Both the position numbers and the translations under genes were made by a program. The notes below the pieces were generated by a model that saw only the letters and a list, made by a program, of their open reading frames with translations, ran no database searches and had not been told where the DNA came from. Below, piece after piece: positions 1 to 64,000 of a DNA stretch of 64,000 nucleotides. This DNA comes from Sulfurospirillum sp. (GTDB taxonomy: Bacteria; Campylobacterota; Campylobacteria; Campylobacterales; Sulfurospirillaceae). Numbering within the stretch: the first letter of the stretch is position 1; every line of letters begins with the position of its first letter. The stretch is taken from positions 1 to 64,000 of the forward strand of contig JASFYR010000022.1 of the NCBI GenBank assembly GCA_045047115.1, in the 5' to 3' direction.

Positions 1-596
1 TTTGTTATAACTGTATTCATTCCATAAGTCTCTTGATAAGATCTTACTATCATATCACTACTTGCCTTTGATGCTGAATATGGGCTATTTGGTGCATATG
101 GTGTTTCTTCTGTAAAAAGATCAGTCTCATTTAGAGTACCATATACTTCATCTGTTGAGATATGATGGAATCGTGGTAATGTTGAATTATTAATTTTAAA
201 TTTTGAATGGTATTGATTTGGTCCACTCATCCAATACTTATAGGCTACATCTAAAAGAGTAAATGTACCATTTACATTTGTTTCTATAAATACACCAGGG
301 TTTTTTATGGAGTTATCTACATGTGATTCTGCTGCGAAGTGGATAACACCTCTGATGTCATATTCGTTAAATATAAACTCTACCAACTCACGATTACAGA
401 TATCACCTTTGATAAATTTATATCTAGGGTTATTTTCACACTCTTTTAGATTATCTAAATCTCCTGCGTAAGTTAGTAAGTCTAAATTTATTATATTGTA
501 ATTTTTATATTTATCTATAAAGTATGGTACAAAGTTACTTCCTATGAAGCCTGCACAACCAGTTACTAAGATTGTCTTGTTATCATTGTTAAACAT
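1..596 (-). CDS. rfbB: dTDP-glucose 4,6-dehydratase (partial, 3' end runs off window)
   Basis: Not in ORF track; read manually from ATG at 596: MFNNDNKTILVTGCAGFIGSNF...DLLTYAG...HFAAESHVDNSI...HISTDEVYG...SPYSASKA; abuts rfbD stop. Confidence 0.95.
   Translation of the reverse strand, partial: MFNNDNKTILVTGCAGFIGSNFVPYFIDKYKNYNIINLDLLTYAGDLDNLKECENNPRYKFIKGDICNRELVEFIFNEYDIRGVIHFAAESHVDNSIKNPGVFIETNVNGTFTLLDVAYKYWMSGPNQYHSKFKINNSTLPRFHHISTDEVYGTLNETDLFTEETPYAPNSPYSASKASSDMIVRSYQETYGMNTVIT
177..209 (-). repeat. Degenerate 7-nt tandem array inside rfbB (CATTCAA AATTTAA AATTAAT AATTCAA CATTA), translated as HSKFKINNSTL
   Basis: Read directly from sequence; same unit as the arrays at 2047, 4692 and 4779. 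Confidence 0.7.
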
Positions 597-1463
597 TTAT
601 CTTATTTCTCCCATTTTTCTTAAACATTCATTTAAAGAATCTTTCCAATATGGTATTTCTATATCAAACTCTTTTTTTATTTTTGACTTGTTGAGCAGTG
701 AGTAGTGTGGACGAGTTGCTGGAGTTGGATAATCTTTTGTTTCTATAGGATTAATCTTGCAATCAACTTCTGAGAGCCTAAAGATAGCTTTTGCAAAGTC
801 ATACCAGCTTAGCGCTCCTTCATTTGAGTAGTGATATATTTCTACTGTTTTATTTTCTATCTGAGGTATAATATCAAGGATTGCTTTTGCTAAATCTCTT
901 GCATAAGTAGGAGTTCCAACTTGGTCAAATATCACTCCAAGTTCATCTCTTTGGCGACCTAGTCTTAACATCGTTTTTACAAAATTATTTCCAAATGAGC
1001 TATATACCCATGAAGTTCTAATGATAATAGAATTAAAAGGGTTTATACCAAGCATAGCTTTTTCACCATCGAGCTTAGTTTTTCCGTAAATTCCATTTGG
1101 CTGAGTCACATCATCTTCGTTGTATGGTTTATAGTTTTTACCGTCAAATACATAATCTGTTGAGATATGAATGAGTTTAACATTTTTATCTTTTGCAATT
1201 TCGCTCAAGTTTTTTACTGCAAGGTGATTTATCTTGTCAGCATTAACTTCGTCATCTTCAGCCTTATCTACTGCTGTATATGCTGCACAATTTATTATGA
1301 GATCTATATTATTTTTCTCTATAAATTCTTTAATAGTTTTTTCATCTGTAATATCTAAAGTATCTTTATCTGTAAATAAAAAGTTATAGTTGTATTGTGA
1401 TGATAATTCTCTTATCTCAGAGCCTAATTGACCATTGCTACCAGTAACTAGTATATTATTCAT
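597..1463 (-). CDS. rfbD: dTDP-4-dehydrorhamnose reductase
   Basis: GSNGQLG, NCAAYTAVD, HISTDYVFDG, YGKTK motifs; rml context. Confidence 0.95.
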   Translation of the reverse strand: MNNILVTGSNGQLGSEIRELSSQYNYNFLFTDKDTLDITDEKTIKEFIEKNNIDLIINCAAYTAVDKAEDDEVNADKINHLAVKNLSEIAKDKNVKLIHISTDYVFDGKNYKPYNEDDVTQPNGIYGKTKLDGEKAMLGINPFNSIIIRTSWVYSSFGNNFVKTMLRLGRQRDELGVIFDQVGTPTYARDLAKAILDIIPQIENKTVEIYHYSNEGALSWYDFAKAIFRLSEVDCKINPIETKDYPTPATRPHYSLLNKSKIKKEFDIEIPYWKDSLNECLRKMGEIR

Positions 1464-2031
1464 AATAGTTTATTCCATATTCAAACAAGTCACTAGTCTC
1501 ACCAAGCTTTGGCTGAATCTTATCTTTTGCAGAGAGGTTAAGTTCGGCATGTGGAACCAGCCAGTCGATCCCTAATGCTTCATCATCAAATGCTATACCT
1601 CTGTCATTTTCAGGTGAGTAGTAATTGTCTACTTTATAAGCAAATATAGTGTCATCTTCTAAAACAACAAATCCATGAGCAAATCCTCTTGGGACTAAAA
1701 GTTGTTTTTTATTTTCAGCACTAAGTTCTACACTTACATGTTTACCAAATGTGGGAGAGTCTTCTCTGATATCTACTGCTACATCTAAAACACGACCTTT
1801 TATAACTCTTACAAGTTTAGTTTGAGCAGCAGGATGAAGTTGATAATGAAGACCTCGTAGCACTCCACGACTTGATTTAGATTCATTATCCTGAGTGAAG
1901 TTTATCTTGTAACCTAAAAACTCTTCAAGTTTATCTGCCCTAAATGTCTCTACGAAGTAGCCCCTCTCATCTCCATGAACTTGTGGTTCACATATAACTA
2001 TATCTGGTATTTTAGTTCTTATAAAGTTCAT
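1456..2031 (-). CDS. rfbC: dTDP-4-dehydrorhamnose 3,5-epimerase
   Basis: DERGYF, QDNES, GVLRGLHYQ, GFAHGF motifs; RBS GAGG upstream. Confidence 0.96.
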   Translation of the reverse strand: MNFIRTKIPDIVICEPQVHGDERGYFVETFRADKLEEFLGYKINFTQDNESKSSRGVLRGLHYQLHPAAQTKLVRVIKGRVLDVAVDIREDSPTFGKHVSVELSAENKKQLLVPRGFAHGFVVLEDDTIFAYKVDNYYSPENDRGIAFDDEALGIDWLVPHAELNLSAKDKIQPKLGETSDLFEYGINYYE

Positions 2032-2046
2032 TTATTACCTCTTTAT

Positions 2047-2079
2047 CATTCAAAATTATACATTCAACATTCACAATTA
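2047..2079 (+). repeat. Degenerate 7-nt tandem array filling the rfbA-rfbC spacer (CATTCAA AATTATA CATTCAA CATTCAC AATTA)
   Basis: Direct reading; orientation opposite to the arrays in rfbB and the dehydrogenase. Confidence 0.75.
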
Positions 2080-2952
2080 TTGCTCAGCTTTGCTGATCAA
2101 ATACTGTCCGTACCCATTTTTCTTCAAAGGTTGTGCAAGCTCAAGAAGTTTCTCTTTACCTATATACCCCATCTCAAAAGCTATCTCTTCCAAACAAGCC
2201 ACTTTAAGCCCTTGACGATTTTCAATAGTCTGTATAAACATACTAGCTTCAAGTAGAGACTCATGTGTTCCAGTATCTAGCCATGCATAGCCACGACCCA
2301 TAAGTTCCACCTTTAAACGCTGCTCGGCTAAATAGTCTTGGTTTAGAGTAGTTATCTCTAACTCTCCTCTATCACTAGGCTCTACAAGCTTCGCTTTTTG
2401 CACTACATCATTAGGGTAAAAATAAAGTCCTATAACCGCATAGTTACTCTTAGGCTCAGTTGGTTTCTCTTCTAGTGAAGTCACAACACCATTTGCATCA
2501 AACTCAGCAACACCATAACGCTCAGGATCTTTTACATAGTAACCAAACACTGTAGCTTTATTCTCTTGCTCTGCATTTTTAACACTCTTAGCTAGAAGCT
2601 CTGTAAGTCCATGACCATAAAAGATATTGTCCCCTAAAACAAGACAAACATCATCATTTCCTATAAACTCTTCTCCAAGTATGAAAGCTTGAGCTAAACC
2701 ATCTGGAGAGGGTTGTACAACATATGAAAACTTCATCCCGATATCACTACCATCACCTAATAGTTTTTGGAAGTTTGGTAAGTCATCTGGTGTAGATATA
2801 ACTAATACTTCTGTAATTCCTGCTAGCATTAAAACAGATAGCGGGTAGTAAATCATCGGTTTATCATAGATAGGGACTAGTTGTTTACTTACCCCTTTTG
2901 TGATTGGGTAGAGTCTTGTTCCGCTTCCTCCGGCTAGAATGATGCCTTTCAT
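2077..2952 (-). CDS. rfbA: Glucose-1-phosphate thymidylyltransferase
   Basis: [41 protein letters not shown]. Confidence 0.97.
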
Positions 2953-4640
2953 ATTTTTATTTTTCCATGTTCCAATGTATAAACTATATTACATTTCTCT
3001 ATAGTACTAAGTCTATGAGCTATTATTATCAAAGTTTTGTCTTTACTCGCTTCATATATTTCATCCATAATTTTAGCCTCCGTTTCATTGTCTAATGCAC
3101 TTGTGGCTTCATCAAGGACTAAAACTTCAGGGTTATCATACAAGGCTCTTGCTATGGCAATTCTTTGTTTTTGTCCGCCACTAAGCTTTATGCCGTCTTC
3201 GCCTACAATCGTATCAATTCCGTTTTGATGTTGGACTAAAAAATCATAAATATTTGCCTGTTTTAAAACCTCTATCACTCTTTCTTTGTTTGCAGCACTT
3301 CCAAATGCCACATTTTGTGCTACTGTACCATCAAAAAGATATACACTTTGAGGGATATAACCTATCTTTTTTCTCCACGATTTTATATTGGTCTCATTTA
3401 GTTCTGCATCATCAATGTTTATTTTGCCACTGTTTGGTTTGTAGAGACCTATAATCATATCAACCAAAGTACTTTTACCGCTCCCGCTCTCACCTACAAA
3501 TGCAATGCTTGAGCCTTTTTGTATCTCCAAATTTATGCCATTTAAAATAGGTTTGTTTTCAATATACTCAAAACTTACATCTTTTAGTGTAATTTTATTT
3601 TTAAATTCAATCTCATCATCTTGCAACTGTTCACTATCGTACATTATATCATTATGGATAATATCAAGTGATTTTTTATGATAAAGTATTTGATTATAAC
3701 TTGAAAGAATTCTATTTGCTGATGGCATAAGTCTGTAAAGTCCAAGTACAAACATGGAGATAAGTGCTATAGCACCAGAAATATCACTTTGATATTTCAT
3801 AACCAAATATATCACAATAAAAGCAACAATTGAAAAACCAATAGCCTCTAAAAACAGTCTTGGAAAATGTGAATAAGTTTCATTGAGAATATTGACCTTC
3901 GCAAAACCATGACTAGCCTTTGCAAATCTATCCATTATTTCTTGATTATTTGATTTGAGCTTTATAATTTTGAAGTTTCCCAATGAGCTATTTATAATTT
4001 CAAAAAAATCTTTCTGAAAACCTTCTCTGTCAACTCCTGCTTTTTTTATCCTCGGAGAGATAATTTTGAGTAAAAATAGTGCATTTAGTCCTAATATAAC
4101 AGTGAGTAAGATAGTAATCTTCCAATTTACATAAATCATCATAGAATATATAAATATCACTATAAATATTTCACTCATCATAAATAGTGCTGCTTGCATG
4201 ATGGTTGTTAGGTTTTGTGCTTCATTTATGATAGCTTTATTTAATTCACTGCTGTTTTTTTCTATAAAATTTCTGTAGCTCATCCCTAGGTAGTTTTCAA
4301 AAAGTCTATATGCCAAAAGATGGTATCTACCCTTTGCAAATTTAGCCAGCAGATAAAAGTAAAACAAATTTATAGCACTTCTTAAAATATAAAATACTAT
4401 TAAACCTATGCCAAAATATATGACAAAATCTATTTTATTGTGAAATCCAAACAGTGTATAAACATAATTATAATACTGATTTGAATCAATCAAATTAAAA
4501 TTACTTGCAACCGAAATAAATGGCATTATTATAGATATTCCAACAGTCTCAATAAGCGATATTATAATAGAAAACAAAAGCAAAAAAAGTAAAAACTGTT
4601 TATCTCTTTTTGTTAATAAGCTTCTTAATTTAGCTATCAA
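2949..4640 (-). CDS. pglK: ABC-type lipid-linked oligosaccharide flippase, PglK/WlaB-like
   Basis: TM domain plus NBD ([26 protein letters not shown]); extended first periplasmic loop ([10 protein letters not shown]...) and [10 protein letters not shown] resemble Campylobacter PglK; near pglB. Confidence 0.8.
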
Positions 4641-5921
4641 TTACAATTTCCCATCACTATTATCTAAAACAGATTTTATATCGTAAATTACTAATTTTGA
4701 ATTTTTAATGTTTAATTTTGAATTAATATTTTTATATTCATCGTGAGCAACAGCTAGTACAACAGCATTATAATCTTGTATGTTTAATTTTGAATTGAGA
4801 ATTAAATCAATCTCATATTCTTTTTTTACTTCTTCTTTATCTGCCCAGTAGTCTGTCACTTGTACATCACATCCATACTCTTGAAGTTCTCTTATAACAT
4901 CAATAACTCTTGAGTTTCTTATATCTGGGCAGTTTTCTTTGAAAGTTATACCCATTACAAGAATTTTAGCCCCTTCTATCCTATGCCCTTTTTTTATCAT
5001 AAGTTTTATAACCTGTGAAGCTACATAGATTCCCATGTTGTCATTTAGTCGTCTTCCTGCCAAAATTATCTCTGGATTATATCCTACTTCTTGTGCTTTA
5101 TAGGTCAAATAGTAAGGATCTACACCTATGCAGTGACCACCTACAAGACCTGGGCGAAATGGTAAGAAGTTCCATTTAGTTCCAGCTGCTTCAAGTACTG
5201 CACTGGTGTCGATGTCTAAACGGTTAAATATCATAGATAGTTCATTTACAAACGCTATGTTTATATCTCTTTGTGAGTTTTCTATTACTTTTGCAGCTTC
5301 TGCTACTTTTATGCTAGGTGCTAAGTGAGTTCCTGCAGTGATGATGCTTGCATAAAGTTCATCTACTTTTTTTCCTGTTTCAGGAGTCGAACCTGCTGTT
5401 ACTTTTAGGATCTTTGTAACTGTATGCTCTTTATCTCCTGGATTTATTCTCTCTGGCGAGTAACCACAAAAGAAATCTTCATTAAATTTTAGGTTTGAGA
5501 ATTTTTCTAGTATTGGCACACACTCTTCTTCTGTAGCACCTGGGTAAACAGTAGACTCATAAATGACGATATCATCTTTTTTAAGTACTTTACCTATACT
5601 TTCACTAGCTTTTATAAGAGGTGTTAAGTCTGGTTTTTTATGTTTGTCTATTGGTGTTGGTACAGTTACTATATAGATGTTGCACTCTGCTATATCTTCA
5701 AGTGCATTTGTAAACTCCATATCATTTGCTATGGCTTCTTTTACTTGCGCTTCTGAGAGTTCAAGAGTTCTATCGTGACCACTTCGTAGTTCATCTATGC
5801 GCCACTGTGCTATGTCAAAACCAACTATTTTATACTTAGAACTAAATGCATGTGCCAAGGGCAAACCAACATAGCCTAGTCCAATTACTGCGATGCTTGG
5901 TTGAGAATTATTGTTTTTCAT
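4641..5921 (-). CDS. UDP-N-acetyl-D-hexosamine 6-dehydrogenase (WbpA/TviB/WbpO family)
   Basis: [43 protein letters not shown]. Confidence 0.92.
4692..4807 (-). repeat. Two degenerate 7-nt arrays in the dehydrogenase C-terminus (4692-4727 and 4779-4807), translated as [12 protein letters not shown] and LILNSKLNI
   Basis: Plus strand TAATTTTG AATTTTT AATGTTT AATTTTG AATTAAT and TATGTTT AATTTTG AATTGAG AATTAAA. Confidence 0.75.
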
Positions 5922-6084
5922 TGTTTGCCTTTGTTATTTTTATTATAGGTACTTATAAGTCAGTTGGTAAAATTCATTCTTCACTGCCTTTTGAATTCTA
6001 GCCATTTCTTGCTTATATGCCCATAAAAAGATTAGAAGAGTGTTTGGCTTTGTGTATTGCAGCGAATAATTGGAAAATAAAAAA

Positions 6085-6093
6085 TGATATAAT
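6085..6093 (+). promoter_or_regulatory. Extended -10 promoter (TGATATAAT) for the pglB operon
   Basis: Matches TGnTATAAT, typical of Campylobacterota sigma70 promoters; about 80 nt upstream of pglB. Confidence 0.6.
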
Positions 6094-6171
6094 ACAAGGT
6101 TGAAATTCTCAGTATAGTTATTATTACACCAAGAATTTAGATATAAAAGAAACTATTTTAAGGATAATTGG

Positions 6172-8319
6172 GTGAAAATTTTTAATTTACAAAAAAGTGA
6201 AGTATCAAAAAAAACTGTGGCAGTTATGATATTGGTAGCCTTTGTTTTTAGTGTTGTTGTGAGGCTTATATGGGTTTATCAATTTCATGGTTTTCATAAT
6301 TTTATGTGGAACAATCAATTCATGATAAATACAAATGACGGATATTTTTGGGCGGAGGGTGCCAGAGATATACTGAACGGTTTTCATCAGCCAAACGATC
6401 TCTCTCCTATCAGCACTGCTGCTTCAAAACTTACAGCAGCTTTTGCATATATACTCCCTTTTTCATTTGAATCCATTATATTTTATATGCCAGGGTTTTT
6501 AAGTTCTTTTATAGTCGTACCTATCGTGCTTATAGGCTATAGTTTGAAAAGAGTAGATTTGGGTTTTGTTGCAGCTCTGATTGGCTCGGTAGCCTGGAGT
6601 TACTACAACAGAACTATGGTTGGCTACTATGATACCGATATGTTAAACATTGTTTTACCGACTTTTCTCTTGTGGTCGATTATCGCCGCATTTAAAAGTC
6701 ATGAAGAGAAGTATATATTTTTTATTGCCTTGGAGATCATTGTGTATAGTTGGTGGTATCCTGGAAGCTACTCTTTGGAGTTTGCATTTTTTGGTTTGAT
6801 TTTTCTCTATACGATTGTTTTTGAGAGAAAAAATATATACAACTACAAACTTCTTGCGATTATGCTTTTTGCCATGATGGGTCTGCCTGGTATGTATAGA
6901 CTTATAATCGTATCTGTTGTTTTTTTAGGCTATAAAAGTAAAAAGCTTGACTCATATGTATACTATATTCTAGGGCTTGCTTTTATACTGTTTTTGGCAA
7001 CGGGTGGATTTTCTCCTATATGGTCTCAGCTTAAAGGCTATGTATTTAAGGATTCTGTAAAGGTTGACTCTGAGGGTTTAGGGCTACACTTTTTTTCAGT
7101 TATGCAGACAGTAAGAGAGGCAGGAAAGATACCTTTTGAAACTTTTGCAAATCGCATAAGCGGACACACTGTTACATTTATCCTCTCTTGTATCGGTTAT
7201 ATGCTGATGGTTTTTAGATATCCGTCTATGCTGTTTGGACTTCCTATGTTAGGGCTTGGATTTTTGGCATATGTCGGAGGTTTGAGATTTACTATCTATG
7301 CCGTACCTGTTTTGGCTTTTGGTATCTCTTATCTAATATTTTTATTAGGTGATTATCTGAAAGATTTTATGGGTAAAAATAAAAACAGTGTGTATGCAAG
7401 GCAGCTTTTTGTAGCTGTTTGTGTAGTAGCAGTCTTGTATCCAAATTTTAAACACATCATCGCATACAAAGTTCCAACAGTTTTTTCAAAACAGGAAGTT
7501 GCAGTACTTGATAAATTAAAAAAGGTAGCAAGCAGAGAGGATTATGTTGTGAGTTGGTGGGATTATGGTTATCCTATCCGTTACTATAGCGATGTTAAGA
7601 CTCTCGCAGATGGTGGCAAGCATAGTGGTGAGGTAAATTTTCCGCTTAGTTATATACTTACTTCTCCTCAAAAAGTTGCTGCAAAGATGGCAAGATTGGA
7701 TGTTGAATATACCCAAAAAGCTTTTCACTATGCAAAAGATAATCCAGATATCAACAGAAGCTATATAGAAAATATGACGCTAGATTATGGTTTTAAAAAT
7801 ACAAATAACTTTCTTTTAGCTCTGAAAACAGATATAAAACTTCCTGAAAAAACGAGAAATATATATATTTATCTGCCATTTCGCATGATGGGTATTCTCC
7901 CGACGATTGCAAGATTTAGCAATCTGGATTTGATGAGTGGAAATATCGACAGAAGACCTTTTTTCTATGAAACCAATAGATTTCGAGAACAAAATGGCAT
8001 ACTAAATCTTGCCAACGGTATATACTTTAACCAGAAAAAAGGGACTCTTAGAGTTGGAAAGCAGATGGTGCCTGTTAGGTCATTTTATATCACATATTAC
8101 GATAAAAATAAAAAACTGATTAGGCAGAGGCAGATATTGAATAAAAATGCATCTTTATCCATCATCTATATGCGCTCTTACAGGACTTTCTTAGTCTTGG
8201 ATCAAAATATGTTAAATTCTCTGTATATCCAACTTTTTGTTTTTGATAATTATGATAAAAAACTTTTCAAACCGGTCATTTTAACTCCAAGTGCAAAGGT
8301 ATATAAATTAAAGATATGA
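6172..8319 (+). CDS. pglB: STT3-family oligosaccharyltransferase for N-linked protein glycosylation
   Basis: NTNDGY, YYDTDM, QTVRE, WWDYG and DGGKH motifs; multiple TM helices; RBS AAGGA before GTG. Confidence 0.96.
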   Translation: MKIFNLQKSEVSKKTVAVMILVAFVFSVVVRLIWVYQFHGFHNFMWNNQFMINTNDGYFWAEGARDILNGFHQPNDLSPISTAASKLTAAFAYILPFSFESIIFYMPGFLSSFIVVPIVLIGYSLKRVDLGFVAALIGSVAWSYYNRTMVGYYDTDMLNIVLPTFLLWSIIAAFKSHEEKYIFFIALEIIVYSWWYPGSYSLEFAFFGLIFLYTIVFERKNIYNYKLLAIMLFAMMGLPGMYRLIIVSVVFLGYKSKKLDSYVYYILGLAFILFLATGGFSPIWSQLKGYVFKDSVKVDSEGLGLHFFSVMQTVREAGKIPFETFANRISGHTVTFILSCIGYMLMVFRYPSMLFGLPMLGLGFLAYVGGLRFTIYAVPVLAFGISYLIFLLGDYLKDFMGKNKNSVYARQLFVAVCVVAVLYPNFKHIIAYKVPTVFSKQEVAVLDKLKKVASREDYVVSWWDYGYPIRYYSDVKTLADGGKHSGEVNFPLSYILTSPQKVAAKMARLDVEYTQKAFHYAKDNPDINRSYIENMTLDYGFKNTNNFLLALKTDIKLPEKTRNIYIYLPFRMMGILPTIARFSNLDLMSGNIDRRPFFYETNRFREQNGILNLANGIYFNQKKGTLRVGKQMVPVRSFYITYYDKNKKLIRQRQILNKNASLSIIYMRSYRTFLVLDQNMLNSLYIQLFVFDNYDKKLFKPVILTPSAKVYKLKI

Positions 8320-9287
8320 TCTATTTTACTCTATTTTTACTCTCTTTTATATTGACATATGTCATAAAAAATATAGCTCTCAAAAAGTCTATGTTTGATA
8401 TACCAAACGAAAGAAGTTCTCATAGTGTTCCAATTCCCCATGGCGGAGGTATTGCTTTGGCTTTGACATGGTTTATCGGTTTAATCTATCTTTATATGCA
8501 TGACTTGATACAAAAGGATCTATTTCTCGCTCTATTTTTTGGAATTATTATCTCTTTTGTCAGCTTTCTTGATGATATCTACAAGCTTAGCCCAAAGATT
8601 CGGCTATTTGTGCAATTTTTTGTCTCCGGTTGTGCTTTGTATATCTCAGGAGGACTTTCGAAGATTGATTTTGGATTTTATGCCATAGACAATCAGATTT
8701 TTACAAATATTTTTGCGATTTTTATGATGGTTTGGTTTATCAATCTATATAATTTTTTAGATGGTATAGACGGTTATGCGGGGAGCGAAGCTATTTTTTT
8801 AGGATTGGCCGGATATTTACTGTTTAGCAATGCTGTTTTTTTGGTACTTATCGCAGCTGTAGGTGGATTTTTACTGTGGAATTGGCAAAAAGCAAAGATA
8901 TTTATGGGGGATGTGGGAAGTACGCTTTTGGGTTATAATGTTGCTGTATTTACTCTGTTTTACCAAAACAATGGAACTTCTTTTTTGGTTTGGATGATTC
9001 TTTTTTCACTCTTTTGGTTTGATGCCACACTTACTCTTTATCGAAGATATAAAAATGGAGAAAAATTGAGTCTCGCGCACAAAAAACACGCATATCAGAG
9101 ACTAAATCAAAGCGGATGGTCACATCAAAAAGTAGTTATGTATTCCATTTTGTTAAATCTTATACTGCTTATCTTTGCTTTTTTTGCAAAAAAATATCAA
9201 AATTTATCTTTGATAATGCTTCTGATGGCTATAATTATGCTCTGTGCTGTTATGAAAAATATAGATAAAAGAAAGAAATTTATATGA
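8316..9287 (+). CDS. Polytopic UDP-HexNAc:undecaprenyl-phosphate HexNAc-1-P transferase (WecA/WbpL, MraY-like family)
   Basis: PNERSSH..PHGGG, FLDD, NFLDGIDG, FMGDVGS, AHKKHAYQRL. Confidence 0.9.
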   Translation: MIYFTLFLLSFILTYVIKNIALKKSMFDIPNERSSHSVPIPHGGGIALALTWFIGLIYLYMHDLIQKDLFLALFFGIIISFVSFLDDIYKLSPKIRLFVQFFVSGCALYISGGLSKIDFGFYAIDNQIFTNIFAIFMMVWFINLYNFLDGIDGYAGSEAIFLGLAGYLLFSNAVFLVLIAAVGGFLLWNWQKAKIFMGDVGSTLLGYNVAVFTLFYQNNGTSFLVWMILFSLFWFDATLTLYRRYKNGEKLSLAHKKHAYQRLNQSGWSHQKVVMYSILLNLILLIFAFFAKKYQNLSLIMLLMAIIMLCAVMKNIDKRKKFI

Positions 9288-11014
9288 AGCTACTCGACTT
9301 TGATAAAAGAATATTAAATATACTCATTATTTTATTTTTGAGTTTTTTTACACTCTCTTGGACCTTTTTTATTTTTCATCAAACATTTGTTCTAAAAGCT
9401 TTTGTAGTGGTTGTGTTTGTGAGAATTATCGCATCTGCGCTTGTGTTTAAGGATTATTCACTCTCATGGTCAAAGGCGACACAAAAGACATTTTTGATTA
9501 AAAGTCTGGTAAATATTGTAGCTTTCTTGATTTATATGCCCCTATTCTATACCCGTATAACGGTTGCATTTTTTCTCTCCGAGCTATTTTTATATCTCTT
9601 TTTTATCAATTTTTTTATGTATCTATACTATCTTTATAAAAACAGAAGTTTGGTAGAAAAAGATAAAACTTTGGTCATATATGGTGCCGGAAAAGCAGGA
9701 TTAAAATTAGAAGAAGAGTATAGAAACTCCAAGTTTAAAGTTAGATATTTTATTGATGATGATAAAACCCTTCAAAAAAGAAGTATTGACGGTATCAGAA
9801 TAATATCTGCAGAAAAACTTATAAACAAAGTAGGTCTAAAGCTGGATCTGCTCATCATCGCGATACCATCAGCCAATCCTGTGCGTATCAAAGCCATATA
9901 CAACCAAATGCATAAGTACTTCAGCGATGTTAGAATTTTACCACCTTTGGAAGAGATTTTATCAAGCAAATCTTTTGTAAATCAGCTTAAAAATATAAGT
10001 GTTGAAGATCTATTGGCTCGCTATCCTCAGGATTTGGATAAAGAAGGGATTGGAAAATTTTTAAGAGATAAAAAAATACTTGTTACAGGAGCCGGAGGAA
10101 GTATAGGCAGTGAGATTTGCAGGCAGTGTTTGATATTTGGTGCCAAAGAGATTTTTTTGGTTGATCACAGTGAATTTAATCTATACTCAATCAGCGAAGA
10201 GTTAAATAGTGATAAGATAAAATCATATATGTTTAGCGTTCTAAATAAGGAGACGCTAGAAAAAACTATCTCTACATGTAGACCGGATATCGTTATCCAT
10301 GCTGCTGCTTATAAGCATGTACCATTAGTGGAAGAGAATGTAGAAGAGGGGATACGAAATAATATAATCGGTACAAAAAACACTATAGATATGGCTATAA
10401 AATATGGTGTAAAAAAGTGTATATTGATCTCCACTGACAAAGCGGTCCGGCCTACAAATGTTATGGGAGCAACAAAAAGAGTATGTGAGCTGTATGCCGG
10501 TAATGTTAACTCAAATACTACAGATGTAGTAGCTGTGCGATTTGGAAATGTACTCGGAAGCAGTGGTTCTGTTATACCAAAATTTAAAAAGCAGATTGAA
10601 AATGGCGGACCCATTACTGTTACCCATCCAGACATTACAAGATATTTTATGCTCATACCTGAAGCCTGTGAACTGGTGCTTCAGACCGGAGCTATCGCGA
10701 AGGGCGGTGAGATTTTTATCCTGGATATGGGAGAGCCTGTAAAGATAGTTGATTTGGCAAAAAAGATGATAGAACTTAGCGGCAAAAAGAGTATAGAGAT
10801 AGAATTTTCAGGCTTAAGAGCCGGAGAAAAACTATATGAAGAGTTGCTCATAGATGACAGCGATAAGAAGACAAAATATAGCTCCATAATGATCGCCAAA
10901 AGTACAAAATATGATATAGAAAAACTAAACAGAGATATAGATGAGCTTCTCGTCTGCGAAGATAAGATAAAAAAATTGCAGGAAATCGTTCCGGAATTTA
11001 GCCATAAATTGTAA
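9284..11014 (+). CDS. pglF: UDP-GlcNAc 4,6-dehydratase (PglF/WbpM/CapD family)
   Basis: N-terminal TMs; GAGGSIGSE, AAAYKHVP, STDKAV, MGATK, RFGNVLGSSGSV, GEKLYEEL. Confidence 0.9.
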   Translation: MKLLDFDKRILNILIILFLSFFTLSWTFFIFHQTFVLKAFVVVVFVRIIASALVFKDYSLSWSKATQKTFLIKSLVNIVAFLIYMPLFYTRITVAFFLSELFLYLFFINFFMYLYYLYKNRSLVEKDKTLVIYGAGKAGLKLEEEYRNSKFKVRYFIDDDKTLQKRSIDGIRIISAEKLINKVGLKLDLLIIAIPSANPVRIKAIYNQMHKYFSDVRILPPLEEILSSKSFVNQLKNISVEDLLARYPQDLDKEGIGKFLRDKKILVTGAGGSIGSEICRQCLIFGAKEIFLVDHSEFNLYSISEELNSDKIKSYMFSVLNKETLEKTISTCRPDIVIHAAAYKHVPLVEENVEEGIRNNIIGTKNTIDMAIKYGVKKCILISTDKAVRPTNVMGATKRVCELYAGNVNSNTTDVVAVRFGNVLGSSGSVIPKFKKQIENGGPITVTHPDITRYFMLIPEACELVLQTGAIAKGGEIFILDMGEPVKIVDLAKKMIELSGKKSIEIEFSGLRAGEKLYEELLIDDSDKKTKYSSIMIAKSTKYDIEKLNRDIDELLVCEDKIKKLQEIVPEFSHKL

Positions 11015-11023
11015 AAATATGGA

Positions 11024-11029
11024 TATAAT
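11024..11029 (+). promoter_or_regulatory. -10 box TATAAT 6 nt before the nadK ATG (probable leaderless transcript)
   Basis: GGATATAATAACCTTATG; no Shine-Dalgarno between the box and ATG. Confidence 0.55.
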
Positions 11030-11035
11030 AACCTT

Positions 11036-11911
11036 ATGAAAATAATAAATGAAAATGCAAAACTAACCTCTGTGAGATGCGCGGGACTTATCACTAAACC
11101 AGAAGATACTACTCTTGGAGAATTGTATTTTACTATCAAACAGACACTTTTGAAACATGGTGTTGAGTTACTGGTGGATGAAAACAGTGCAAAAAATTTA
11201 GAGTGCGAAGGAGTGCCTTTTGATTTGATGTGCACAAGGAGTGATTTCTTGATTTCACTAGGAGGTGATGGCACACTCATATCTTTGAGTCGTAGAAGTT
11301 TTTATTACAACAAGCCGATTTTGGGTATATATGCGGGACAATTAGGTTTTTTGACAGATATAAAATCAGAAAATATAGAGGATTTTCTAGGCAAATTTTT
11401 TAGTGGAAATTATAGGGTAGATGAGAGGATGATGCTTGAAATTTCCCTGCATGTAGAGAACACAATGGTAAAACTGGTGGCGTTTAATGATGCGGTTTTT
11501 GTCAGGGACAATATCACTACCATGTCAACTGTTGAAGCATTTGTGGATGGGCAAATGATAAACTCATACAGAGGAGATGGACTCATTGTTTCCACCCCTA
11601 CAGGTTCTACCGCATATAATATCTCAGCAGGTGGACCCGTGGTGTATCCACTTACCCAGGCTTTGATTCTTACTCCTATTTGTCCGCACTCACTTACTCA
11701 AAGACCATTGGTTTTACCGGTAGATTTTGAGATAGAGTTTAAAAGTGAAGATGATATACAGATAGTCATAGATGGTCAAGAGCGTTACAGGATGAGAGAT
11801 TTTGATAAGGTTACAGTGAAGATCGCAACCAGGAGTGCCAAACTCATACACTCATTGGAGAGAAACTATTTTGAAGTCTTAAAAACTAAGTTAAACTGGG
11901 GAAATTTGTGA
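11036..11911 (+). CDS. nadK: NAD kinase
   Basis: [29 protein letters not shown]. Confidence 0.96.
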
Positions 11912-13434
11912 TAGAGAGACTCTGTTTAAAAGAGCATTTTTCATTTGGTAGTTGTGAGTTGAATTTCAAAGAGGGTTTGGTAGCATTTACAGGTCCCAGT
12001 GGAGCCGGAAAATCTGTACTCATGCAGGCTCTGTTGTCGCTTTTTGGTTATGGTGATGCCAGTGCTTCACTCATAGAGGCTAACATAGCAAAACATATGG
12101 ATATGGATGATTTTGGAGTACAGAGTGAAGAGGTAAATATTTTTAAACTTGTCAAATCCAAAACTTCAAGATACTTCATAAACTCGCAAAATATATCTAA
12201 AAAAAACATAAATGAGATCTCAAAAAAACTTATAAATTATCTCAGTGTCAAAGATAGTTCAGAATTTGATAATGAGAGACTCCTGGAGCTTGTAGACGCT
12301 ATAAGTTCTCAAAACAACCCTTTATATGTAGAGTTTTTGGAGTTGTTTAAAAAGAGTTATACGCAGTACAAAAAACTAGATGAAAAACTATCTGTTTTAT
12401 TGGAAAAAGAGAGAAAAATCGAAGAGTTAAAAGATTTTGCAAGATTTGAGATAGCACGGATAGAAGAGGTCAGTCCAAAGATCGGTGAAGATGAAGAGTT
12501 GCAGATACAGAAGAAGATACTTTCTAAAAAAGAGAAGATAGGAACTGCACTAGAGACTGCAATGCAAATCTTTAGAGCTGAATCAAGTGTTATTGAGGCT
12601 TTAAATCTTATGGATGAAGAGAGTTCTTTTTTTGATGAATGCATGAATGAACTAAGAGCAAAATTTGAAATACAACAAGCCAGACTTGATGAGCTTGAAG
12701 ATATAGATGTAGAGAGTCTGCTAGAGAGGATAGAGAAGATAGCCGGACTTAAAAAAAGATATGGAGATATTGAGGAGATATTGCTATATAAGCAGAAGAA
12801 AATCTCTGAGTTAAAAGAGTATGAAAATATAACATTTACTAAAGATGAGCTGGAAAAGAGTTATATAAAAGTAAAAGCAGAAACTCAAGAGTTGGCAAAT
12901 AAAATCTCAAAGATAAGAATTCAAAATCTTTCAAATATGAACAATTACATAAACAGCTACCTAAAAGAGCTTTATATGCCTGATGTAAAACTATATATAG
13001 TACAAAAAGATTTAGATGAGTTTGGCTTAGACAAGATAGAGGTAAATTTAGGATCAGTTGAGCTTAAAAAGATAAGTTCAGGTGAATACAATCGCTTAAG
13101 ACTTGCATTTTTAGCTACGAGACAGGAGTATCTGCAGAGTGACGGAGGAGTTTTGATACTCGATGAGATCGACTCAAATCTAAGTGGAAAAGAGTCTATG
13201 AGCGTGGCAAATGTGCTTTTGAAACTTTCAAAAAAGTACCAAATATTTGCCATATCCCACCAGCCTCAACTCTCTTCCCGTGCCGATATGCACTTTTTGG
13301 TAGAGAAGAATGGAGATAAGAGTAGTGTTAGAGTTTTAAACCAAAAACAGAGAATTGAGGAGCTAGCAAGGATGGTAAGTGGCGAAGAGATACATGATAA
13401 AGCGATAGAGTTTGCAAAATCACTGATGGAGTAA
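11908..13434 (+). CDS. recN: DNA repair protein RecN
   Basis: GPSGAGKS, coiled coil, [20 protein letters not shown]; follows nadK. Confidence 0.92.
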
Positions 13435-13435
13435 T

Positions 13436-14674
13436 ATGGTGCAAGAAAGAATATTGATTATAGAGGACAATAAGGCACTGTCTAAAATAATAGCAAAAAA
13501 GATGGAGAAGAATTTAGATTTTGAGATAGTGCAGGCTTATACATTTGAGGAAGCAAAAAAGATCATAGAAGAAAATGATGACTTTTTTGTCGCTCTTTGC
13601 GATTTGAATCTTCCTGATGCTCCAAATGGTGAAATTGTGGACTTTGTTCTCTCCTGCGGTTTGCCGACCATCGTCTTGACAGGAAGTATGGATGATGAGT
13701 TGAGAATCGAGATACTCTCTAAAAATATAGTCGATTATGTTTATAAAGGAAATATCGAAGATGTAAATTATATATTTTCCCTGATAAAGAGACTCTCAAA
13801 AAACAGAGATATAAAAGTTTTGGCAGTTGATGATTCTATTGTGGTTAGAAACGAGCTCAAAAGAGTCATGCAGAGTCAAATGTTCAAAACTCTTATAGCA
13901 GCGCATGGTGAAGAGGCTTTGAATTATCTTAAAGATAACCAAGATATCAGTCTTGTGCTTACAGATTTCAATATGCCTGTGATAGATGGGGTGGAGCTAA
14001 CGAAACAGATACGAGAAAAATACGACAAAGAAAAGATGATTATAATAGCGATGACAGGAAACAGTGATCATCTTATATCTGCAAAATTTTTAAAAATCGG
14101 AGCCAATGATTTTATAAATAAACCATTTAGCAAAGAGGAGCTGGTTTGCAGAATCAACAATACACTTGATACAAAAGAGCATCTCGAAAGGATGAGCGAT
14201 ATGGCTCATAAGGATTTTTTGACAAAAGCATACAATAGAAGATACTTTTTTCAAGAGATACAAAATTTCTATAAAGAACAAATCTCCTTTGCCGTCGCTA
14301 TGATTGATATAGATAATTTCAAGAAAATCAATGACCTTTACGGACATGATGTTGGAGATAGTATTATAGTAAGTTTAGCAAACATACTTAGAAAAAACAC
14401 TAAAGGAGCTGATCTTGTGGCAAGATTTGGAGGAGAGGAGTTTTGTATCGCTCTAAGAGATGTTGGTAAGAAGCAGGCCGTCGGATTTTTTGCAAAGCTT
14501 AGAAAAAATATAGCAGACCAATATCTGACAATAGAAAATAAAAATATAAATTTTACGGTCTCGATTGGTGTTAGTTTCAGTGATGGCAGTGATATAAAAA
14601 AGTTGATAAGCAGGGCTGATGATGCATTGTATAGAGCTAAAGAGAGCGGAAGAAATAGAGTGGAGATAGCATGA
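13436..14674 (+). CDS. Response regulator diguanylate cyclase (REC-REC-GGDEF, CbrR-like position)
   Basis: Two receiver domains (DLNLPD; DFNMP), DIDNFK..ND.YGH, intact GGEEF. Confidence 0.9.
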   Translation: MVQERILIIEDNKALSKIIAKKMEKNLDFEIVQAYTFEEAKKIIEENDDFFVALCDLNLPDAPNGEIVDFVLSCGLPTIVLTGSMDDELRIEILSKNIVDYVYKGNIEDVNYIFSLIKRLSKNRDIKVLAVDDSIVVRNELKRVMQSQMFKTLIAAHGEEALNYLKDNQDISLVLTDFNMPVIDGVELTKQIREKYDKEKMIIIAMTGNSDHLISAKFLKIGANDFINKPFSKEELVCRINNTLDTKEHLERMSDMAHKDFLTKAYNRRYFFQEIQNFYKEQISFAVAMIDIDNFKKINDLYGHDVGDSIIVSLANILRKNTKGADLVARFGGEEFCIALRDVGKKQAVGFFAKLRKNIADQYLTIENKNINFTVSIGVSFSDGSDIKKLISRADDALYRAKESGRNRVEIA

Positions 14675-15459
14675 TTATAGATACACATACACATTTGGAT
14701 GATAAAAGTTATATAGATGATTTGGATGAGGTTATAAAAAGGGCAAATGACGGAGGAGTTAAAGCATTTTTGATACCCGGAGCCGATATAGATGATTTGC
14801 CAAGAGCAAAAGAGATAGCATACAAGTATCCAAATACTTACTTTGCTGCAGGTGTACACCCTTATCATATGGACCAATATAATGAAGATACTTTGAAAAT
14901 ATATCTGAATGATGAGAGATGTATAGCAGTTGGAGAGTGCGGGCTTGATTATTTTAGGCTTCCCGAAGATAAGCAGGAACGAGAAGATGTGAAAAAGAGA
15001 CAAAAAGAGATATTTGCAAAACATATCAAACTTGCCATTGGGGCAAACAAGCCTCTTATCATACATATCAGAGATGCAAATGAGGACAGTAAGAGAGTAA
15101 TGCTTGAAAATGATGCCTGTAAAGTTGGTGGAGTATTGCACTGTTACAATGCCTCAAAACATCTTTTGGATTTGAGTGAATCAGGTTTTTATTTTGGAAT
15201 AGGCGGGGTTTTAACATTTAAAAATGCAAAAAAACTAGTTGAGATTTTGCCCAGCATTCCAAAAGAGAGGATAATTATAGAGACAGATTCACCATATCTT
15301 ACTCCTCACCCTCATCGTGGCGAGAGAAATGAGCCGTTTTACACAACACTGGTAGTAAAAAAAGTAGCCCAGATTTTAGATATGAGTGAAAAAGATGTGG
15401 AGACCTTGACTTCTAATAATGCAAAAAATCTTTTTAATGCTTTAAAAAGCGTAAATTAG
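14671..15459 (+). CDS. tatD: TatD family DNase
   Basis: DTHTH, GVHP, GECGLDY, ETDSPY. Confidence 0.93.
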   Translation: MIIDTHTHLDDKSYIDDLDEVIKRANDGGVKAFLIPGADIDDLPRAKEIAYKYPNTYFAAGVHPYHMDQYNEDTLKIYLNDERCIAVGECGLDYFRLPEDKQEREDVKKRQKEIFAKHIKLAIGANKPLIIHIRDANEDSKRVMLENDACKVGGVLHCYNASKHLLDLSESGFYFGIGGVLTFKNAKKLVEILPSIPKERIIIETDSPYLTPHPHRGERNEPFYTTLVVKKVAQILDMSEKDVETLTSNNAKNLFNALKSVN

Positions 15460-15493
15460 ATAAAATAGTAGCTATTTTTAATAAAGGAGCACA

Positions 15494-16708
15494 ATGCTCA
15501 AATATATGTTAATTTTAATTCTCTTTTTTCAAAGCAGCTATGCTTTTTTGGTAACACAAAATAATTATGAACAACAGGCCTTGGTACTTAAAAGTTTCGA
15601 TATTGCTCCAAGCTTCTTAAAAGACGAAAAATTTATGTCTATGAAAGAAAATGTGGACAGATATAGAACCAGACATTTTTTGAAAGTTTTGGAAAATGGT
15701 AATAGGTTCGTCCCATATTTGAGAAAACTTATCAGCGAATCTGGCATACCGGAAGCATTTTTATATATGGCTATGGCAGAATCAAATTTTACACCAGATG
15801 CTTACTCAAAAGCACGAGCTTCGGGTATGTGGCAATTTATGCCCTATACCGCAAAAAAATTCGGTTTGAAAATTAACTCCTATATTGATGAGAGAAGAGA
15901 TCCTATCAAATCAACTGTTGCAGCTATCAAATACCTCAAATACCTTCATGGTATATTTGGAAAATGGTATTTGGCTGCTGTGGCTTATAATTGCGGTGAA
16001 GGAAGAGTAAAAAAAGCCATCAGAAGAGCCAAGAGTGACGACCTTAGTATATTGTTAAATACTAGAAAAAGGTATCTTCCAAGAGAAACAAGGCTCTATA
16101 TAAGAAAAATCATAATGATGCAAAGTATGGCAAACAGTTCTGATTTTATTTTGGAAAATAATTCTGATTATCTGCTAAATCAAGGTTCAGCTGAAACTTT
16201 TTCCAAGGTTACTGTCAAAGAAGGAACATCCCTGAACTCTATAGCTTCAAGTATAGGACTATCCGCAAAGAAGCTAAAGGCATTTAATCCACAATTAAGA
16301 TACTACTTTGTGCCTCCAAAAAAAGGTAAATATACTGTATATATTCCCTATGGCAAGCAGGCCGATTTTATACAAAATTTTAAGCCTGGAAAATCAAATA
16401 GTAGATTTTATATTTATACTGTAAAGAGAGGAGATTCTCTTTATAAGATTAGCAGAAGATATGGAATCAGGTACAGAGTTATTAAGGATTTTAATCATCT
16501 TCGATCAAATATATTGAGTCTTAGACAATCTTTAATAATACCGGTTTTAAAACCAACTACTATAAGCTATATTATAAAAAAAGGTGACACTATAGGTCAA
16601 ATATCGAAAAAATTCAAAGTAGCTATAAATGATATAATGAGACTAAACCATAAGAAAAACTCTATGGTTAGAATTGGTGAAAAGATTGTTATACCTCAAG
16701 TCAATTAA
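15494..16708 (+). CDS. mltD: Lytic murein transglycosylase with LysM domains (MltD-like)
   Basis: AES catalytic Glu, GMWQFM, AYNCG, LysM repeats (YTVKRGDSL, YIIKKGDTI); signal peptide. Confidence 0.88.
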   Translation: MLKYMLILILFFQSSYAFLVTQNNYEQQALVLKSFDIAPSFLKDEKFMSMKENVDRYRTRHFLKVLENGNRFVPYLRKLISESGIPEAFLYMAMAESNFTPDAYSKARASGMWQFMPYTAKKFGLKINSYIDERRDPIKSTVAAIKYLKYLHGIFGKWYLAAVAYNCGEGRVKKAIRRAKSDDLSILLNTRKRYLPRETRLYIRKIIMMQSMANSSDFILENNSDYLLNQGSAETFSKVTVKEGTSLNSIASSIGLSAKKLKAFNPQLRYYFVPPKKGKYTVYIPYGKQADFIQNFKPGKSNSRFYIYTVKRGDSLYKISRRYGIRYRVIKDFNHLRSNILSLRQSLIIPVLKPTTISYIIKKGDTIGQISKKFKVAINDIMRLNHKKNSMVRIGEKIVIPQVN

Positions 16709-17474
16709 ATTTTTATTTATACTTTTAGTATCTGTTTTTTTCTTTGGATGCAGCAGTAGAAGTGTAAGTCCGTATCAAAACTATCAAAGGAGTAATTATT
16801 TACCAAAAACAGGTAAAATGAATAACTCAGACAATATGCACAGAGCTACAATGAGACCATATAGGGTTGGCGGAAAGATTTACTATCCGACAACAGTCAG
16901 TGTGGGAGACACATTCAGCGGGGTGGCTAGTTGGTATGGTAGAGATTTTCACGGTAAAAAAACCTCAAACGGTGAATACTACAATATGTACGATATGACA
17001 GCTGCAAGCAAGACGCTGCCTATGAATACTATGCTCAAAGTGACAAATTTGAATAATTTCAAAAGTACGGTTGTGCGGATAAATGACAGAGGTCCGTTTG
17101 TAAAAACAAGAATCATAGATCTTTCATATGCGGCTGCCTCGAGATTGGGTGTTGTGGCACGGGGTACTGCTCCTGTGAGATTGGAAGTTATAGGTTTTGG
17201 TGGTGTGATAAATCGCAACAAAACAAAAATTCAAAGTGTCAGTGTTAGTAATTATCTGGTTCAAATTGGTGCATTCAGAAGAGAGAGTGGCGCAAATATA
17301 TATGCGAAAAGATATGCGAATGTTCAAGGAAGATACAAAGCAGTTGTTAAAAAATATATGTTAGATGGCTACCCTATTTACAGAGTTTATCTAAATGGGT
17401 TTAGAAGTGAAAATGAAGCAAGAGACTTCATAGCAAAAGGAATGTTCAACGGAGCATTTATAGTTGGAAACTAA
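16674..17474 (+). CDS. rlpA: Septal lytic transglycosylase RlpA lipoprotein (DPBB + SPOR); exact start uncertain
   Basis: Lipobox FFGC, ASWYG, TAASKTLP, INDRGP, IDLS, C-terminal VQIGAF. Confidence 0.92.
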   Translation: MVKRLLYLKSIKFLFILLVSVFFFGCSSRSVSPYQNYQRSNYLPKTGKMNNSDNMHRATMRPYRVGGKIYYPTTVSVGDTFSGVASWYGRDFHGKKTSNGEYYNMYDMTAASKTLPMNTMLKVTNLNNFKSTVVRINDRGPFVKTRIIDLSYAAASRLGVVARGTAPVRLEVIGFGGVINRNKTKIQSVSVSNYLVQIGAFRRESGANIYAKRYANVQGRYKAVVKKYMLDGYPIYRVYLNGFRSENEARDFIAKGMFNGAFIVGN

Positions 17475-17486
17475 AGAGGTGAGACC

Positions 17487-18062
17487 ATGACAAAAGAGTT
17501 AAAAAGAGTAACTAAAGAGACAGATATAAGTATCAAGGCAAATCTACAAGGCAGTGGAGTATCAAAAATAGATACTGGAATCGGTTTTTTTAACCATATG
17601 CTGGAGGCATTTTCAAAGCACTCTTTTATAGATTTGCAGATTACATGTAGAGGTGATTTGCATGTTGATTATCACCACAGTGTAGAAGATGTTGGTATAG
17701 TTTTAGGTCAAATTTTAAAAGATTTGATATATCCTTTGGAAAATGTTGAGAGATTTGCAAATACTGTAGTTGTCATGGATGAAGCAGCAGTAGAGTGTGA
17801 TATGGATTTGAGCAATCGAGCTTATCTTGTATATGAAGTAGCTGCGGATGGAAAGATTGGCAGTTTTGATGTAGAACTTTGTGAAGAGTTTTTTAGAGCA
17901 GTTGTGGTAAATGCCGGCATTAGTATGCACTTGGTAAAAAGACGAGGGAAAAACAGACACCATATAGCAGAAGCTGCTTTCAAAGCATTTGCTCTAAGTT
18001 TGAGAAGAGCTTTGAGTAAAAATGATAGAGCAGGAACACCCAGCACAAAAGGAGTGTTATGA
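17487..18062 (+). CDS. hisB: Imidazoleglycerol-phosphate dehydratase
   Basis: TGIGFFNHML, HHSVED, NRHHIAEA, PSTKG. Confidence 0.96.
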   Translation: MTKELKRVTKETDISIKANLQGSGVSKIDTGIGFFNHMLEAFSKHSFIDLQITCRGDLHVDYHHSVEDVGIVLGQILKDLIYPLENVERFANTVVVMDEAAVECDMDLSNRAYLVYEVAADGKIGSFDVELCEEFFRAVVVNAGISMHLVKRRGKNRHHIAEAAFKAFALSLRRALSKNDRAGTPSTKGVL

Positions 18063-18553
18063 TAAAGCTCCTGGTCTTTGATGTTGACGGATGCATGACA
18101 AACGGCTCCATAACTTACTCAAATGATGGAAACGAGTACAAGAGTTTCAATGTAAAAGATGGCTTGGCTATAGCTTCGTGGATCAAAATGGGGCAAAAGT
18201 GTGCTATTATCACTGGAAGAAGCTCAAAAATTGTTGAAAAAAGAGCAAAAGAGCTTGGTATTAACTATCTTTTTCAGGGAGTCAAAAATAAAATAGACAG
18301 ACTAAATAAAATTCTTGTGGATGAAAAGATTACTTATAAAAATGTTGCTGTTATAGGCGATGATTTAAATGATTATGATATGCTTAAATCTGCTGCCTGG
18401 TCATTTGCACCACAAGACGGAAGTGCTTTTGTGCGAGAGATTGTAGATACGATTTTGGATGCAAAAGGTGGTGAAGGAGCCATTAGGGAAATGATAGAGA
18501 AAATTTTGAAAAAAGAGGATAGAGTAGAGGAGTTATTAAAGCTTTGGCTGTAA
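18059..18553 (+). CDS. kdsC: KDO 8-phosphate phosphatase (HAD)
   Basis: DVDGC, FNVKDG, ITGR, GDDLND, GGEGAIRE. Confidence 0.93.
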   Translation: MIKLLVFDVDGCMTNGSITYSNDGNEYKSFNVKDGLAIASWIKMGQKCAIITGRSSKIVEKRAKELGINYLFQGVKNKIDRLNKILVDEKITYKNVAVIGDDLNDYDMLKSAAWSFAPQDGSAFVREIVDTILDAKGGEGAIREMIEKILKKEDRVEELLKLWL

Positions 18554-19065
18554 GATTACTTAAATATTTTCTGCTTTTTTTTGTGTTGATTATGATTTTT
18601 TTGTTGACTAAAAATCCATACTATTTAGAGTATAATTCCAGTGGGGCCAACAGACCGGAAATTGAGATATTTAATATGAGAAATTATGATATTTCGCAAG
18701 ATGGCGTAACTAGCATTGTATTTGCAAAAAAAGTTGAAAAATATAAAAGTTATGACAAGATGTATAGTGTTGAGGCACTTCATGAGGGAAAATTAAAATT
18801 AATAGACTCTTTGATTGCAGATAAGGGATTGTTTACCAAAAATATATTGTATCTCGATGACAATGTTAAATACACAAGAAGTGATGATTTGGCTTTAAAT
18901 ACCAACAGTATAAAATATGACATCAAAAAAAAGATACTAAGCAGCAATATCCCATTTGAGTTTATCAAGAAAAATGCAACAACACATGGAAGCTCATTTA
19001 CCTATGATATGCAAAAAGGTATAATAAGAGCCAAAGATATAAAAACAGTTATAAGGATGGATTAA
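18544..19065 (+). CDS. lptC: LPS export protein LptC-like
   Basis: N-terminal TM plus beta-rich domain; kdsC-lptC-lptA order. Confidence 0.7.
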   Translation: MAVRLLKYFLLFFVLIMIFLLTKNPYYLEYNSSGANRPEIEIFNMRNYDISQDGVTSIVFAKKVEKYKSYDKMYSVEALHEGKLKLIDSLIADKGLFTKNILYLDDNVKYTRSDDLALNTNSIKYDIKKKILSSNIPFEFIKKNATTHGSSFTYDMQKGIIRAKDIKTVIRMD

Positions 19066-19067
19066 AA

Positions 19068-19526
19068 GTGAAGTATTTGATATTTTTATTTATTTGTGCA
19101 AGATTATTTGCCGGTGAAGTAGAGATTACTGCAGATAAATTTATGGCCGATGAGGCAAAGGGGATCTCAATATTTACGGGCAAAGTCCATGTAACAAGAG
19201 GCAAAGATGATCTCAAAGCTGATAAAGTAGTCATAAAATTTGATAAGAAAAAACAGCCTACTTTATACACTGCAACAGGGCATGCACAAGCAAAATTAAA
19301 GATAAAGGGCAAGAGCTATCTTGCAAAAGGAGAGACTCTCATATATGATCCACTGACTCTTAAGTATACGATAGAAAAAAATGCATTTTTGCAAGAATTA
19401 AATACAGATAAAAAAGTATATGGGCAGAAGATTTGGGTTGACCAGGCAAGAGGATATTATGAAGTTGATGGAAAGAAAGACAAGCCAGTAAAATTTATAT
19501 TTAAATTAGAGGATAAGAAAAAGTGA
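19068..19526 (+). CDS. lptA: LPS transport periplasmic protein LptA
   Basis: Signal peptide, ITAD...FTGKV...LKAD OstA-like pattern. Confidence 0.85.
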   Translation: MKYLIFLFICARLFAGEVEITADKFMADEAKGISIFTGKVHVTRGKDDLKADKVVIKFDKKKQPTLYTATGHAQAKLKIKGKSYLAKGETLIYDPLTLKYTIEKNAFLQELNTDKKVYGQKIWVDQARGYYEVDGKKDKPVKFIFKLEDKKK

Positions 19527-20131
19527 TAAGAATTGTAGAATCACAATTTTTGACTTCTGCACAAAGTGTTAAAGATTCTATGCCAGATGATGTTAGTGAG
19601 GTAGTTTTTTTAGGAAGGAGCAATGTCGGTAAAAGCTCCATAATAAATGCTCTAGTGGATAAAAAAGGTCTGGCAAAAAGTTCATCAACACCGGGTAAGA
19701 CAAGACTAATCAATTTTTTTAGTGTAAATTTCATGAAAGACAGAGAGACTTATATAGCCAGATTTGTTGATTTGCCTGGTTTTGGTTATGCAAAAGTTTC
19801 AAAAAGTATGAAAAACGAGTGGCAGAAGAATTTGAGCGATTTTCTAAATAAGAGAAATTCGATAAGACTTTTTGTTCACCTTGTTGATTCTAGGCACAGA
19901 GCATTGCAGATAGATAAAAATGTTGATGATTATCTCTCTTCTTTGCTTAGAGGCGATCAATTGATACTACATATTTTTACAAAAGCAGATAAATTAAACC
20001 AAAAAGAAAGAAGTGCACTAAGGAAGGATTTTCCTGATGCAATGCTCGTTTCAAGTACTAAAAAGAGTGGTATAGATAAAGCTCTTCAAGAGATATTTAA
20101 CTCTCTTTTTGCGGAGGTATCTTGTGGTTGA
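19523..20131 (+). CDS. yihA: Ribosome biogenesis GTPase YihA/EngB
   Basis: GRSNVGKSS, TPGKT, DLPGFG, TKAD. Confidence 0.95.
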   Translation: MIRIVESQFLTSAQSVKDSMPDDVSEVVFLGRSNVGKSSIINALVDKKGLAKSSSTPGKTRLINFFSVNFMKDRETYIARFVDLPGFGYAKVSKSMKNEWQKNLSDFLNKRNSIRLFVHLVDSRHRALQIDKNVDDYLSSLLRGDQLILHIFTKADKLNQKERSALRKDFPDAMLVSSTKKSGIDKALQEIFNSLFAEVSCG

Positions 20132-20582
20132 GTATGTCACTGCAACACTTGAAGATATAGAAAATATGCAACATTTGGTTGCTCCTGAAGTGCAAAGCGG
20201 TGTCATACTTCCTAGAAGTGATGATGAGATAGCTACAAATATCAGATCATATATACTGGCAAAAAAGAGTGGTGAGCTGTTTGGATTTGGTGCTTTGCAT
20301 TTTCATACAAATAAGCTAGGCGAGATAAGAAGTCTTATCGTTTCACCAAAAGCAAGAGGAAATGGTGTAGGTAAAACTATAGTCAAAGAGCTTCTTAAAT
20401 CTGCAAAAGTGTTAAAAGCGGAACAAATTTTTACCTTGACATATAAAAGAGAATTTTTTGAAAAATTAGGTTTTAGTGAAATTCCAAAAGAAGATCTGCC
20501 GGCACATAAGATTTGGGCTGACTGTATAAAATGTAAATTTTTTCCTATATGCGACGAAATAGCACTGATACGCACTATCTAA
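20124..20582 (+). CDS. Short GNAT N-acetyltransferase, ArgA-like (start moved to GTG 20124 after GGAGG)
   Basis: GVILPRS, EIRSL, RGNGVG, KIWADCIKC..FPICDE. Confidence 0.75.
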   Translation: MVEYVTATLEDIENMQHLVAPEVQSGVILPRSDDEIATNIRSYILAKKSGELFGFGALHFHTNKLGEIRSLIVSPKARGNGVGKTIVKELLKSAKVLKAEQIFTLTYKREFFEKLGFSEIPKEDLPAHKIWADCIKCKFFPICDEIALIRTI

Positions 20583-21025
20583 AGTTATCTTTTTTTGCAC
20601 TTTTTTTAGTGTTTCTTCAGATTCTTTCAAACACTTTTTTATTTATGCCCTCTTTTGTGGGAGTTTTTTTTGCATATATAGTTTTGAATGCCAAAAGAGA
20701 GGAAAACTTTTTTTATATTTTGCTTAGTTTTGCCTATCTGAGCTTCTATGAGTTAAATAAGGGATTTTTTCTCTTCTCCTATATTGTGTTATTTATAGTC
20801 TACTATTATCTTTTTGATGAAAAGATTAGAAACTATTTTAAGTGCAAAAATTGTGTTATTTTTTTATATATAGTTGTGGCATATGTGGGAGATTATTTTA
20901 TAAATGCACTTTTTGCCTATGTTTTAAATGAGCAGTTTCCAAATTTTTCATTGGAATATTTTTATTATATAGCTTTTGATTTTATTGTTGCTATTGTTTT
21001 ACTCAGGAGAGATTTTGAAAATTAA
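20549..21025 (+). CDS. Integral membrane protein, MreD-like by position
   Basis: About 5 hydrophobic segments, directly upstream of mrdA. Confidence 0.55.
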   Translation: MRRNSTDTHYLKLSFFALFLVFLQILSNTFLFMPSFVGVFFAYIVLNAKREENFFYILLSFAYLSFYELNKGFFLFSYIVLFIVYYYLFDEKIRNYFKCKNCVIFLYIVVAYVGDYFINALFAYVLNEQFPNFSLEYFYYIAFDFIVAIVLLRRDFEN

Positions 21026-22802
21026 AATTGCTTTATCAATTTTTTTTACGATATGGATTGCGCTTTTGGCAAGGGTCTATTATGTGAGTATCAAATCAAA
21101 CGCATACTATGAAGGACTGGCAAAACAAAATGCGATAAAAACTGAAGATCTAGCACCATTGCGTGGTTCTATTTCAGATATAAACGGTGAGCCTTTGGCA
21201 GTAAACAAATTGGGCTTTTCCATAGGAATAACTCCTGGTTTTAGCTCTCATAAAAATATATATAAACTAAAAAAAGAGTTGAATTTTCTGCACTCTGTTT
21301 TTCCTAAAATGGAAATTTCAAAGCTTAAAAAGCAGTATCTTAAATTTGATTCTCCATATGCCCATAAGTATGTTAGGGTTGTAGATTTTATCTCATATGA
21401 TGACATTATAAAGGAGTTTGCTCTTTTGTCTTTGGACAAAAATTTGCAAATCAAGATTTCATCCAAACGCTACTATCCAAATGGTGATTTGGCATCACAT
21501 CTCATAGGGTATGTGGGCAAATCAAACCTCAAAGAGATGGAAAGTGACAGTGTGGCAAAACTGACAGAATATACAGGCAAAACCGGTATAGAAAAGTACT
21601 ACAACAGAGTCCTTGAGGGTAAAAAAGGTGTCAAAAGAACAAAAGTAACAGCATTCAATAAAGAGATAGGGATTATCAGCAAAAGACTGCCTAGCAGTAA
21701 AAATATTAAATTAACCATAGATATCAGAATGCAAAAATACATTTCCGAGCTTTTTAAGGGGAAAAGTGGAGCTATAGTAGTTATGAATGCAACCAATGGG
21801 GCAGTCTTGGCTGCAGGAAGTTTTCCTGAATATGATCTAAATAATTTTGTAAGTGGCATTAGCCAAAAGGAGTGGAAAATACTATCAAGCGACTTTAATC
21901 ATCCTTTTACCAACAAGCTTACGAGAGGACTTTATCCTCCGGGTTCTACTATCAAAATGGGGGTGGCACTTGCATTTTTAAAATCAGGGCTTATAACTAG
22001 AAAAACAACTTTTTTTGATAGTGGAAGTATAGAGCTTGGAAAAAGAAAGTTTAGGTGCTGGAAAAAAAATGGACACGGCTATGTCAATATGGAAAAGGCG
22101 ATTAGAGAGAGTTGTGATGTATATTTTTATGATGGTAGCTTAAGAGTAGGGATAGATAAGATCTCTCCAGTGCTAAAACAATTGGGTTTTGGACAGAAAA
22201 CAGGTATAGATCTACCTGGAGAATTTATTGGTACTGTTCCGGGACGCGCATGGAAAATGAATAAATACCAACAGCCTTGGTATCAGGGTGAGACTCTCAT
22301 AACATCTATAGGACAAGGATATTTTTTGGTAACTCCTGTACAGATAGCTAGGTATACAGCACTTCTTGCTACAGGATATGGGGTGACTCCTCACTTTATA
22401 AAGAGTGTGGACGGGGTGAATGTGGACTATGGAAAAGAGACAAATATATTCACAAGAAGGGATAAAAGGTATCTGAGGTATATAAGGAAATATATGAGAG
22501 AAGTAACGCATGCTCTTCATGGCACTGCAACTTATCATACTAAAACAAAAGTTGATATTGCCGGAAAAACAGGAACTGCGCAGGTAGTAGGTATCCCACA
22601 GGGAGAAAAAAAGAGGATGAAAGAGAATGAGCTAAAATATTTCAAACGCTCACATGCCTGGCTGACTACATATGGACCTTTTAAGAAACCAAAATATGTA
22701 GTAACAGCTATAGTCGAACATGGTGGGCATGGAGGCTCAGCTGCCGGTGAGATTATATCAAAGATTTATGATAAGCTCTTGAAATTAAAGTATATTAAAT
22801 GA
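21015..22802 (+). CDS. mrdA: Penicillin-binding protein 2 (start moved to TTG 21015 after AGGAG)
   Basis: N-terminal TM, RG.I.D, PPGSTIK (SxxK), SCD, KTGT. Confidence 0.95.
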   Translation: MKIKIALSIFFTIWIALLARVYYVSIKSNAYYEGLAKQNAIKTEDLAPLRGSISDINGEPLAVNKLGFSIGITPGFSSHKNIYKLKKELNFLHSVFPKMEISKLKKQYLKFDSPYAHKYVRVVDFISYDDIIKEFALLSLDKNLQIKISSKRYYPNGDLASHLIGYVGKSNLKEMESDSVAKLTEYTGKTGIEKYYNRVLEGKKGVKRTKVTAFNKEIGIISKRLPSSKNIKLTIDIRMQKYISELFKGKSGAIVVMNATNGAVLAAGSFPEYDLNNFVSGISQKEWKILSSDFNHPFTNKLTRGLYPPGSTIKMGVALAFLKSGLITRKTTFFDSGSIELGKRKFRCWKKNGHGYVNMEKAIRESCDVYFYDGSLRVGIDKISPVLKQLGFGQKTGIDLPGEFIGTVPGRAWKMNKYQQPWYQGETLITSIGQGYFLVTPVQIARYTALLATGYGVTPHFIKSVDGVNVDYGKETNIFTRRDKRYLRYIRKYMREVTHALHGTATYHTKTKVDIAGKTGTAQVVGIPQGEKKRMKENELKYFKRSHAWLTTYGPFKKPKYVVTAIVEHGGHGGSAAGEIISKIYDKLLKLKYIK

Positions 22803-23717
22803 ATGATTTAGCATCAATACAATTATACTAAGCAACACGATACCTCCTGATTTGTTGTAGAGCTTTGTCGCAGTTATATAAACGAGTATGATAGATGAGG
22901 AGAGCATGCATAGCACATCAAAACCGTTTTGAGCCAGATCAACATGCAGAGGATTTACAAGAGCAGATGAGCCTAGTACTACTGCAAAATTTGCCACATT
23001 GCTACCTATTATATTTCCTATAGCCATATCTGTATTGTCTTTTTTCACAGCAATGATACTAACGACAAGCTCTGGCAGGCTTGTTCCAAACGCTATGAGT
23101 AAAAGCGCTATAACCCACTCGCTTATCCCAAAATGTAAAGCAATTTGTGAGGCACTCTGTATGGTGTATTTTGCACCCAAGATAACAAAGATAAAACCGA
23201 TAACTAAAAAAAAAGATGTTTTCCCCCAGGCAAATTTTTCTTTTATAATATCTTCATCTATGGAGCCCAATAAGTTTTTTCTGTCACTATTTAAAAATAG
23301 TAAATATGCAAGCATTAAAATCAACAAAATAGTTCCATCAATCCTACTGATTATACCATCATAAGAGATCAAAAGAAAAAGTACAGGAGGTATCACTATC
23401 CAGACACTGTCATTTTTGTATATATCTCTTTTGGGTTTTAATTTCTTAGAGAGTAGAAATATAACTCCTAGCACCAAAGATATATTAAATGTAACGCTAC
23501 CTAAAACATTTGCAACAGCCATATCTGATTTGCCCTGATAGCTAGCTGTGACTGATGCTGCCATCTCGGGAAGACTTGTACCTAATGCTACAACAGTGGC
23601 ACCTATGATAAATGCCGGTATCTCAAAGTGAAGAGCTATCTTTTCTGATTGGTTGATGATATGGTTAGCTCCATATATAAGGGAGACCATGGATACAACA
23701 AATATTAAATAATCCAT
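22785..23717 (-). CDS. Ca2+/Na+ antiporter (CaCA, YrbG-like)
   Basis: Two GTSLPE alpha-repeats, GS(V/N) motifs; ATG overlaps the ybeY stop. Confidence 0.92.
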   Translation of the reverse strand: MDYLIFVVSMVSLIYGANHIINQSEKIALHFEIPAFIIGATVVALGTSLPEMAASVTASYQGKSDMAVANVLGSVTFNISLVLGVIFLLSKKLKPKRDIYKNDSVWIVIPPVLFLLISYDGIISRIDGTILLILMLAYLLFLNSDRKNLLGSIDEDIIKEKFAWGKTSFFLVIGFIFVILGAKYTIQSASQIALHFGISEWVIALLLIAFGTSLPELVVSIIAVKKDNTDMAIGNIIGSNVANFAVVLGSSALVNPLHVDLAQNGFDVLCMLSSSIILVYITATKLYNKSGGIVLLSIIVLMLNHSFNIL

Positions 23718-24142
23718 CAAACTCTCTCTCTTGTTCTTACTATCAGGCTTTTTGGCAAAGAAAACTGTTTAATTATCTCTTCTTCTTTTTCTCTCATTTC
23801 TCCACTGTCTCTCTCGTGGTCATAACCCAAAAGATGAAGAATTCCATGTATGAAAAGAAGTGCTATCTCCTCGTCTGCAGTGTGAGAGAATTCTTTAGCA
23901 ACTTTGATTACTTTATCCGAGTTTATAACTATACTTCCAAGCGGAGTATGTGGCATCGACTCAAGTGGAAAACTTAAGACATCCGTTGTTGCATCAACTC
24001 CTCTTGAATTTTTATTTAATTTTTTCATATGCAAGCTATCAATTATCAAAAGTTCAATATCTTTTTCTGAGTATTTTTTGGCAATCTTTTGTATGATCGT
24101 ATCATTAAATTCAAAGCTTGTTTCGTTTTGTATTAAAATCAT
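23717..24142 (-). CDS. ybeY: rRNA maturation endoribonuclease YbeY
   Basis: TDVLSFP, HGILHLLGYDH. Confidence 0.96.
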   Translation of the reverse strand: MILIQNETSFEFNDTIIQKIAKKYSEKDIELLIIDSLHMKKLNKNSRGVDATTDVLSFPLESMPHTPLGSIVINSDKVIKVAKEFSHTADEEIALLFIHGILHLLGYDHERDSGEMREKEEEIIKQFSLPKSLIVRTRERV

Positions 24143-25137
24143 CAGAACAGACTCCTGTAAATTCGTTTTTTTGACTCAAACATGCTTTCATAATCAGCTT
24201 TTGCACTAAAGACCAAAATATATCTAAAATTTTTCTCTAACAGACTCTTTAACTCATCGATACTACTGAACAAAAAGATATTTTTATAGTTTGAAAAATA
24301 GTTTCTATATCTTTTTGGTATGCAGGTGATAATCTCTTTTGAAAAGCTGGAGAGGTATTTGATTTCAAAATCCAAAAAATCCATATTTTCCTCAAATATT
24401 ACAGCTTTTTCGCCTTGTCCAAACTCCTTTTTATTTAAATTATGGTCTATAAAAACAGGAGAGAAGTGTCTGCTTAGAGACAAGTTGTGAACATTAAAAT
24501 CCATATTTTTATCTTTTAAAAAATTTATTATTGTGCAGAGTTTTTCTATAAAGATTGTTGGGATTTTTATATCTTGACAAAATTTTTCATTGCAGGTAAA
24601 AGAGGAGTAAAAAGGACTTTTGGATTTGAATTTTTGTATATCGCAGTTTGTATTCAGCCTTTTTGAATCAGGATCTATACTCAAAGCCAATCTCTCATCA
24701 CTGCAGGTATATTTGACATTTTCTCCGGATTTTTTTATCGTTACAAGGGTGTTGTAAACATTTGATGAGAGCTCAATAAACTCGTGATTTTTTGTTATGC
24801 AGTGCAGTATCTCTTGGGATATGTCATCTAGAAAAAGAATCTTACTGTTTTTTCTGTTAAATTCATACCGTGAGAGTTTTATGCAGGCAAGTCTGAGAGA
24901 ATCAACTTCTATCCATGCGATTTCCTGATCTAAAATTTCTGGTATTTTTTCTGATATTATGGCAAATGCGCCATTTTTTAGAGCTGTTTTTTGATCATCT
25001 GTTGAATTATTTATGTCCAGATAGAGGTCGCCTCTTTTTACGCATAGAGGATCAATTTTGATAGATTCTGTTTGAGTGACTGATGGAAAATTTTGTAAAA
25101 TACCATCAGTCAAACGAATTGTATCTTCAATTCTCAT
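24142..25137 (-). CDS. Hypothetical protein with Mur-ligase-like N-terminus
   Basis: Long ORF coupled to metG and ybeY; VKRGDLY...ALKNGAFAIISE resembles the MurE/MurF N-domain; no P-loop seen. Confidence 0.6.
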   Translation of the reverse strand: MRIEDTIRLTDGILQNFPSVTQTESIKIDPLCVKRGDLYLDINNSTDDQKTALKNGAFAIISEKIPEILDQEIAWIEVDSLRLACIKLSRYEFNRKNSKILFLDDISQEILHCITKNHEFIELSSNVYNTLVTIKKSGENVKYTCSDERLALSIDPDSKRLNTNCDIQKFKSKSPFYSSFTCNEKFCQDIKIPTIFIEKLCTIINFLKDKNMDFNVHNLSLSRHFSPVFIDHNLNKKEFGQGEKAVIFEENMDFLDFEIKYLSSFSKEIITCIPKRYRNYFSNYKNIFLFSSIDELKSLLEKNFRYILVFSAKADYESMFESKKRIYRSLF

Positions 25138-27053
25138 CCAACAGAGGAACCGTTGAGTTTTTGTTTTTCAGGCCTTATGAGTGCTAATCCATCTGCATCT
25201 TTTGCAGCCAATAGCATACCTTCGCTGAGCAGTCCCATAATTTTTGCCGGCTTTAGATTTGCAACCACGCAAATTTGAGTGTTAATCAAAGACTCAGGAG
25301 TGTAGTACTCTTTTATACCGGCAACTATCTGCCTTGGTTTCTCTTCGTTTAAATCAACCTGAAGTTTGAGAAGTTTTTTGCTTTTTGGAACTTCCACAGC
25401 TTTGATTACTGTCCCAATTTTTAGTTTAGTTTCAAAAAATTGATCTATGGTGATTAGTGAATCCTCCTGCGTTTCTCTCTCTCTCTTTTCTTTTTTAACA
25501 CTGGGAGCCGGAGTCGATAGAAGTTCGGCTTCTACTTTTGGAAAAAGAGGAGGAACTTTTTGGATAATAAAATCATCTAGAAGTTCGTAATTTTCTATAA
25601 ATCTTTTGTAATTTTCATAAGATATATCAAAGTTCATGGCTTTTGCTATTTTTTGAGTGGTTTTTGGCATAACAGGATTCAGTAAAATTGAGACCCTGGC
25701 CAGAATATTTGCAACCATAGCCACCGTGGCGAAAGCAAAATTGTTTTCACCGTTTTTCATTTTGACCCAAGGCTCATAAAGCGTGATTGATTGATTTGCT
25801 ATAGTGAGTGCCTTCCAAAGTTCTTCTAAATACCTGTTTGTTTGTAAATCATTTAGATTTACTTCTGCAATTTTTAGATGTTCCATTACTGATACAAGCT
25901 CTTTTTTGTGAAAAGATAAAACATCTTTTGAGGATATATTAAAATCACTATATTTGCCACTCATACCGATTATTCTATTTAGCAGATTTCCTAATTCGTT
26001 GCTTAAATCTGAATTTATTCTGTCTATTAGAGCTTTTTGAGAAAAGTCTCCATCTTGTCCGAAAGGAACTTCTCTAAGCATAAAGTATCTAAAATTCTCC
26101 AGTCCATAGGCATCTGCTACCTCTTTTGGATTTACAACATTGCCTTTTGATTTACTCATCTTTTCGCCATTCCTGGTCCACCATCCGTGAGCTGCTACAT
26201 GTTTGGGCATCGGTAGTCCGAGACTCATCAAAAAAGCCGGCCAGTAGATGGCATGAAAACGAAGTATATCTTTACCGACAAGTTGTACAGATGCCGGCCA
26301 GTATTTCATATTTTTTTCATCATTACCGTAGCCTAGAGCAGTTATGTAGTTTAAAAGGGCATCAAGCCATACATACATGACATGTTTGTCATCATTCATA
26401 TCGCCAGGTAGCTTTATACCCCAATCAAAACTTGTTCTAGTGATAGACAGGTCTCTCAAGCCTTGCTTAACGAAACTTATGACTTCGCTTTTTTTGCCTT
26501 TTGGGAGTACGCATTTTTCATCATCACTGTACCATTTTAAAAGTTTTTCCTGATAGTTTGAGAGTCTAAAAAAATAACTCTCTTCTTTGACGATTCTTGT
26601 CTCTTTGCCACAATCCGGACAGAGGTTTTCATCGATGAGCTGAGTATCGGTAAAAAATGTCTCACAACTGACACAGTAATGCCCCTCATACTCGCCTTTA
26701 TATATATCTCCACTATCAAACATAGTCTTGAAAGCTTTTTGAACGCCTGTTTTATGTTCACTGTCTGTTGTTCTTATAAATTTATCATAGCTTATATCAA
26801 ATTCATCCCAGAGTGCTCTGAATTTTCCGCTTATATCATCCGCATACTCTTGAGGAGTTCTGCCTCTAGAGAGTGCAGCTTCTTCTATCTTTTGACCGTG
26901 TTCATCTGTGCCTGTTAAAAAAAAAGTATCATAACCTTTTAATCTATAGTATCTTGCCATAGTATCGGCTATTATAGTCGTATATGCATGTCCTATGTGC
27001 GGAACATCATTTACATAATAAATTGGTGTGGTAACAAAAGCTTTTTCACTCAT
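25134..27053 (-). CDS. metG: Methionine--tRNA ligase
   Basis: TTPIYY, HIGH, Zn knuckle CVSC/CPDC, KMSKS, C-terminal tRNA-binding domain. Confidence 0.97.
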   Translation of the reverse strand: MSEKAFVTTPIYYVNDVPHIGHAYTTIIADTMARYYRLKGYDTFFLTGTDEHGQKIEEAALSRGRTPQEYADDISGKFRALWDEFDISYDKFIRTTDSEHKTGVQKAFKTMFDSGDIYKGEYEGHYCVSCETFFTDTQLIDENLCPDCGKETRIVKEESYFFRLSNYQEKLLKWYSDDEKCVLPKGKKSEVISFVKQGLRDLSITRTSFDWGIKLPGDMNDDKHVMYVWLDALLNYITALGYGNDEKNMKYWPASVQLVGKDILRFHAIYWPAFLMSLGLPMPKHVAAHGWWTRNGEKMSKSKGNVVNPKEVADAYGLENFRYFMLREVPFGQDGDFSQKALIDRINSDLSNELGNLLNRIIGMSGKYSDFNISSKDVLSFHKKELVSVMEHLKIAEVNLNDLQTNRYLEELWKALTIANQSITLYEPWVKMKNGENNFAFATVAMVANILARVSILLNPVMPKTTQKIAKAMNFDISYENYKRFIENYELLDDFIIQKVPPLFPKVEAELLSTPAPSVKKEKRERETQEDSLITIDQFFETKLKIGTVIKAVEVPKSKKLLKLQVDLNEEKPRQIVAGIKEYYTPESLINTQICVVANLKPAKIMGLLSEGMLLAAKDADGLALIRPEKQKLNGSSVG

Positions 27054-27062
27054 TTCTATCCT

Positions 27063-27251
27063 TTAAAATTCAAATCCACCGCTTTGTCCTTTGGACATAC
27101 TTTTATAAACGGCATCTATATACTCTTTTCTGATTTTACAATCAAACAGTTTTTCGCAGTTAAAACAACTCTTAAAATTCAAGTTCTTTTGACACGCTTT
27201 TAGTTTTTTTGTGGCATCTGTCAGATTTTGTTTGTACTTGTCTTCATTCAT
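27063..27251 (-). CDS. Small four-cysteine hypothetical protein
   Basis: Coupled to fbp; C-x8-CxxC-x5-C; ends GGFEF. Confidence 0.7.
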   Translation of the reverse strand: MNEDKYKQNLTDATKKLKACQKNLNFKSCFNCEKLFDCKIRKEYIDAVYKSMSKGQSGGFEF

Positions 27252-28080
27252 TGTGTTTCAAAACCAACTCTATCTCTTTTTTTGAGCCAAAATAACAAGG
27301 TGTTGTATCATGTGGATGAGTTGGAGTCAAATCCAATAATCTTCTTCTCCCGTCTATCGCCTCTCCACCTGCTTTTTCAAATATAAATGCAAAAGGAAAT
27401 ACTTCAAAAACCATTCTTAATTTCCCTTTGGGGTGGTCCGTTGTGCCAGGATATGAAAAAAGCCCCCCGCCTTTTAGAAGTATTTGATGAAGATCAGGAA
27501 CCATACCACCTGAATACCTCAGTCTGTGACCTCTTGAGTAAATCTCTTCAACTAGCTCTACATGTGATTTTGACCAGTTGCAGTGAGTTGCACCTGTAGC
27601 ATTTATGTGCCCCTCATTGTCTAGTTCCAAACTTTTCATAAATACAAAATCACCATTATCGTTAAGCCTGTACATACCGACATCTTCATAGGCTGTAATC
27701 ATCTGTGTAGTGGGACCGTATATAACATATACAGCAGCCACCATATCTTTTCCATCGTAGCCGTTTTTATATATGCCAAAGATTGAGCCCACACTAAAGT
27801 TTACATTTAACAGGCTTGATCCGTCGAGCGGATCATAACCTACCATGTATTTGCCATTGTTATATATGGGAGTTTTTTCCTCTTTTTCTTCGCTGATTAT
27901 CTCTCTTACGCTACTGATTTTTCTAAACTCTTCTTCGATAACCAAATCACTTTTGATGTCTAGCTTTAACTGTACATCGCCTGTGGCATTGATATTTTGT
28001 GAATATTCGGAATCATCATCTTCTATGAGCTTTTTGATTCTGATGGCTGATTTTTTTATAGCATCAAAAATTTCTACCAT
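27244..28080 (-). CDS. fbp: Class I fructose-1,6-bisphosphatase, short Campylobacterota type
   Basis: GDVQLKLD, SEE, DPLDGSS, RYSGGMVPD, KLR..FE. Confidence 0.93.
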   Translation of the reverse strand: MVEIFDAIKKSAIRIKKLIEDDDSEYSQNINATGDVQLKLDIKSDLVIEEEFRKISSVREIISEEKEEKTPIYNNGKYMVGYDPLDGSSLLNVNFSVGSIFGIYKNGYDGKDMVAAVYVIYGPTTQMITAYEDVGMYRLNDNGDFVFMKSLELDNEGHINATGATHCNWSKSHVELVEEIYSRGHRLRYSGGMVPDLHQILLKGGGLFSYPGTTDHPKGKLRMVFEVFPFAFIFEKAGGEAIDGRRRLLDLTPTHPHDTTPCYFGSKKEIELVLKHNE

Positions 28081-28088
28081 TTTCTACC

Positions 28089-28586
28089 TTATTTAACTTT
28101 TTTGGCATTTTTAAATACCCATTTTATTATGGCGTCAGTATCGTTAAGGTTGAGTATCTCTATGCTGTCTGGTATATTGTAAGCACTTAAATCAATACTT
28201 TCATCGATAGCGATTGCATCTGAACAATCAAAATAACTCTCGTCAATTTTGTTTCTAAAAATCGAAACTCTTGGAAGTGGAAGAGTTTTTAGCCCTTCTA
28301 CAATCAATAGGTCAAATTTATCAAAAAGTCTTATAATTTCATCAAGATCTTTTCTTTTTTGTGAAAACATTGTAGTCCTTGTAGGACTAACCACTATAAC
28401 TTCTGCACCGGTTTGTGCAAATTTCCAACTATCTTTTCCATTTTGATCAAATGTAGCCTTATCACCCGGGTCATGCTTTACTATCGCTATTTCGTATGAA
28501 TCCCTTAGTAGATTTGATATTTTTACTATCAAAGAAGTTTTACCACTGTTTGATGGTCCGCTGAAAGCAACTGCTAAATTTTTCAT
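28089..28586 (-). CDS. mobB: Molybdopterin-guanine dinucleotide biosynthesis protein B
   Basis: GPSNSGKT, VKHD, GKDS, VEGLK. Confidence 0.92.
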   Translation of the reverse strand: MKNLAVAFSGPSNSGKTSLIVKISNLLRDSYEIAIVKHDPGDKATFDQNGKDSWKFAQTGAEVIVVSPTRTTMFSQKRKDLDEIIRLFDKFDLLIVEGLKTLPLPRVSIFRNKIDESYFDCSDAIAIDESIDLSAYNIPDSIEILNLNDTDAIIKWVFKNAKKVK

Positions 28587-28614
28587 TTTTTACAACCATT
28601 TTAAATTTTATAGA

Positions 28615-28675
28615 TGACCTTACGCACTATACCTTTTTCTGTTTGTTGAAGATATGATATGGTACGATAAGGTCA
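28615..28675 (-). other. Long imperfect hairpin in the predicted mobB leader
   Basis: TGACCTTA/TAAGGTCA outer stem extended by CGTAC/GTGCG and ATATC/GGTAT with G-U pairs on the minus strand. Confidence 0.5.
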
Positions 28676-28684
28676 GTTGATGAG

Positions 28685-28690
28685 ATTATA
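28685..28690 (-). promoter_or_regulatory. -10 box TATAAT for the mobB-fbp-metG operon
   Basis: Minus strand reads TAGATATAATCTCATCAAC just before the hairpin. Confidence 0.55.
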
Positions 28691-28755
28691 TCTAAAATTT
28701 GTTTAGCTTTTAATGAGTTTGTTTGGAAAAAAAGTTTATAATCATCTAAATTTTT

Positions 28756-29262
28756 ATGGAGATTGAAGTGAAGTATATCGTTTTAACAGTTTTACTCTTT
28801 TTTACATCGTGCTCTTATAAACACGATAGCCTATATATCAGCAGTAAAAAAACTACCGAACAGAGTGTTGCAAATACTAAAAAAACCCAAATCCTCAAAA
28901 ATGGTAAAGTTAAAATTTTTGTAACAGTTACATATCTAAATTCACTCAAAAACCAAAAAATTATAGACAAGAAAAAAGAGCAGTTTATAGTGGGTTTTTA
29001 TTTTGTAAATTTTGGCACAAAAGAGATAAATAAAGTCTTGAACCTAAAAGATGTTAAATTTAGCATAGAAGATGAAACGCATCTAATCAGCGTAAAAAAA
29101 CTAAAACCAAGTAGTCCGATTTTACAGATAATTCCTGCATCAAATCCCTGGAGCCAGTACTTCTTAGTGCAGACTCCAAAGATATCCAAAAACAGTATAA
29201 CTTTTTCTCTAAAAGTAGATTCCTATAAAAAAGCTGTACTGAAGTTTGAAAAAAATTATTAA
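28756..29262 (+). CDS. Hypothetical lipoprotein (start may be GTG 28768)
   Basis: Hydrophobic leader ending FTSC lipobox. Confidence 0.7.
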   Translation: MEIEVKYIVLTVLLFFTSCSYKHDSLYISSKKTTEQSVANTKKTQILKNGKVKIFVTVTYLNSLKNQKIIDKKKEQFIVGFYFVNFGTKEINKVLNLKDVKFSIEDETHLISVKKLKPSSPILQIIPASNPWSQYFLVQTPKISKNSITFSLKVDSYKKAVLKFEKNY

Positions 29263-30278
29263 ACCTCTTTTAGGAACTTCACAGCCTCCAAAACAGTCTT
29301 TTTGTTGCCTATGACAAGAGGTGTTCTTTGATGTATGGAAGTTGGTTGAATATCCAGTATGTTTTCGCCTTCGTCATTCATCGCCAGCCCTCCTGCTTGT
29401 TCGGCTAAAAATGCCAGGGGTGCCGCTTCATACAAAAGTCTTAGTTTTCCACTTTTTTTGTTTGGATCTTTTTTGTCTTTTGGATATAAAAATATACCCC
29501 CGCTTATAAGGTTTCTGTGGAAATCAGCAACCAAAGAGCCGATGTATCTTGAGGAAATTTCGCTATCTTTTATATGATTTATGTACTTTTGCATATTTTC
29601 ATCCCAATACCTGCAGTTTCCCTCGTTTACGCTTAGATATTTACATTTTTTTGGGATTTTTATATCTTTGTGTGAAAGATAAAATTCACCCACACTGGGA
29701 TCTAGCGTAAAGCCGTTTACTCCATGTCCGGTTGTAAAAACCATCATAGTGCTTGAGCCATAGAGGATATATCCTGCTGCTACCTGTTTGCTTCCTTTTT
29801 GCAGAAAATCATCCGCAGTTCCGGGAACATCATAAGAAGATGTATCCCAGCTTGAAGTTACGCGTCTGTGTATGGAAAAAATTGTTCCTATGCTGACATT
29901 GACATCTATATTTGATGAGCCGTCAAGTGGATCAAAAGCAAGAGTGTATTTTCCGCTGTAACCCTCTTTTACAGGGATTACCTTCTCTTCCTCTTCTGAG
30001 ACCATCGCACAGACATAGCTACAGCTCTCCATTCGCTTTTTGATTGTATTATTTGTCAGTTCATCCAGATTTTGAACTTCTTCGCCCTGGATATTTTTTT
30101 TACCTGATTGTCCCAGTATATCTGCAAGTCCTGCCTTGTTGACTTCGGCATTTATAGTTTTTGCAGCGACTATAAGCTCATTTAAGAGTCCTGTTAGATC
30201 TCCTTTTGCTTCAGGAAACATATGTTGTAAATCCATAATGTATCTACTAACAGTGATACCTAGGGGTTTGTCTATCAT
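29259..30278 (-). CDS. fbp: Second class I fructose-1,6-bisphosphatase, long canonical type (start moved to ATG 30278 after AGGAG)
   Basis: N-terminal helices, NIQGEEVQNLD, SEE, FDPLDGSSN, RYIGSLVAD, KLRLLYE. Confidence 0.93.
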   Translation of the reverse strand: MIDKPLGITVSRYIMDLQHMFPEAKGDLTGLLNELIVAAKTINAEVNKAGLADILGQSGKKNIQGEEVQNLDELTNNTIKKRMESCSYVCAMVSEEEEKVIPVKEGYSGKYTLAFDPLDGSSNIDVNVSIGTIFSIHRRVTSSWDTSSYDVPGTADDFLQKGSKQVAAGYILYGSSTMMVFTTGHGVNGFTLDPSVGEFYLSHKDIKIPKKCKYLSVNEGNCRYWDENMQKYINHIKDSEISSRYIGSLVADFHRNLISGGIFLYPKDKKDPNKKSGKLRLLYEAAPLAFLAEQAGGLAMNDEGENILDIQPTSIHQRTPLVIGNKKTVLEAVKFLKEV

Positions 30279-30322
30279 CTCATCACTCCTTTGGTCTATT
30301 TGTGGCAAATGATACCATAAGC

Positions 30323-31936
30323 TTACTTTAGATTTGTAATCAACTTATCTAATGAGACTTTTTCTCCCAGGAGTTGCATATATATTATATAGTTTGCTAG
30401 TACCTTTTTACCGTATTTTCTGGTTTCGGGGTAGCTTATTGTCTCCATGCTGAAAAATGGCTCATACTGTGATTTTGTGAAAAAATTTCCGGATTTTAGC
30501 AATCTTTTCGTATAGCCTATTCCGCCATTGTATGCATAGGCGACCAAGAGCGGGTGGTGCAGTTTTTTTACAAGATAATTTAGGTGAAGATTTGCAAATT
30601 TATATGCAATTTTTGGGTCAAACATCTCATCTGTATCAAAATTCTTGATTTTTTGATTTTTTGCAGTGGCAATGGCAAGAAAAGGCATAAACTGCATCAT
30701 TCCAAGTGCGTAGGATGTGGATACGGAAGCCGGAATAAATCTGCTCTCTTGTCTGGCGATTGCTAAAATGAGTGATTTTCTTTTGTTGGTATAAGTGCTT
30801 AGATAGCTAAAAAAAGGCATCGGAAAATAGTGGGTTTTATATCCTTTGGCTTTTTCAAGTAAAAATGCATATTGACCTATTGTATTTTTATGTCTGAAGC
30901 TTTTTGCAGTTTTTTCCAGAGTTGTTTTGTTTTGATCTTTGATTTCTTGCAGCAGTGTTGTCCACAAGAAAGGATTTTGTATATCATAGTTTTTATCTGT
31001 GCTGTTAATGTCCGGTGAAATGATATTGGTAAATTTTGTAGAGTATTTTTCGTGTGCATAGATGGTATAAATATTTACATCAAAACTTGAATTTAGCTCC
31101 TGTGTATATTTTTCATCTTTTGTAAGCAAATATTTCCAAAATATTATCTTGTCTTTATCAAATCTATAATATGCTTTCTTGTAAGCCTTATCAAGAAAAT
31201 TTAAAGCCAAGATTTTGCGATTTTGTTCCAGTGCATTTAAACCAAGAAAAAAGAGTGATTTTTGAGTCAAATTTTGATTTGCCTCTACATGCAGAAGAGA
31301 TTTTTGAAGATTTTTTAACTCTCGTTGTGTTACTATAATTTCAATACTCCTGTTAAATTCTTTGAAATTTGCAAGTCTGTTTATCTCCTCTTTGGATATC
31401 TTTTTGTTAAAGAGTTTTTTTCTATTTTTTGGACCTGCTTTATTAAAAATTTCAATAAATTTTTTACTCTTTTTTAGAGCCTCTTGCAAGATGTTGCCTG
31501 AACTGAGTATAACCATGGTTTCATTTATGTCTTTGTATTTTTTGAGCCTTTTTGAGAGATTTTTAGTGGTATTTTTATCTAATGTTAGAGCGTCTGATAT
31601 GCTAAGACCTATCGCGATGCATTCGTCATCTGTTTTCAAAAGAAGATCTGTTTTTAGTTTGAGACATTTAGAGACTTTTTCAAAACCTTTATCCTTTATT
31701 TTTTTGGCAATTGAGTAAAAAAGTTTGAAATTTACTCTTTTTGTCTGTTCTAGTAGCTTTTGTGCTTCATCTCCTGTGACATTTCTTTCGTTTAGGTATC
31801 TGTATATATAGTAATCCTTGGCTATGCTTCTTGGAAGTTTATGAAAAGACGAAAAATCCTGCGGCATCTGAGCATATAGTAAAAAAGGGGTGAGGAGGCA
31901 TAGCAGTACTGCTATACCTCTGGCTCTAAACGGCAT
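30323..31936 (-). CDS. slt: Soluble lytic transglycosylase (Slt-like)
   Basis: Signal peptide; ARQES, GMMQFM, AYNGG, ETRKY. Confidence 0.88.
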   Translation of the reverse strand: MPFRARGIAVLLCLLTPFLLYAQMPQDFSSFHKLPRSIAKDYYIYRYLNERNVTGDEAQKLLEQTKRVNFKLFYSIAKKIKDKGFEKVSKCLKLKTDLLLKTDDECIAIGLSISDALTLDKNTTKNLSKRLKKYKDINETMVILSSGNILQEALKKSKKFIEIFNKAGPKNRKKLFNKKISKEEINRLANFKEFNRSIEIIVTQRELKNLQKSLLHVEANQNLTQKSLFFLGLNALEQNRKILALNFLDKAYKKAYYRFDKDKIIFWKYLLTKDEKYTQELNSSFDVNIYTIYAHEKYSTKFTNIISPDINSTDKNYDIQNPFLWTTLLQEIKDQNKTTLEKTAKSFRHKNTIGQYAFLLEKAKGYKTHYFPMPFFSYLSTYTNKRKSLILAIARQESRFIPASVSTSYALGMMQFMPFLAIATAKNQKIKNFDTDEMFDPKIAYKFANLHLNYLVKKLHHPLLVAYAYNGGIGYTKRLLKSGNFFTKSQYEPFFSMETISYPETRKYGKKVLANYIIYMQLLGEKVSLDKLITNLK

Positions 31937-32222
31937 TTGCTAATGAAAATAGAAGTTTTACAGCAAATAAATCTAAAAATTGCAATCCTAAAATGATGAT
32001 TATAGGAGCAAGATCGATTCCACCTATGACTGTAGGTATATATCTTCTTATAAAAGCATATACCGGCTCAGTCAGTCTGTTTAAAACCTGTATTATCGGA
32101 TTGTAGGGATCGGGTCTTACCCAGGTAATGAGAGCTGCTATGATGACAACCCAGATGTATATGTTTATAACCATATGTAAAATTTGTGCCACTGCTTCTA
32201 TAAGTGTTGAAAATACTATCAT
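31926..32222 (-). CDS. yggT: YggT family membrane protein
   Basis: WVRPDPYNP, LTEP, GGIDLAP. Confidence 0.9.
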   Translation of the reverse strand: MIVFSTLIEAVAQILHMVINIYIWVVIIAALITWVRPDPYNPIIQVLNRLTEPVYAFIRRYIPTVIGGIDLAPIIIILGLQFLDLFAVKLLFSLANAV

Positions 32223-33517
32223 TTTGCTACCTCTTTTATATAATTTTTTATCAACGGATACAGATGTGTCAGCTCTGGTCCGTTTTGGTTGTTTGTTAAA
32301 AGAACTTTTAGTGGCTTAAAGAGAGATTCTCCTTTAAAGCCACTCTCGTTCATAAGATATTTTTTAAAATCACCGAACTCTTCAAATTCAGGTGCGTTTT
32401 GTACTATCTCTTTTAGTTTTTCAAGGTTTTGGCCAAATTTGCCCTCTATATGTTTTGGGGCAAATATAGCATCAATCTTTTGTTTTATTTCGAAAGTAGT
32501 ACTTCCCTCTTGAGTGTATAGTTTAGCCAGCTTTCCTATGCCTTTTCCACTATATCCAATTCTCTTTGCCAGCTCTTCATTGCTTAGAAGTTTTATGTGT
32601 TCTATGTTTATAAATCTAAGTTTTTCTATATCAAATTTTGCTGCAGACTTTGAAATGAGATTTATATCAAACCATTCTATTGCCTCTTCTAGGGTGAAAA
32701 TCTCTTTTGGAGGCTTATTGCCTAAAAGTATAAGATGGTTTATGATGGCTTCAGGTATATAGCCTTGGTCAAGGAGCCATTGAACACTGCTTGCGTCATC
32801 TCTTTTGCTCATCTTTTTGCCAAGTTTATTTAAGATAATGGGCAGATGTGTATAGGTGATTTTTTCACTGTATCCCAGAGACTTTCTTATATGCTCTTGT
32901 TTTGGCGTGTTTGAGAGGTGCTCTTCTCCTCTTATGATGTGGGTGACACCTTGGAGCATATCATCAATAGCGCAGGCAAAATTGTATGTCGGGTATTTAT
33001 CGACTCTCATAATTACAAAGCTGTCCACTGCTTCACCATTAAATGTTAAACTGCCTTTGATGGTGTCATCAAAAGAGATGTTATAAATTGGTTTTTTCAT
33101 CCTTATAACAAAGGGTTTTGTACTATTTAGTATATAATCGCTGCTAAGATTTTCACAAGTTCCGTCATATCTATAAGCTCTTTTCTCCTTTTTTGCAATC
33201 TTTCTCTTCTCTTCTAGTTCGTCTTCTGTACAAAAACACATAAAAGCCTTTTTTTCATCAAGTAGAGTTGATGCAAACTGCAAGTGGTATTTAAAGTTCT
33301 CACTTTGGTAGTAAACACTGTCATATTTTATACCAAAAGTATCAAGCAGGGCGAGTATGTCCTTGTCCATTCTTTCTATATTTTCAGCTTTGTCTGCATC
33401 TTCAATTCTAACAATAAATCTATCGCTGTTTTGTTTTGCGCAAATGTAGTTAAACAGTGCAGCTCTAAGGTTGCCTATATGTATATCTCCCGTTGGAGAA
33501 GGGGCAAATCTGTACAT
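32219..33517 (-). CDS. gltX2: Glutamate--tRNA ligase, second paralog (GluRS2 type)
   Basis: RFAPSPTGDIHIGN, RIED, IRGEEH, KMSKR; gltX-yggT-slt order. Confidence 0.88.
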   Translation of the reverse strand: MYRFAPSPTGDIHIGNLRAALFNYICAKQNSDRFIVRIEDADKAENIERMDKDILALLDTFGIKYDSVYYQSENFKYHLQFASTLLDEKKAFMCFCTEDELEEKRKIAKKEKRAYRYDGTCENLSSDYILNSTKPFVIRMKKPIYNISFDDTIKGSLTFNGEAVDSFVIMRVDKYPTYNFACAIDDMLQGVTHIIRGEEHLSNTPKQEHIRKSLGYSEKITYTHLPIILNKLGKKMSKRDDASSVQWLLDQGYIPEAIINHLILLGNKPPKEIFTLEEAIEWFDINLISKSAAKFDIEKLRFINIEHIKLLSNEELAKRIGYSGKGIGKLAKLYTQEGSTTFEIKQKIDAIFAPKHIEGKFGQNLEKLKEIVQNAPEFEEFGDFKKYLMNESGFKGESLFKPLKVLLTNNQNGPELTHLYPLIKNYIKEVAK

Positions 33518-33585
33518 TTATTATCCTGATTGTTTTTTTGTGATTTTATCTAAAATATTCTTGTAAGTATATTTAAAAACTTTTC

Positions 33586-33623
33586 CCACAGAGATTTTTT
33601 TTGTGGTTTATAAATCTCTGTGG
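33586..33623. repeat. Perfect 12-bp inverted repeat CCACAGAGATTT/AAATCTCTGTGG, 14-nt loop; possible terminator or REP-like element
   Basis: Direct reading; T-tract on the plus-strand side. Confidence 0.65.
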
Positions 33624-33682
33624 TTTTGTTTATGAGCCAGTCTACATGTCTTGAGGCGTTTTTCAGGTTTATCGGTTCAAAG

Positions 33683-34696
33683 TTATTTTGCATCTAAAAT
33701 CCTCTCTATCTCTTTCATGGCATTTTGATTTTTGAGTGAAAATTTTATCTCTATTCTTCTTGAAGCCTCTTTGTTCTCTTTACCGTCTTTGTTGTAAATT
33801 GGGTCAAGATATGATCTTCCACTTGCTATCATCAGAGGTTTTATATGGTGTTTTTTTACGAAATCAAGGCTAAGAAGATAATTCATAACTTCATAAGCCC
33901 TTTTTTGGGATAGTTCAAGATTGTACAAGAAGCCACCGTCACTGTCAGTATGTCCTTCGATTATGATTTTATCTATATGATCTTTTATATCTTTGTTTCC
34001 CAAAAGGGCACCGACATACTCTATAAATACCTTCTTCAGCTGTTTTTTGGAGTTCTCTTTTAGAACCGCTTTACCTTTGTCAAAGAGTATATTTGACGAA
34101 AATCTCAAAGATCCGTTTTTTGGGTCTATCTGTATCTTTTTGCCGAGTATTTTTTTAAGTTCCGCGATAACCTTGATACGAATACCGGTAAGATTTTTTA
34201 TCTTCTGTTTTGTCTTTTGCATTTGAGCTACAAGTCTGTCGTATCTGGTCTCTTTTTCCCCCAGAGTATTTAGCAGTTTAAGTATCTCTTCGTCTTTTAG
34301 TTGCAGAGTGCTGTTTTTGTCATTTAACTCATTGGAGAGAACTAAAACCTTTCCTTTGTAGTCATTTAGGCTTTTTTCTTTTTCCAAAAGAGAGGCATTC
34401 ACATCGTTTATCACTGATTGTAAAATTACGATTTTATTACTAAAAGAGCTCAGTTGTGTATTTTTCTGAAAAAGCATAGCTTTTAAATCTTGTATTTCAT
34501 CATTTTTCAAATCAAGTGCGCTTTTTTTCTTTTGAAGTGAGTTTTCGCTCGAGAGAAGGTTATGTTTTAAGATGATAGATTTTGTTACAATCGCACCTAT
34601 AAGTAGGATAAAAACAAAAAGCAGTCCCGCCATCAAGTCGGCATAAGATATCCAAAAGTTTGTAATATCTTCGTTTTTATTTTTTTTAAATACCAT
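33683..34696 (-). CDS. MotB/OmpA-family membrane protein (ZorB-like) with long coiled-coil linker
   Basis: FWISYADLMAGLL TM with conserved Asp; EGHTD, NLELSQKRA, SRRIEI peptidoglycan-binding motifs. Confidence 0.85.
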   Translation of the reverse strand: MVFKKNKNEDITNFWISYADLMAGLLFVFILLIGAIVTKSIILKHNLLSSENSLQKKKSALDLKNDEIQDLKAMLFQKNTQLSSFSNKIVILQSVINDVNASLLEKEKSLNDYKGKVLVLSNELNDKNSTLQLKDEEILKLLNTLGEKETRYDRLVAQMQKTKQKIKNLTGIRIKVIAELKKILGKKIQIDPKNGSLRFSSNILFDKGKAVLKENSKKQLKKVFIEYVGALLGNKDIKDHIDKIIIEGHTDSDGGFLYNLELSQKRAYEVMNYLLSLDFVKKHHIKPLMIASGRSYLDPIYNKDGKENKEASRRIEIKFSLKNQNAMKEIERILDAK

Positions 34697-34698
34697 TT

Positions 34699-35826
34699 TT
34701 ATCTCTTAAACCCTCTTAGCATCTCTTTGTGATACTCTTCTAAATCTTGCAGAATTTTTTCATTGTGTCCATCCAAGAGATAGGCGAAATCCGCAAGTTT
34801 AACGACAATCTCAGCTACTTCTTTATCTATTTTTCCGAAAGAGGATTCTATGTTGCTTGAGAGTTTTTCATTTACACTTGATATTGTGTTATCAAGCGAA
34901 TTTGTTGCGTTTGTAAACTCTTTTATGGTGTTGTCCAGATTTTGGGTTGCATTTAATGCCTCACTGGAGTATTGTACCTGTGAGAGTGTTTCGCCGAGTT
35001 TGTTTGCTGCACTGTTCATGTCTTCTGTTATACCTGAAAAAGAAGATGAGGTAGTCTCAATGATATCTTTAAAGTTATTTAGGTACTCTTCGTTTAAAAC
35101 TCTGACTTTATCAGCTGTAAATATCTCTTTTAGTGCGTTTACAAGATTTTGGTTTTCTATCTGCCTGTTTTCATATTGATATTTGTCAAGTTCGTTTTGG
35201 CTCCATACATATTTTGAGTAGAGTGTTTTTATGTATTCCATTGTTCTGGATATTTTGCTCATTCCTCTTTTTTCAAAAAACATCCACCATAAAGATAAAA
35301 ATATACCATAAATAGACGCATAAAAAGCCGTGCCGACACCGCTTAAGAGTATACTGATTTCACGATCCAGTGCAGCTGTATTTTGGACGGAAAAGTCAGG
35401 CATTGACATAGCTATTGATATAAATGTACCTAAGATTCCGAGCATCGGAAAAACCGTTGTGGCTATAGTAGAAAAATTATCGTTTCTAAAACCGTTGATG
35501 TATCTTTCTAAAAATTCATCTATGCTTGAGAGAGATTTTTTGTTTCCATTGATAGAGAGTAGATTTTGATTCAAGTACTCTTGCAGTTTATCCCCTATCT
35601 CATAAAAGGAGTTTCTGAAACTACAAGCTGCATAGTTGGCATTGTGTTTTACAAAAAATATAAATATAAAAAATATAAAACCTAAAATAACCAAAGTGTG
35701 CATCTCCACCTTTAGAGGTACATAGCCAAAAAAAGCACCAATTGCCGCACAATATATAAGGAGTGGAACTGAAAAAATAACTAAAAAATTTGGAAAACAG
35801 TTTGAAGATTCTTCGGATGGTAGCAC
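34699..35826 (-). CDS. MotA/TolQ/ExbB-family proton channel protein (ZorA-like) with helical C-terminal tail
   Basis: FPMLGILGTF and GTAFYASIYG channel helices; GTG start after AAGGAG; adjacent to the MotB-like gene. Confidence 0.8.
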   Translation of the reverse strand: MLPSEESSNCFPNFLVIFSVPLLIYCAAIGAFFGYVPLKVEMHTLVILGFIFFIFIFFVKHNANYAACSFRNSFYEIGDKLQEYLNQNLLSINGNKKSLSSIDEFLERYINGFRNDNFSTIATTVFPMLGILGTFISIAMSMPDFSVQNTAALDREISILLSGVGTAFYASIYGIFLSLWWMFFEKRGMSKISRTMEYIKTLYSKYVWSQNELDKYQYENRQIENQNLVNALKEIFTADKVRVLNEEYLNNFKDIIETTSSSFSGITEDMNSAANKLGETLSQVQYSSEALNATQNLDNTIKEFTNATNSLDNTISSVNEKLSSNIESSFGKIDKEVAEIVVKLADFAYLLDGHNEKILQDLEEYHKEMLRGFKR

Positions 35827-35856
35827 TATATTCTCCTTGAAATAAATGTTTGGGGC

Positions 35857-35894
35857 ATTATATCACAATTGATTAAATTTTTTTATGATAAAAT
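35857..35894. promoter_or_regulatory. Back-to-back extended -10 promoters: TGATATAAT (minus, 35857-35865) and TGATAAAAT (plus, 35886-35894)
   Basis: Both match TGnTAwAAT between the divergent genes. Confidence 0.6.
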
Positions 35895-35923
35895 ATAGAA
35901 AAAGTAAAAACAGGACTTCGTAA

Positions 35924-36574
35924 ATGTTGGAAAAACTACTAGATTCTCCGCTGTTTAACTCATTGCCTATGGAGTTAATAAAAGAGATTTCACTATTTTG
36001 TAAAATAAAAAAATTTGCAAAAAATGAAGTTCTTTTTTATGAGAATGATGAAGTTGATACAATTTATTACATCCTTAAAGGGTCTGTTAAATTTTATAAG
36101 GTTGACAGATTTGACAATGAGATATTTTTATATAAGCTCTCAAAAAATTCTCTCATTTTTGATCTCTCCAAATTGTGTGAGGAATTTATACTACAGTGTT
36201 TTGCAAATGCTGAATTTATAGAAGAGAGTGAGATTTTGGCAATAGATGCAAAAAAGTTTAAAATCTTGATGAAAGAGAATCAAAAACTGATGCAAAGAAT
36301 TATGAGGGAATCGTTTTTGATGATTCAGCAGATGCAGTGTATTATAAGCAGAGACATAGTCTTTGACGGAACCGCAAAAGTTGCTCATATGATAGACAAT
36401 GATTTGAAAGATTTTAATATGCTAAAAAAACACGAGATAGCATATATGTTGCATATGCAACCAGAAACGCTTTCACGGATTTTGAAAAAACTGACAAGAA
36501 ATAGCATCATTAAGATAGAAAACAATCAAGTGATTGTTCAGGATAAAAAAGAGTTAAAGGATATATATGATTAA
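35924..36574 (+). CDS. Crp/Fnr-family transcription factor (Nss/DNR-like; no N-terminal FNR Cys cluster)
   Basis: cNMP-like domain (LFYE.D...YYILKGSVK) and HTH with QPETLSR. Confidence 0.9.
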   Translation: MLEKLLDSPLFNSLPMELIKEISLFCKIKKFAKNEVLFYENDEVDTIYYILKGSVKFYKVDRFDNEIFLYKLSKNSLIFDLSKLCEEFILQCFANAEFIEESEILAIDAKKFKILMKENQKLMQRIMRESFLMIQQMQCIISRDIVFDGTAKVAHMIDNDLKDFNMLKKHEIAYMLHMQPETLSRILKKLTRNSIIKIENNQVIVQDKKELKDIYD

Positions 36575-37937
36575 GCCATCAGGAATCAACAATAAACTTA
36601 AATTGGTGGGAGGCTCACTTACTTTTGTTGTGATTGCAACTATTATGATTTCATTATATATGAATATTAAAACCAAAAAAGATGCCCTCATAATAAATAT
36701 AGCCGGAAAGCAGAGAATGCTTACGCAAAAGATCAGTAAAGAGATATTTTATAATATACTCAAGTACTCTACAGATTTCAGGATAGTTGACAGTGCTATG
36801 AGTACATTTGAAAACAACCTTTATGATCTTATAAACGGAAATAGTGCAAGAGGTATATATCCACCACAGGACAAGAAGATCACAGAAAAGCTAAAGCAGG
36901 TTCAAAAGATGTGGATACCGTTCAAATTACATGTGCAGGAGTTGGAAAAAAACCTTGAAAAGATAAGCCCCAGCTTAGAGGTTTTTACGATTAAGATCAA
37001 TAAAATTTTAAGTCTCTCTGACAACATAGTTAAAACGATGGTGAAAAACAATATGAAAGGAGTTTATATAGATCTCTCAGGCAGACAGAGAATGCTCTCT
37101 CAAAGAATGGGGTTGTTCCTCAAGAGATATCTCAGAACTTCAAACAGAGAAGACTATACCATATATCTAAATGCCAAAGATTTATATAACACTACGATTA
37201 TAAATTTTTTAAATAACGAAAAGATAAAAGATAATAAAGAGGTCTATGTGGCATGTAAAATCACTTATGATTATTGGAAAAATTTTCAAAAATATGCAAA
37301 TGAACTCATAAGTGAGCAGACAAATATAAATAAACTCACCAAATACATATATAAAAATAATGTTATAGTACTTAAAAATATGGATGAAGCCGTATGGCTC
37401 TTCACAGACTACAGTGAACAGAAAAATATGCTTTTTGTCTATATGCAGTTTACGCTGTTGAGTCTAGGTGTTATTATCATTTTATACAGCTTTTTACTTA
37501 CAAAAGAGATTATGAATCATGTAAGGGATTTTATAGACAAGGCAAAAATGTTAGCTCTATCAGATATAACCCAAATAAATACGAAAAATTTTAAACTGGC
37601 AGAGGCAAACGAAGATGAACTCAAAGAAGCTTCAGGACATATAAATTCATTTGTACAAAAAGTAAACAATGCCCTAAATCACTCTCAAGATGCTATAGAC
37701 AAGGCTGAAAGAGCCGTTGAAGAGTTGGAGAGTATCTCAGGCGATGCAAATGAGGCATTATCTTCGTTGCAACTGAATGATGCAGATAAAAAAGGTTTTG
37801 ATAAAAAGATAAGTGCCACAGAAGATATAGCTATAGAATCTACTGAAAATCTTCTTCACGTTGCCAAGATGCTTGAAAAATTAAAATCAAATCTGAGTTC
37901 AATATCCCAGATTCAACAAGGGGAAGAAAAAAAGTGA
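36567..37937 (+). CDS. Membrane sensor with two PilJ/NarX-like periplasmic domains, no recognisable kinase or MCP output
   Basis: TM - INIAGKQRMLTQK - IDLSGRQRMLSQR - TM - helical tail; overlaps the Crp/Fnr stop. Confidence 0.8.
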   Translation: MIKPSGINNKLKLVGGSLTFVVIATIMISLYMNIKTKKDALIINIAGKQRMLTQKISKEIFYNILKYSTDFRIVDSAMSTFENNLYDLINGNSARGIYPPQDKKITEKLKQVQKMWIPFKLHVQELEKNLEKISPSLEVFTIKINKILSLSDNIVKTMVKNNMKGVYIDLSGRQRMLSQRMGLFLKRYLRTSNREDYTIYLNAKDLYNTTIINFLNNEKIKDNKEVYVACKITYDYWKNFQKYANELISEQTNINKLTKYIYKNNVIVLKNMDEAVWLFTDYSEQKNMLFVYMQFTLLSLGVIIILYSFLLTKEIMNHVRDFIDKAKMLALSDITQINTKNFKLAEANEDELKEASGHINSFVQKVNNALNHSQDAIDKAERAVEELESISGDANEALSSLQLNDADKKGFDKKISATEDIAIESTENLLHVAKMLEKLKSNLSSISQIQQGEEKK

Positions 37938-37941
37938 TAAT

Positions 37942-37955
37942 TTGACTTAAGTCAT
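37942..37955 (+). promoter_or_regulatory. Crp/Fnr-type box TTGAC-TTAA-GTCAT upstream of napA
   Basis: Perfect inner palindrome TGACTTAAGTCA; 7 of 8 matches to TTGA-N6-TCAA; centred about 42 nt before the predicted TSS. Confidence 0.75.
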
Positions 37956-37975
37956 AGAATTGTACTACCCCTAAA

Positions 37976-37984
37976 TGATACTAT
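37976..37984 (+). promoter_or_regulatory. Extended -10 (TGATACTAT) of the nap promoter
   Basis: TGn plus TACTAT; RBS AGGAGG at 38007-38012. Confidence 0.55.
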
Positions 37985-38017
37985 TAAAACGATGAAAAAT
38001 TTCAATAGGAGGTAAGA

Positions 38018-40864
38018 ATGTCGCTTTCAAGAAGAGACTTTTTAAAGTCAACTGCTGCTGCTAGTGCAGCTGCCGCTGTAGGAATCTCTATCCCTGATGA
38101 TGTGCAGGCTGCTGCTGCTGCAACACAGGATAAATGGAGATGGGATAAGGCAGCCTGTCGTTTTTGTGGAACAGGTTGTGGAATTATGTTAGCCACCAAG
38201 GGCGAAGGAATAAACAGAAGGATTGTTGCGGTCAAAGGTGACCCGGCAGCCCCGGTAAATCGAGGACTTAATTGTATTAAAGGTTATTTTAATGCCAAGA
38301 TTATGTATGGTGCCGATAGATTAACAACACCACTTCTCAGGATGAATGACAAGGGTGAATTTGATAAACACGGTAAATTTGCACCGGTTAGTTGGAAAAG
38401 AGCATTTGATGAGATGGAAAAACATATCAAGTATGCCCTCAAAAAGAATGGTCCTGAAGCAGTAGCTGTTTTTGGTAGTGGTCAGTACACTATCACAGAG
38501 GGCTATGCAGCTCAAAAGATGATGAAAGGCGGTTTTAGGAGTAACGCCATAGATCCAAATGCAAGACACTGTATGGCCAGTGCAGTTGTTGGTTTTTATC
38601 AAACTTTCGGTATAGATGAGCCAAGCGGATGTTACGACGATATCGAGTTAACTGATACTATTATCGCCTGGGGATCAAACATGGCAGAGATGCACCCAAT
38701 TCTTTGGTCAAGATGTACAGATAGAAAACTAAGCGATCCAAATCGTGTAAAAGTTGTCAGTATTCAAACATATACCAATAGAACTTGCGATTTGGCTGAC
38801 GATACTATCATCTTTAGACCGCAAACAGATCTGCTTTTGTGGAACTATGTAGCTAGAGAGATAGTATATAACCATCCTGAAGCAATTGATTGGGATTTTA
38901 TAAAAAAACACATAGTTTTCACAGCAGGACCTGTAAATATCGGTTATGGTATGAGAAGAAAAGGTGAACCGTCTTTGACTCCTGTTAGAGCCAATGGAAG
39001 TGCCGGAAGATATGATGCAAAAGAGATGCAGACAATCAATAAAGAGATGAGTAAAAAAGTGGGCTCAAGAGAAGCTCCTGCACTTGCGCCTTATGGTTAT
39101 AGTGAAAACGAAGTGATGAAAAACACTGCCGGCACTCTAAAGCATTGGCATATTAGCTTTGAAGAGTATAAAAAATCACTAGAGCCTTATACACTTGATT
39201 ATGTAGCAAAAGTTTCAAAGGGTGATCCTGATGAGCCACTGGATGCATATAAAGCAAAATTAAAAAGATTAGCCGATCACTATATAGAAAAAGGAAGAAA
39301 AGTAGTAAGTTTCTGGACAATGGGTATGAATCAACACACTCGTGGTAGCTGGGTAAATACTCTATCTTATAATGTTCACTTTTTATTAAATAAACAGGCA
39401 AAACCAGGTAACGGTGCTTACTCACTAACAGGGCAACCAAGTGCATGCGGAACCGCTAGAGAAGTCGGAACATTCTGCCATAGACTGCCGGCTGATATGA
39501 TGGTAAAAAATCCAAAACACAGAAAGATAACAGAAAAAGGTTGGCATATACCAAATGGTACTCTAAATCCAGTCGGTAACCAACATATTATGAAAATTCA
39601 CAGAGACATAGAGGATAGATTTGTTAAGTTTGCATGGGTAAATGTATGTAATGCTTATCAAGACAGTGCAAGCGCAAAACACTGGCTAAAAGCAGCAAGA
39701 GAGATAGAGGATCTATTCTTGGTTACAAGTGACGGATACCCTGGAATCTCTGCTATGGTTTCTGACCTCGTGCTTCCAAGTGCCATGATTTATGAAAAAT
39801 GGGGAGCTTATGGAAATGCCGAGAGAAGAAGTCAATGGTGGAGACAACAAGTCTTGCCAGTCGGTGATGCTATGAGTGATACATGGCAGTGGGTAGAGCT
39901 TTCAAAAAGATTTACAGTTGATGATCTATGGGGATCATATACTCTAAGAAACGGTAAAAAGCTAGCCGATGTCAGGGGAGATGCAAGATCTATGGGCTAC
40001 AGAGGTGATACAACCATGTTTGATATCCTCTTTGCAAATAACAGAGCAAAATCTTTCAAAGCCGATCGTGTAAACGACCCAATCCAAAGAGGCTATGACG
40101 ACTCTGAGGTATTTGGCGATGAGAGAAATGTAGTTGGAAGTGACGGAAAAGTCTTTAAAGGTTACGGTTTCTTTTTGCATAAATATCTATGGGAAGAGTA
40201 TGCAGACTTTGGTAGAGGACACGGACACGATTTAGCTCCTTTTGATGTCTATCATAGGGTTAGAGGTTTGAGATGGCCTGTTGTAAACGGGAAAGAGACT
40301 CTATGGAGATTTAATGGAGAGTATGATCCTTATGTTAAACATTTTGCAGGTCCAAATGCAGACTTTGCATTTTATGGTCCGATAGCAAAAAATCTACTTC
40401 AAGGAGATTTGAAAGGACCAGATAAGGCACTTGGTAAAAAAGCACTCAAAAATAAAGCGAAAATTTTTGCTCGCCCATATATGGATCCACCAGAAATGCC
40501 AGATAACGAGTATGATACATGGTTGTGTACAGGTAGGGTACTTGAACATTGGCACAGCGGGACTATGACTATGAGAGTGCCTGAACTTTTCCGTGCCGTT
40601 CCTGAAGCTCTATGCTTTATGAACCCAAAAACTGCGCAAGAGAAAGGTCTAAAAAGAGGTGATTTGGCTTGGATTGAAAGCAGAAGAGGAAAAGTAAGAG
40701 CAAGAATTGAGACAAGAGGAAGAAACAGACCTCCGAGAGGATTGGTATTTGTTCCTTGGTTTGATGAAAAGATTTTGATAAACAAAGTCTGCCTAGATGC
40801 TACTTGTCCTATGTCAAAGCAGACAGATTATAAAAAATGTGCCGTTAAGATATATAAAGTATAA
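38018..40864 (+). CDS. napA: Periplasmic nitrate reductase catalytic subunit
   Basis: Tat motif [15 protein letters not shown]...[13 protein letters not shown] (Mo-ligating Cys), [22 protein letters not shown]. Confidence 0.98.
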
Positions 40865-40875
40865 AAGGGTAAATT

Positions 40876-41754
40876 TTGAATCACAAACAGAAGGTTAAGT
40901 CATATAAACAACCACTAAGTGAAAGTAGAAGAGGATTTTTGGGAACGACCAGAAATATTGGTCTTGCAATCTTGGGTGGTCTTACTTGGAGTGCTTATGT
41001 AGATGAGGCAAAGGCAAATAAACTTTTGCTTCGTCCTCCCGGAGCTCTCAAGGAAGATGATTTTCTAAAAACTTGTATAAAATGCGGTCTGTGTGTGGAT
41101 GCATGTCGAAACAGAAATGGTAATATCATCTTTGATAAAAACGGCAAGAGAGTTGGCGCAAAAGATCCTACCCTAAGGCTTGCAGCTCCGGGAGACAATA
41201 AGCCTCTTGGAACTCCGTTTTTTATTGCAAGAGAAGATCCTTGTTTTATGTGTGATGATATACCTTGTGTTCCTGCTTGTCCTAGTGGAGCTCTTGATAT
41301 ATTGAGCCTTACAAACAAGAAGACAAAAAAGCTAGACATAAATATGGCAAGAATGGGTCTTGCCGTTGTCCACAAAGAGAGCTGTATAGCGTATTGGGGA
41401 CTTCAATGCGATGCATGTTATAGAGCATGTCCTCTTATGGGAAAAGCTTTAACTATAGATATGCAGATGAACAAAAGAACAGGAAAACATGCATTTTTGC
41501 TTCCGGTTGTTCATAGTGATATCTGTACTGGTTGTGGACTTTGCGAAAAAGCTTGCGTTGTTGAAAAAGCTGCCATTTTTGTTCTTCCTCGCGAGCTTGC
41601 GATGGGAGAAGTCGGTACCCACTATGTAAAAGGCTGGGATAGAAAAGATCAACAAAGAGTTGGAGCTGCCAAATCTATACATACCAAAGATAAAAGAAGC
41701 GAAAGAAAAGCGATAGATAAACTAAACGACTTGGGAGGACTGTTAGATGAGTAG
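40876..41754 (+). CDS. napG: Ferredoxin-type protein NapG
   Basis: SRRGFL, LRPPGA, multiple CxxC 4Fe-4S motifs. Confidence 0.93.
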   Translation: MNHKQKVKSYKQPLSESRRGFLGTTRNIGLAILGGLTWSAYVDEAKANKLLLRPPGALKEDDFLKTCIKCGLCVDACRNRNGNIIFDKNGKRVGAKDPTLRLAAPGDNKPLGTPFFIAREDPCFMCDDIPCVPACPSGALDILSLTNKKTKKLDINMARMGLAVVHKESCIAYWGLQCDACYRACPLMGKALTIDMQMNKRTGKHAFLLPVVHSDICTGCGLCEKACVVEKAAIFVLPRELAMGEVGTHYVKGWDRKDQQRVGAAKSIHTKDKRSERKAIDKLNDLGGLLDE

Positions 41755-42580
41755 TATAAGATTTCTAATAACAAGAAGAGTTGTTCAGATAACTATTCTT
41801 TTGCTTTACTTTGGCGGTAATTACTATGGATGGAAGATGTTAAGTGGAGATCTCAGTTCATCATCTATACTGGGAATAATACCTCTTAGTGATCCTTATG
41901 CTGTACTTCAAATGTTTGTTGCGGGTGCTGTTATATCATCAAATATTCTCATAGGAGCTGTGATTATTTTCCTCTTTTATGCGATTTTGGGTGGTAGAGC
42001 TTTTTGTTCGTGGGTTTGTCCTGTCAATATCATAACTGACGCAGCAAATTGGACAAGCAGAAAGTTTGGTTTTGATATGGTTGCCAAAAAGCAACCATCA
42101 AGCAGAAATTTGAGATATTGGGTTTTAGTTATAAGCTTAATTATCTCATTTTTTCTAGGCCTTACAGCATTTGAGTTTATTTCACCTATATCTATGATAC
42201 ACAGAGGTATCATATTTGGTATGGGATTTGGTTGGGCAGCTATGGCGATACTGTATCTGTTTGATCTTTTCGTGCTCAAAAATGGTTGGTGTGGACATAT
42301 CTGCCCACTCGGAGGTTTTTATTCTATAATAGGAAGATTTAGACTGCTAAAGGTAAAACATGACAGCGAGGCATGTACGGGATGTATGAAATGCAAAGTT
42401 GTATGCCCTGAAGTCCAAGTTTTACATATGATAGACAAAGTTTCTATTCCTGTGACCTCAGGAGAATGTACAAATTGTGGCAGATGCATAGATGTTTGTG
42501 AAGATAATGCCCTCGGGTTCTTTTTGAAAGTAGAAAATAATAATAAAAAAGGAGAGATAAATAATGAAAAAAATGAGTAA
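41747..42580 (+). CDS. napH: Quinol dehydrogenase membrane subunit NapH
   Basis: RAFCSWVCP, WCGHICP, two CxxCxxCxxxC motifs. Confidence 0.95.
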   Translation: MSSIRFLITRRVVQITILLLYFGGNYYGWKMLSGDLSSSSILGIIPLSDPYAVLQMFVAGAVISSNILIGAVIIFLFYAILGGRAFCSWVCPVNIITDAANWTSRKFGFDMVAKKQPSSRNLRYWVLVISLIISFFLGLTAFEFISPISMIHRGIIFGMGFGWAAMAILYLFDLFVLKNGWCGHICPLGGFYSIIGRFRLLKVKHDSEACTGCMKCKVVCPEVQVLHMIDKVSIPVTSGECTNCGRCIDVCEDNALGFFLKVENNNKKGEINNEKNE

Positions 42581-43187
42581 AATCGCTCTTAGTATCATAA
42601 CTGTTGGAATTTTTGTAGCGGGTTGTGCCACTACAAATGAATCAGTTAGTGATAACTCTTTGAGTCTAAGAAAAGCCAATGTGCAAAGTGAAAGTACTAT
42701 AAAATTAAATAAAGTAAATTACACCAATGCAACACCGGGTGAAGCAAAGAAGATTGAAAGATCATATGACAATGCTCCTCCTCTCATTCCTCATAGTGTT
42801 GAAGGTTTACTTCCTATTACTAGAGCTAACAACTCTTGTTTGGGATGTCATATGCCCGAAGTTGCGTCAAGTGTTCACGCAACAGCTATACCAAAATCAC
42901 ACTTTATAAACTTTAGACCGACTGAGATTATCGCAAAGAATGGTAAACTTATCAAAAAAGGTGATATTGTAGCTAGACCAAACGGTGGAGCAAATGATGT
43001 TTTTGCAACATCAACACATGGGAAACTATATGCAGGAAGATTTAACTGTACGCAATGCCATGTACCACAATCAAATGCAAAACCTTTGGTTGGTAACACT
43101 TTCAAACCAGATTATATGAACAAGAAACAGATGAATCAATCAAATTTTGTAAATACATATGATCAGGGAATAAATACCGTAAAATGA
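42564..43187 (+). CDS. napB: Diheme cytochrome c NapB
   Basis: APPLIPH, CLGCH, CTQCH; leader ends VAGC. Confidence 0.93.
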   Translation: MKKMSKIALSIITVGIFVAGCATTNESVSDNSLSLRKANVQSESTIKLNKVNYTNATPGEAKKIERSYDNAPPLIPHSVEGLLPITRANNSCLGCHMPEVASSVHATAIPKSHFINFRPTEIIAKNGKLIKKGDIVARPNGGANDVFATSTHGKLYAGRFNCTQCHVPQSNAKPLVGNTFKPDYMNKKQMNQSNFVNTYDQGINTVK

Positions 43188-43678
43188 TACAAAAACGAGA
43201 GCTTTTCGGCTCTCTTGTGTCATCTTTTAAAAGAGGAGGTCAAAAGAGTGAGACTATCATCCGACCTCCCTATTTTAGCGATGTTGAGAGTTTTTTAGAA
43301 AATTGCATAGAGTGTAATGGAGTTTGTGAAAACTTTTGTCAAGAAAAAATAATAGTTATAAAAGAGGATAAAACACCTGTTCTGGATTTTTCAAAAGGTG
43401 GCTGTACATACTGTGATGAGTGTGCAAAAGCTTGTGAATTTGGTGTATTGGATATAAAAAACAAAAGAAGCATTAAAGCAAAAATTACGATAAATGTGTT
43501 AGAATGTTTAAGTTGGGACAAGACGATGTGTTTTAGTTGTAAAGATGTCTGCATGGAAGATGCCATAGTGTATCTTGGACTCTTTAGACCTGAGATAGAT
43601 ATGGACATTTGTACAAATTGCGGTTTTTGCGTAAATGTCTGTCCTACCCAAGCAATTAAGGTAAAAAAATGGCAGTAA
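43184..43678 (+). CDS. napF: Ferredoxin-type protein NapF
   Basis: IRPPY, four Cys clusters; nap order. Confidence 0.88.
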   Translation: MIQKRELFGSLVSSFKRGGQKSETIIRPPYFSDVESFLENCIECNGVCENFCQEKIIVIKEDKTPVLDFSKGGCTYCDECAKACEFGVLDIKNKRSIKAKITINVLECLSWDKTMCFSCKDVCMEDAIVYLGLFRPEIDMDICTNCGFCVNVCPTQAIKVKKWQ

Positions 43679-43947
43679 AATTTGTATCAACTATCAAAGA
43701 AGATGGTATAGGCGGATGGTATATAGAGCTTGCAGACACTCTTGATAACAGAGTTGCAACTTGCAAAGATATGAAACAGTATGAAGATGCAATAGAGCAG
43801 ATGGGCGATGATTATGGTGGAGATATAGAGGTTGAGTGGAAAAAAGATGATAATGTTACCATAGCTCATTTTGAAGAGGTTAAGATAGAGATAGCAAAAT
43901 TTCAACAACAGTATAACCAAGAGGCTATACGTGGAGTTAAGACATGA
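43669..43947 (+). CDS. Small acidic hypothetical protein inside the nap operon
   Basis: Overlaps both napF and napL; 92 aa, D/E-rich. Confidence 0.75.
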   Translation: MAVKFVSTIKEDGIGGWYIELADTLDNRVATCKDMKQYEDAIEQMGDDYGGDIEVEWKKDDNVTIAHFEEVKIEIAKFQQQYNQEAIRGVKT

Positions 43948-44894
43948 AAAAGATTCTACTCATCTTAACTATATTGGTGATACAACTTTTTGCCAGAGAG
44001 ATAAACTCCTTGTATACGATAAAAACAGATGGAGAGATTTTAGGTGTTTTGGTACAAGATGACAAGATATATGCCTCCACTGATAGTGGCACTGTAGATA
44101 TATTTGATATAGAAAAAAAAGAGCTTATAAGAGTTATCAAATTTGATAAGATAAAAGATTTTTTTGGAGATGTGAGTGATGCGAGAGTTTTCTCTATAGA
44201 CAAGGAGGGGGGTAAGCTGCTTTTTGTATCGCAGGGAGAGGGAGGCTTTAGCAGAGTCTATCTATATCAGGGAAAAAAAAAGAGTTTGATATTTAACAAG
44301 AGAGATAAGCTCTCTGTTGTTAAAGCAAAGTTTATCTCAAAAGATAAAATTATCCTGGCACTGCTTAGCTCACAAGTGCTTTTATATAATCTTAAAAGTA
44401 AAAAATTTATTTACAATAAGCAGGTCTCTGGTTCAAAATTTTCAGACTTTGCACTTAACAGGGATAGAAGTAAAATGGCATTGGTGGATGAGAGCGGAAG
44501 TGCAACATTGATAGATACAAAAGATGGAAAAGTTATCAAAGTCTTTAAGGGGGAAAATCTTGACAATGTATATCAAGTAGATTATAAAAATCATATAATT
44601 GCCATAGCTAGCAAAGACAGAAGATGTGGAGTATATAGAGACGATGGAACTCTCTCGTATTATAAAAAAGCTGAGTTTATGGTATATAGTGTAGGTCTCA
44701 GTCCGGATGGCAAGATGTGTGCTTATCCAAGTGATTTTGTAAATAGTATAACAATTTTTGATACAAGTAACAAAGAGAATGTCTATAAACTAGTTGGTGA
44801 TAAGAGTACGATTTCAAATATTATCTTTACTGGCGACAAGACTCTTTTTACAACAAGTAAAAATAAGATAAAATTTTGGAGGTTAAAAAAATAG
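43944..44894 (+). CDS. napL: Periplasmic WD40-like beta-propeller NapL
   Basis: Signal peptide, WD-like repeats, position before napD. Confidence 0.8.
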   Translation: MKKILLILTILVIQLFAREINSLYTIKTDGEILGVLVQDDKIYASTDSGTVDIFDIEKKELIRVIKFDKIKDFFGDVSDARVFSIDKEGGKLLFVSQGEGGFSRVYLYQGKKKSLIFNKRDKLSVVKAKFISKDKIILALLSSQVLLYNLKSKKFIYNKQVSGSKFSDFALNRDRSKMALVDESGSATLIDTKDGKVIKVFKGENLDNVYQVDYKNHIIAIASKDRRCGVYRDDGTLSYYKKAEFMVYSVGLSPDGKMCAYPSDFVNSITIFDTSNKENVYKLVGDKSTISNIIFTGDKTLFTTSKNKIKFWRLKK

Positions 44895-45278
44895 ATGAAT
44901 ATTTCAAGTATAGTAGTTCAGACACTACCAAAGTATTTAGAGGGTGTTGTAGAGGAATTGAAGAGTTGTGGAGCTTGTGATTACCATTTTCATGATGAGA
45001 GCGGAAAGATTATCATAACAATCGAGGGAGAAGATGTCTCTGAAGAGTTGCAAAAACTAAAAGTCATAGAGGCAATACCGCATGTAATTGCCGCTGATAT
45101 GCAGATGAGTTACAGTGAAGATGAGCTTGACCGCCATATGAGAGTTCTGGAAAATGCAGATGCAGTTCCAAAGGTCCTTGACCAAGATACTACAAAGATA
45201 GATCCTGCTACAGTTGTATACAATGGAGATTTGAGAAAAAAAGATATATATGAATTTGCTGAAAAAACTAAAGTATAG
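44895..45278 (+). CDS. napD: NapA chaperone NapD
   Basis: MNISSIVV, GKIIITIEG. Confidence 0.9.
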   Translation: MNISSIVVQTLPKYLEGVVEELKSCGACDYHFHDESGKIIITIEGEDVSEELQKLKVIEAIPHVIAADMQMSYSEDELDRHMRVLENADAVPKVLDQDTTKIDPATVVYNGDLRKKDIYEFAEKTKV

Positions 45279-45287
45279 AGAAATATT

Positions 45288-45296
45288 TGCTATAAT
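45288..45296 (+). promoter_or_regulatory. Extended -10 TGCTATAAT 7 nt before the Fur-family ATG (probable leaderless transcript)
   Basis: Perfect TGnTATAAT; no Shine-Dalgarno. Confidence 0.6.
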
Positions 45297-45303
45297 TTGA
45301 TTT

Positions 45304-45672
45304 ATGAAAATAGAGAAAATTATAAAAGGTAAAAATCTAAAACTTACTCCTGCAAGAGTTGAGATTTTAGAGATACTTATAGAGCAAAATAAGCCCATCT
45401 CTTATGATGACATAAAAGATGGGCTATCCATGGACAAGGCTACTTTTTATCGGAATATTTCTAAATTTGAGGATAATTCTATCATTAGAAGTTTTGAATC
45501 AAATGATAAAAAGAGATACTTTTCCCTTGAGCAAAATTTTCATCCACACTTTATCTGCACAAGATGCAATACAATTTCATGTCTTAGCGAGAAAAATTTG
45601 ATAAATTTACAAGGTTATAAAATTGAGAGTATTATCATAAAGGGCCTGTGTCCAGCCTGTCTAAGTACCTAG
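45304..45672 (+). CDS. Fur-family transcriptional regulator
   Basis: LKLTPAR..IL, ATFYR, HPHFICTRC, GLCPAC. Confidence 0.88.
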   Translation: MKIEKIIKGKNLKLTPARVEILEILIEQNKPISYDDIKDGLSMDKATFYRNISKFEDNSIIRSFESNDKKRYFSLEQNFHPHFICTRCNTISCLSEKNLINLQGYKIESIIIKGLCPACLST

Positions 45673-46212
45673 CATCTCTTTTTTTAAACTCTTTTGTGCT
45701 GGTTTGTCACACAGCCAGATACCAAATAGTGCTTTTTTAAACTCCAATCCTTTGATGGAAGTGATAAATTTTGAGTTTTTGTAAATTTTTACTCCATTTT
45801 GAGGTGTATATATAAAGTCATAAATATCACCATCTTTTATCTCTTTTTTAAAGACATTGACAAACTTGTCAATCTGTTTTTTTAGAGGTTTTATATTGTT
45901 TTTTGTTGAATTCTCAAATCCCTCCATTGTGGCATCAATCATCTTTTTGCTTGTGATTAGTGATGAGGTTATATGTAGTTTTATAGCCATTGGTTCATTC
46001 TTGTTAATGATGCGAGATGCATCAGAACTTTCTTGCTTGAGGTATAAGCCGCCGACATACAGATCAAAGAAAAATTTGCTTCTAACTCCAGCTCCATTTA
46101 AGATAAGTCCATTTTGAAGAGTATCTCGCATATCTATACCTGAAATCTTAGCTCCAAAACTTAAAGTAGATACAAGTAATAAAAGAGTCAAAAATTTAAT
46201 AATTTTTTTCAT
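45661..46212 (-). CDS. Secreted chalcone-isomerase-like fold protein
   Basis: Signal peptide; LNGAGVRSKFFFDLYVGGLY, FGIWL...LK..MLG. Confidence 0.8.
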   Translation of the reverse strand: MKKIIKFLTLLLLVSTLSFGAKISGIDMRDTLQNGLILNGAGVRSKFFFDLYVGGLYLKQESSDASRIINKNEPMAIKLHITSSLITSKKMIDATMEGFENSTKNNIKPLKKQIDKFVNVFKKEIKDGDIYDFIYTPQNGVKIYKNSKFITSIKGLEFKKALFGIWLCDKPAQKSLKKEMLGT

Positions 46213-46213
46213 T

Positions 46214-46765
46214 TTAGAGTCCTAACGAAGGAGCAATGGCTCTCATGGAGAGGATAACTTCACTGATAAGTTCGTCCATACTGATACCAAGCATATCAGC
46301 ACCCTTTTTCATCACTTCTCTATCTGCTCCTGCGGCAAAGGATTTTTGTTTAAATTTCTTTTTGACTGATTTTAACTCTAAATCCATCACAGATTTTGAA
46401 GGTCTTACAAGTGCGCAAGCTGTGATAAGTCCTGTAAGTTCATCCACAGCATACAGAGTTTTTTCCATCTTCGAGATCGGCTCTACATCTGTACAAATCC
46501 CATAGGCATGGCTCATAATAGCCCTTATAATCTCATCACTGTAGCCCAAAGGCTCCATTATCTCTTTTGTTTTATGACAGTGTTGCTCGGGATATTTTTC
46601 ATAATCTAAATCATGAAGCAAGCCTACTATGCTCCATATCTGCTCATCTTCACCCCATTTTTTAGCAAAGTATCTCATTGCTCCCTCAACAGCAAGTCCA
46701 TGGGTCACAAGAGCATCACCATTGTACTTTTTTAATAATCTAAATGCATCTTCTCTATTTGGCAT
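46214..46765 (-). CDS. HD-domain metal-dependent hydrolase
   Basis: H..AVE, GLLHDLDYE, AVDELTG. Confidence 0.82.
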   Translation of the reverse strand: MPNREDAFRLLKKYNGDALVTHGLAVEGAMRYFAKKWGEDEQIWSIVGLLHDLDYEKYPEQHCHKTKEIMEPLGYSDEIIRAIMSHAYGICTDVEPISKMEKTLYAVDELTGLITACALVRPSKSVMDLELKSVKKKFKQKSFAAGADREVMKKGADMLGISMDELISEVILSMRAIAPSLGL

Positions 46766-46774
46766 AACCTCTCC

Positions 46775-48313
46775 TTATTTTAGTAAAATTCTTAAAACGC
46801 CGAAAATAAATATAAAAAGTGCCAACTCTTTTAGATCTTTATCATACAATAAAGTAAAGAAGCTTGTCAATATAAGAGTGAAGCCTTGAAGTAGGGGTTT
46901 TATAAACTCTTTGCTCTCTTTTGCTATCCAATACAACTGTTCTTTTGAGAGAACTATGCCCAGTTCTCCTTGCGACATATTTTGCACACTCTTTTGTAAA
47001 TTTTGTATAAAAAACGGAGTCTCTTTTATGGTATCAATAAAAAATTCAGCCATACTCTCTTTATTTCCCAGGGCTTTTGGGATATTTTCTTGCAGTATCG
47101 GGAGTATATCTTTTATGCCGTTGAAATTTTTTATATAAGTAGTTCCCAAGCCCTCTATAATGGCACTTGTCCTTAAGATATATATAGCATCACTTGGGAG
47201 TTTAAACGGAAAATCTCTTGTAGTACTTAAAACATCAAAAGCGAGTTTTTGCATCGATTCACTGGTGAGATTTTCATCGCTAAATATAGCAAACATCTTG
47301 GATGTAAATTCGGCTAACTCTGCAGTTGGAGCTTCATAAGCTATGGTTCCTAGTCTCTTGTTCGCGCTGATATAGAGCTCATAATTTTGTTCATTTGCCG
47401 CTTTTATCAGCTCAATTATTGCTACGCGCGTATCGTTTGCCACTCTCTTTACCATACCAAAATCTAGAAGAATCAACTCTCCTTCTTTCGAAACAAGCAG
47501 GTTTCCCGGATGTGGATCAGCATGAAAATAGCCCTCTATCAGCATTTGATCAGTATAAAAGTTGATAAGTTTTCTGATTATTTCTCTAAAATTTATCTTG
47601 TATTTGAGTAAATTTTCTTTATCATCAAACCTAAAACCCTCTTCATAACTCATCACCACAGCATCATCACTGCAAAATTTTTCATAAGGCTTGGGAAACC
47701 TTATACCACTCTCCTTATAGACTTTGCTGAAAGTTTTGAGATTTTGCAACTCTATTGTGAAAGAGACCTCCTGTCTAATCATCTTGCTAAATTCACAAAT
47801 GACAGCATCTATAGAATTTTTAGTATATGTACTAAAGAGTGGTCTGAAAAGATTATTGAAAAAGTTTATAATTCTTATATCTGCGTTTACTTGAGTCTTT
47901 ATACCATATCTTCTTAATTTGACAGCCACCTTTTCACCATTTAAAAGATAGGCGATACGCACTTGTCCTATAGAAGCTGAAGCGATTGGTTTTTTGTCAA
48001 AATCTCTAAGAGGCGACATGTTTTTAAAAGCTTTTTCGTAAACTTCATCGAACTCTCTGCTTTTCATCGGAGGCAGTTTGTCGTGAAGCTCTTTTAGTTC
48101 CACCAAATACTCTTGTGAAAAAAAGTCTGATCTGGTTGCCAATACTTGTGCAAGCTTTATAAAGCTAGCTCCTAGTGCGAATATACTCTCTTTGAGTTTT
48201 TTCGGAGACAAAGCCCTAAAAAATAGAAATTTCTCTCTCTTTTTAATGATAAGATACAGAGTTAATAAAAATCGAAATACGCTATAAATTCTTATAGGGT
48301 TGTAAAACCTCAA
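46775..48313 (-). CDS. AarF/UbiB/ABC1-family atypical kinase
   Basis: FIKLAQ, ASASIGQV, VAVK, FHADPHPGN, LDFG; C-terminal TMs. Confidence 0.9.
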   Translation of the reverse strand: MRFYNPIRIYSVFRFLLTLYLIIKKREKFLFFRALSPKKLKESIFALGASFIKLAQVLATRSDFFSQEYLVELKELHDKLPPMKSREFDEVYEKAFKNMSPLRDFDKKPIASASIGQVRIAYLLNGEKVAVKLRRYGIKTQVNADIRIINFFNNLFRPLFSTYTKNSIDAVICEFSKMIRQEVSFTIELQNLKTFSKVYKESGIRFPKPYEKFCSDDAVVMSYEEGFRFDDKENLLKYKINFREIIRKLINFYTDQMLIEGYFHADPHPGNLLVSKEGELILLDFGMVKRVANDTRVAIIELIKAANEQNYELYISANKRLGTIAYEAPTAELAEFTSKMFAIFSDENLTSESMQKLAFDVLSTTRDFPFKLPSDAIYILRTSAIIEGLGTTYIKNFNGIKDILPILQENIPKALGNKESMAEFFIDTIKETPFFIQNLQKSVQNMSQGELGIVLSKEQLYWIAKESKEFIKPLLQGFTLILTSFFTLLYDKDLKELALFIFIFGVLRILLK

Positions 48314-48585
48314 TCTTTTGATGATTTTAAATCCTCTTTTAATTTTTCTATGTCTTTTTTGGTGGCTAGACCTAGCTCGTCTATCACGTCTTTTATGGCT
48401 TTTTTAAAGAGTTCTTGAAGTTTGTCGTTCTCCTCTTCACCTCTTTTTTCCAAGGATTCCAAAAAACTTTTTGCATCATCTGTTTTGAGCTTACCTTTTT
48501 TCTCAAGCTTATCTACCTCCTCCTTTATGCTCTCCTTCATAATAGTAGCAGCACCTAATCCTGCATACAACATACTTTTTAACAT
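48310..48585 (-). CDS. Phasin-like small helical protein
   Basis: YAGLGA...KKGKL...ELGLATKKDIEKL pattern; coupled to the AarF gene. Confidence 0.7.
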   Translation of the reverse strand: MLKSMLYAGLGAATIMKESIKEEVDKLEKKGKLKTDDAKSFLESLEKRGEEENDKLQELFKKAIKDVIDELGLATKKDIEKLKEDLKSSKD

Positions 48586-48662
48586 GATAAATCCTTTTTT
48601 CTTATTATATATATTTTTTTTAAATATAGTGTATAATTACGAAATTTTTTTAAAGGTAAAGT

Positions 48663-49379
48663 ATGAACAAGAGTTTTGTGACAGATTTGATTAGTGTTTT
48701 ATTTGTAGCTGTATCATTTTTTGTGGTTGAACCATACAAAGATATACTTCTGTACATTGGTCTTTTTGCACTCTCGGGTGCTATTACCAATCAAATAGCT
48801 ATACATATGCTTTTTGAAAAAGTGCCGTTTTTTTATGGTTCAGGTGTGATTGAAATGAGGTTTGATGCCTTTAAAAGCTCTATAAAAAATCTCATGATGA
48901 AGCAGTTTTTTACCAAAGAGCAGATAGATAACTTTTTTAGAAATGAAGAGAGAAAGCTAGACTTGACTCCTGTGATAGAACAGAGTGATTTCTCTCCCGC
49001 ATATGAAGCTTTGGTTAAGACGGTTATGGAGTCTTCCTTTGGCGGGATGCTTGGAATGTTTGGCGGTGAAAATGCTCTAAATTCCCTAAAAGAGCCATTT
49101 ACTGAAAAATTAAAAGAGTCCGTATTGAAGATTTCACAAAGCAAGGTTTTTTCATCGCAACTTGAAAATTATATAAAAAATTCAGGTGTAAGCGATGATA
49201 TGCTTCAAACCATAGAGACTATGATAGATAAAAGATTAGATGAATTGACTCCTAAAATTGTCAAAGAGATTGTCCAGGACTTCATAAAAGAACACTTAGG
49301 TTGGTTAGTTATCTGGGGAGGATTTTTTGGCGGTCTTATAGGACTTATTTCTGCTTTGGTATTTGTTTATGGTGTGTGA
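48663..49379 (+). CDS. DUF445-like membrane protein
   Basis: GAITNQIAIHMLF, GSGVI, GWLVIWGGFFGGLIG. Confidence 0.75.
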   Translation: MNKSFVTDLISVLFVAVSFFVVEPYKDILLYIGLFALSGAITNQIAIHMLFEKVPFFYGSGVIEMRFDAFKSSIKNLMMKQFFTKEQIDNFFRNEERKLDLTPVIEQSDFSPAYEALVKTVMESSFGGMLGMFGGENALNSLKEPFTEKLKESVLKISQSKVFSSQLENYIKNSGVSDDMLQTIETMIDKRLDELTPKIVKEIVQDFIKEHLGWLVIWGGFFGGLIGLISALVFVYGV

Positions 49380-50469
49380 GTACTTTGGGATTTGTGGTAG
49401 TTGTAAGCTCCATAATTTCTCTTATAAAGAGCAAGTAGAAGATAAAAAAAACTATATAAAAGAACTTTTCGATTTAGAAGAGTTTGAATTTTTTGTTTCA
49501 AAAGATAAACATTATAGAAATAGAGCCGAATTTAGGATTTGGCACGAGGGTGAGAATATATACTACGGTATGCACCGACTCGAAGGCAAAGAGATTTTGA
49601 AGGTAGGTGAGTGCCCAAAAGTGGACGAGGATATCTACACTTTGATGCCACGGCTAAAATCAGAACTTCAAGAGAGCAGCGAGCTTAAAAACAGACTTTA
49701 TGCAGTAGAGTTTCTCTCGTCAGTTGATTCAGTGCTTGTGACACTTATTTACCACAAAAAGATAGGACAGGAGTGGAGAAATGAAGCAAAAAAACTAGAG
49801 CAAAAATTAGGAGTTTTTATAATAGGACGGGCTAGAAAGATAAAAGAGATACTAACTCAGGACTTTATACAAGAGACTCTACATGTAGAGGGTAGAGAGT
49901 ATAGATATAAAATTATAGAGGGTGGTTTTTCACAGCCAAACAGAGGTGTAAATGAGAAGATGATAGAGTGGGTTTGCTCTCATGTGAAAAATCCTAAAGA
50001 TTTGCTTGAGCTATACTGTGGTTATGGAAATTTTACAATCCCTCTTGGCTCAAAATTTAAAAAAGTTCTGGCAACTGAAATCTCAAAAGCATCTATAAAA
50101 TCTGCTTTTTTTAGTTGTGAGTTAAACGGTATAAAAAATATACAATTTCTAAGGATGAGCGCACAAGAGCTGACAAGTGCTCTAAAAAAAGAGCGAGAGT
50201 TTAATAGACTAAAAGATATAGATCTTGATAGCTATAACTTCTCTCATGTATTTGTTGATCCGCCAAGAGCTGGTATGGATGAGAGGAGTTTGGAATTTAT
50301 ATCCAGATTCGAACACATTATATATATATCTTGCAACCCACTCACACTCAAGAGAGATTTGGAGGTTTTAAATAAAAGATATAAAAGAGTTGCCTTTGCG
50401 GTTTTTGACCAGTTTCCATACACCAACCACATAGAATCTGGTATAATTTTAAAAAAGAAAAAGAAATAG
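49369..50469 (+). CDS. trmA: tRNA (uracil-54-C5)-methyltransferase (start moved to ATG 49369)
   Basis: YRNRAEF, FSQPN, LELYCG.GNF, DPPR, YISCNP, DQFPYT.HIE. Confidence 0.93.
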   Translation: MVCEYFGICGSCKLHNFSYKEQVEDKKNYIKELFDLEEFEFFVSKDKHYRNRAEFRIWHEGENIYYGMHRLEGKEILKVGECPKVDEDIYTLMPRLKSELQESSELKNRLYAVEFLSSVDSVLVTLIYHKKIGQEWRNEAKKLEQKLGVFIIGRARKIKEILTQDFIQETLHVEGREYRYKIIEGGFSQPNRGVNEKMIEWVCSHVKNPKDLLELYCGYGNFTIPLGSKFKKVLATEISKASIKSAFFSCELNGIKNIQFLRMSAQELTSALKKEREFNRLKDIDLDSYNFSHVFVDPPRAGMDERSLEFISRFEHIIYISCNPLTLKRDLEVLNKRYKRVAFAVFDQFPYTNHIESGIILKKKKK

Positions 50470-50477
50470 GAGAGATC

Positions 50478-50912
50478 ATGGAATGTCCGATGCCGACCAT
50501 AAATACAAATGATGCCAAAGAGTTAAAAAAGATATTTGAAGAGATAAAAACCATAGCTATTATCGGTCTTTCACCAAATGAGACCAAAGATAGCAATATG
50601 GTTGGAAAGTATCTACAAAGTGTTGGCTATAAGATAATTCCTATCTATCCAAAAGAGGAGTATATACTGGGCGAAAAGGTGTATAGAAGCCTTAATGAAG
50701 TGCCAAATGGTGTAGATATGGTTGATATGTTTAGAAAGCCGGCCATAGCAGACAGCCTACTTGATGAGGTGCTTAAAAGAGATGATGTGAAGGTGTTTTG
50801 GCTTCAGTTGGGAATTGTAAACAATGAAGCTTGCGAGAGAGCAAAAAAAGCCGGACTGAGAGTAGTGCAAAACAGATGCTCAAAAGTAGAACATCAAAGG
50901 TTGATGAAGTGA
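50478..50912 (+). CDS. CoA-binding protein (YccU-like)
   Basis: IAIIGLS, GYKIIP, VDMFR, WLQLG. Confidence 0.87.
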   Translation: MECPMPTINTNDAKELKKIFEEIKTIAIIGLSPNETKDSNMVGKYLQSVGYKIIPIYPKEEYILGEKVYRSLNEVPNGVDMVDMFRKPAIADSLLDEVLKRDDVKVFWLQLGIVNNEACERAKKAGLRVVQNRCSKVEHQRLMK

Positions 50913-52120
50913 TAGAACTCAGTGAAATAGTACAGGCAAGAAGATTGATAAGTGATGTTATAGCAAAAACACCTTTTATACTGGCTCCTCTTTTAAGTGA
51001 GAGGGTAGGCGCAAATATATTTTTAAAAAAAGAGAACCTTCAGCTTACGGGAGCCTATAAGATACGAGGTGCGTTTAACAAGATAGCATCTTTGAGTGAT
51101 GAAGAAAAAGCAGCAGGTGTTGTAGCTGCAAGTGCAGGAAACCATGCTCAAGGTGTGGGGTATAGTGCGAGGCATTTTGGTATCAAGGCTGTTATCATCA
51201 TGCCTGAAGCCACACCATTGCTTAAAGTCACAGGCACAAAGGCTCTTGGGGCTGAAGTAATACTGCATGGTGATAATTATGATGAAGCTTATGCTTATGC
51301 TCTTAAATATGCAAAAGATAACGGTTTTATATTTATACATCCGTTTGAAGATGAAAAGGTTATAGCAGGGCAGGGAACTGTAGGCTTGGAGATGATGGAT
51401 GAGATAAAAGATTTGAACACTATCTTGGTCCCGATAGGCGGAGGCGGACTCATCACCGGTATCGCATCAGCCATCAAGCAGATAGATCCAAGCATTAGAA
51501 TCATAGGTGTTGTTTCACAGGGAGCACCGGCAATATATAACTCTTTTAAAGCCAAAGATATTCAAAACTCAAAAAGTGTTAGAACTATAGCAGACGGTAT
51601 AGCCGTAAGAGATGTAAGCAAAAAAAATCTAAAGCATATACTTGAGTCTGTTGATGATATCGTTATGGTTGATGACGAAGAGATAGCTACGGCGGTTTTA
51701 TATCTGCTTGAGAGACAAAAGATTGTTGTAGAGGGTGCCGGAGCAACCGGAGTGGCTGCTGTGATGCATAAAAAGTTCAACTTTAAAAAAGGTGAAAATA
51801 TAGGCATAGTGCTAAGTGGTGGAAATATAGATGTCCAAATGCTCTCAGTCATTATCGAAAAAGGACTTATAAAATCACACAGAAAGATGAAGTTACTCAT
51901 CACTCTTATCGACAAACCCAGAGCCTTGATGTATCTGACAGATATACTAAGAGATGCAAATGCAAATATCATACAGATTGATTATGACAGGACTTCTACC
52001 AAGTTGGCTTATGGCGATGCAAAGATAACGATAGTATTGGAAACGAAGGGGTCAGAGCATCAAGAGTATATAAAAGAGATGCTGGGTAACAGCGGCTATC
52101 TTTTTGAGGAAGAGCTGTAA
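50909..52120 (+). CDS. ilvA: Threonine ammonia-lyase with C-terminal ACT domain (start moved to GTG 50909)
   Basis: ENLQ.TGAYKIRGA, SAGNHAQG, GGGGL, SGGN. Confidence 0.93.
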   Translation: MIELSEIVQARRLISDVIAKTPFILAPLLSERVGANIFLKKENLQLTGAYKIRGAFNKIASLSDEEKAAGVVAASAGNHAQGVGYSARHFGIKAVIIMPEATPLLKVTGTKALGAEVILHGDNYDEAYAYALKYAKDNGFIFIHPFEDEKVIAGQGTVGLEMMDEIKDLNTILVPIGGGGLITGIASAIKQIDPSIRIIGVVSQGAPAIYNSFKAKDIQNSKSVRTIADGIAVRDVSKKNLKHILESVDDIVMVDDEEIATAVLYLLERQKIVVEGAGATGVAAVMHKKFNFKKGENIGIVLSGGNIDVQMLSVIIEKGLIKSHRKMKLLITLIDKPRALMYLTDILRDANANIIQIDYDRTSTKLAYGDAKITIVLETKGSEHQEYIKEMLGNSGYLFEEEL

Positions 52121-53086
52121 GTGTCTATAGCGATATTAACCTCCGGAGGAGATTGTGCAGGTATGAATCCTGCTATAAAAAAGTTTGTAGATTACTGTTT
52201 TGATAGAGGAGTGCAACCATATCTGGTATATGATGGGTTAGAGGGCCTGATAGACGGCGTTATCAAAAAAGCGAATCATAGTGATGTCGCAGGCATCATC
52301 CATGAGGGGGGTACAAGGCTTAGATCATCAAGATCTAAAAGATTTTTTGAATATGAGTATAGAAAAAGAGCATATGAAAATTTAAAAAATCTAGGAATTG
52401 ACAGGTTGATTATTTTAGGCGGCGACGGATCTTTTAGAGCGCTTAAGCAGTTTTATGATGATTTTGGAGTCAGTTTTGTCGGTATCCCCTCTACTATAGA
52501 TAATGATATCTTTGGTACTGATTATTGCCTGGGAGTTGATACAGCGCTAAATATGATACGATGGGCTACTGATTCTATAAGAGATACTTCAGCCTCTTTT
52601 AGAAGAGGCTGTGTTATCGAGACTATGGGTAGAAATTGTGGTTATTTAGCTTTGGTATCAGCTGTTACATGTGGAGCTGAAGTTTGTGTGATACCTGAGA
52701 TGGAGTATGATTTAAACAGCCTTTGTAAAAAGCTTAAAAAACAACTTGATGAAGGTAGAAAATACATAGTAGCAGTCGTTGCAGAGGGGTCTAAAAAAAC
52801 TGATTTTTTAGTAAAGTGGCTTGAAGAGGATGTTGGCATAGAGACAAGAGCTACGATATTGGGACATATCCAAAGAGGTGGAAACCCAACAGTATATGAC
52901 AGGCTTATGGCGACAGAGTTTGTCATATACGCTATAGATAAATTAGTAGAGCAAAAATCAAATGAAGGTTTGGTTGTGGTATATAGAGATGCAAAATTTG
53001 AATTTGCACCAATTGAGTATGTGAATTCAAGAAAATTTGAGATACAGCAAGGTTTGCTGGATTTGGCAGCCAAGATGACAAAATAG
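52121..53086 (+). CDS. pfkA: ATP-dependent 6-phosphofructokinase
   Basis: TSGGD, GGDGS, PSTIDND, MGRNCG, LGHIQRGG. Confidence 0.94.
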   Translation: MSIAILTSGGDCAGMNPAIKKFVDYCFDRGVQPYLVYDGLEGLIDGVIKKANHSDVAGIIHEGGTRLRSSRSKRFFEYEYRKRAYENLKNLGIDRLIILGGDGSFRALKQFYDDFGVSFVGIPSTIDNDIFGTDYCLGVDTALNMIRWATDSIRDTSASFRRGCVIETMGRNCGYLALVSAVTCGAEVCVIPEMEYDLNSLCKKLKKQLDEGRKYIVAVVAEGSKKTDFLVKWLEEDVGIETRATILGHIQRGGNPTVYDRLMATEFVIYAIDKLVEQKSNEGLVVVYRDAKFEFAPIEYVNSRKFEIQQGLLDLAAKMTK

Positions 53087-53103
53087 TTGCCTTATATGGC
53101 AAC
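53086..53103 (+). terminator. Possible weak terminator hairpin after pfkA (GTTGCC-TTATAT-GGCAAC)
   Basis: 6-bp stem at the stop codon; poor U-tract. Confidence 0.35.
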
Positions 53104-53233
53104 ATCTTGCATTGACTCAATATTTTTGTGCTTAAACCATAAAATAATATTCTTACAAACATATTTTCATATGAAATTCATATTATTTTGATATTATTAC
53201 AAAGTTAAAAAATATTTACAAAGTAAGAAAAAA

Positions 53234-54913
53234 GTGTCATACTATCAAAAACATCTATATTTTAAGAAAATTGCTTTTATAATGTCTGTCATATGGACGC
53301 TGATAACTCTCATTTTTTTTGTATATCAGCTTCAAAACGAAAACAGACACATACTTCAAAATACTCTCACTAAAGCAAGAAATGCAGCAAATCAAGCCCA
53401 ATATGTTATAAATTGGATATATGACCAAAAGGTCAAAAGTAACGAGCATAAAAAGATGGGTGGATTAAAGCTTGATTTTTCTCTTAAAGATTTAATTTAT
53501 AAGATGAACATGGATATAGGTGTTGCTATGGATATAAACAGCATTGAATCTGATTTTAAAAAAAGTCAAAATAGTAGCATCATAAGCAAAACCATAAACA
53601 AAATGAGACTCACAAAAAAGGAACAGTACGCTCTTTATAAAGTAAAAGATGAAAGATATGTTTTTTATACAAAACCACTGTTTGCCGACAAAAGCTGTTT
53701 GGTATGCCATATTTATATGGGCAAACAAAATGGAGATATTCTCGGTAGTATAAATGCTAAAATAAAAATTCCAAAATTTATCAGAGTTAACAAAAGCAGT
53801 TATTTGTTTTTGATTTTTATCTATATGACTACATGGATAACGGGTCTTTTTATCATATGGTTTGCAAGGTATAAGAGCAAGATATATTTTGATGAAAAAT
53901 TGAGAAACTATGAAGAAAGCATCTATGGACTTGTAGAGATGATGGAAAGAAGAGATAGCTATACAGCCGGACATAGTCACAGGGTTGCCAAGTATTCAGT
54001 TTTGATTGCTCAAAAATTAAATTTTACAAAAGATGATATTGACTTGATTTTCAGAGCAGCTATGCTCCATGACATAGGAAAGATGGATATACCGGATGCA
54101 CTTCTTTTAAAACCCGGAGCACTAAGTGATGATGAATATGAACTCATAAAAAATCACTCTATGTTTGGGTATGAGTTGCTAAAACATGGTCCGTTTAAAG
54201 AGCTCTCAAAGATAGTTTTGTGCCATCACGAGAGATATGACGGTAGAGGCTATCCGAATGGATTGAAAGCGGATGAAATTCCAAAAATGTCACAGATTAT
54301 CTCTATATCTGATGCTTTTGATGCCATGACTACAAATCGTGCATACAAGGAGGCTTGCAGTAAAGAAGAAGCGTTGCAAAATGTAAATAAAAATATCTCC
54401 ACACAGTTTAACCCTCACTTTGCCAAAGTTGCCATAGAAGCGCTTAGAGATATAGAACTACCAAAAAACACAGCGCAAATGCCTCAAAATAAACTCGAAG
54501 AGATGAGATTTTGCTATTATTTAAAAGATCAATTAACGGGATGCTATAATATTGATTATCTAAAATATATACTGCTCTATAGAGAAAAATACAAAAATGC
54601 AAGCGCATTTTATATAGGACTTAGTGATTTTTCAAACTACAATAAACTTCATGGCTGGAGATGTGGTGATGAGGTTTTGAAAAGTGTTGCAAATATACTA
54701 CTGAAAAATTATCCCAATTCTATAGTAATTCGTCTATTTGGAGATAGTTTTGTGATTATTTGTAAAGATAAAAATTGTAAATTTGAGATAAAAATTCTAG
54801 AACAAGAGTTAGGTGAGTTGAGATTAAAATTTCATTCTACGCAGATAGATTTGATGGATAAAAATATAAAAACGATAGAGGAGTTTGAAAATATCACTCT
54901 GTCATTTAAGTAA
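53234..54913 (+). CDS. Membrane HD-GYP phosphodiesterase with periplasmic CxxCH domain (DUF3365-like) and degenerate GGDEF tail
   Basis: TM, CLVCH, TM, YTAGHS.RV, LHDIGK, HHERYDGRGYP; C-terminal DQLTG...RLFGDSF. Confidence 0.88.
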   Translation: MSYYQKHLYFKKIAFIMSVIWTLITLIFFVYQLQNENRHILQNTLTKARNAANQAQYVINWIYDQKVKSNEHKKMGGLKLDFSLKDLIYKMNMDIGVAMDINSIESDFKKSQNSSIISKTINKMRLTKKEQYALYKVKDERYVFYTKPLFADKSCLVCHIYMGKQNGDILGSINAKIKIPKFIRVNKSSYLFLIFIYMTTWITGLFIIWFARYKSKIYFDEKLRNYEESIYGLVEMMERRDSYTAGHSHRVAKYSVLIAQKLNFTKDDIDLIFRAAMLHDIGKMDIPDALLLKPGALSDDEYELIKNHSMFGYELLKHGPFKELSKIVLCHHERYDGRGYPNGLKADEIPKMSQIISISDAFDAMTTNRAYKEACSKEEALQNVNKNISTQFNPHFAKVAIEALRDIELPKNTAQMPQNKLEEMRFCYYLKDQLTGCYNIDYLKYILLYREKYKNASAFYIGLSDFSNYNKLHGWRCGDEVLKSVANILLKNYPNSIVIRLFGDSFVIICKDKNCKFEIKILEQELGELRLKFHSTQIDLMDKNIKTIEEFENITLSFK

Positions 54914-55167
54914 CAAAATGTTGCTTGGCTAAGACTTTTTGAACTTTTCAAGACACAGAAGACAATATAATAAGAAACTGTGTTGATGCTCTGGATAGGT
55001 CAATCAGTCCGGATCATGCTATTTTCATTTTTATTTAGTCAGTTTATTTTTATAAAAATTTACAAAGAAAATAGGGATATTTTTTTAGAATTTGATTGTA
55101 TGTATATTGGATACAATATTTCCTATCCTATGTGTATGGTCAGTTAATGATTTGTTGAAGATATTTT

Positions 55168-55176
55168 TGCTATAAT
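55168..55176 (+). promoter_or_regulatory. Extended -10 TGCTATAAT for the rhodanese-EAL operon
   Basis: Perfect TGnTATAAT; RBS AAGGAGG upstream of ATG 55217. Confidence 0.65.
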
Positions 55177-55216
55177 ACAATAACTTTCCATAACATACTT
55201 AAAGGAGGGTAGTGTA

Positions 55217-56098
55217 ATGTTTTTAAAATTACTGTTTTTTATTTTAATTTTTGCTTCTCTTGGAGTATCTGATACATTGCAAGAGCCGATGCCTGTTATA
55301 GTCTCTGTCGGGTGGTTGAAAACTCATCTAAATGATAAAGATGTTATTGTTATAGATGTAAGAAAAAATAAGGATTATAGAAAGAGGCATATCAAAGGTG
55401 CTGTAAATATGCCTGTGATGAAAGATTTTTTTACTAAAAAAACACTTAAGATGCCAAAATTAACATATCTAAAAGAGCTATTTTCAAATGCCGGCATAGA
55501 TACAAATACAAAGGTCATCGTTTACGACAACGGTCAGTTTTGCTGGGCAGCAAGAGTTTGCTGGGTATTGAAAGTACTCGGACATAAGAATGAGAGTCTA
55601 TTAAGATATGGATATGGTGATTATATAAAAAGTAATCTGCCAATATCTAAAAAAAGTCCAAAAAAAATAAGAACAGAATTTATTCTGAGAGTTAATGATG
55701 AAATGATTGCAACAAAATTAGATGTTTTGATAGCAATACAGAACAAAGAACCTATTTTAGATGGTAGGTCAAGAGATATGTATATGGGTAAAACTTCTAT
55801 TGCAAAAAGATACGGACACATACCAACCGCACAACTCTTCAGCGGAGCAAATAATTATAAAATAACGGCTGATGGAAATAAACTCAAAAGTTTTGATGAA
55901 CTAAAGAGCATCTATAAATCTATGCCAAAAAACAAAAAAATTATCATATATTGTCAAGACGGTGCCGATGCTGCACTTGATGATATATTGATGCGAAAAT
56001 TGGGGTATAAAACTTCAGTATATGAGGGTTCTTGGATAGAGTGGGGAAATGATGATGCTCTGCCTATAGTCAATCCTTCAAAAAAGAGTAAAATATAA
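55217..56098 (+). CDS. Secreted tandem-domain rhodanese/sulfurtransferase
   Basis: Signal peptide; IDVR, HIKGAVN, GHIPTA, YCQDG, YEGSWIEW. Confidence 0.88.
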   Translation: MFLKLLFFILIFASLGVSDTLQEPMPVIVSVGWLKTHLNDKDVIVIDVRKNKDYRKRHIKGAVNMPVMKDFFTKKTLKMPKLTYLKELFSNAGIDTNTKVIVYDNGQFCWAARVCWVLKVLGHKNESLLRYGYGDYIKSNLPISKKSPKKIRTEFILRVNDEMIATKLDVLIAIQNKEPILDGRSRDMYMGKTSIAKRYGHIPTAQLFSGANNYKITADGNKLKSFDELKSIYKSMPKNKKIIIYCQDGADAALDDILMRKLGYKTSVYEGSWIEWGNDDALPIVNPSKKSKI

Positions 56099-56110
56099 AA
56101 CGGATTTAAA

Positions 56111-58474
56111 ATGCAAAAAAAGTATAAAGGCTCTATCAAAAAAGAGTTGCTGGGTATCATACTCTCTATAGTAATGGTAGCGATAGCTGTCGGATATGCG
56201 ATTTTTTTGAATAAATACATAAATAACGAGCAAAAAAGAGATATCTCTTTGATGAAAACGATCAGTAAAATCATAAGCCAGGATGTTGCTAAAATTATGT
56301 ATATGGACAATATATCTGTAGCAGCCGATGTAACAACACAACTCAAATCCTTCTCAAATTTAGATTCAATTGTACTATATAAAAAAAATGGAGAACCATT
56401 ATTTCAATATTTCAAAGATAATAAAACTCATCAAGTTGGAAAATTTGATAAAAACATGCTTGGAAAGGCTATAGTTCAAAATGACAAATTGAGACTATAT
56501 AGCAAACTATTTTACAAAGGGACTTTTCTTGTCAGCGGGGAGTACTCTTTTAAGATTGAAACTCTCAAAGAGATATTTTTAGGTGATGCTCCTTTTCTTG
56601 CTTTGATACTTTGTATTATGCTGTTTTTGGCCTATATCTTATCTTGGTATTATGCTAAAAAGTTTACAGCTCCCATACTCTCTTTGGTGAAATTTTTGGA
56701 AAATATCAAAGACGAAAAATTTTTGAAAGATAGAATTAAGACTATGGCAAAGAATGAATTCGGTGTACTTTATGATGAGATAAACACGATGCTTGAGAGG
56801 ATGCAGGAGTCTTACGGGGAGTTAAAGATTGCAGCTGTTGCATTTGAAACACAAAATCCGATAGTGATTACCGATAGTAAGGCAAGAATTTTGAGAACAA
56901 ATAGAGCTTTTGAGAAAATTACCGGCTACAAAGAGAGTGAAGTTATCGGTAACAATCCCTCTGTATTGAAATCCGGAAAACATGATGTTGATTTTTATAA
57001 AGATATGTACCAAAAATTACTAAACAATCACTACTGGAGCGGTGGCATAATAAACCGCAAAAAAGACGGCTCGCTCTATCATGAAAACTTAACCATACAA
57101 ACCGTACTTCATGAGAATAGTGATGTAGCTTACTATATTGCCTCTTTCACTGACACAACAAAACAGAAAGAGGCAGAAGAAAAATTAAAGTTTTTAGAAC
57201 ATTATGATGTTTTAACAGGCTTGGCAAACAGAAACCTTTTGAGAAAAGAACTAGAACTAGAGATAGATAAAAACGACGAAGATAAAATATGCGGATTTAT
57301 ATGCTGTGATATAGAAAATTTTAAAATGGTCAATGAGGGGTATGGCTTTGAATTTGGTAACAGACTTTTACAAGCAGTTGCACAAAGGCTTAAGGAGAAT
57401 ATTAAAGAGGCAAAATATATAGCCAAAATCGGAGCTAATGAATTTTTCTTATGGTTTGAGTATAATAAAAAGGATATAAAGAGTATTAACTTAGAGATAA
57501 GACTTGAAGCCCAAAAGATATCTCAAACAGTAAGTAAATCATTTCAAATAGATAACAAGTCGATTGGTTTATTGTTTCATATCGGCATATCCATCAGTGA
57601 TGCAATTAAGACAAAAACTGCCAGAGACATAATCAAAGAAGCTGTAAGCGCTATAAATATCGCCAAAGAGAGCGGGTATAGAATCTCATTTTACGATAAG
57701 ACTTATCAGGATAAATCTATAAAACACCTCGATATGTACTCAGAAATGCTAATTGCTATAAAAGAGGAGCAGTTTGAGTTGTTTTATCAGTTGCAAAACA
57801 ATGATAAAAAAGAAGTGGTGGGAGCTGAAGCATTGATGCGGTGGAGAAGATCTAAAGATGAGATAGTTTCTCCGATAAAATTTATCCCACTATTGGAGAA
57901 ATCCGGTCTTATCTTGAAACTAAGCAACTGGATAGCAGAGACTGCCTGTAAACAATTGGCGATATGGCAAAAAAATGAAAAAACCAAGAACTTAACCGTA
58001 TCTATCAATGTCAGCCCAAAAGAGTTTTACAGTGAAAATTTTTTACTGAACATCAAAAATAATCTTCAAAAATATAATATACCAAGAAACAAGCTTAAAG
58101 TTGAACTTGTCGAGTCTATATTGGTTGAAAAGATGGACTTGGTTTTAGAAAAAATGGAGGGACTGAGAAAGGCAGGGGTTAAAATTTCACTTGATGATTT
58201 TGGAACCGGGTATTCATCTCTGTCTTATTTAAAAAAACTACCTATAAATCAGATAAAAATAGATAGAGTTTTTATAAAAAATGTAAGAGAAAACAGAAAA
58301 GACAGGGCTATTGTTGAGAGTATTTTATTGCTCAAAGATGCTTTTGGTGTTAATGTGATAGCTGAAGGAGTTGAAACTAAAGAGGATTTTGAGTTTTTAA
58401 ATACTCTTGGTTGTACTTTGTATCAGGGTTTCTACTTCTCAAAACCAAAACCAATAAACGAGATAGACATCTAA
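56111..58474 (+). CDS. Membrane sensor HAMP-PAS-GGDEF(degenerate)-EAL c-di-GMP phosphodiesterase
   Basis: Two TMs, HAMP (NEFGVL), PAS (NRAFEKITGY), GANEF, EAL, DDFGTGYSS, KID, EGVE. Confidence 0.9.
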   Translation: MQKKYKGSIKKELLGIILSIVMVAIAVGYAIFLNKYINNEQKRDISLMKTISKIISQDVAKIMYMDNISVAADVTTQLKSFSNLDSIVLYKKNGEPLFQYFKDNKTHQVGKFDKNMLGKAIVQNDKLRLYSKLFYKGTFLVSGEYSFKIETLKEIFLGDAPFLALILCIMLFLAYILSWYYAKKFTAPILSLVKFLENIKDEKFLKDRIKTMAKNEFGVLYDEINTMLERMQESYGELKIAAVAFETQNPIVITDSKARILRTNRAFEKITGYKESEVIGNNPSVLKSGKHDVDFYKDMYQKLLNNHYWSGGIINRKKDGSLYHENLTIQTVLHENSDVAYYIASFTDTTKQKEAEEKLKFLEHYDVLTGLANRNLLRKELELEIDKNDEDKICGFICCDIENFKMVNEGYGFEFGNRLLQAVAQRLKENIKEAKYIAKIGANEFFLWFEYNKKDIKSINLEIRLEAQKISQTVSKSFQIDNKSIGLLFHIGISISDAIKTKTARDIIKEAVSAINIAKESGYRISFYDKTYQDKSIKHLDMYSEMLIAIKEEQFELFYQLQNNDKKEVVGAEALMRWRRSKDEIVSPIKFIPLLEKSGLILKLSNWIAETACKQLAIWQKNEKTKNLTVSINVSPKEFYSENFLLNIKNNLQKYNIPRNKLKVELVESILVEKMDLVLEKMEGLRKAGVKISLDDFGTGYSSLSYLKKLPINQIKIDRVFIKNVRENRKDRAIVESILLLKDAFGVNVIAEGVETKEDFEFLNTLGCTLYQGFYFSKPKPINEIDI

Positions 58475-58492
58475 TCTCTCTTTAGCGCAAAT

Positions 58493-59557
58493 CTACCTTT
58501 GTTGATTTGCGCCATGTTTAAATCCAAATGAACCGATAACAGACTTGATAATGGAACTGATAAAACTACTCCTCAAATCCTTATCAAAATCAAGAGGGCG
58601 ACAAGCCTTCATTGCTCCATATCCCAATCTTGCAAGCAGTATTCCGTTTGCTATGCCCTGTCCTGCTGATTTAGAAATCTTTGAGACTACAGAAGTGCTT
58701 GTCATGTCATTTGTCATTTCAGTTGTAAGTTCAGCTATACCTGCAAAAACTGTATTGAAAATACCCTGTTTTAACAATAAGATTGTAGCTATCTTTCCCG
58801 GTCTGAACCCATACAGTGTTGCTATATCTTTTGTAAGTAGCATACTCCTCCATGCTGTCAATGCCATATCAAGCAAAGAATAAGGAGATATGGCTGTAGA
58901 TAAAGCTCCCTGTATAGAGGCGTTTTGTATCATTTGTTTTGCTTTTTTATCTATGTCTGATAACAAGATAGTATCGATATCATTATAAATCTCTTTGTAG
59001 ATTTGTGAAGTATTAAGATTGTTTTTGATGATTTTTATTTTTTCTTTTAGTCCGGAATCTGAAATATTTTCAAAATGTTGTAAAAGAGCATAGGTTAGAG
59101 GAATTATATCTTTTGTAGGATTGTGTTTTTGTTTTTTAAAGCCATTTTTAATATGTTCGATATTTTTGATAAGTTTGAACTGCTTTATAGAAAAATATAT
59201 ATTTGATATCAATACAAACAGTAAAAACAAAAGCCCAAAAAGATAAATAAATTCTGAAATACTGCCTGATTTGATAATATTTTCAATCGAATTTATCGTA
59301 TCAGCTATTATAGCTACAACAATAAATGCAAATACAGCTAAAAATACACCCTTAAAAGAACTTAAAAAATTACTTCTGCTTTGTAATCTGGCAAAAGATT
59401 CGTCAATTTCTTTGTCTATGGTGATATCTTCATCAATATTAAGAGTTTTATCTGTTTTGACTTTAAAAGGCTTTGTCTTTCGTTTATTTTGGTCATCACT
59501 GCATTTTTTTGTATCTAAAACTTTTTTAAAAGGTTTTGTTTTATTATCGTCTTTCAT
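58493..59557 (-). CDS. ycjF: YcjF-family membrane protein
   Basis: Two TMs, TAISP..LLDM, LYGFRPG, GQGIANG.L.ARLG...CRPL; coupled to ycjX. Confidence 0.85.
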   Translation of the reverse strand: MKDDNKTKPFKKVLDTKKCSDDQNKRKTKPFKVKTDKTLNIDEDITIDKEIDESFARLQSRSNFLSSFKGVFLAVFAFIVVAIIADTINSIENIIKSGSISEFIYLFGLLFLLFVLISNIYFSIKQFKLIKNIEHIKNGFKKQKHNPTKDIIPLTYALLQHFENISDSGLKEKIKIIKNNLNTSQIYKEIYNDIDTILLSDIDKKAKQMIQNASIQGALSTAISPYSLLDMALTAWRSMLLTKDIATLYGFRPGKIATILLLKQGIFNTVFAGIAELTTEMTNDMTSTSVVSKISKSAGQGIANGILLARLGYGAMKACRPLDFDKDLRSSFISSIIKSVIGSFGFKHGANQQR

Positions 59558-60924
59558 AATAAATCTCCAATGATTGATTCTATTACTTTATCCATATACA
59601 GGTGACCAAATGGCTCTGTTTCTTTATACGGTTTATCTGGTGGTAAAAACTCTTCATATTTATAATCTTCAATATCCCAGGTTTTTTTATCTGGAAATGA
59701 TGGTGGCATTTCTCCAGGATATATTTCAACAGGTTTTTTGCTCACACTGTCTATGCCTCTTATGCAAGAAAGTATCTTTCCATTATGCTTTTCTTTAAAT
59801 GTCTGGGTGCATTTTACAGCTGCTACTATATGCGTATCAGTCTTCACATGTTTTATATCCATATCTCTTCTTATGTCTTCAACCATGCTGTTTAGCAAGG
59901 CAAGATAGTTGTTGTGTTGGGTGGAGGCTACCAAGTCTGCTTTTGTAGCCACAAATGAAACTTTGTCTATAGAAGGATTGAAAAACTGGCTTATGAAATT
60001 TTTATTTTTATGATTATAAAGCAAGAGCATATCTTTTACACCCTCTTTCATATCCTTATAGCACTTAAAACCGTTTTGTAGTGCTTCTATAACATCAATC
60101 AGGACTATTTGTCTATCAAATTTTCTAAAATGCTCCAATTGGATATTTTTGACTATGTCTTTGATGTATGTTGTGTATCTGTTCTTAAAAGTTTTATAAA
60201 GAGGTGATTTTGACACATAAATAGGTGCAAATAACAGCACAGGGTCATCCACGAGATCCGCTGGCATCAAAAAACGACCAGGAGTAAGTCTGGAGTAGTG
60301 TTTTTTTCTTAAAGCTTTGAGTGCTTGTAGATATACAGTGTGTAATTTATTTTCCAATTCTGCTCCACTGCTTTTATCAGTTAAATAAGTAATGGCTTTA
60401 AGATATTCATTTGTTATGTCTTCATCTATCTCTTTTAGCCAGGAGATAGTTTTTTTGCACCATTTGTCATAATCCAGTTTAAGCATAGAAATATCCAGTA
60501 TCCATTCACCGGGATAATCAATAATCTCTACTCTTTTTTTTGAATTTGGCATCACTGAGAATCTGCTTTTGATTTCAAGTTCTATGATGGTGGAAGTGAT
60601 ATTGTCTGTACCTTTTGGCCATTTTTGATCCTCTTTTATATCTTTTTCAAACTTATAATATTCAAATCTTTTTATAGTAGGTTTTGGTGGCAATAGTTTA
60701 CTTGTAAATGGTCTGTGTTTTACAGTAACATTGCCTATTTTTTTTTGATGAATGAGTTGATCTATAAGTGAAGTGATAAATACTGTTTTCCCTGATCTGC
60801 TTAGACCTGTGATGGCGATCTTTGTTGTATTTGTTGGGGTTGATATGCTGCTTATAGACTTTGTAAATGATTTTGCACTGTTTTCCAGTTTTGCTTTTAT
60901 GTCTCTAGTGGATTTTTTTAGCAT
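59554..60924 (-). CDS. ycjX: YcjX-family P-loop NTPase (start moved to ATG 60924 after AAGGA)
   Basis: ITGLSRSGKTVFITSL, DYPGEW.LD, PGRFL, FDRQIVL, ATKAD. Confidence 0.9.
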   Translation of the reverse strand: MLKKSTRDIKAKLENSAKSFTKSISSISTPTNTTKIAITGLSRSGKTVFITSLIDQLIHQKKIGNVTVKHRPFTSKLLPPKPTIKRFEYYKFEKDIKEDQKWPKGTDNITSTIIELEIKSRFSVMPNSKKRVEIIDYPGEWILDISMLKLDYDKWCKKTISWLKEIDEDITNEYLKAITYLTDKSSGAELENKLHTVYLQALKALRKKHYSRLTPGRFLMPADLVDDPVLLFAPIYVSKSPLYKTFKNRYTTYIKDIVKNIQLEHFRKFDRQIVLIDVIEALQNGFKCYKDMKEGVKDMLLLYNHKNKNFISQFFNPSIDKVSFVATKADLVASTQHNNYLALLNSMVEDIRRDMDIKHVKTDTHIVAAVKCTQTFKEKHNGKILSCIRGIDSVSKKPVEIYPGEMPPSFPDKKTWDIEDYKYEEFLPPDKPYKETEPFGHLYMDKVIESIIGDLL

Positions 60925-60996
60925 TTTATGAATCCTTTTATGGCTTAAATCCAATTTATTATAAATTCTTTTTTTCTTTATTTGTGGTGTTTATAT

Positions 60997-61725
60997 TTAA
61001 CAAATTGATATTCTAAACATCTCCAATGCTCTTTTTAGATCCTCTTTTGTGTCTATGCCAAAGCTTTTGCTTTCTACTCTTATCATGGCTATTTTTTTAG
61101 CATGATAGATAGCTCGTAGTTGTTCTAGTTTTTCTATGTTTTCCAAGGGCGAGGAGGGTAGGGAGCAAAACTCTCGGAGGGATTTTTTAGTGAAGCCGTA
61201 TATGCCTAGATGTCCGAAGTAGGCGTTGTGTTCCTCTCTGTCATAGGGTATCTTGCTTCTTGAAAAGTATATGGCGTAGTCATTTGCATCTGTGATGACC
61301 TTGACATAGTTTGGGTCTTTTGCCTCTTTTTTACCTATGAGTTTGTAGCAACTTGTCATCATTAAGTCTTCTGCGTTTTGTACTGATTTTGCTACTCTTT
61401 GCATAATAGCCTGCACAATCTCCGGCTCTAAAAAGGGCTCATCAGCTTGAACATTGATGATAATTTCATCTTCATTTAGATCTAGTTTGTTGGCGGCTTC
61501 ATTTATCCTGTCTGTTCCGCTGTTGTGTTCACTGCTGGTCATAACAGCTTCAAAGTCATAGTCTTTTGCCAGGTTTACTATCTCTTGGGAGTCCGTTGCT
61601 ATAGCTACTTTATCTATGTTTGAGACTGCTCTTGCGGTAGCTATGACCATTGGATAACCATTTATGTTTGCCAAAACCTTTTTTGGAAATCTATTTGATG
61701 CAATTCTTGCCGGTATGATTATCAT
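60997..61725 (-). CDS. kdsB: CMP-KDO synthetase
   Basis: IIPARIASNRFP.K, SGTDR, NVQADEP, YFSRS, EKLEQLR. Confidence 0.96.
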   Translation of the reverse strand: MIIIPARIASNRFPKKVLANINGYPMVIATARAVSNIDKVAIATDSQEIVNLAKDYDFEAVMTSSEHNSGTDRINEAANKLDLNEDEIIINVQADEPFLEPEIVQAIMQRVAKSVQNAEDLMMTSCYKLIGKKEAKDPNYVKVITDANDYAIYFSRSKIPYDREEHNAYFGHLGIYGFTKKSLREFCSLPSSPLENIEKLEQLRAIYHAKKIAMIRVESKSFGIDTKEDLKRALEMFRISIC

Positions 61726-61727
61726 CT

Positions 61728-63197
61728 TTAAGCCTTGATAAAGTCTAAAATCTGTTTTTCTATCTCTTGTTTGTCAATTATTTGGCTATGTATAACATTT
61801 TTATTAAAGAGTATGCTTATACTTTCTGGTACCTCTACATGTAAAGCTTTACTAAACTCCTTTAGCGCTATCTCATCACTATATATCTTTTTATCACTGT
61901 TTAACGAATTTAGCATAGTAGGGGCAAATTTTGTCCATTGTGCGGTTGAGCAGGCGATAGAAGGGAGGTTTAAAGTTCTTAATTTTTCATAAGCATTAAG
62001 GGTTGTAGCGGTGTGTGGATCCATAATATAGCCTTTATCGGTATACTTTTTGATAGTTTGTTTGGCAAACACATCATCACAGTAGATTGCATCAAAGTCC
62101 TCTCTCAGACTCTCCAGCTCACTTTTACTTAGCTTGTAAAACTTTTTCTCTCTCAGGTTGTCCATCAACTCTTTGCACCTTTTTGCTCCAAATTTATCAT
62201 ACAGAACTCTTTCTACATTTGAAGAGATGAGTATATCCATAGCAGGTGAAGTTGTCTTTAGAAGCTTTCTGTTTCGCAAATCATAAACGCCTTTATTTAT
62301 CAAATCACTCAAAATATTGTTGATATTTGAGGCTATAAGGATTTTTTTGATAGGTAATCCCATCTTTTTTGCGTAATATGCCCCTAGGGCATTTCCAAAG
62401 TTTCCACTAGGCACTATAGAATAAAACTCATCAACCTTTCTCTCTTTTAAGAGTGAGATATAACCATAGATATGATATATAATTTGAAATATAATTCTTC
62501 CAAAATTGACCGAATTTGCAGCACTTAGTTTAACATTTTGAATTTGTAGTTCATCTTTAAATGTTGGTGATGCCAGTAGAGTTTTTAGTGCATTTTGGGC
62601 ATCATCAAAGTTTCCTATAATTCCCAGCACTTTGAGATTTTTTCCGTTCTGCGTTGTCATTTGCAGTCTTTGAACATCACTCGTGCCGCCATCCGGATAC
62701 ATACAGACTACTTTTATATTCTCTTTGTTTGCAAATGTATCCAGTGTAGCCGGACCTGTGTCACCACTTGTTGCAGCCAGTATCAGATAGTTTTGCTTCT
62801 GTTTTTTTGCCAAATCTGAGAGTATGTAACCAAAAGGCTGAAGTGCCATATCTTTAAAAGCTTTTGTAGGTCCGTGATAGAGTTCATTGATGTAGAGGTT
62901 ATTTTCTATCTTTGTCAAAGGCACAGGATTTTTTGGATTTTCAAATCTGTCATATAGAGCCAAAGCCTTATCTATAACATCATTATCTATATCTATATTA
63001 AACTTTGAGAGCAGATCTTTTGAAAATTCCTTATAATTCTTGTTTTTTGCATTTTCAAAGAAGTTTTTATCTAGTTTTGGCAACTCCTTTGGCGCATAAA
63101 GTCCGCCAAAGCTGGCTATCGGATTTAAAATTGCATAAGAAAATTCTACCTCTTTTGGTTTTTGTCCATCATTTCCTCTGGTTTCTATAAATTTCAT
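61728..63197 (-). CDS. thrC: Threonine synthase
   Basis: ELYHGPTKAFKD, ATSGDTG, NSVNFGR, PSGNFGN, DPHTA. Confidence 0.96.
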   Translation of the reverse strand: MKFIETRGNDGQKPKEVEFSYAILNPIASFGGLYAPKELPKLDKNFFENAKNKNYKEFSKDLLSKFNIDIDNDVIDKALALYDRFENPKNPVPLTKIENNLYINELYHGPTKAFKDMALQPFGYILSDLAKKQKQNYLILAATSGDTGPATLDTFANKENIKVVCMYPDGGTSDVQRLQMTTQNGKNLKVLGIIGNFDDAQNALKTLLASPTFKDELQIQNVKLSAANSVNFGRIIFQIIYHIYGYISLLKERKVDEFYSIVPSGNFGNALGAYYAKKMGLPIKKILIASNINNILSDLINKGVYDLRNRKLLKTTSPAMDILISSNVERVLYDKFGAKRCKELMDNLREKKFYKLSKSELESLREDFDAIYCDDVFAKQTIKKYTDKGYIMDPHTATTLNAYEKLRTLNLPSIACSTAQWTKFAPTMLNSLNSDKKIYSDEIALKEFSKALHVEVPESISILFNKNVIHSQIIDKQEIEKQILDFIKA

Positions 63198-64000
63198 TTT
63201 ATCTTTGTTCCTATTCCATCTTTTGTAAATATCTCCAGTAGTATAGAGTGTTCAACTCTGCCATCTATGATGTGGGCACTCCCAACTCCGCCATCAAGCG
63301 CATTGAAACAGGCATCAGTCTTTGGTATCATGCCGCCGTTTATGATATTTTTGTTTTTTAATATGGTAATCTCATCCTTGTTTAGGGTAGATATCAACTC
63401 TTTATTTCCGTCCAATATACCTGGTGTGTCAGTAAGAAAAACAATCTTTTCAGCATTTAGAGCAACAGCAATTTTGCTGGCAGCCAAATCAGCATTGATA
63501 TTGAATCCCGGATGATTTGTGCCACCACTTGCGATTGGAGCGATGACTGGGATAAAATTTTGGGCTACCAAGTCTTCCACTACCTTTTGATCTATTCTTG
63601 TGATTTCTCCAACAAGTCCGTATTTGTCGCTATTTAGTGCTTTGGCTTCTATGAAATTTGCGTCTTTTCCTGTGATTCCGATAGCCTTTGCACCGTGATA
63701 ATTTAGCAGATTTGTTATCTCTTTATTGATATTTCCACCAAGCACCATCTCTACTACTTCCATCACACTCTCGCTTGTGACTCTCAGTCCATCAACAAAT
63801 TCGCTTTTCACCTCTAGTTTGTCCAGTAGATTGTTGATTTTTTTGCCACCTCCGTGTATGATGACAGGTTTTATGCCAACAAGATATAAAAGAACTATAT
63901 CTTGTGCAAATTTCTCTTTTAACTCAGGATTTTCCTGAGCCGAGCCTCCATATTTTATGACAACAGTTTTTTTGTTGAAATATTTTATATACGGCAGAGC
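63194..64000 (-). CDS. argB: Acetylglutamate kinase (partial, 5' end beyond window)
   Basis: Frame stays open to the window edge: ALPYI...VIKYGGS...HGGG, GLRVT, NINAD, GGMIPK. Confidence 0.95.
   Translation of the reverse strand, partial: ALPYIKYFNKKTVVIKYGGSAQENPELKEKFAQDIVLLYLVGIKPVIIHGGGKKINNLLDKLEVKSEFVDGLRVTSESVMEVVEMVLGGNINKEITNLLNYHGAKAIGITGKDANFIEAKALNSDKYGLVGEITRIDQKVVEDLVAQNFIPVIAPIASGGTNHPGFNINADLAASKIAVALNAEKIVFLTDTPGILDGNKELISTLNKDEITILKNKNIINGGMIPKTDACFNALDGGVGSAHIIDGRVEHSILLEIFTKDGIGTKIK

Follow-up and report, generated by a model that had tools for sequence, protein, structure and literature searches.

How do Campylobacterota sense the nitrate that induces their nap genes? 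The phylum is described as devoid of FNR and NarP orthologues in the accessible text of one paper (PMC6682613), and in Wolinella nitrate induction is mediated by NssA, the sensing route being left open in the portions available of two accounts (PMC8139620, PMC6682613). The first of these, a 2021 review, calls that route unknown in its available sections, which also report induction by nitrate and not by nitrite (PMC8139620); Wolinella NssB and NssC act on these genes as well. The window analysed here, a 64,000-nt stretch of Sulfurospirillum sp. DNA, holds a crp/fnr gene and a gene for a membrane sensor directly before napA. We consider it very probable that sensor and regulator constitute a functional unit, and somewhat favour the reading that a chemoreceptor-derived nitrate receptor controls an NssA-type regulator by direct contact, likely holding it until nitrate binds.

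The crp/fnr gene (35924-36574) encodes 216 aa with Pfam matches to cNMP_binding (5.9e-12) and HTH_Crp_2 (3e-9). The gene for the 456-aa sensor (36567-37937) starts within it, overlapping its stop by 8 nt (ATGATTAA), and 4 nt past the sensor stop lies the box TTGACTTAAGTCAT (37942-37955), before napA (38018). The original prediction had described this order of crp, 8-nt overlap, 456-aa membrane protein, Crp/Fnr-type palindrome and napA, and all its coordinates were correct. Among the nap genes NapD was assigned by Pfam; for the others we assume the order napAGHBFLD, together with visible motifs. The source genome is 100% complete, the sensor is its sole PilJ protein, and named relatives in the tree place it near the Sulfurospirillaceae. 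The features are as follows.

35924..36574, + strand: Crp/Fnr regulator, 216 aa, sensor-coupled clade, probable NssA orthologue (Pfam, alignment, score gap, tree)
36464..36478, + strand: recognition helix E181-T-L-S-R185 of the regulator (sequence; T182, L183, S184 and R185 invariant in 49/49)
36567..37937, + strand: double-PilJ membrane sensor, 456 aa (ORF, Pfam, alignment, AlphaFold2, hydropathy)
36597..36662, + strand: predicted TM helix 1, about residues 11-32 (hydropathy)
36693..36728, + strand: N-box 1, residues 43-54, with Arg50 (exact match to the McpN pattern; aligned to McpN 6GCV)
37068..37103, + strand: N-box 2, residues 168-179, with Arg175 (one mismatch to the McpN pattern)
37428..37499, + strand: predicted TM helix 2, about residues 288-311 (hydropathy, with a hydrophobic stretch at about 287-316; alignment)
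37500..37664, + strand: divergent HAMP, residues 312-366 (profile against the MCPs of this genome, E 6e-10; Atlas lead)
37665..37916, + strand: MCP N-terminal arm, ending before the MCP tip (AlphaFold2, colinearity with MCPs)
37821..37847, + strand: motif E419-D-x-x-I423-x-S-x-E427, candidate partner-binding face (tail alignments)
37942..37955, no strand assigned: Nss/Fnr-type box TTGAC-TTAA-GTCAT (sequence, shuffle test)
37976..37984, + strand: predicted extended -10, TGaTACTAT, with a start near 37991 (sequence)
38018..45278, + strand: nap operon, from napA (38018-40864) to napD (44895-45278)

Three further observations concern the window. A 92-aa ORF (43669-43947) with no Pfam match occurs within the nap operon, the napF-like gene on one side and the napL-like gene on the other, a Fur-family regulator gene (45304-45672) begins 25 nt past napD, and two genes that read as fructose-1,6-bisphosphatase-like (27244-28080 and 29259-30308) lie within 3 kb.

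Sensor matches were found in 86 of 301 genomes of the phylum, the weak ones being largely MCP-sized proteins. In a set of 50 sensor loci (the best 30 plus 20 chosen from the 150 matches listed) every sensor gene is immediately preceded by crp (50/50, the window and 49 others), one of these crp genes being in two pieces. Among 80 named loci, 25 have the tail motif and 23 of these have crp, while the other two begin at a contig edge; two more are cut before the tail, both with crp. In the remaining 53 PilJ loci of the 80, no crp stands adjacent in the same orientation. Some named loci duplicate the first set, leaving 74 distinct pairs. The reverse test gave the same picture. A Crp profile returned 66 matches of at least 205 bits, then a gap to 56 matches of at most 181 bits; 65 of the 66 are adjacent to a sensor, and although 49 of the 66 had built the profile, 16 of the other 17 are sensor-adjacent as well (11 by coordinates, 5 by DNA). 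No sensor was adjacent to the lower-tier Crp in the 14 loci examined of the 56. Within the coupled clade of a FastTree phylogeny, two Crp proteins have no adjacent sensor, those of L131 and L149, the latter a lower-tier match. In L131 (G011:C19:57500-64500) the coupled-clade Crp gene stands directly before napA with the box present, and the G011 genome, 100% complete, holds no sensor or tail match.

The original prediction proposed, as a check, to look for the pair beside nap across Campylobacterota. The pairing recurred at every one of the 50 loci, but it is not specific to nap: the pair also occurs before nosZ, a nor-type gene or unrelated genes, and stays together away from nap. The sensor takes three forms, with a double PilJ (about 450 aa), a single PilJ (about 330 aa) or a degenerate motif. 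The seven sensors of the last kind form one clade and so do their Crp proteins, which argues that the pair was duplicated as a unit. This sister class (L044-L046, L050, L132, L135 and L136; 314-330 aa, with motifs such as INEQKAFTQ and its own Crp clade) stands directly before a nosZ-like gene in 6/7 cases, clade II NosZ being confirmed for L050. Two loci carry a crp gene in two pieces beside an intact sensor (L019:2826-3487 and L071:5344-5999), either a real frameshift or an assembly error. Five Sulfurovum loci (L084, L089, L094, L104 and L111) encode PilJ-like proteins (about 260-280 aa) that stand alone and lack the tail, arranged in tandem with 3 to 5 to an array.

The regulator is neither a typical Fnr nor a typical CRP. 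It scores 30 bits against NCBIfam Fnr (cut-off 228) and 47 bits against CRP (cut-off 266), and neither the N-terminal Cys cluster that marks FNR nor the cAMP motif that marks CRP is visible in its alignment. The recognition helix is what we take to be the FNR-type ExxSR motif. Coupled (n=74) and uncoupled (n=17) Crp proteins differ at Q179 (100% vs 0%), R192 (97% vs 6%), F147 (89% vs 6%), R143 (81% vs 6%) and N165 (100% vs 24%). Where the coupled proteins mostly have C[FY][AS]N, 12 of 14 lower-tier ones have [YF]P[AS]; a YPA motif is, we assume, linked to NO-sensing DNR proteins. The regulator is probably an orthologue of Wolinella NssA, judged indirectly from a published comparison for N. labii, whose nap-linked Crp is 44.8% identical to NssA, against 29% and 26%, in the available part of that paper (PMC11539149).

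Concerning the cytoplasmic tail of the sensor, the original prediction saw no kinase, GGDEF or MCP signalling part, and this holds: none of 32 sensor orthologues matched kinase, GGDEF or MCPsignal families in Pfam, and none had a DHp with conserved His or a HATPase domain, the sensor itself ending at residue 456. An alignment of 78 tails has no conserved His column, and the source genome yielded no HisKA_3 kinase match. What had been overlooked is the MCP ancestry of the tail, with its HAMP and N-terminal arm. The divergent HAMP lies below the detection of Pfam in the 32 orthologues; the sensor profile aligns to the MCPs of the source genome through TM2, HAMP and the next helix (E 6e-10). In AlphaFold2 monomer models the tail helix breaks at residues 401-404 and folds back as a hairpin (hairpin pLDDT about 70-85).

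Searching with the tail profile in HMMER yielded 232 matches. The best 150 comprised 112 tipless proteins (counted as 50%-clusters, with a strong last-helix score and an end at most 28 residues past that helix), 22 full MCPs, none reaching 60 bits, and 16 fragments or weak matches. Colinearity of the 22 MCPs extends over the entire tail, with equivalents of E351 and E419 in 22/22, of I423 in 18 and of E427 in 20, figures that are enriched because these MCPs were chosen by the tail profile. The spacing from E351 to E419 is 72 in the MCPs, and in the sensors 68 (42/78), 64 (29/78) or 51-66 (7/78), which amounts to deletions of 4 to 21 residues at the predicted turn that put the sensors out of register with MCPs. 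The sensors end 30-45 residues past E419, before the signalling tip, in 76 of 78 proteins, and the MCP tip motif occurs in none of 80 tail-positive proteins. Judged by this colinearity, the fixed early end and the predicted hairpin, the sensor descends from a chemoreceptor whose tip and return arm disappeared long ago. A truncated MCP with full-length orthologues had been named beforehand as an outcome that would speak against the proposed system; the tail is indeed an MCP cut short in its ancestry, but the orthologues are cut short too, hence the truncation is old and fixed.

Two other assignments within the tail were rejected. The last helix is not the MCP C-terminal helix, as it has no fixed position in 27 MCPs, and a colinear N-arm origin accounts for it instead. 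Nor does the ED motif qualify as a methylation site, for it falls at heptad positions e/f, whereas canonical sites lie at b/c. Fold searches with the tail model returned generic antiparallel coiled coils only (best Z 11.3; none at Foldseek E 0.001), a PDB profile search with the tail gave unspecific matches, and a profile comparison of tail and Crp found nothing. A word search for longer fused forms, which is weak evidence, gave none at E 0.1 among 45 candidates.

The candidate contact face lies near the end of the tail. E419 and I423 are invariant both in 49 tails selected without the motif and in 78 selected with it, and by heptad register E419, D420, I423 and E427 lie off the hydrophobic core. 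The same motif, E-E/D-x-A-I-x-S/T-x-E, is also conserved in the 22 full-length MCPs, and none of 10 MCP loci examined (3 with the motif) has a crp neighbour; Crp binding is therefore not required to explain why it is kept. The acidic N-arm motif is accompanied by a basic C-arm motif in the MCP relatives; the basic motif is absent from the sensor, a loss that may leave its acidic face free for another partner. Distance correlations give the contact mixed support. Over 67 pairs, Crp distances correlate more closely with those of the hairpin (r 0.80) than with those of HAMP (0.59) or the N-terminal 135 residues (0.67), but in 28 nap-linked pairs, which as kin are not independent, the correlation with the tail (0.874) is no better than that with the N-terminus (0.872). 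All told, we predict with reasonable, if not strong, confidence that tail and regulator touch directly.

The receptor might instead signal to the regulator through a third protein, such as a chemoreceptor, kinase, protease or small PAS protein. Such a route is suggested by the surface motif that the tail shares with full-length MCPs, by a PAS-only gene just upstream of crp in a few loci (L005, L039 and L134) and by a NIT-domain hybrid kinase in the source genome that offers another way in. We nevertheless regard it as rather unlikely, as no conserved third gene stands beside the pair in the loci examined, the regulator matches no receiver family and the tail has no conserved His column. The hybrid kinase itself (G000:C13:36757-39912) has a periplasmic NIT domain (PF08376, E 2e-26), its kinase and receiver parts being assigned from motifs, and is a possible second nitrate/nitrite input.

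Since the entire cytoplasmic part derives from an MCP, the lone N-terminal arm could also join chemoreceptor arrays in trans and serve taxis, with the regulator merely co-transcribed and sensing something else. Full-length double-PilJ MCPs do exist (L075, 27% over 288 aa), and some relatives are named MCPs by JGI. This reading is improbable in the light of the 80 tail-positive proteins without a tip, the lack of a signalling fragment nearby and the deletions at the predicted turn, which disrupt the MCP register; the strict tie to one Crp clade would also be unexpected for a taxis accessory.

The periplasmic part points to the ligand. PilJ (PF13675) covers two stretches of the sensor (E 5.1e-25) and was found by Pfam in 32/32 orthologues. 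The N-box pattern [IVL]-[ND]-x-A-G-x-Q-R-M-L-[ST]-Q was taken from the accessible text on McpN, in which the N-box Arg binds nitrate on the dimer axis (PMC6381276). The two periplasmic nitrate-type motifs originally noted are both there: motif 1, INIAGKQRMLTQ (residues 43-54), matches exactly, and motif 2, IDLSGRQRMLSQ (residues 168-179), has one mismatch (S in place of A) and retains G-x-x-R. In the AlphaFold2 model (mean pLDDT 81) the periplasmic region matches P. aeruginosa PilJ (E 5e-7), McpS and McpN. That PilJ is the closest fold counts against nitrate binding, as it binds no nitrate, though it is also without an N-box, according to the available text (PMC6381276). We are nevertheless highly confident that the periplasmic part would bind nitrate.

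It is quite improbable that the ligand is not, or not only, nitrate, the sensor responding to nitrite or another anion, or that the sensor is a general nitrogen-oxide chassis with clade-specific ligands. NarX/NarQ-type sites do take nitrite too in the portion of the McpN paper available (PMC6381276), seven relatives have the degenerate motif, six of them before a nosZ-like gene, and some intact-motif sensors stand before nosZ or a nor-type gene; against this, motif 1 of the present sensor is an exact N-box, and Wolinella responds to nitrate rather than nitrite in the accessible review text (PMC8139620). A decayed chemoreceptor pseudogene or chance neighbour, as the truncated MCP tail might suggest, is highly improbable and is contradicted by conservation, with the cut fixed in all close relatives, the end point 30-45 residues after E419 kept in 76/78, 112 tipless 50%-clusters among the best 150 of 232 matches and the protein detected in N. 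labii in the available data (PMC11539149).

At the napA end, shuffling the 260 nt before the gene gave an equally good site in 1 of 200 shuffles. A box centre near -42 is class II activator geometry, and a start near 37991, 49 nt from the first box base, would put the centre at -42.5. A 49-nt box-to-start spacing is likewise given for N. labii napA in the accessible part of that study (PMC11539149). A generic promoter scan gave 18 sites vs 10.9 expected, none of them at the predicted -10. The napA box has at most one mismatch to TTGAC-N4-GTCAA in 32 of 34 sensor loci and two in the other two; it is still present in 4/5 genomes with the pair unlinked from nap and in 3/4 sensor-free napA loci. 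Nor is it exclusive to the pair, since napA next to an uncoupled crp (L142 and L143) has it as well. Other Nss proteins share the box, which counts against the main reading. In the source genome 59 sites of the TTGAC-N4-GTCAA type occur, 11 of them outside long ORFs and several at nitrogen-oxide genes. In one region (G000:C10:110550-129960) a PAS-only gene stands upstream of an uncoupled crp, and two boxes are perfect, one at 114566 ahead of a nirS-like gene and one at 127657 ahead of a two-gene unit resembling a heme-copper oxidase-family enzyme, both judged by sequence reading.

Published expression data count partly against this reading: N. labii (PMC11539149) and formate-grown S. multivorans (PMC4585668) express nap constitutively, in part or entirely, although the latter source also gives 3- to over 50-fold more NapAB with nitrate. 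Twenty-one unique peptides identified a 443-aa PilJ-N protein of N. labii whose accession adjoins that of NapA (PMC11539149).

In the direct-contact reading, nitrate would bind between the N-boxes at the dimer axis via Arg50, perhaps also Arg175, and the signal would run through TM2 and HAMP, the way it does in NarQ or McpN, and reach the hairpin. The regulator would be bound at the E419/D420/I423/E427 face of the tail, and the hairpin would release (or activate) it once nitrate is bound. The freed regulator would then bind the box at about -42, recruit RNA polymerase and activate the napA promoter. As to the sign of control, we lean towards sequestration over direct activation, because genes that overlap or abut would fit a 1:1 ratio of the two proteins and because G011 keeps regulator, box and napA without the sensor, a state more easily explained by the loss of an inhibitor, albeit in one case. 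Nitrate induction through the pair would likely be independent of phosphorylation.

Comparison with known systems sets the pair apart. Like McpN (PA2788, PDB 6GCV), the sensor has an N-box PilJ domain, two TM helices, HAMP and the start of the MCP helical arm; unlike McpN, it has two PilJ modules, no signalling tip, no C-terminal arm and a partner transcription factor gene. It shares with NarX/NarQ-NarL/NarP the G-x-x-R nitrate motif, the TM-HAMP arrangement and a presumed control of nap by periplasmic nitrate, but has no DHp, conserved His or HATPase, and is paired with a Crp/Fnr protein instead of a regulator with a receiver domain. The regulator resembles Wolinella succinogenes NssA (and NssB, NssC and Campylobacter NssR) in its Crp/Fnr family, TTGA-N6-TCAA-type box and nap target, and differs in having a sensor partner, none being named for NssA in the accessible accounts. 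The tail is close to an MCP subfamily (e.g. P0153 and P0170; EExAIxTxE in the N-arm, IAxRTK in the C-arm), colinear in HAMP and N-arm and with the E419 equivalent in 22/22, but full-length with a tip, bearing other sensor domains (dCache, 4HB) and without a crp neighbour in 10 MCP loci examined. The acidic N-arm motif (EExAxxTxE/Q) and the basic C-arm motif (IAxRTK) are found in P0153, P0170, L161, L162 and L165, and in the last three a receiver-like gene directly follows the MCP gene. Transcription factors are sequestered at the membrane by transporters in PtsG-Mlc and MalK-MalT; the proposed logic is similar, whereas a dedicated chemoreceptor-derived receptor and a Crp/Fnr partner would be involved here. 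Thermus DrpA/DrpB with DnrT is another case in which nitrate is proposed to control a CRP-like activator without phosphorylation, but DrpA/DrpB are unrelated DUF2249/DUF1858 proteins without nitrate motif or TM helices, in the text available (PMC6282519).

Our literature search, with subscription papers mostly outside its range, found no paper describing the pair; Kern and Simon 2016 may mention the gene. The pair is conserved and apparently undescribed, with known parts in a proposed new wiring, and the present analysis contributes a reciprocal test of the pairing, a geometry for the promoter and the derivation of the tail, over its full length, from an MCP. Candidate residues are Arg50, Arg175, E419, D420, I423 and E427 in the sensor and R143, F147, N165, Q179 and R192 in the regulator. 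We give an even chance to the view that the orphaned N-terminal arm of a tipless chemoreceptor was rewired to bind a Crp/Fnr factor, which would constitute a distinct two-protein class of transmembrane signalling. On the same, equally balanced reading, Campylobacterota would reuse this module with one, two or degenerate PilJ domains to place nap, nor and nos under the influence of nitrate and perhaps of cues related to N2O. For these bacteria the pair supplies a candidate receptor for the missing nitrate-sensing step of nap induction, and the sister class at nosZ bears on the control of N2O reduction. If the contact is real, a chemoreceptor has here been turned into a transcriptional receptor.
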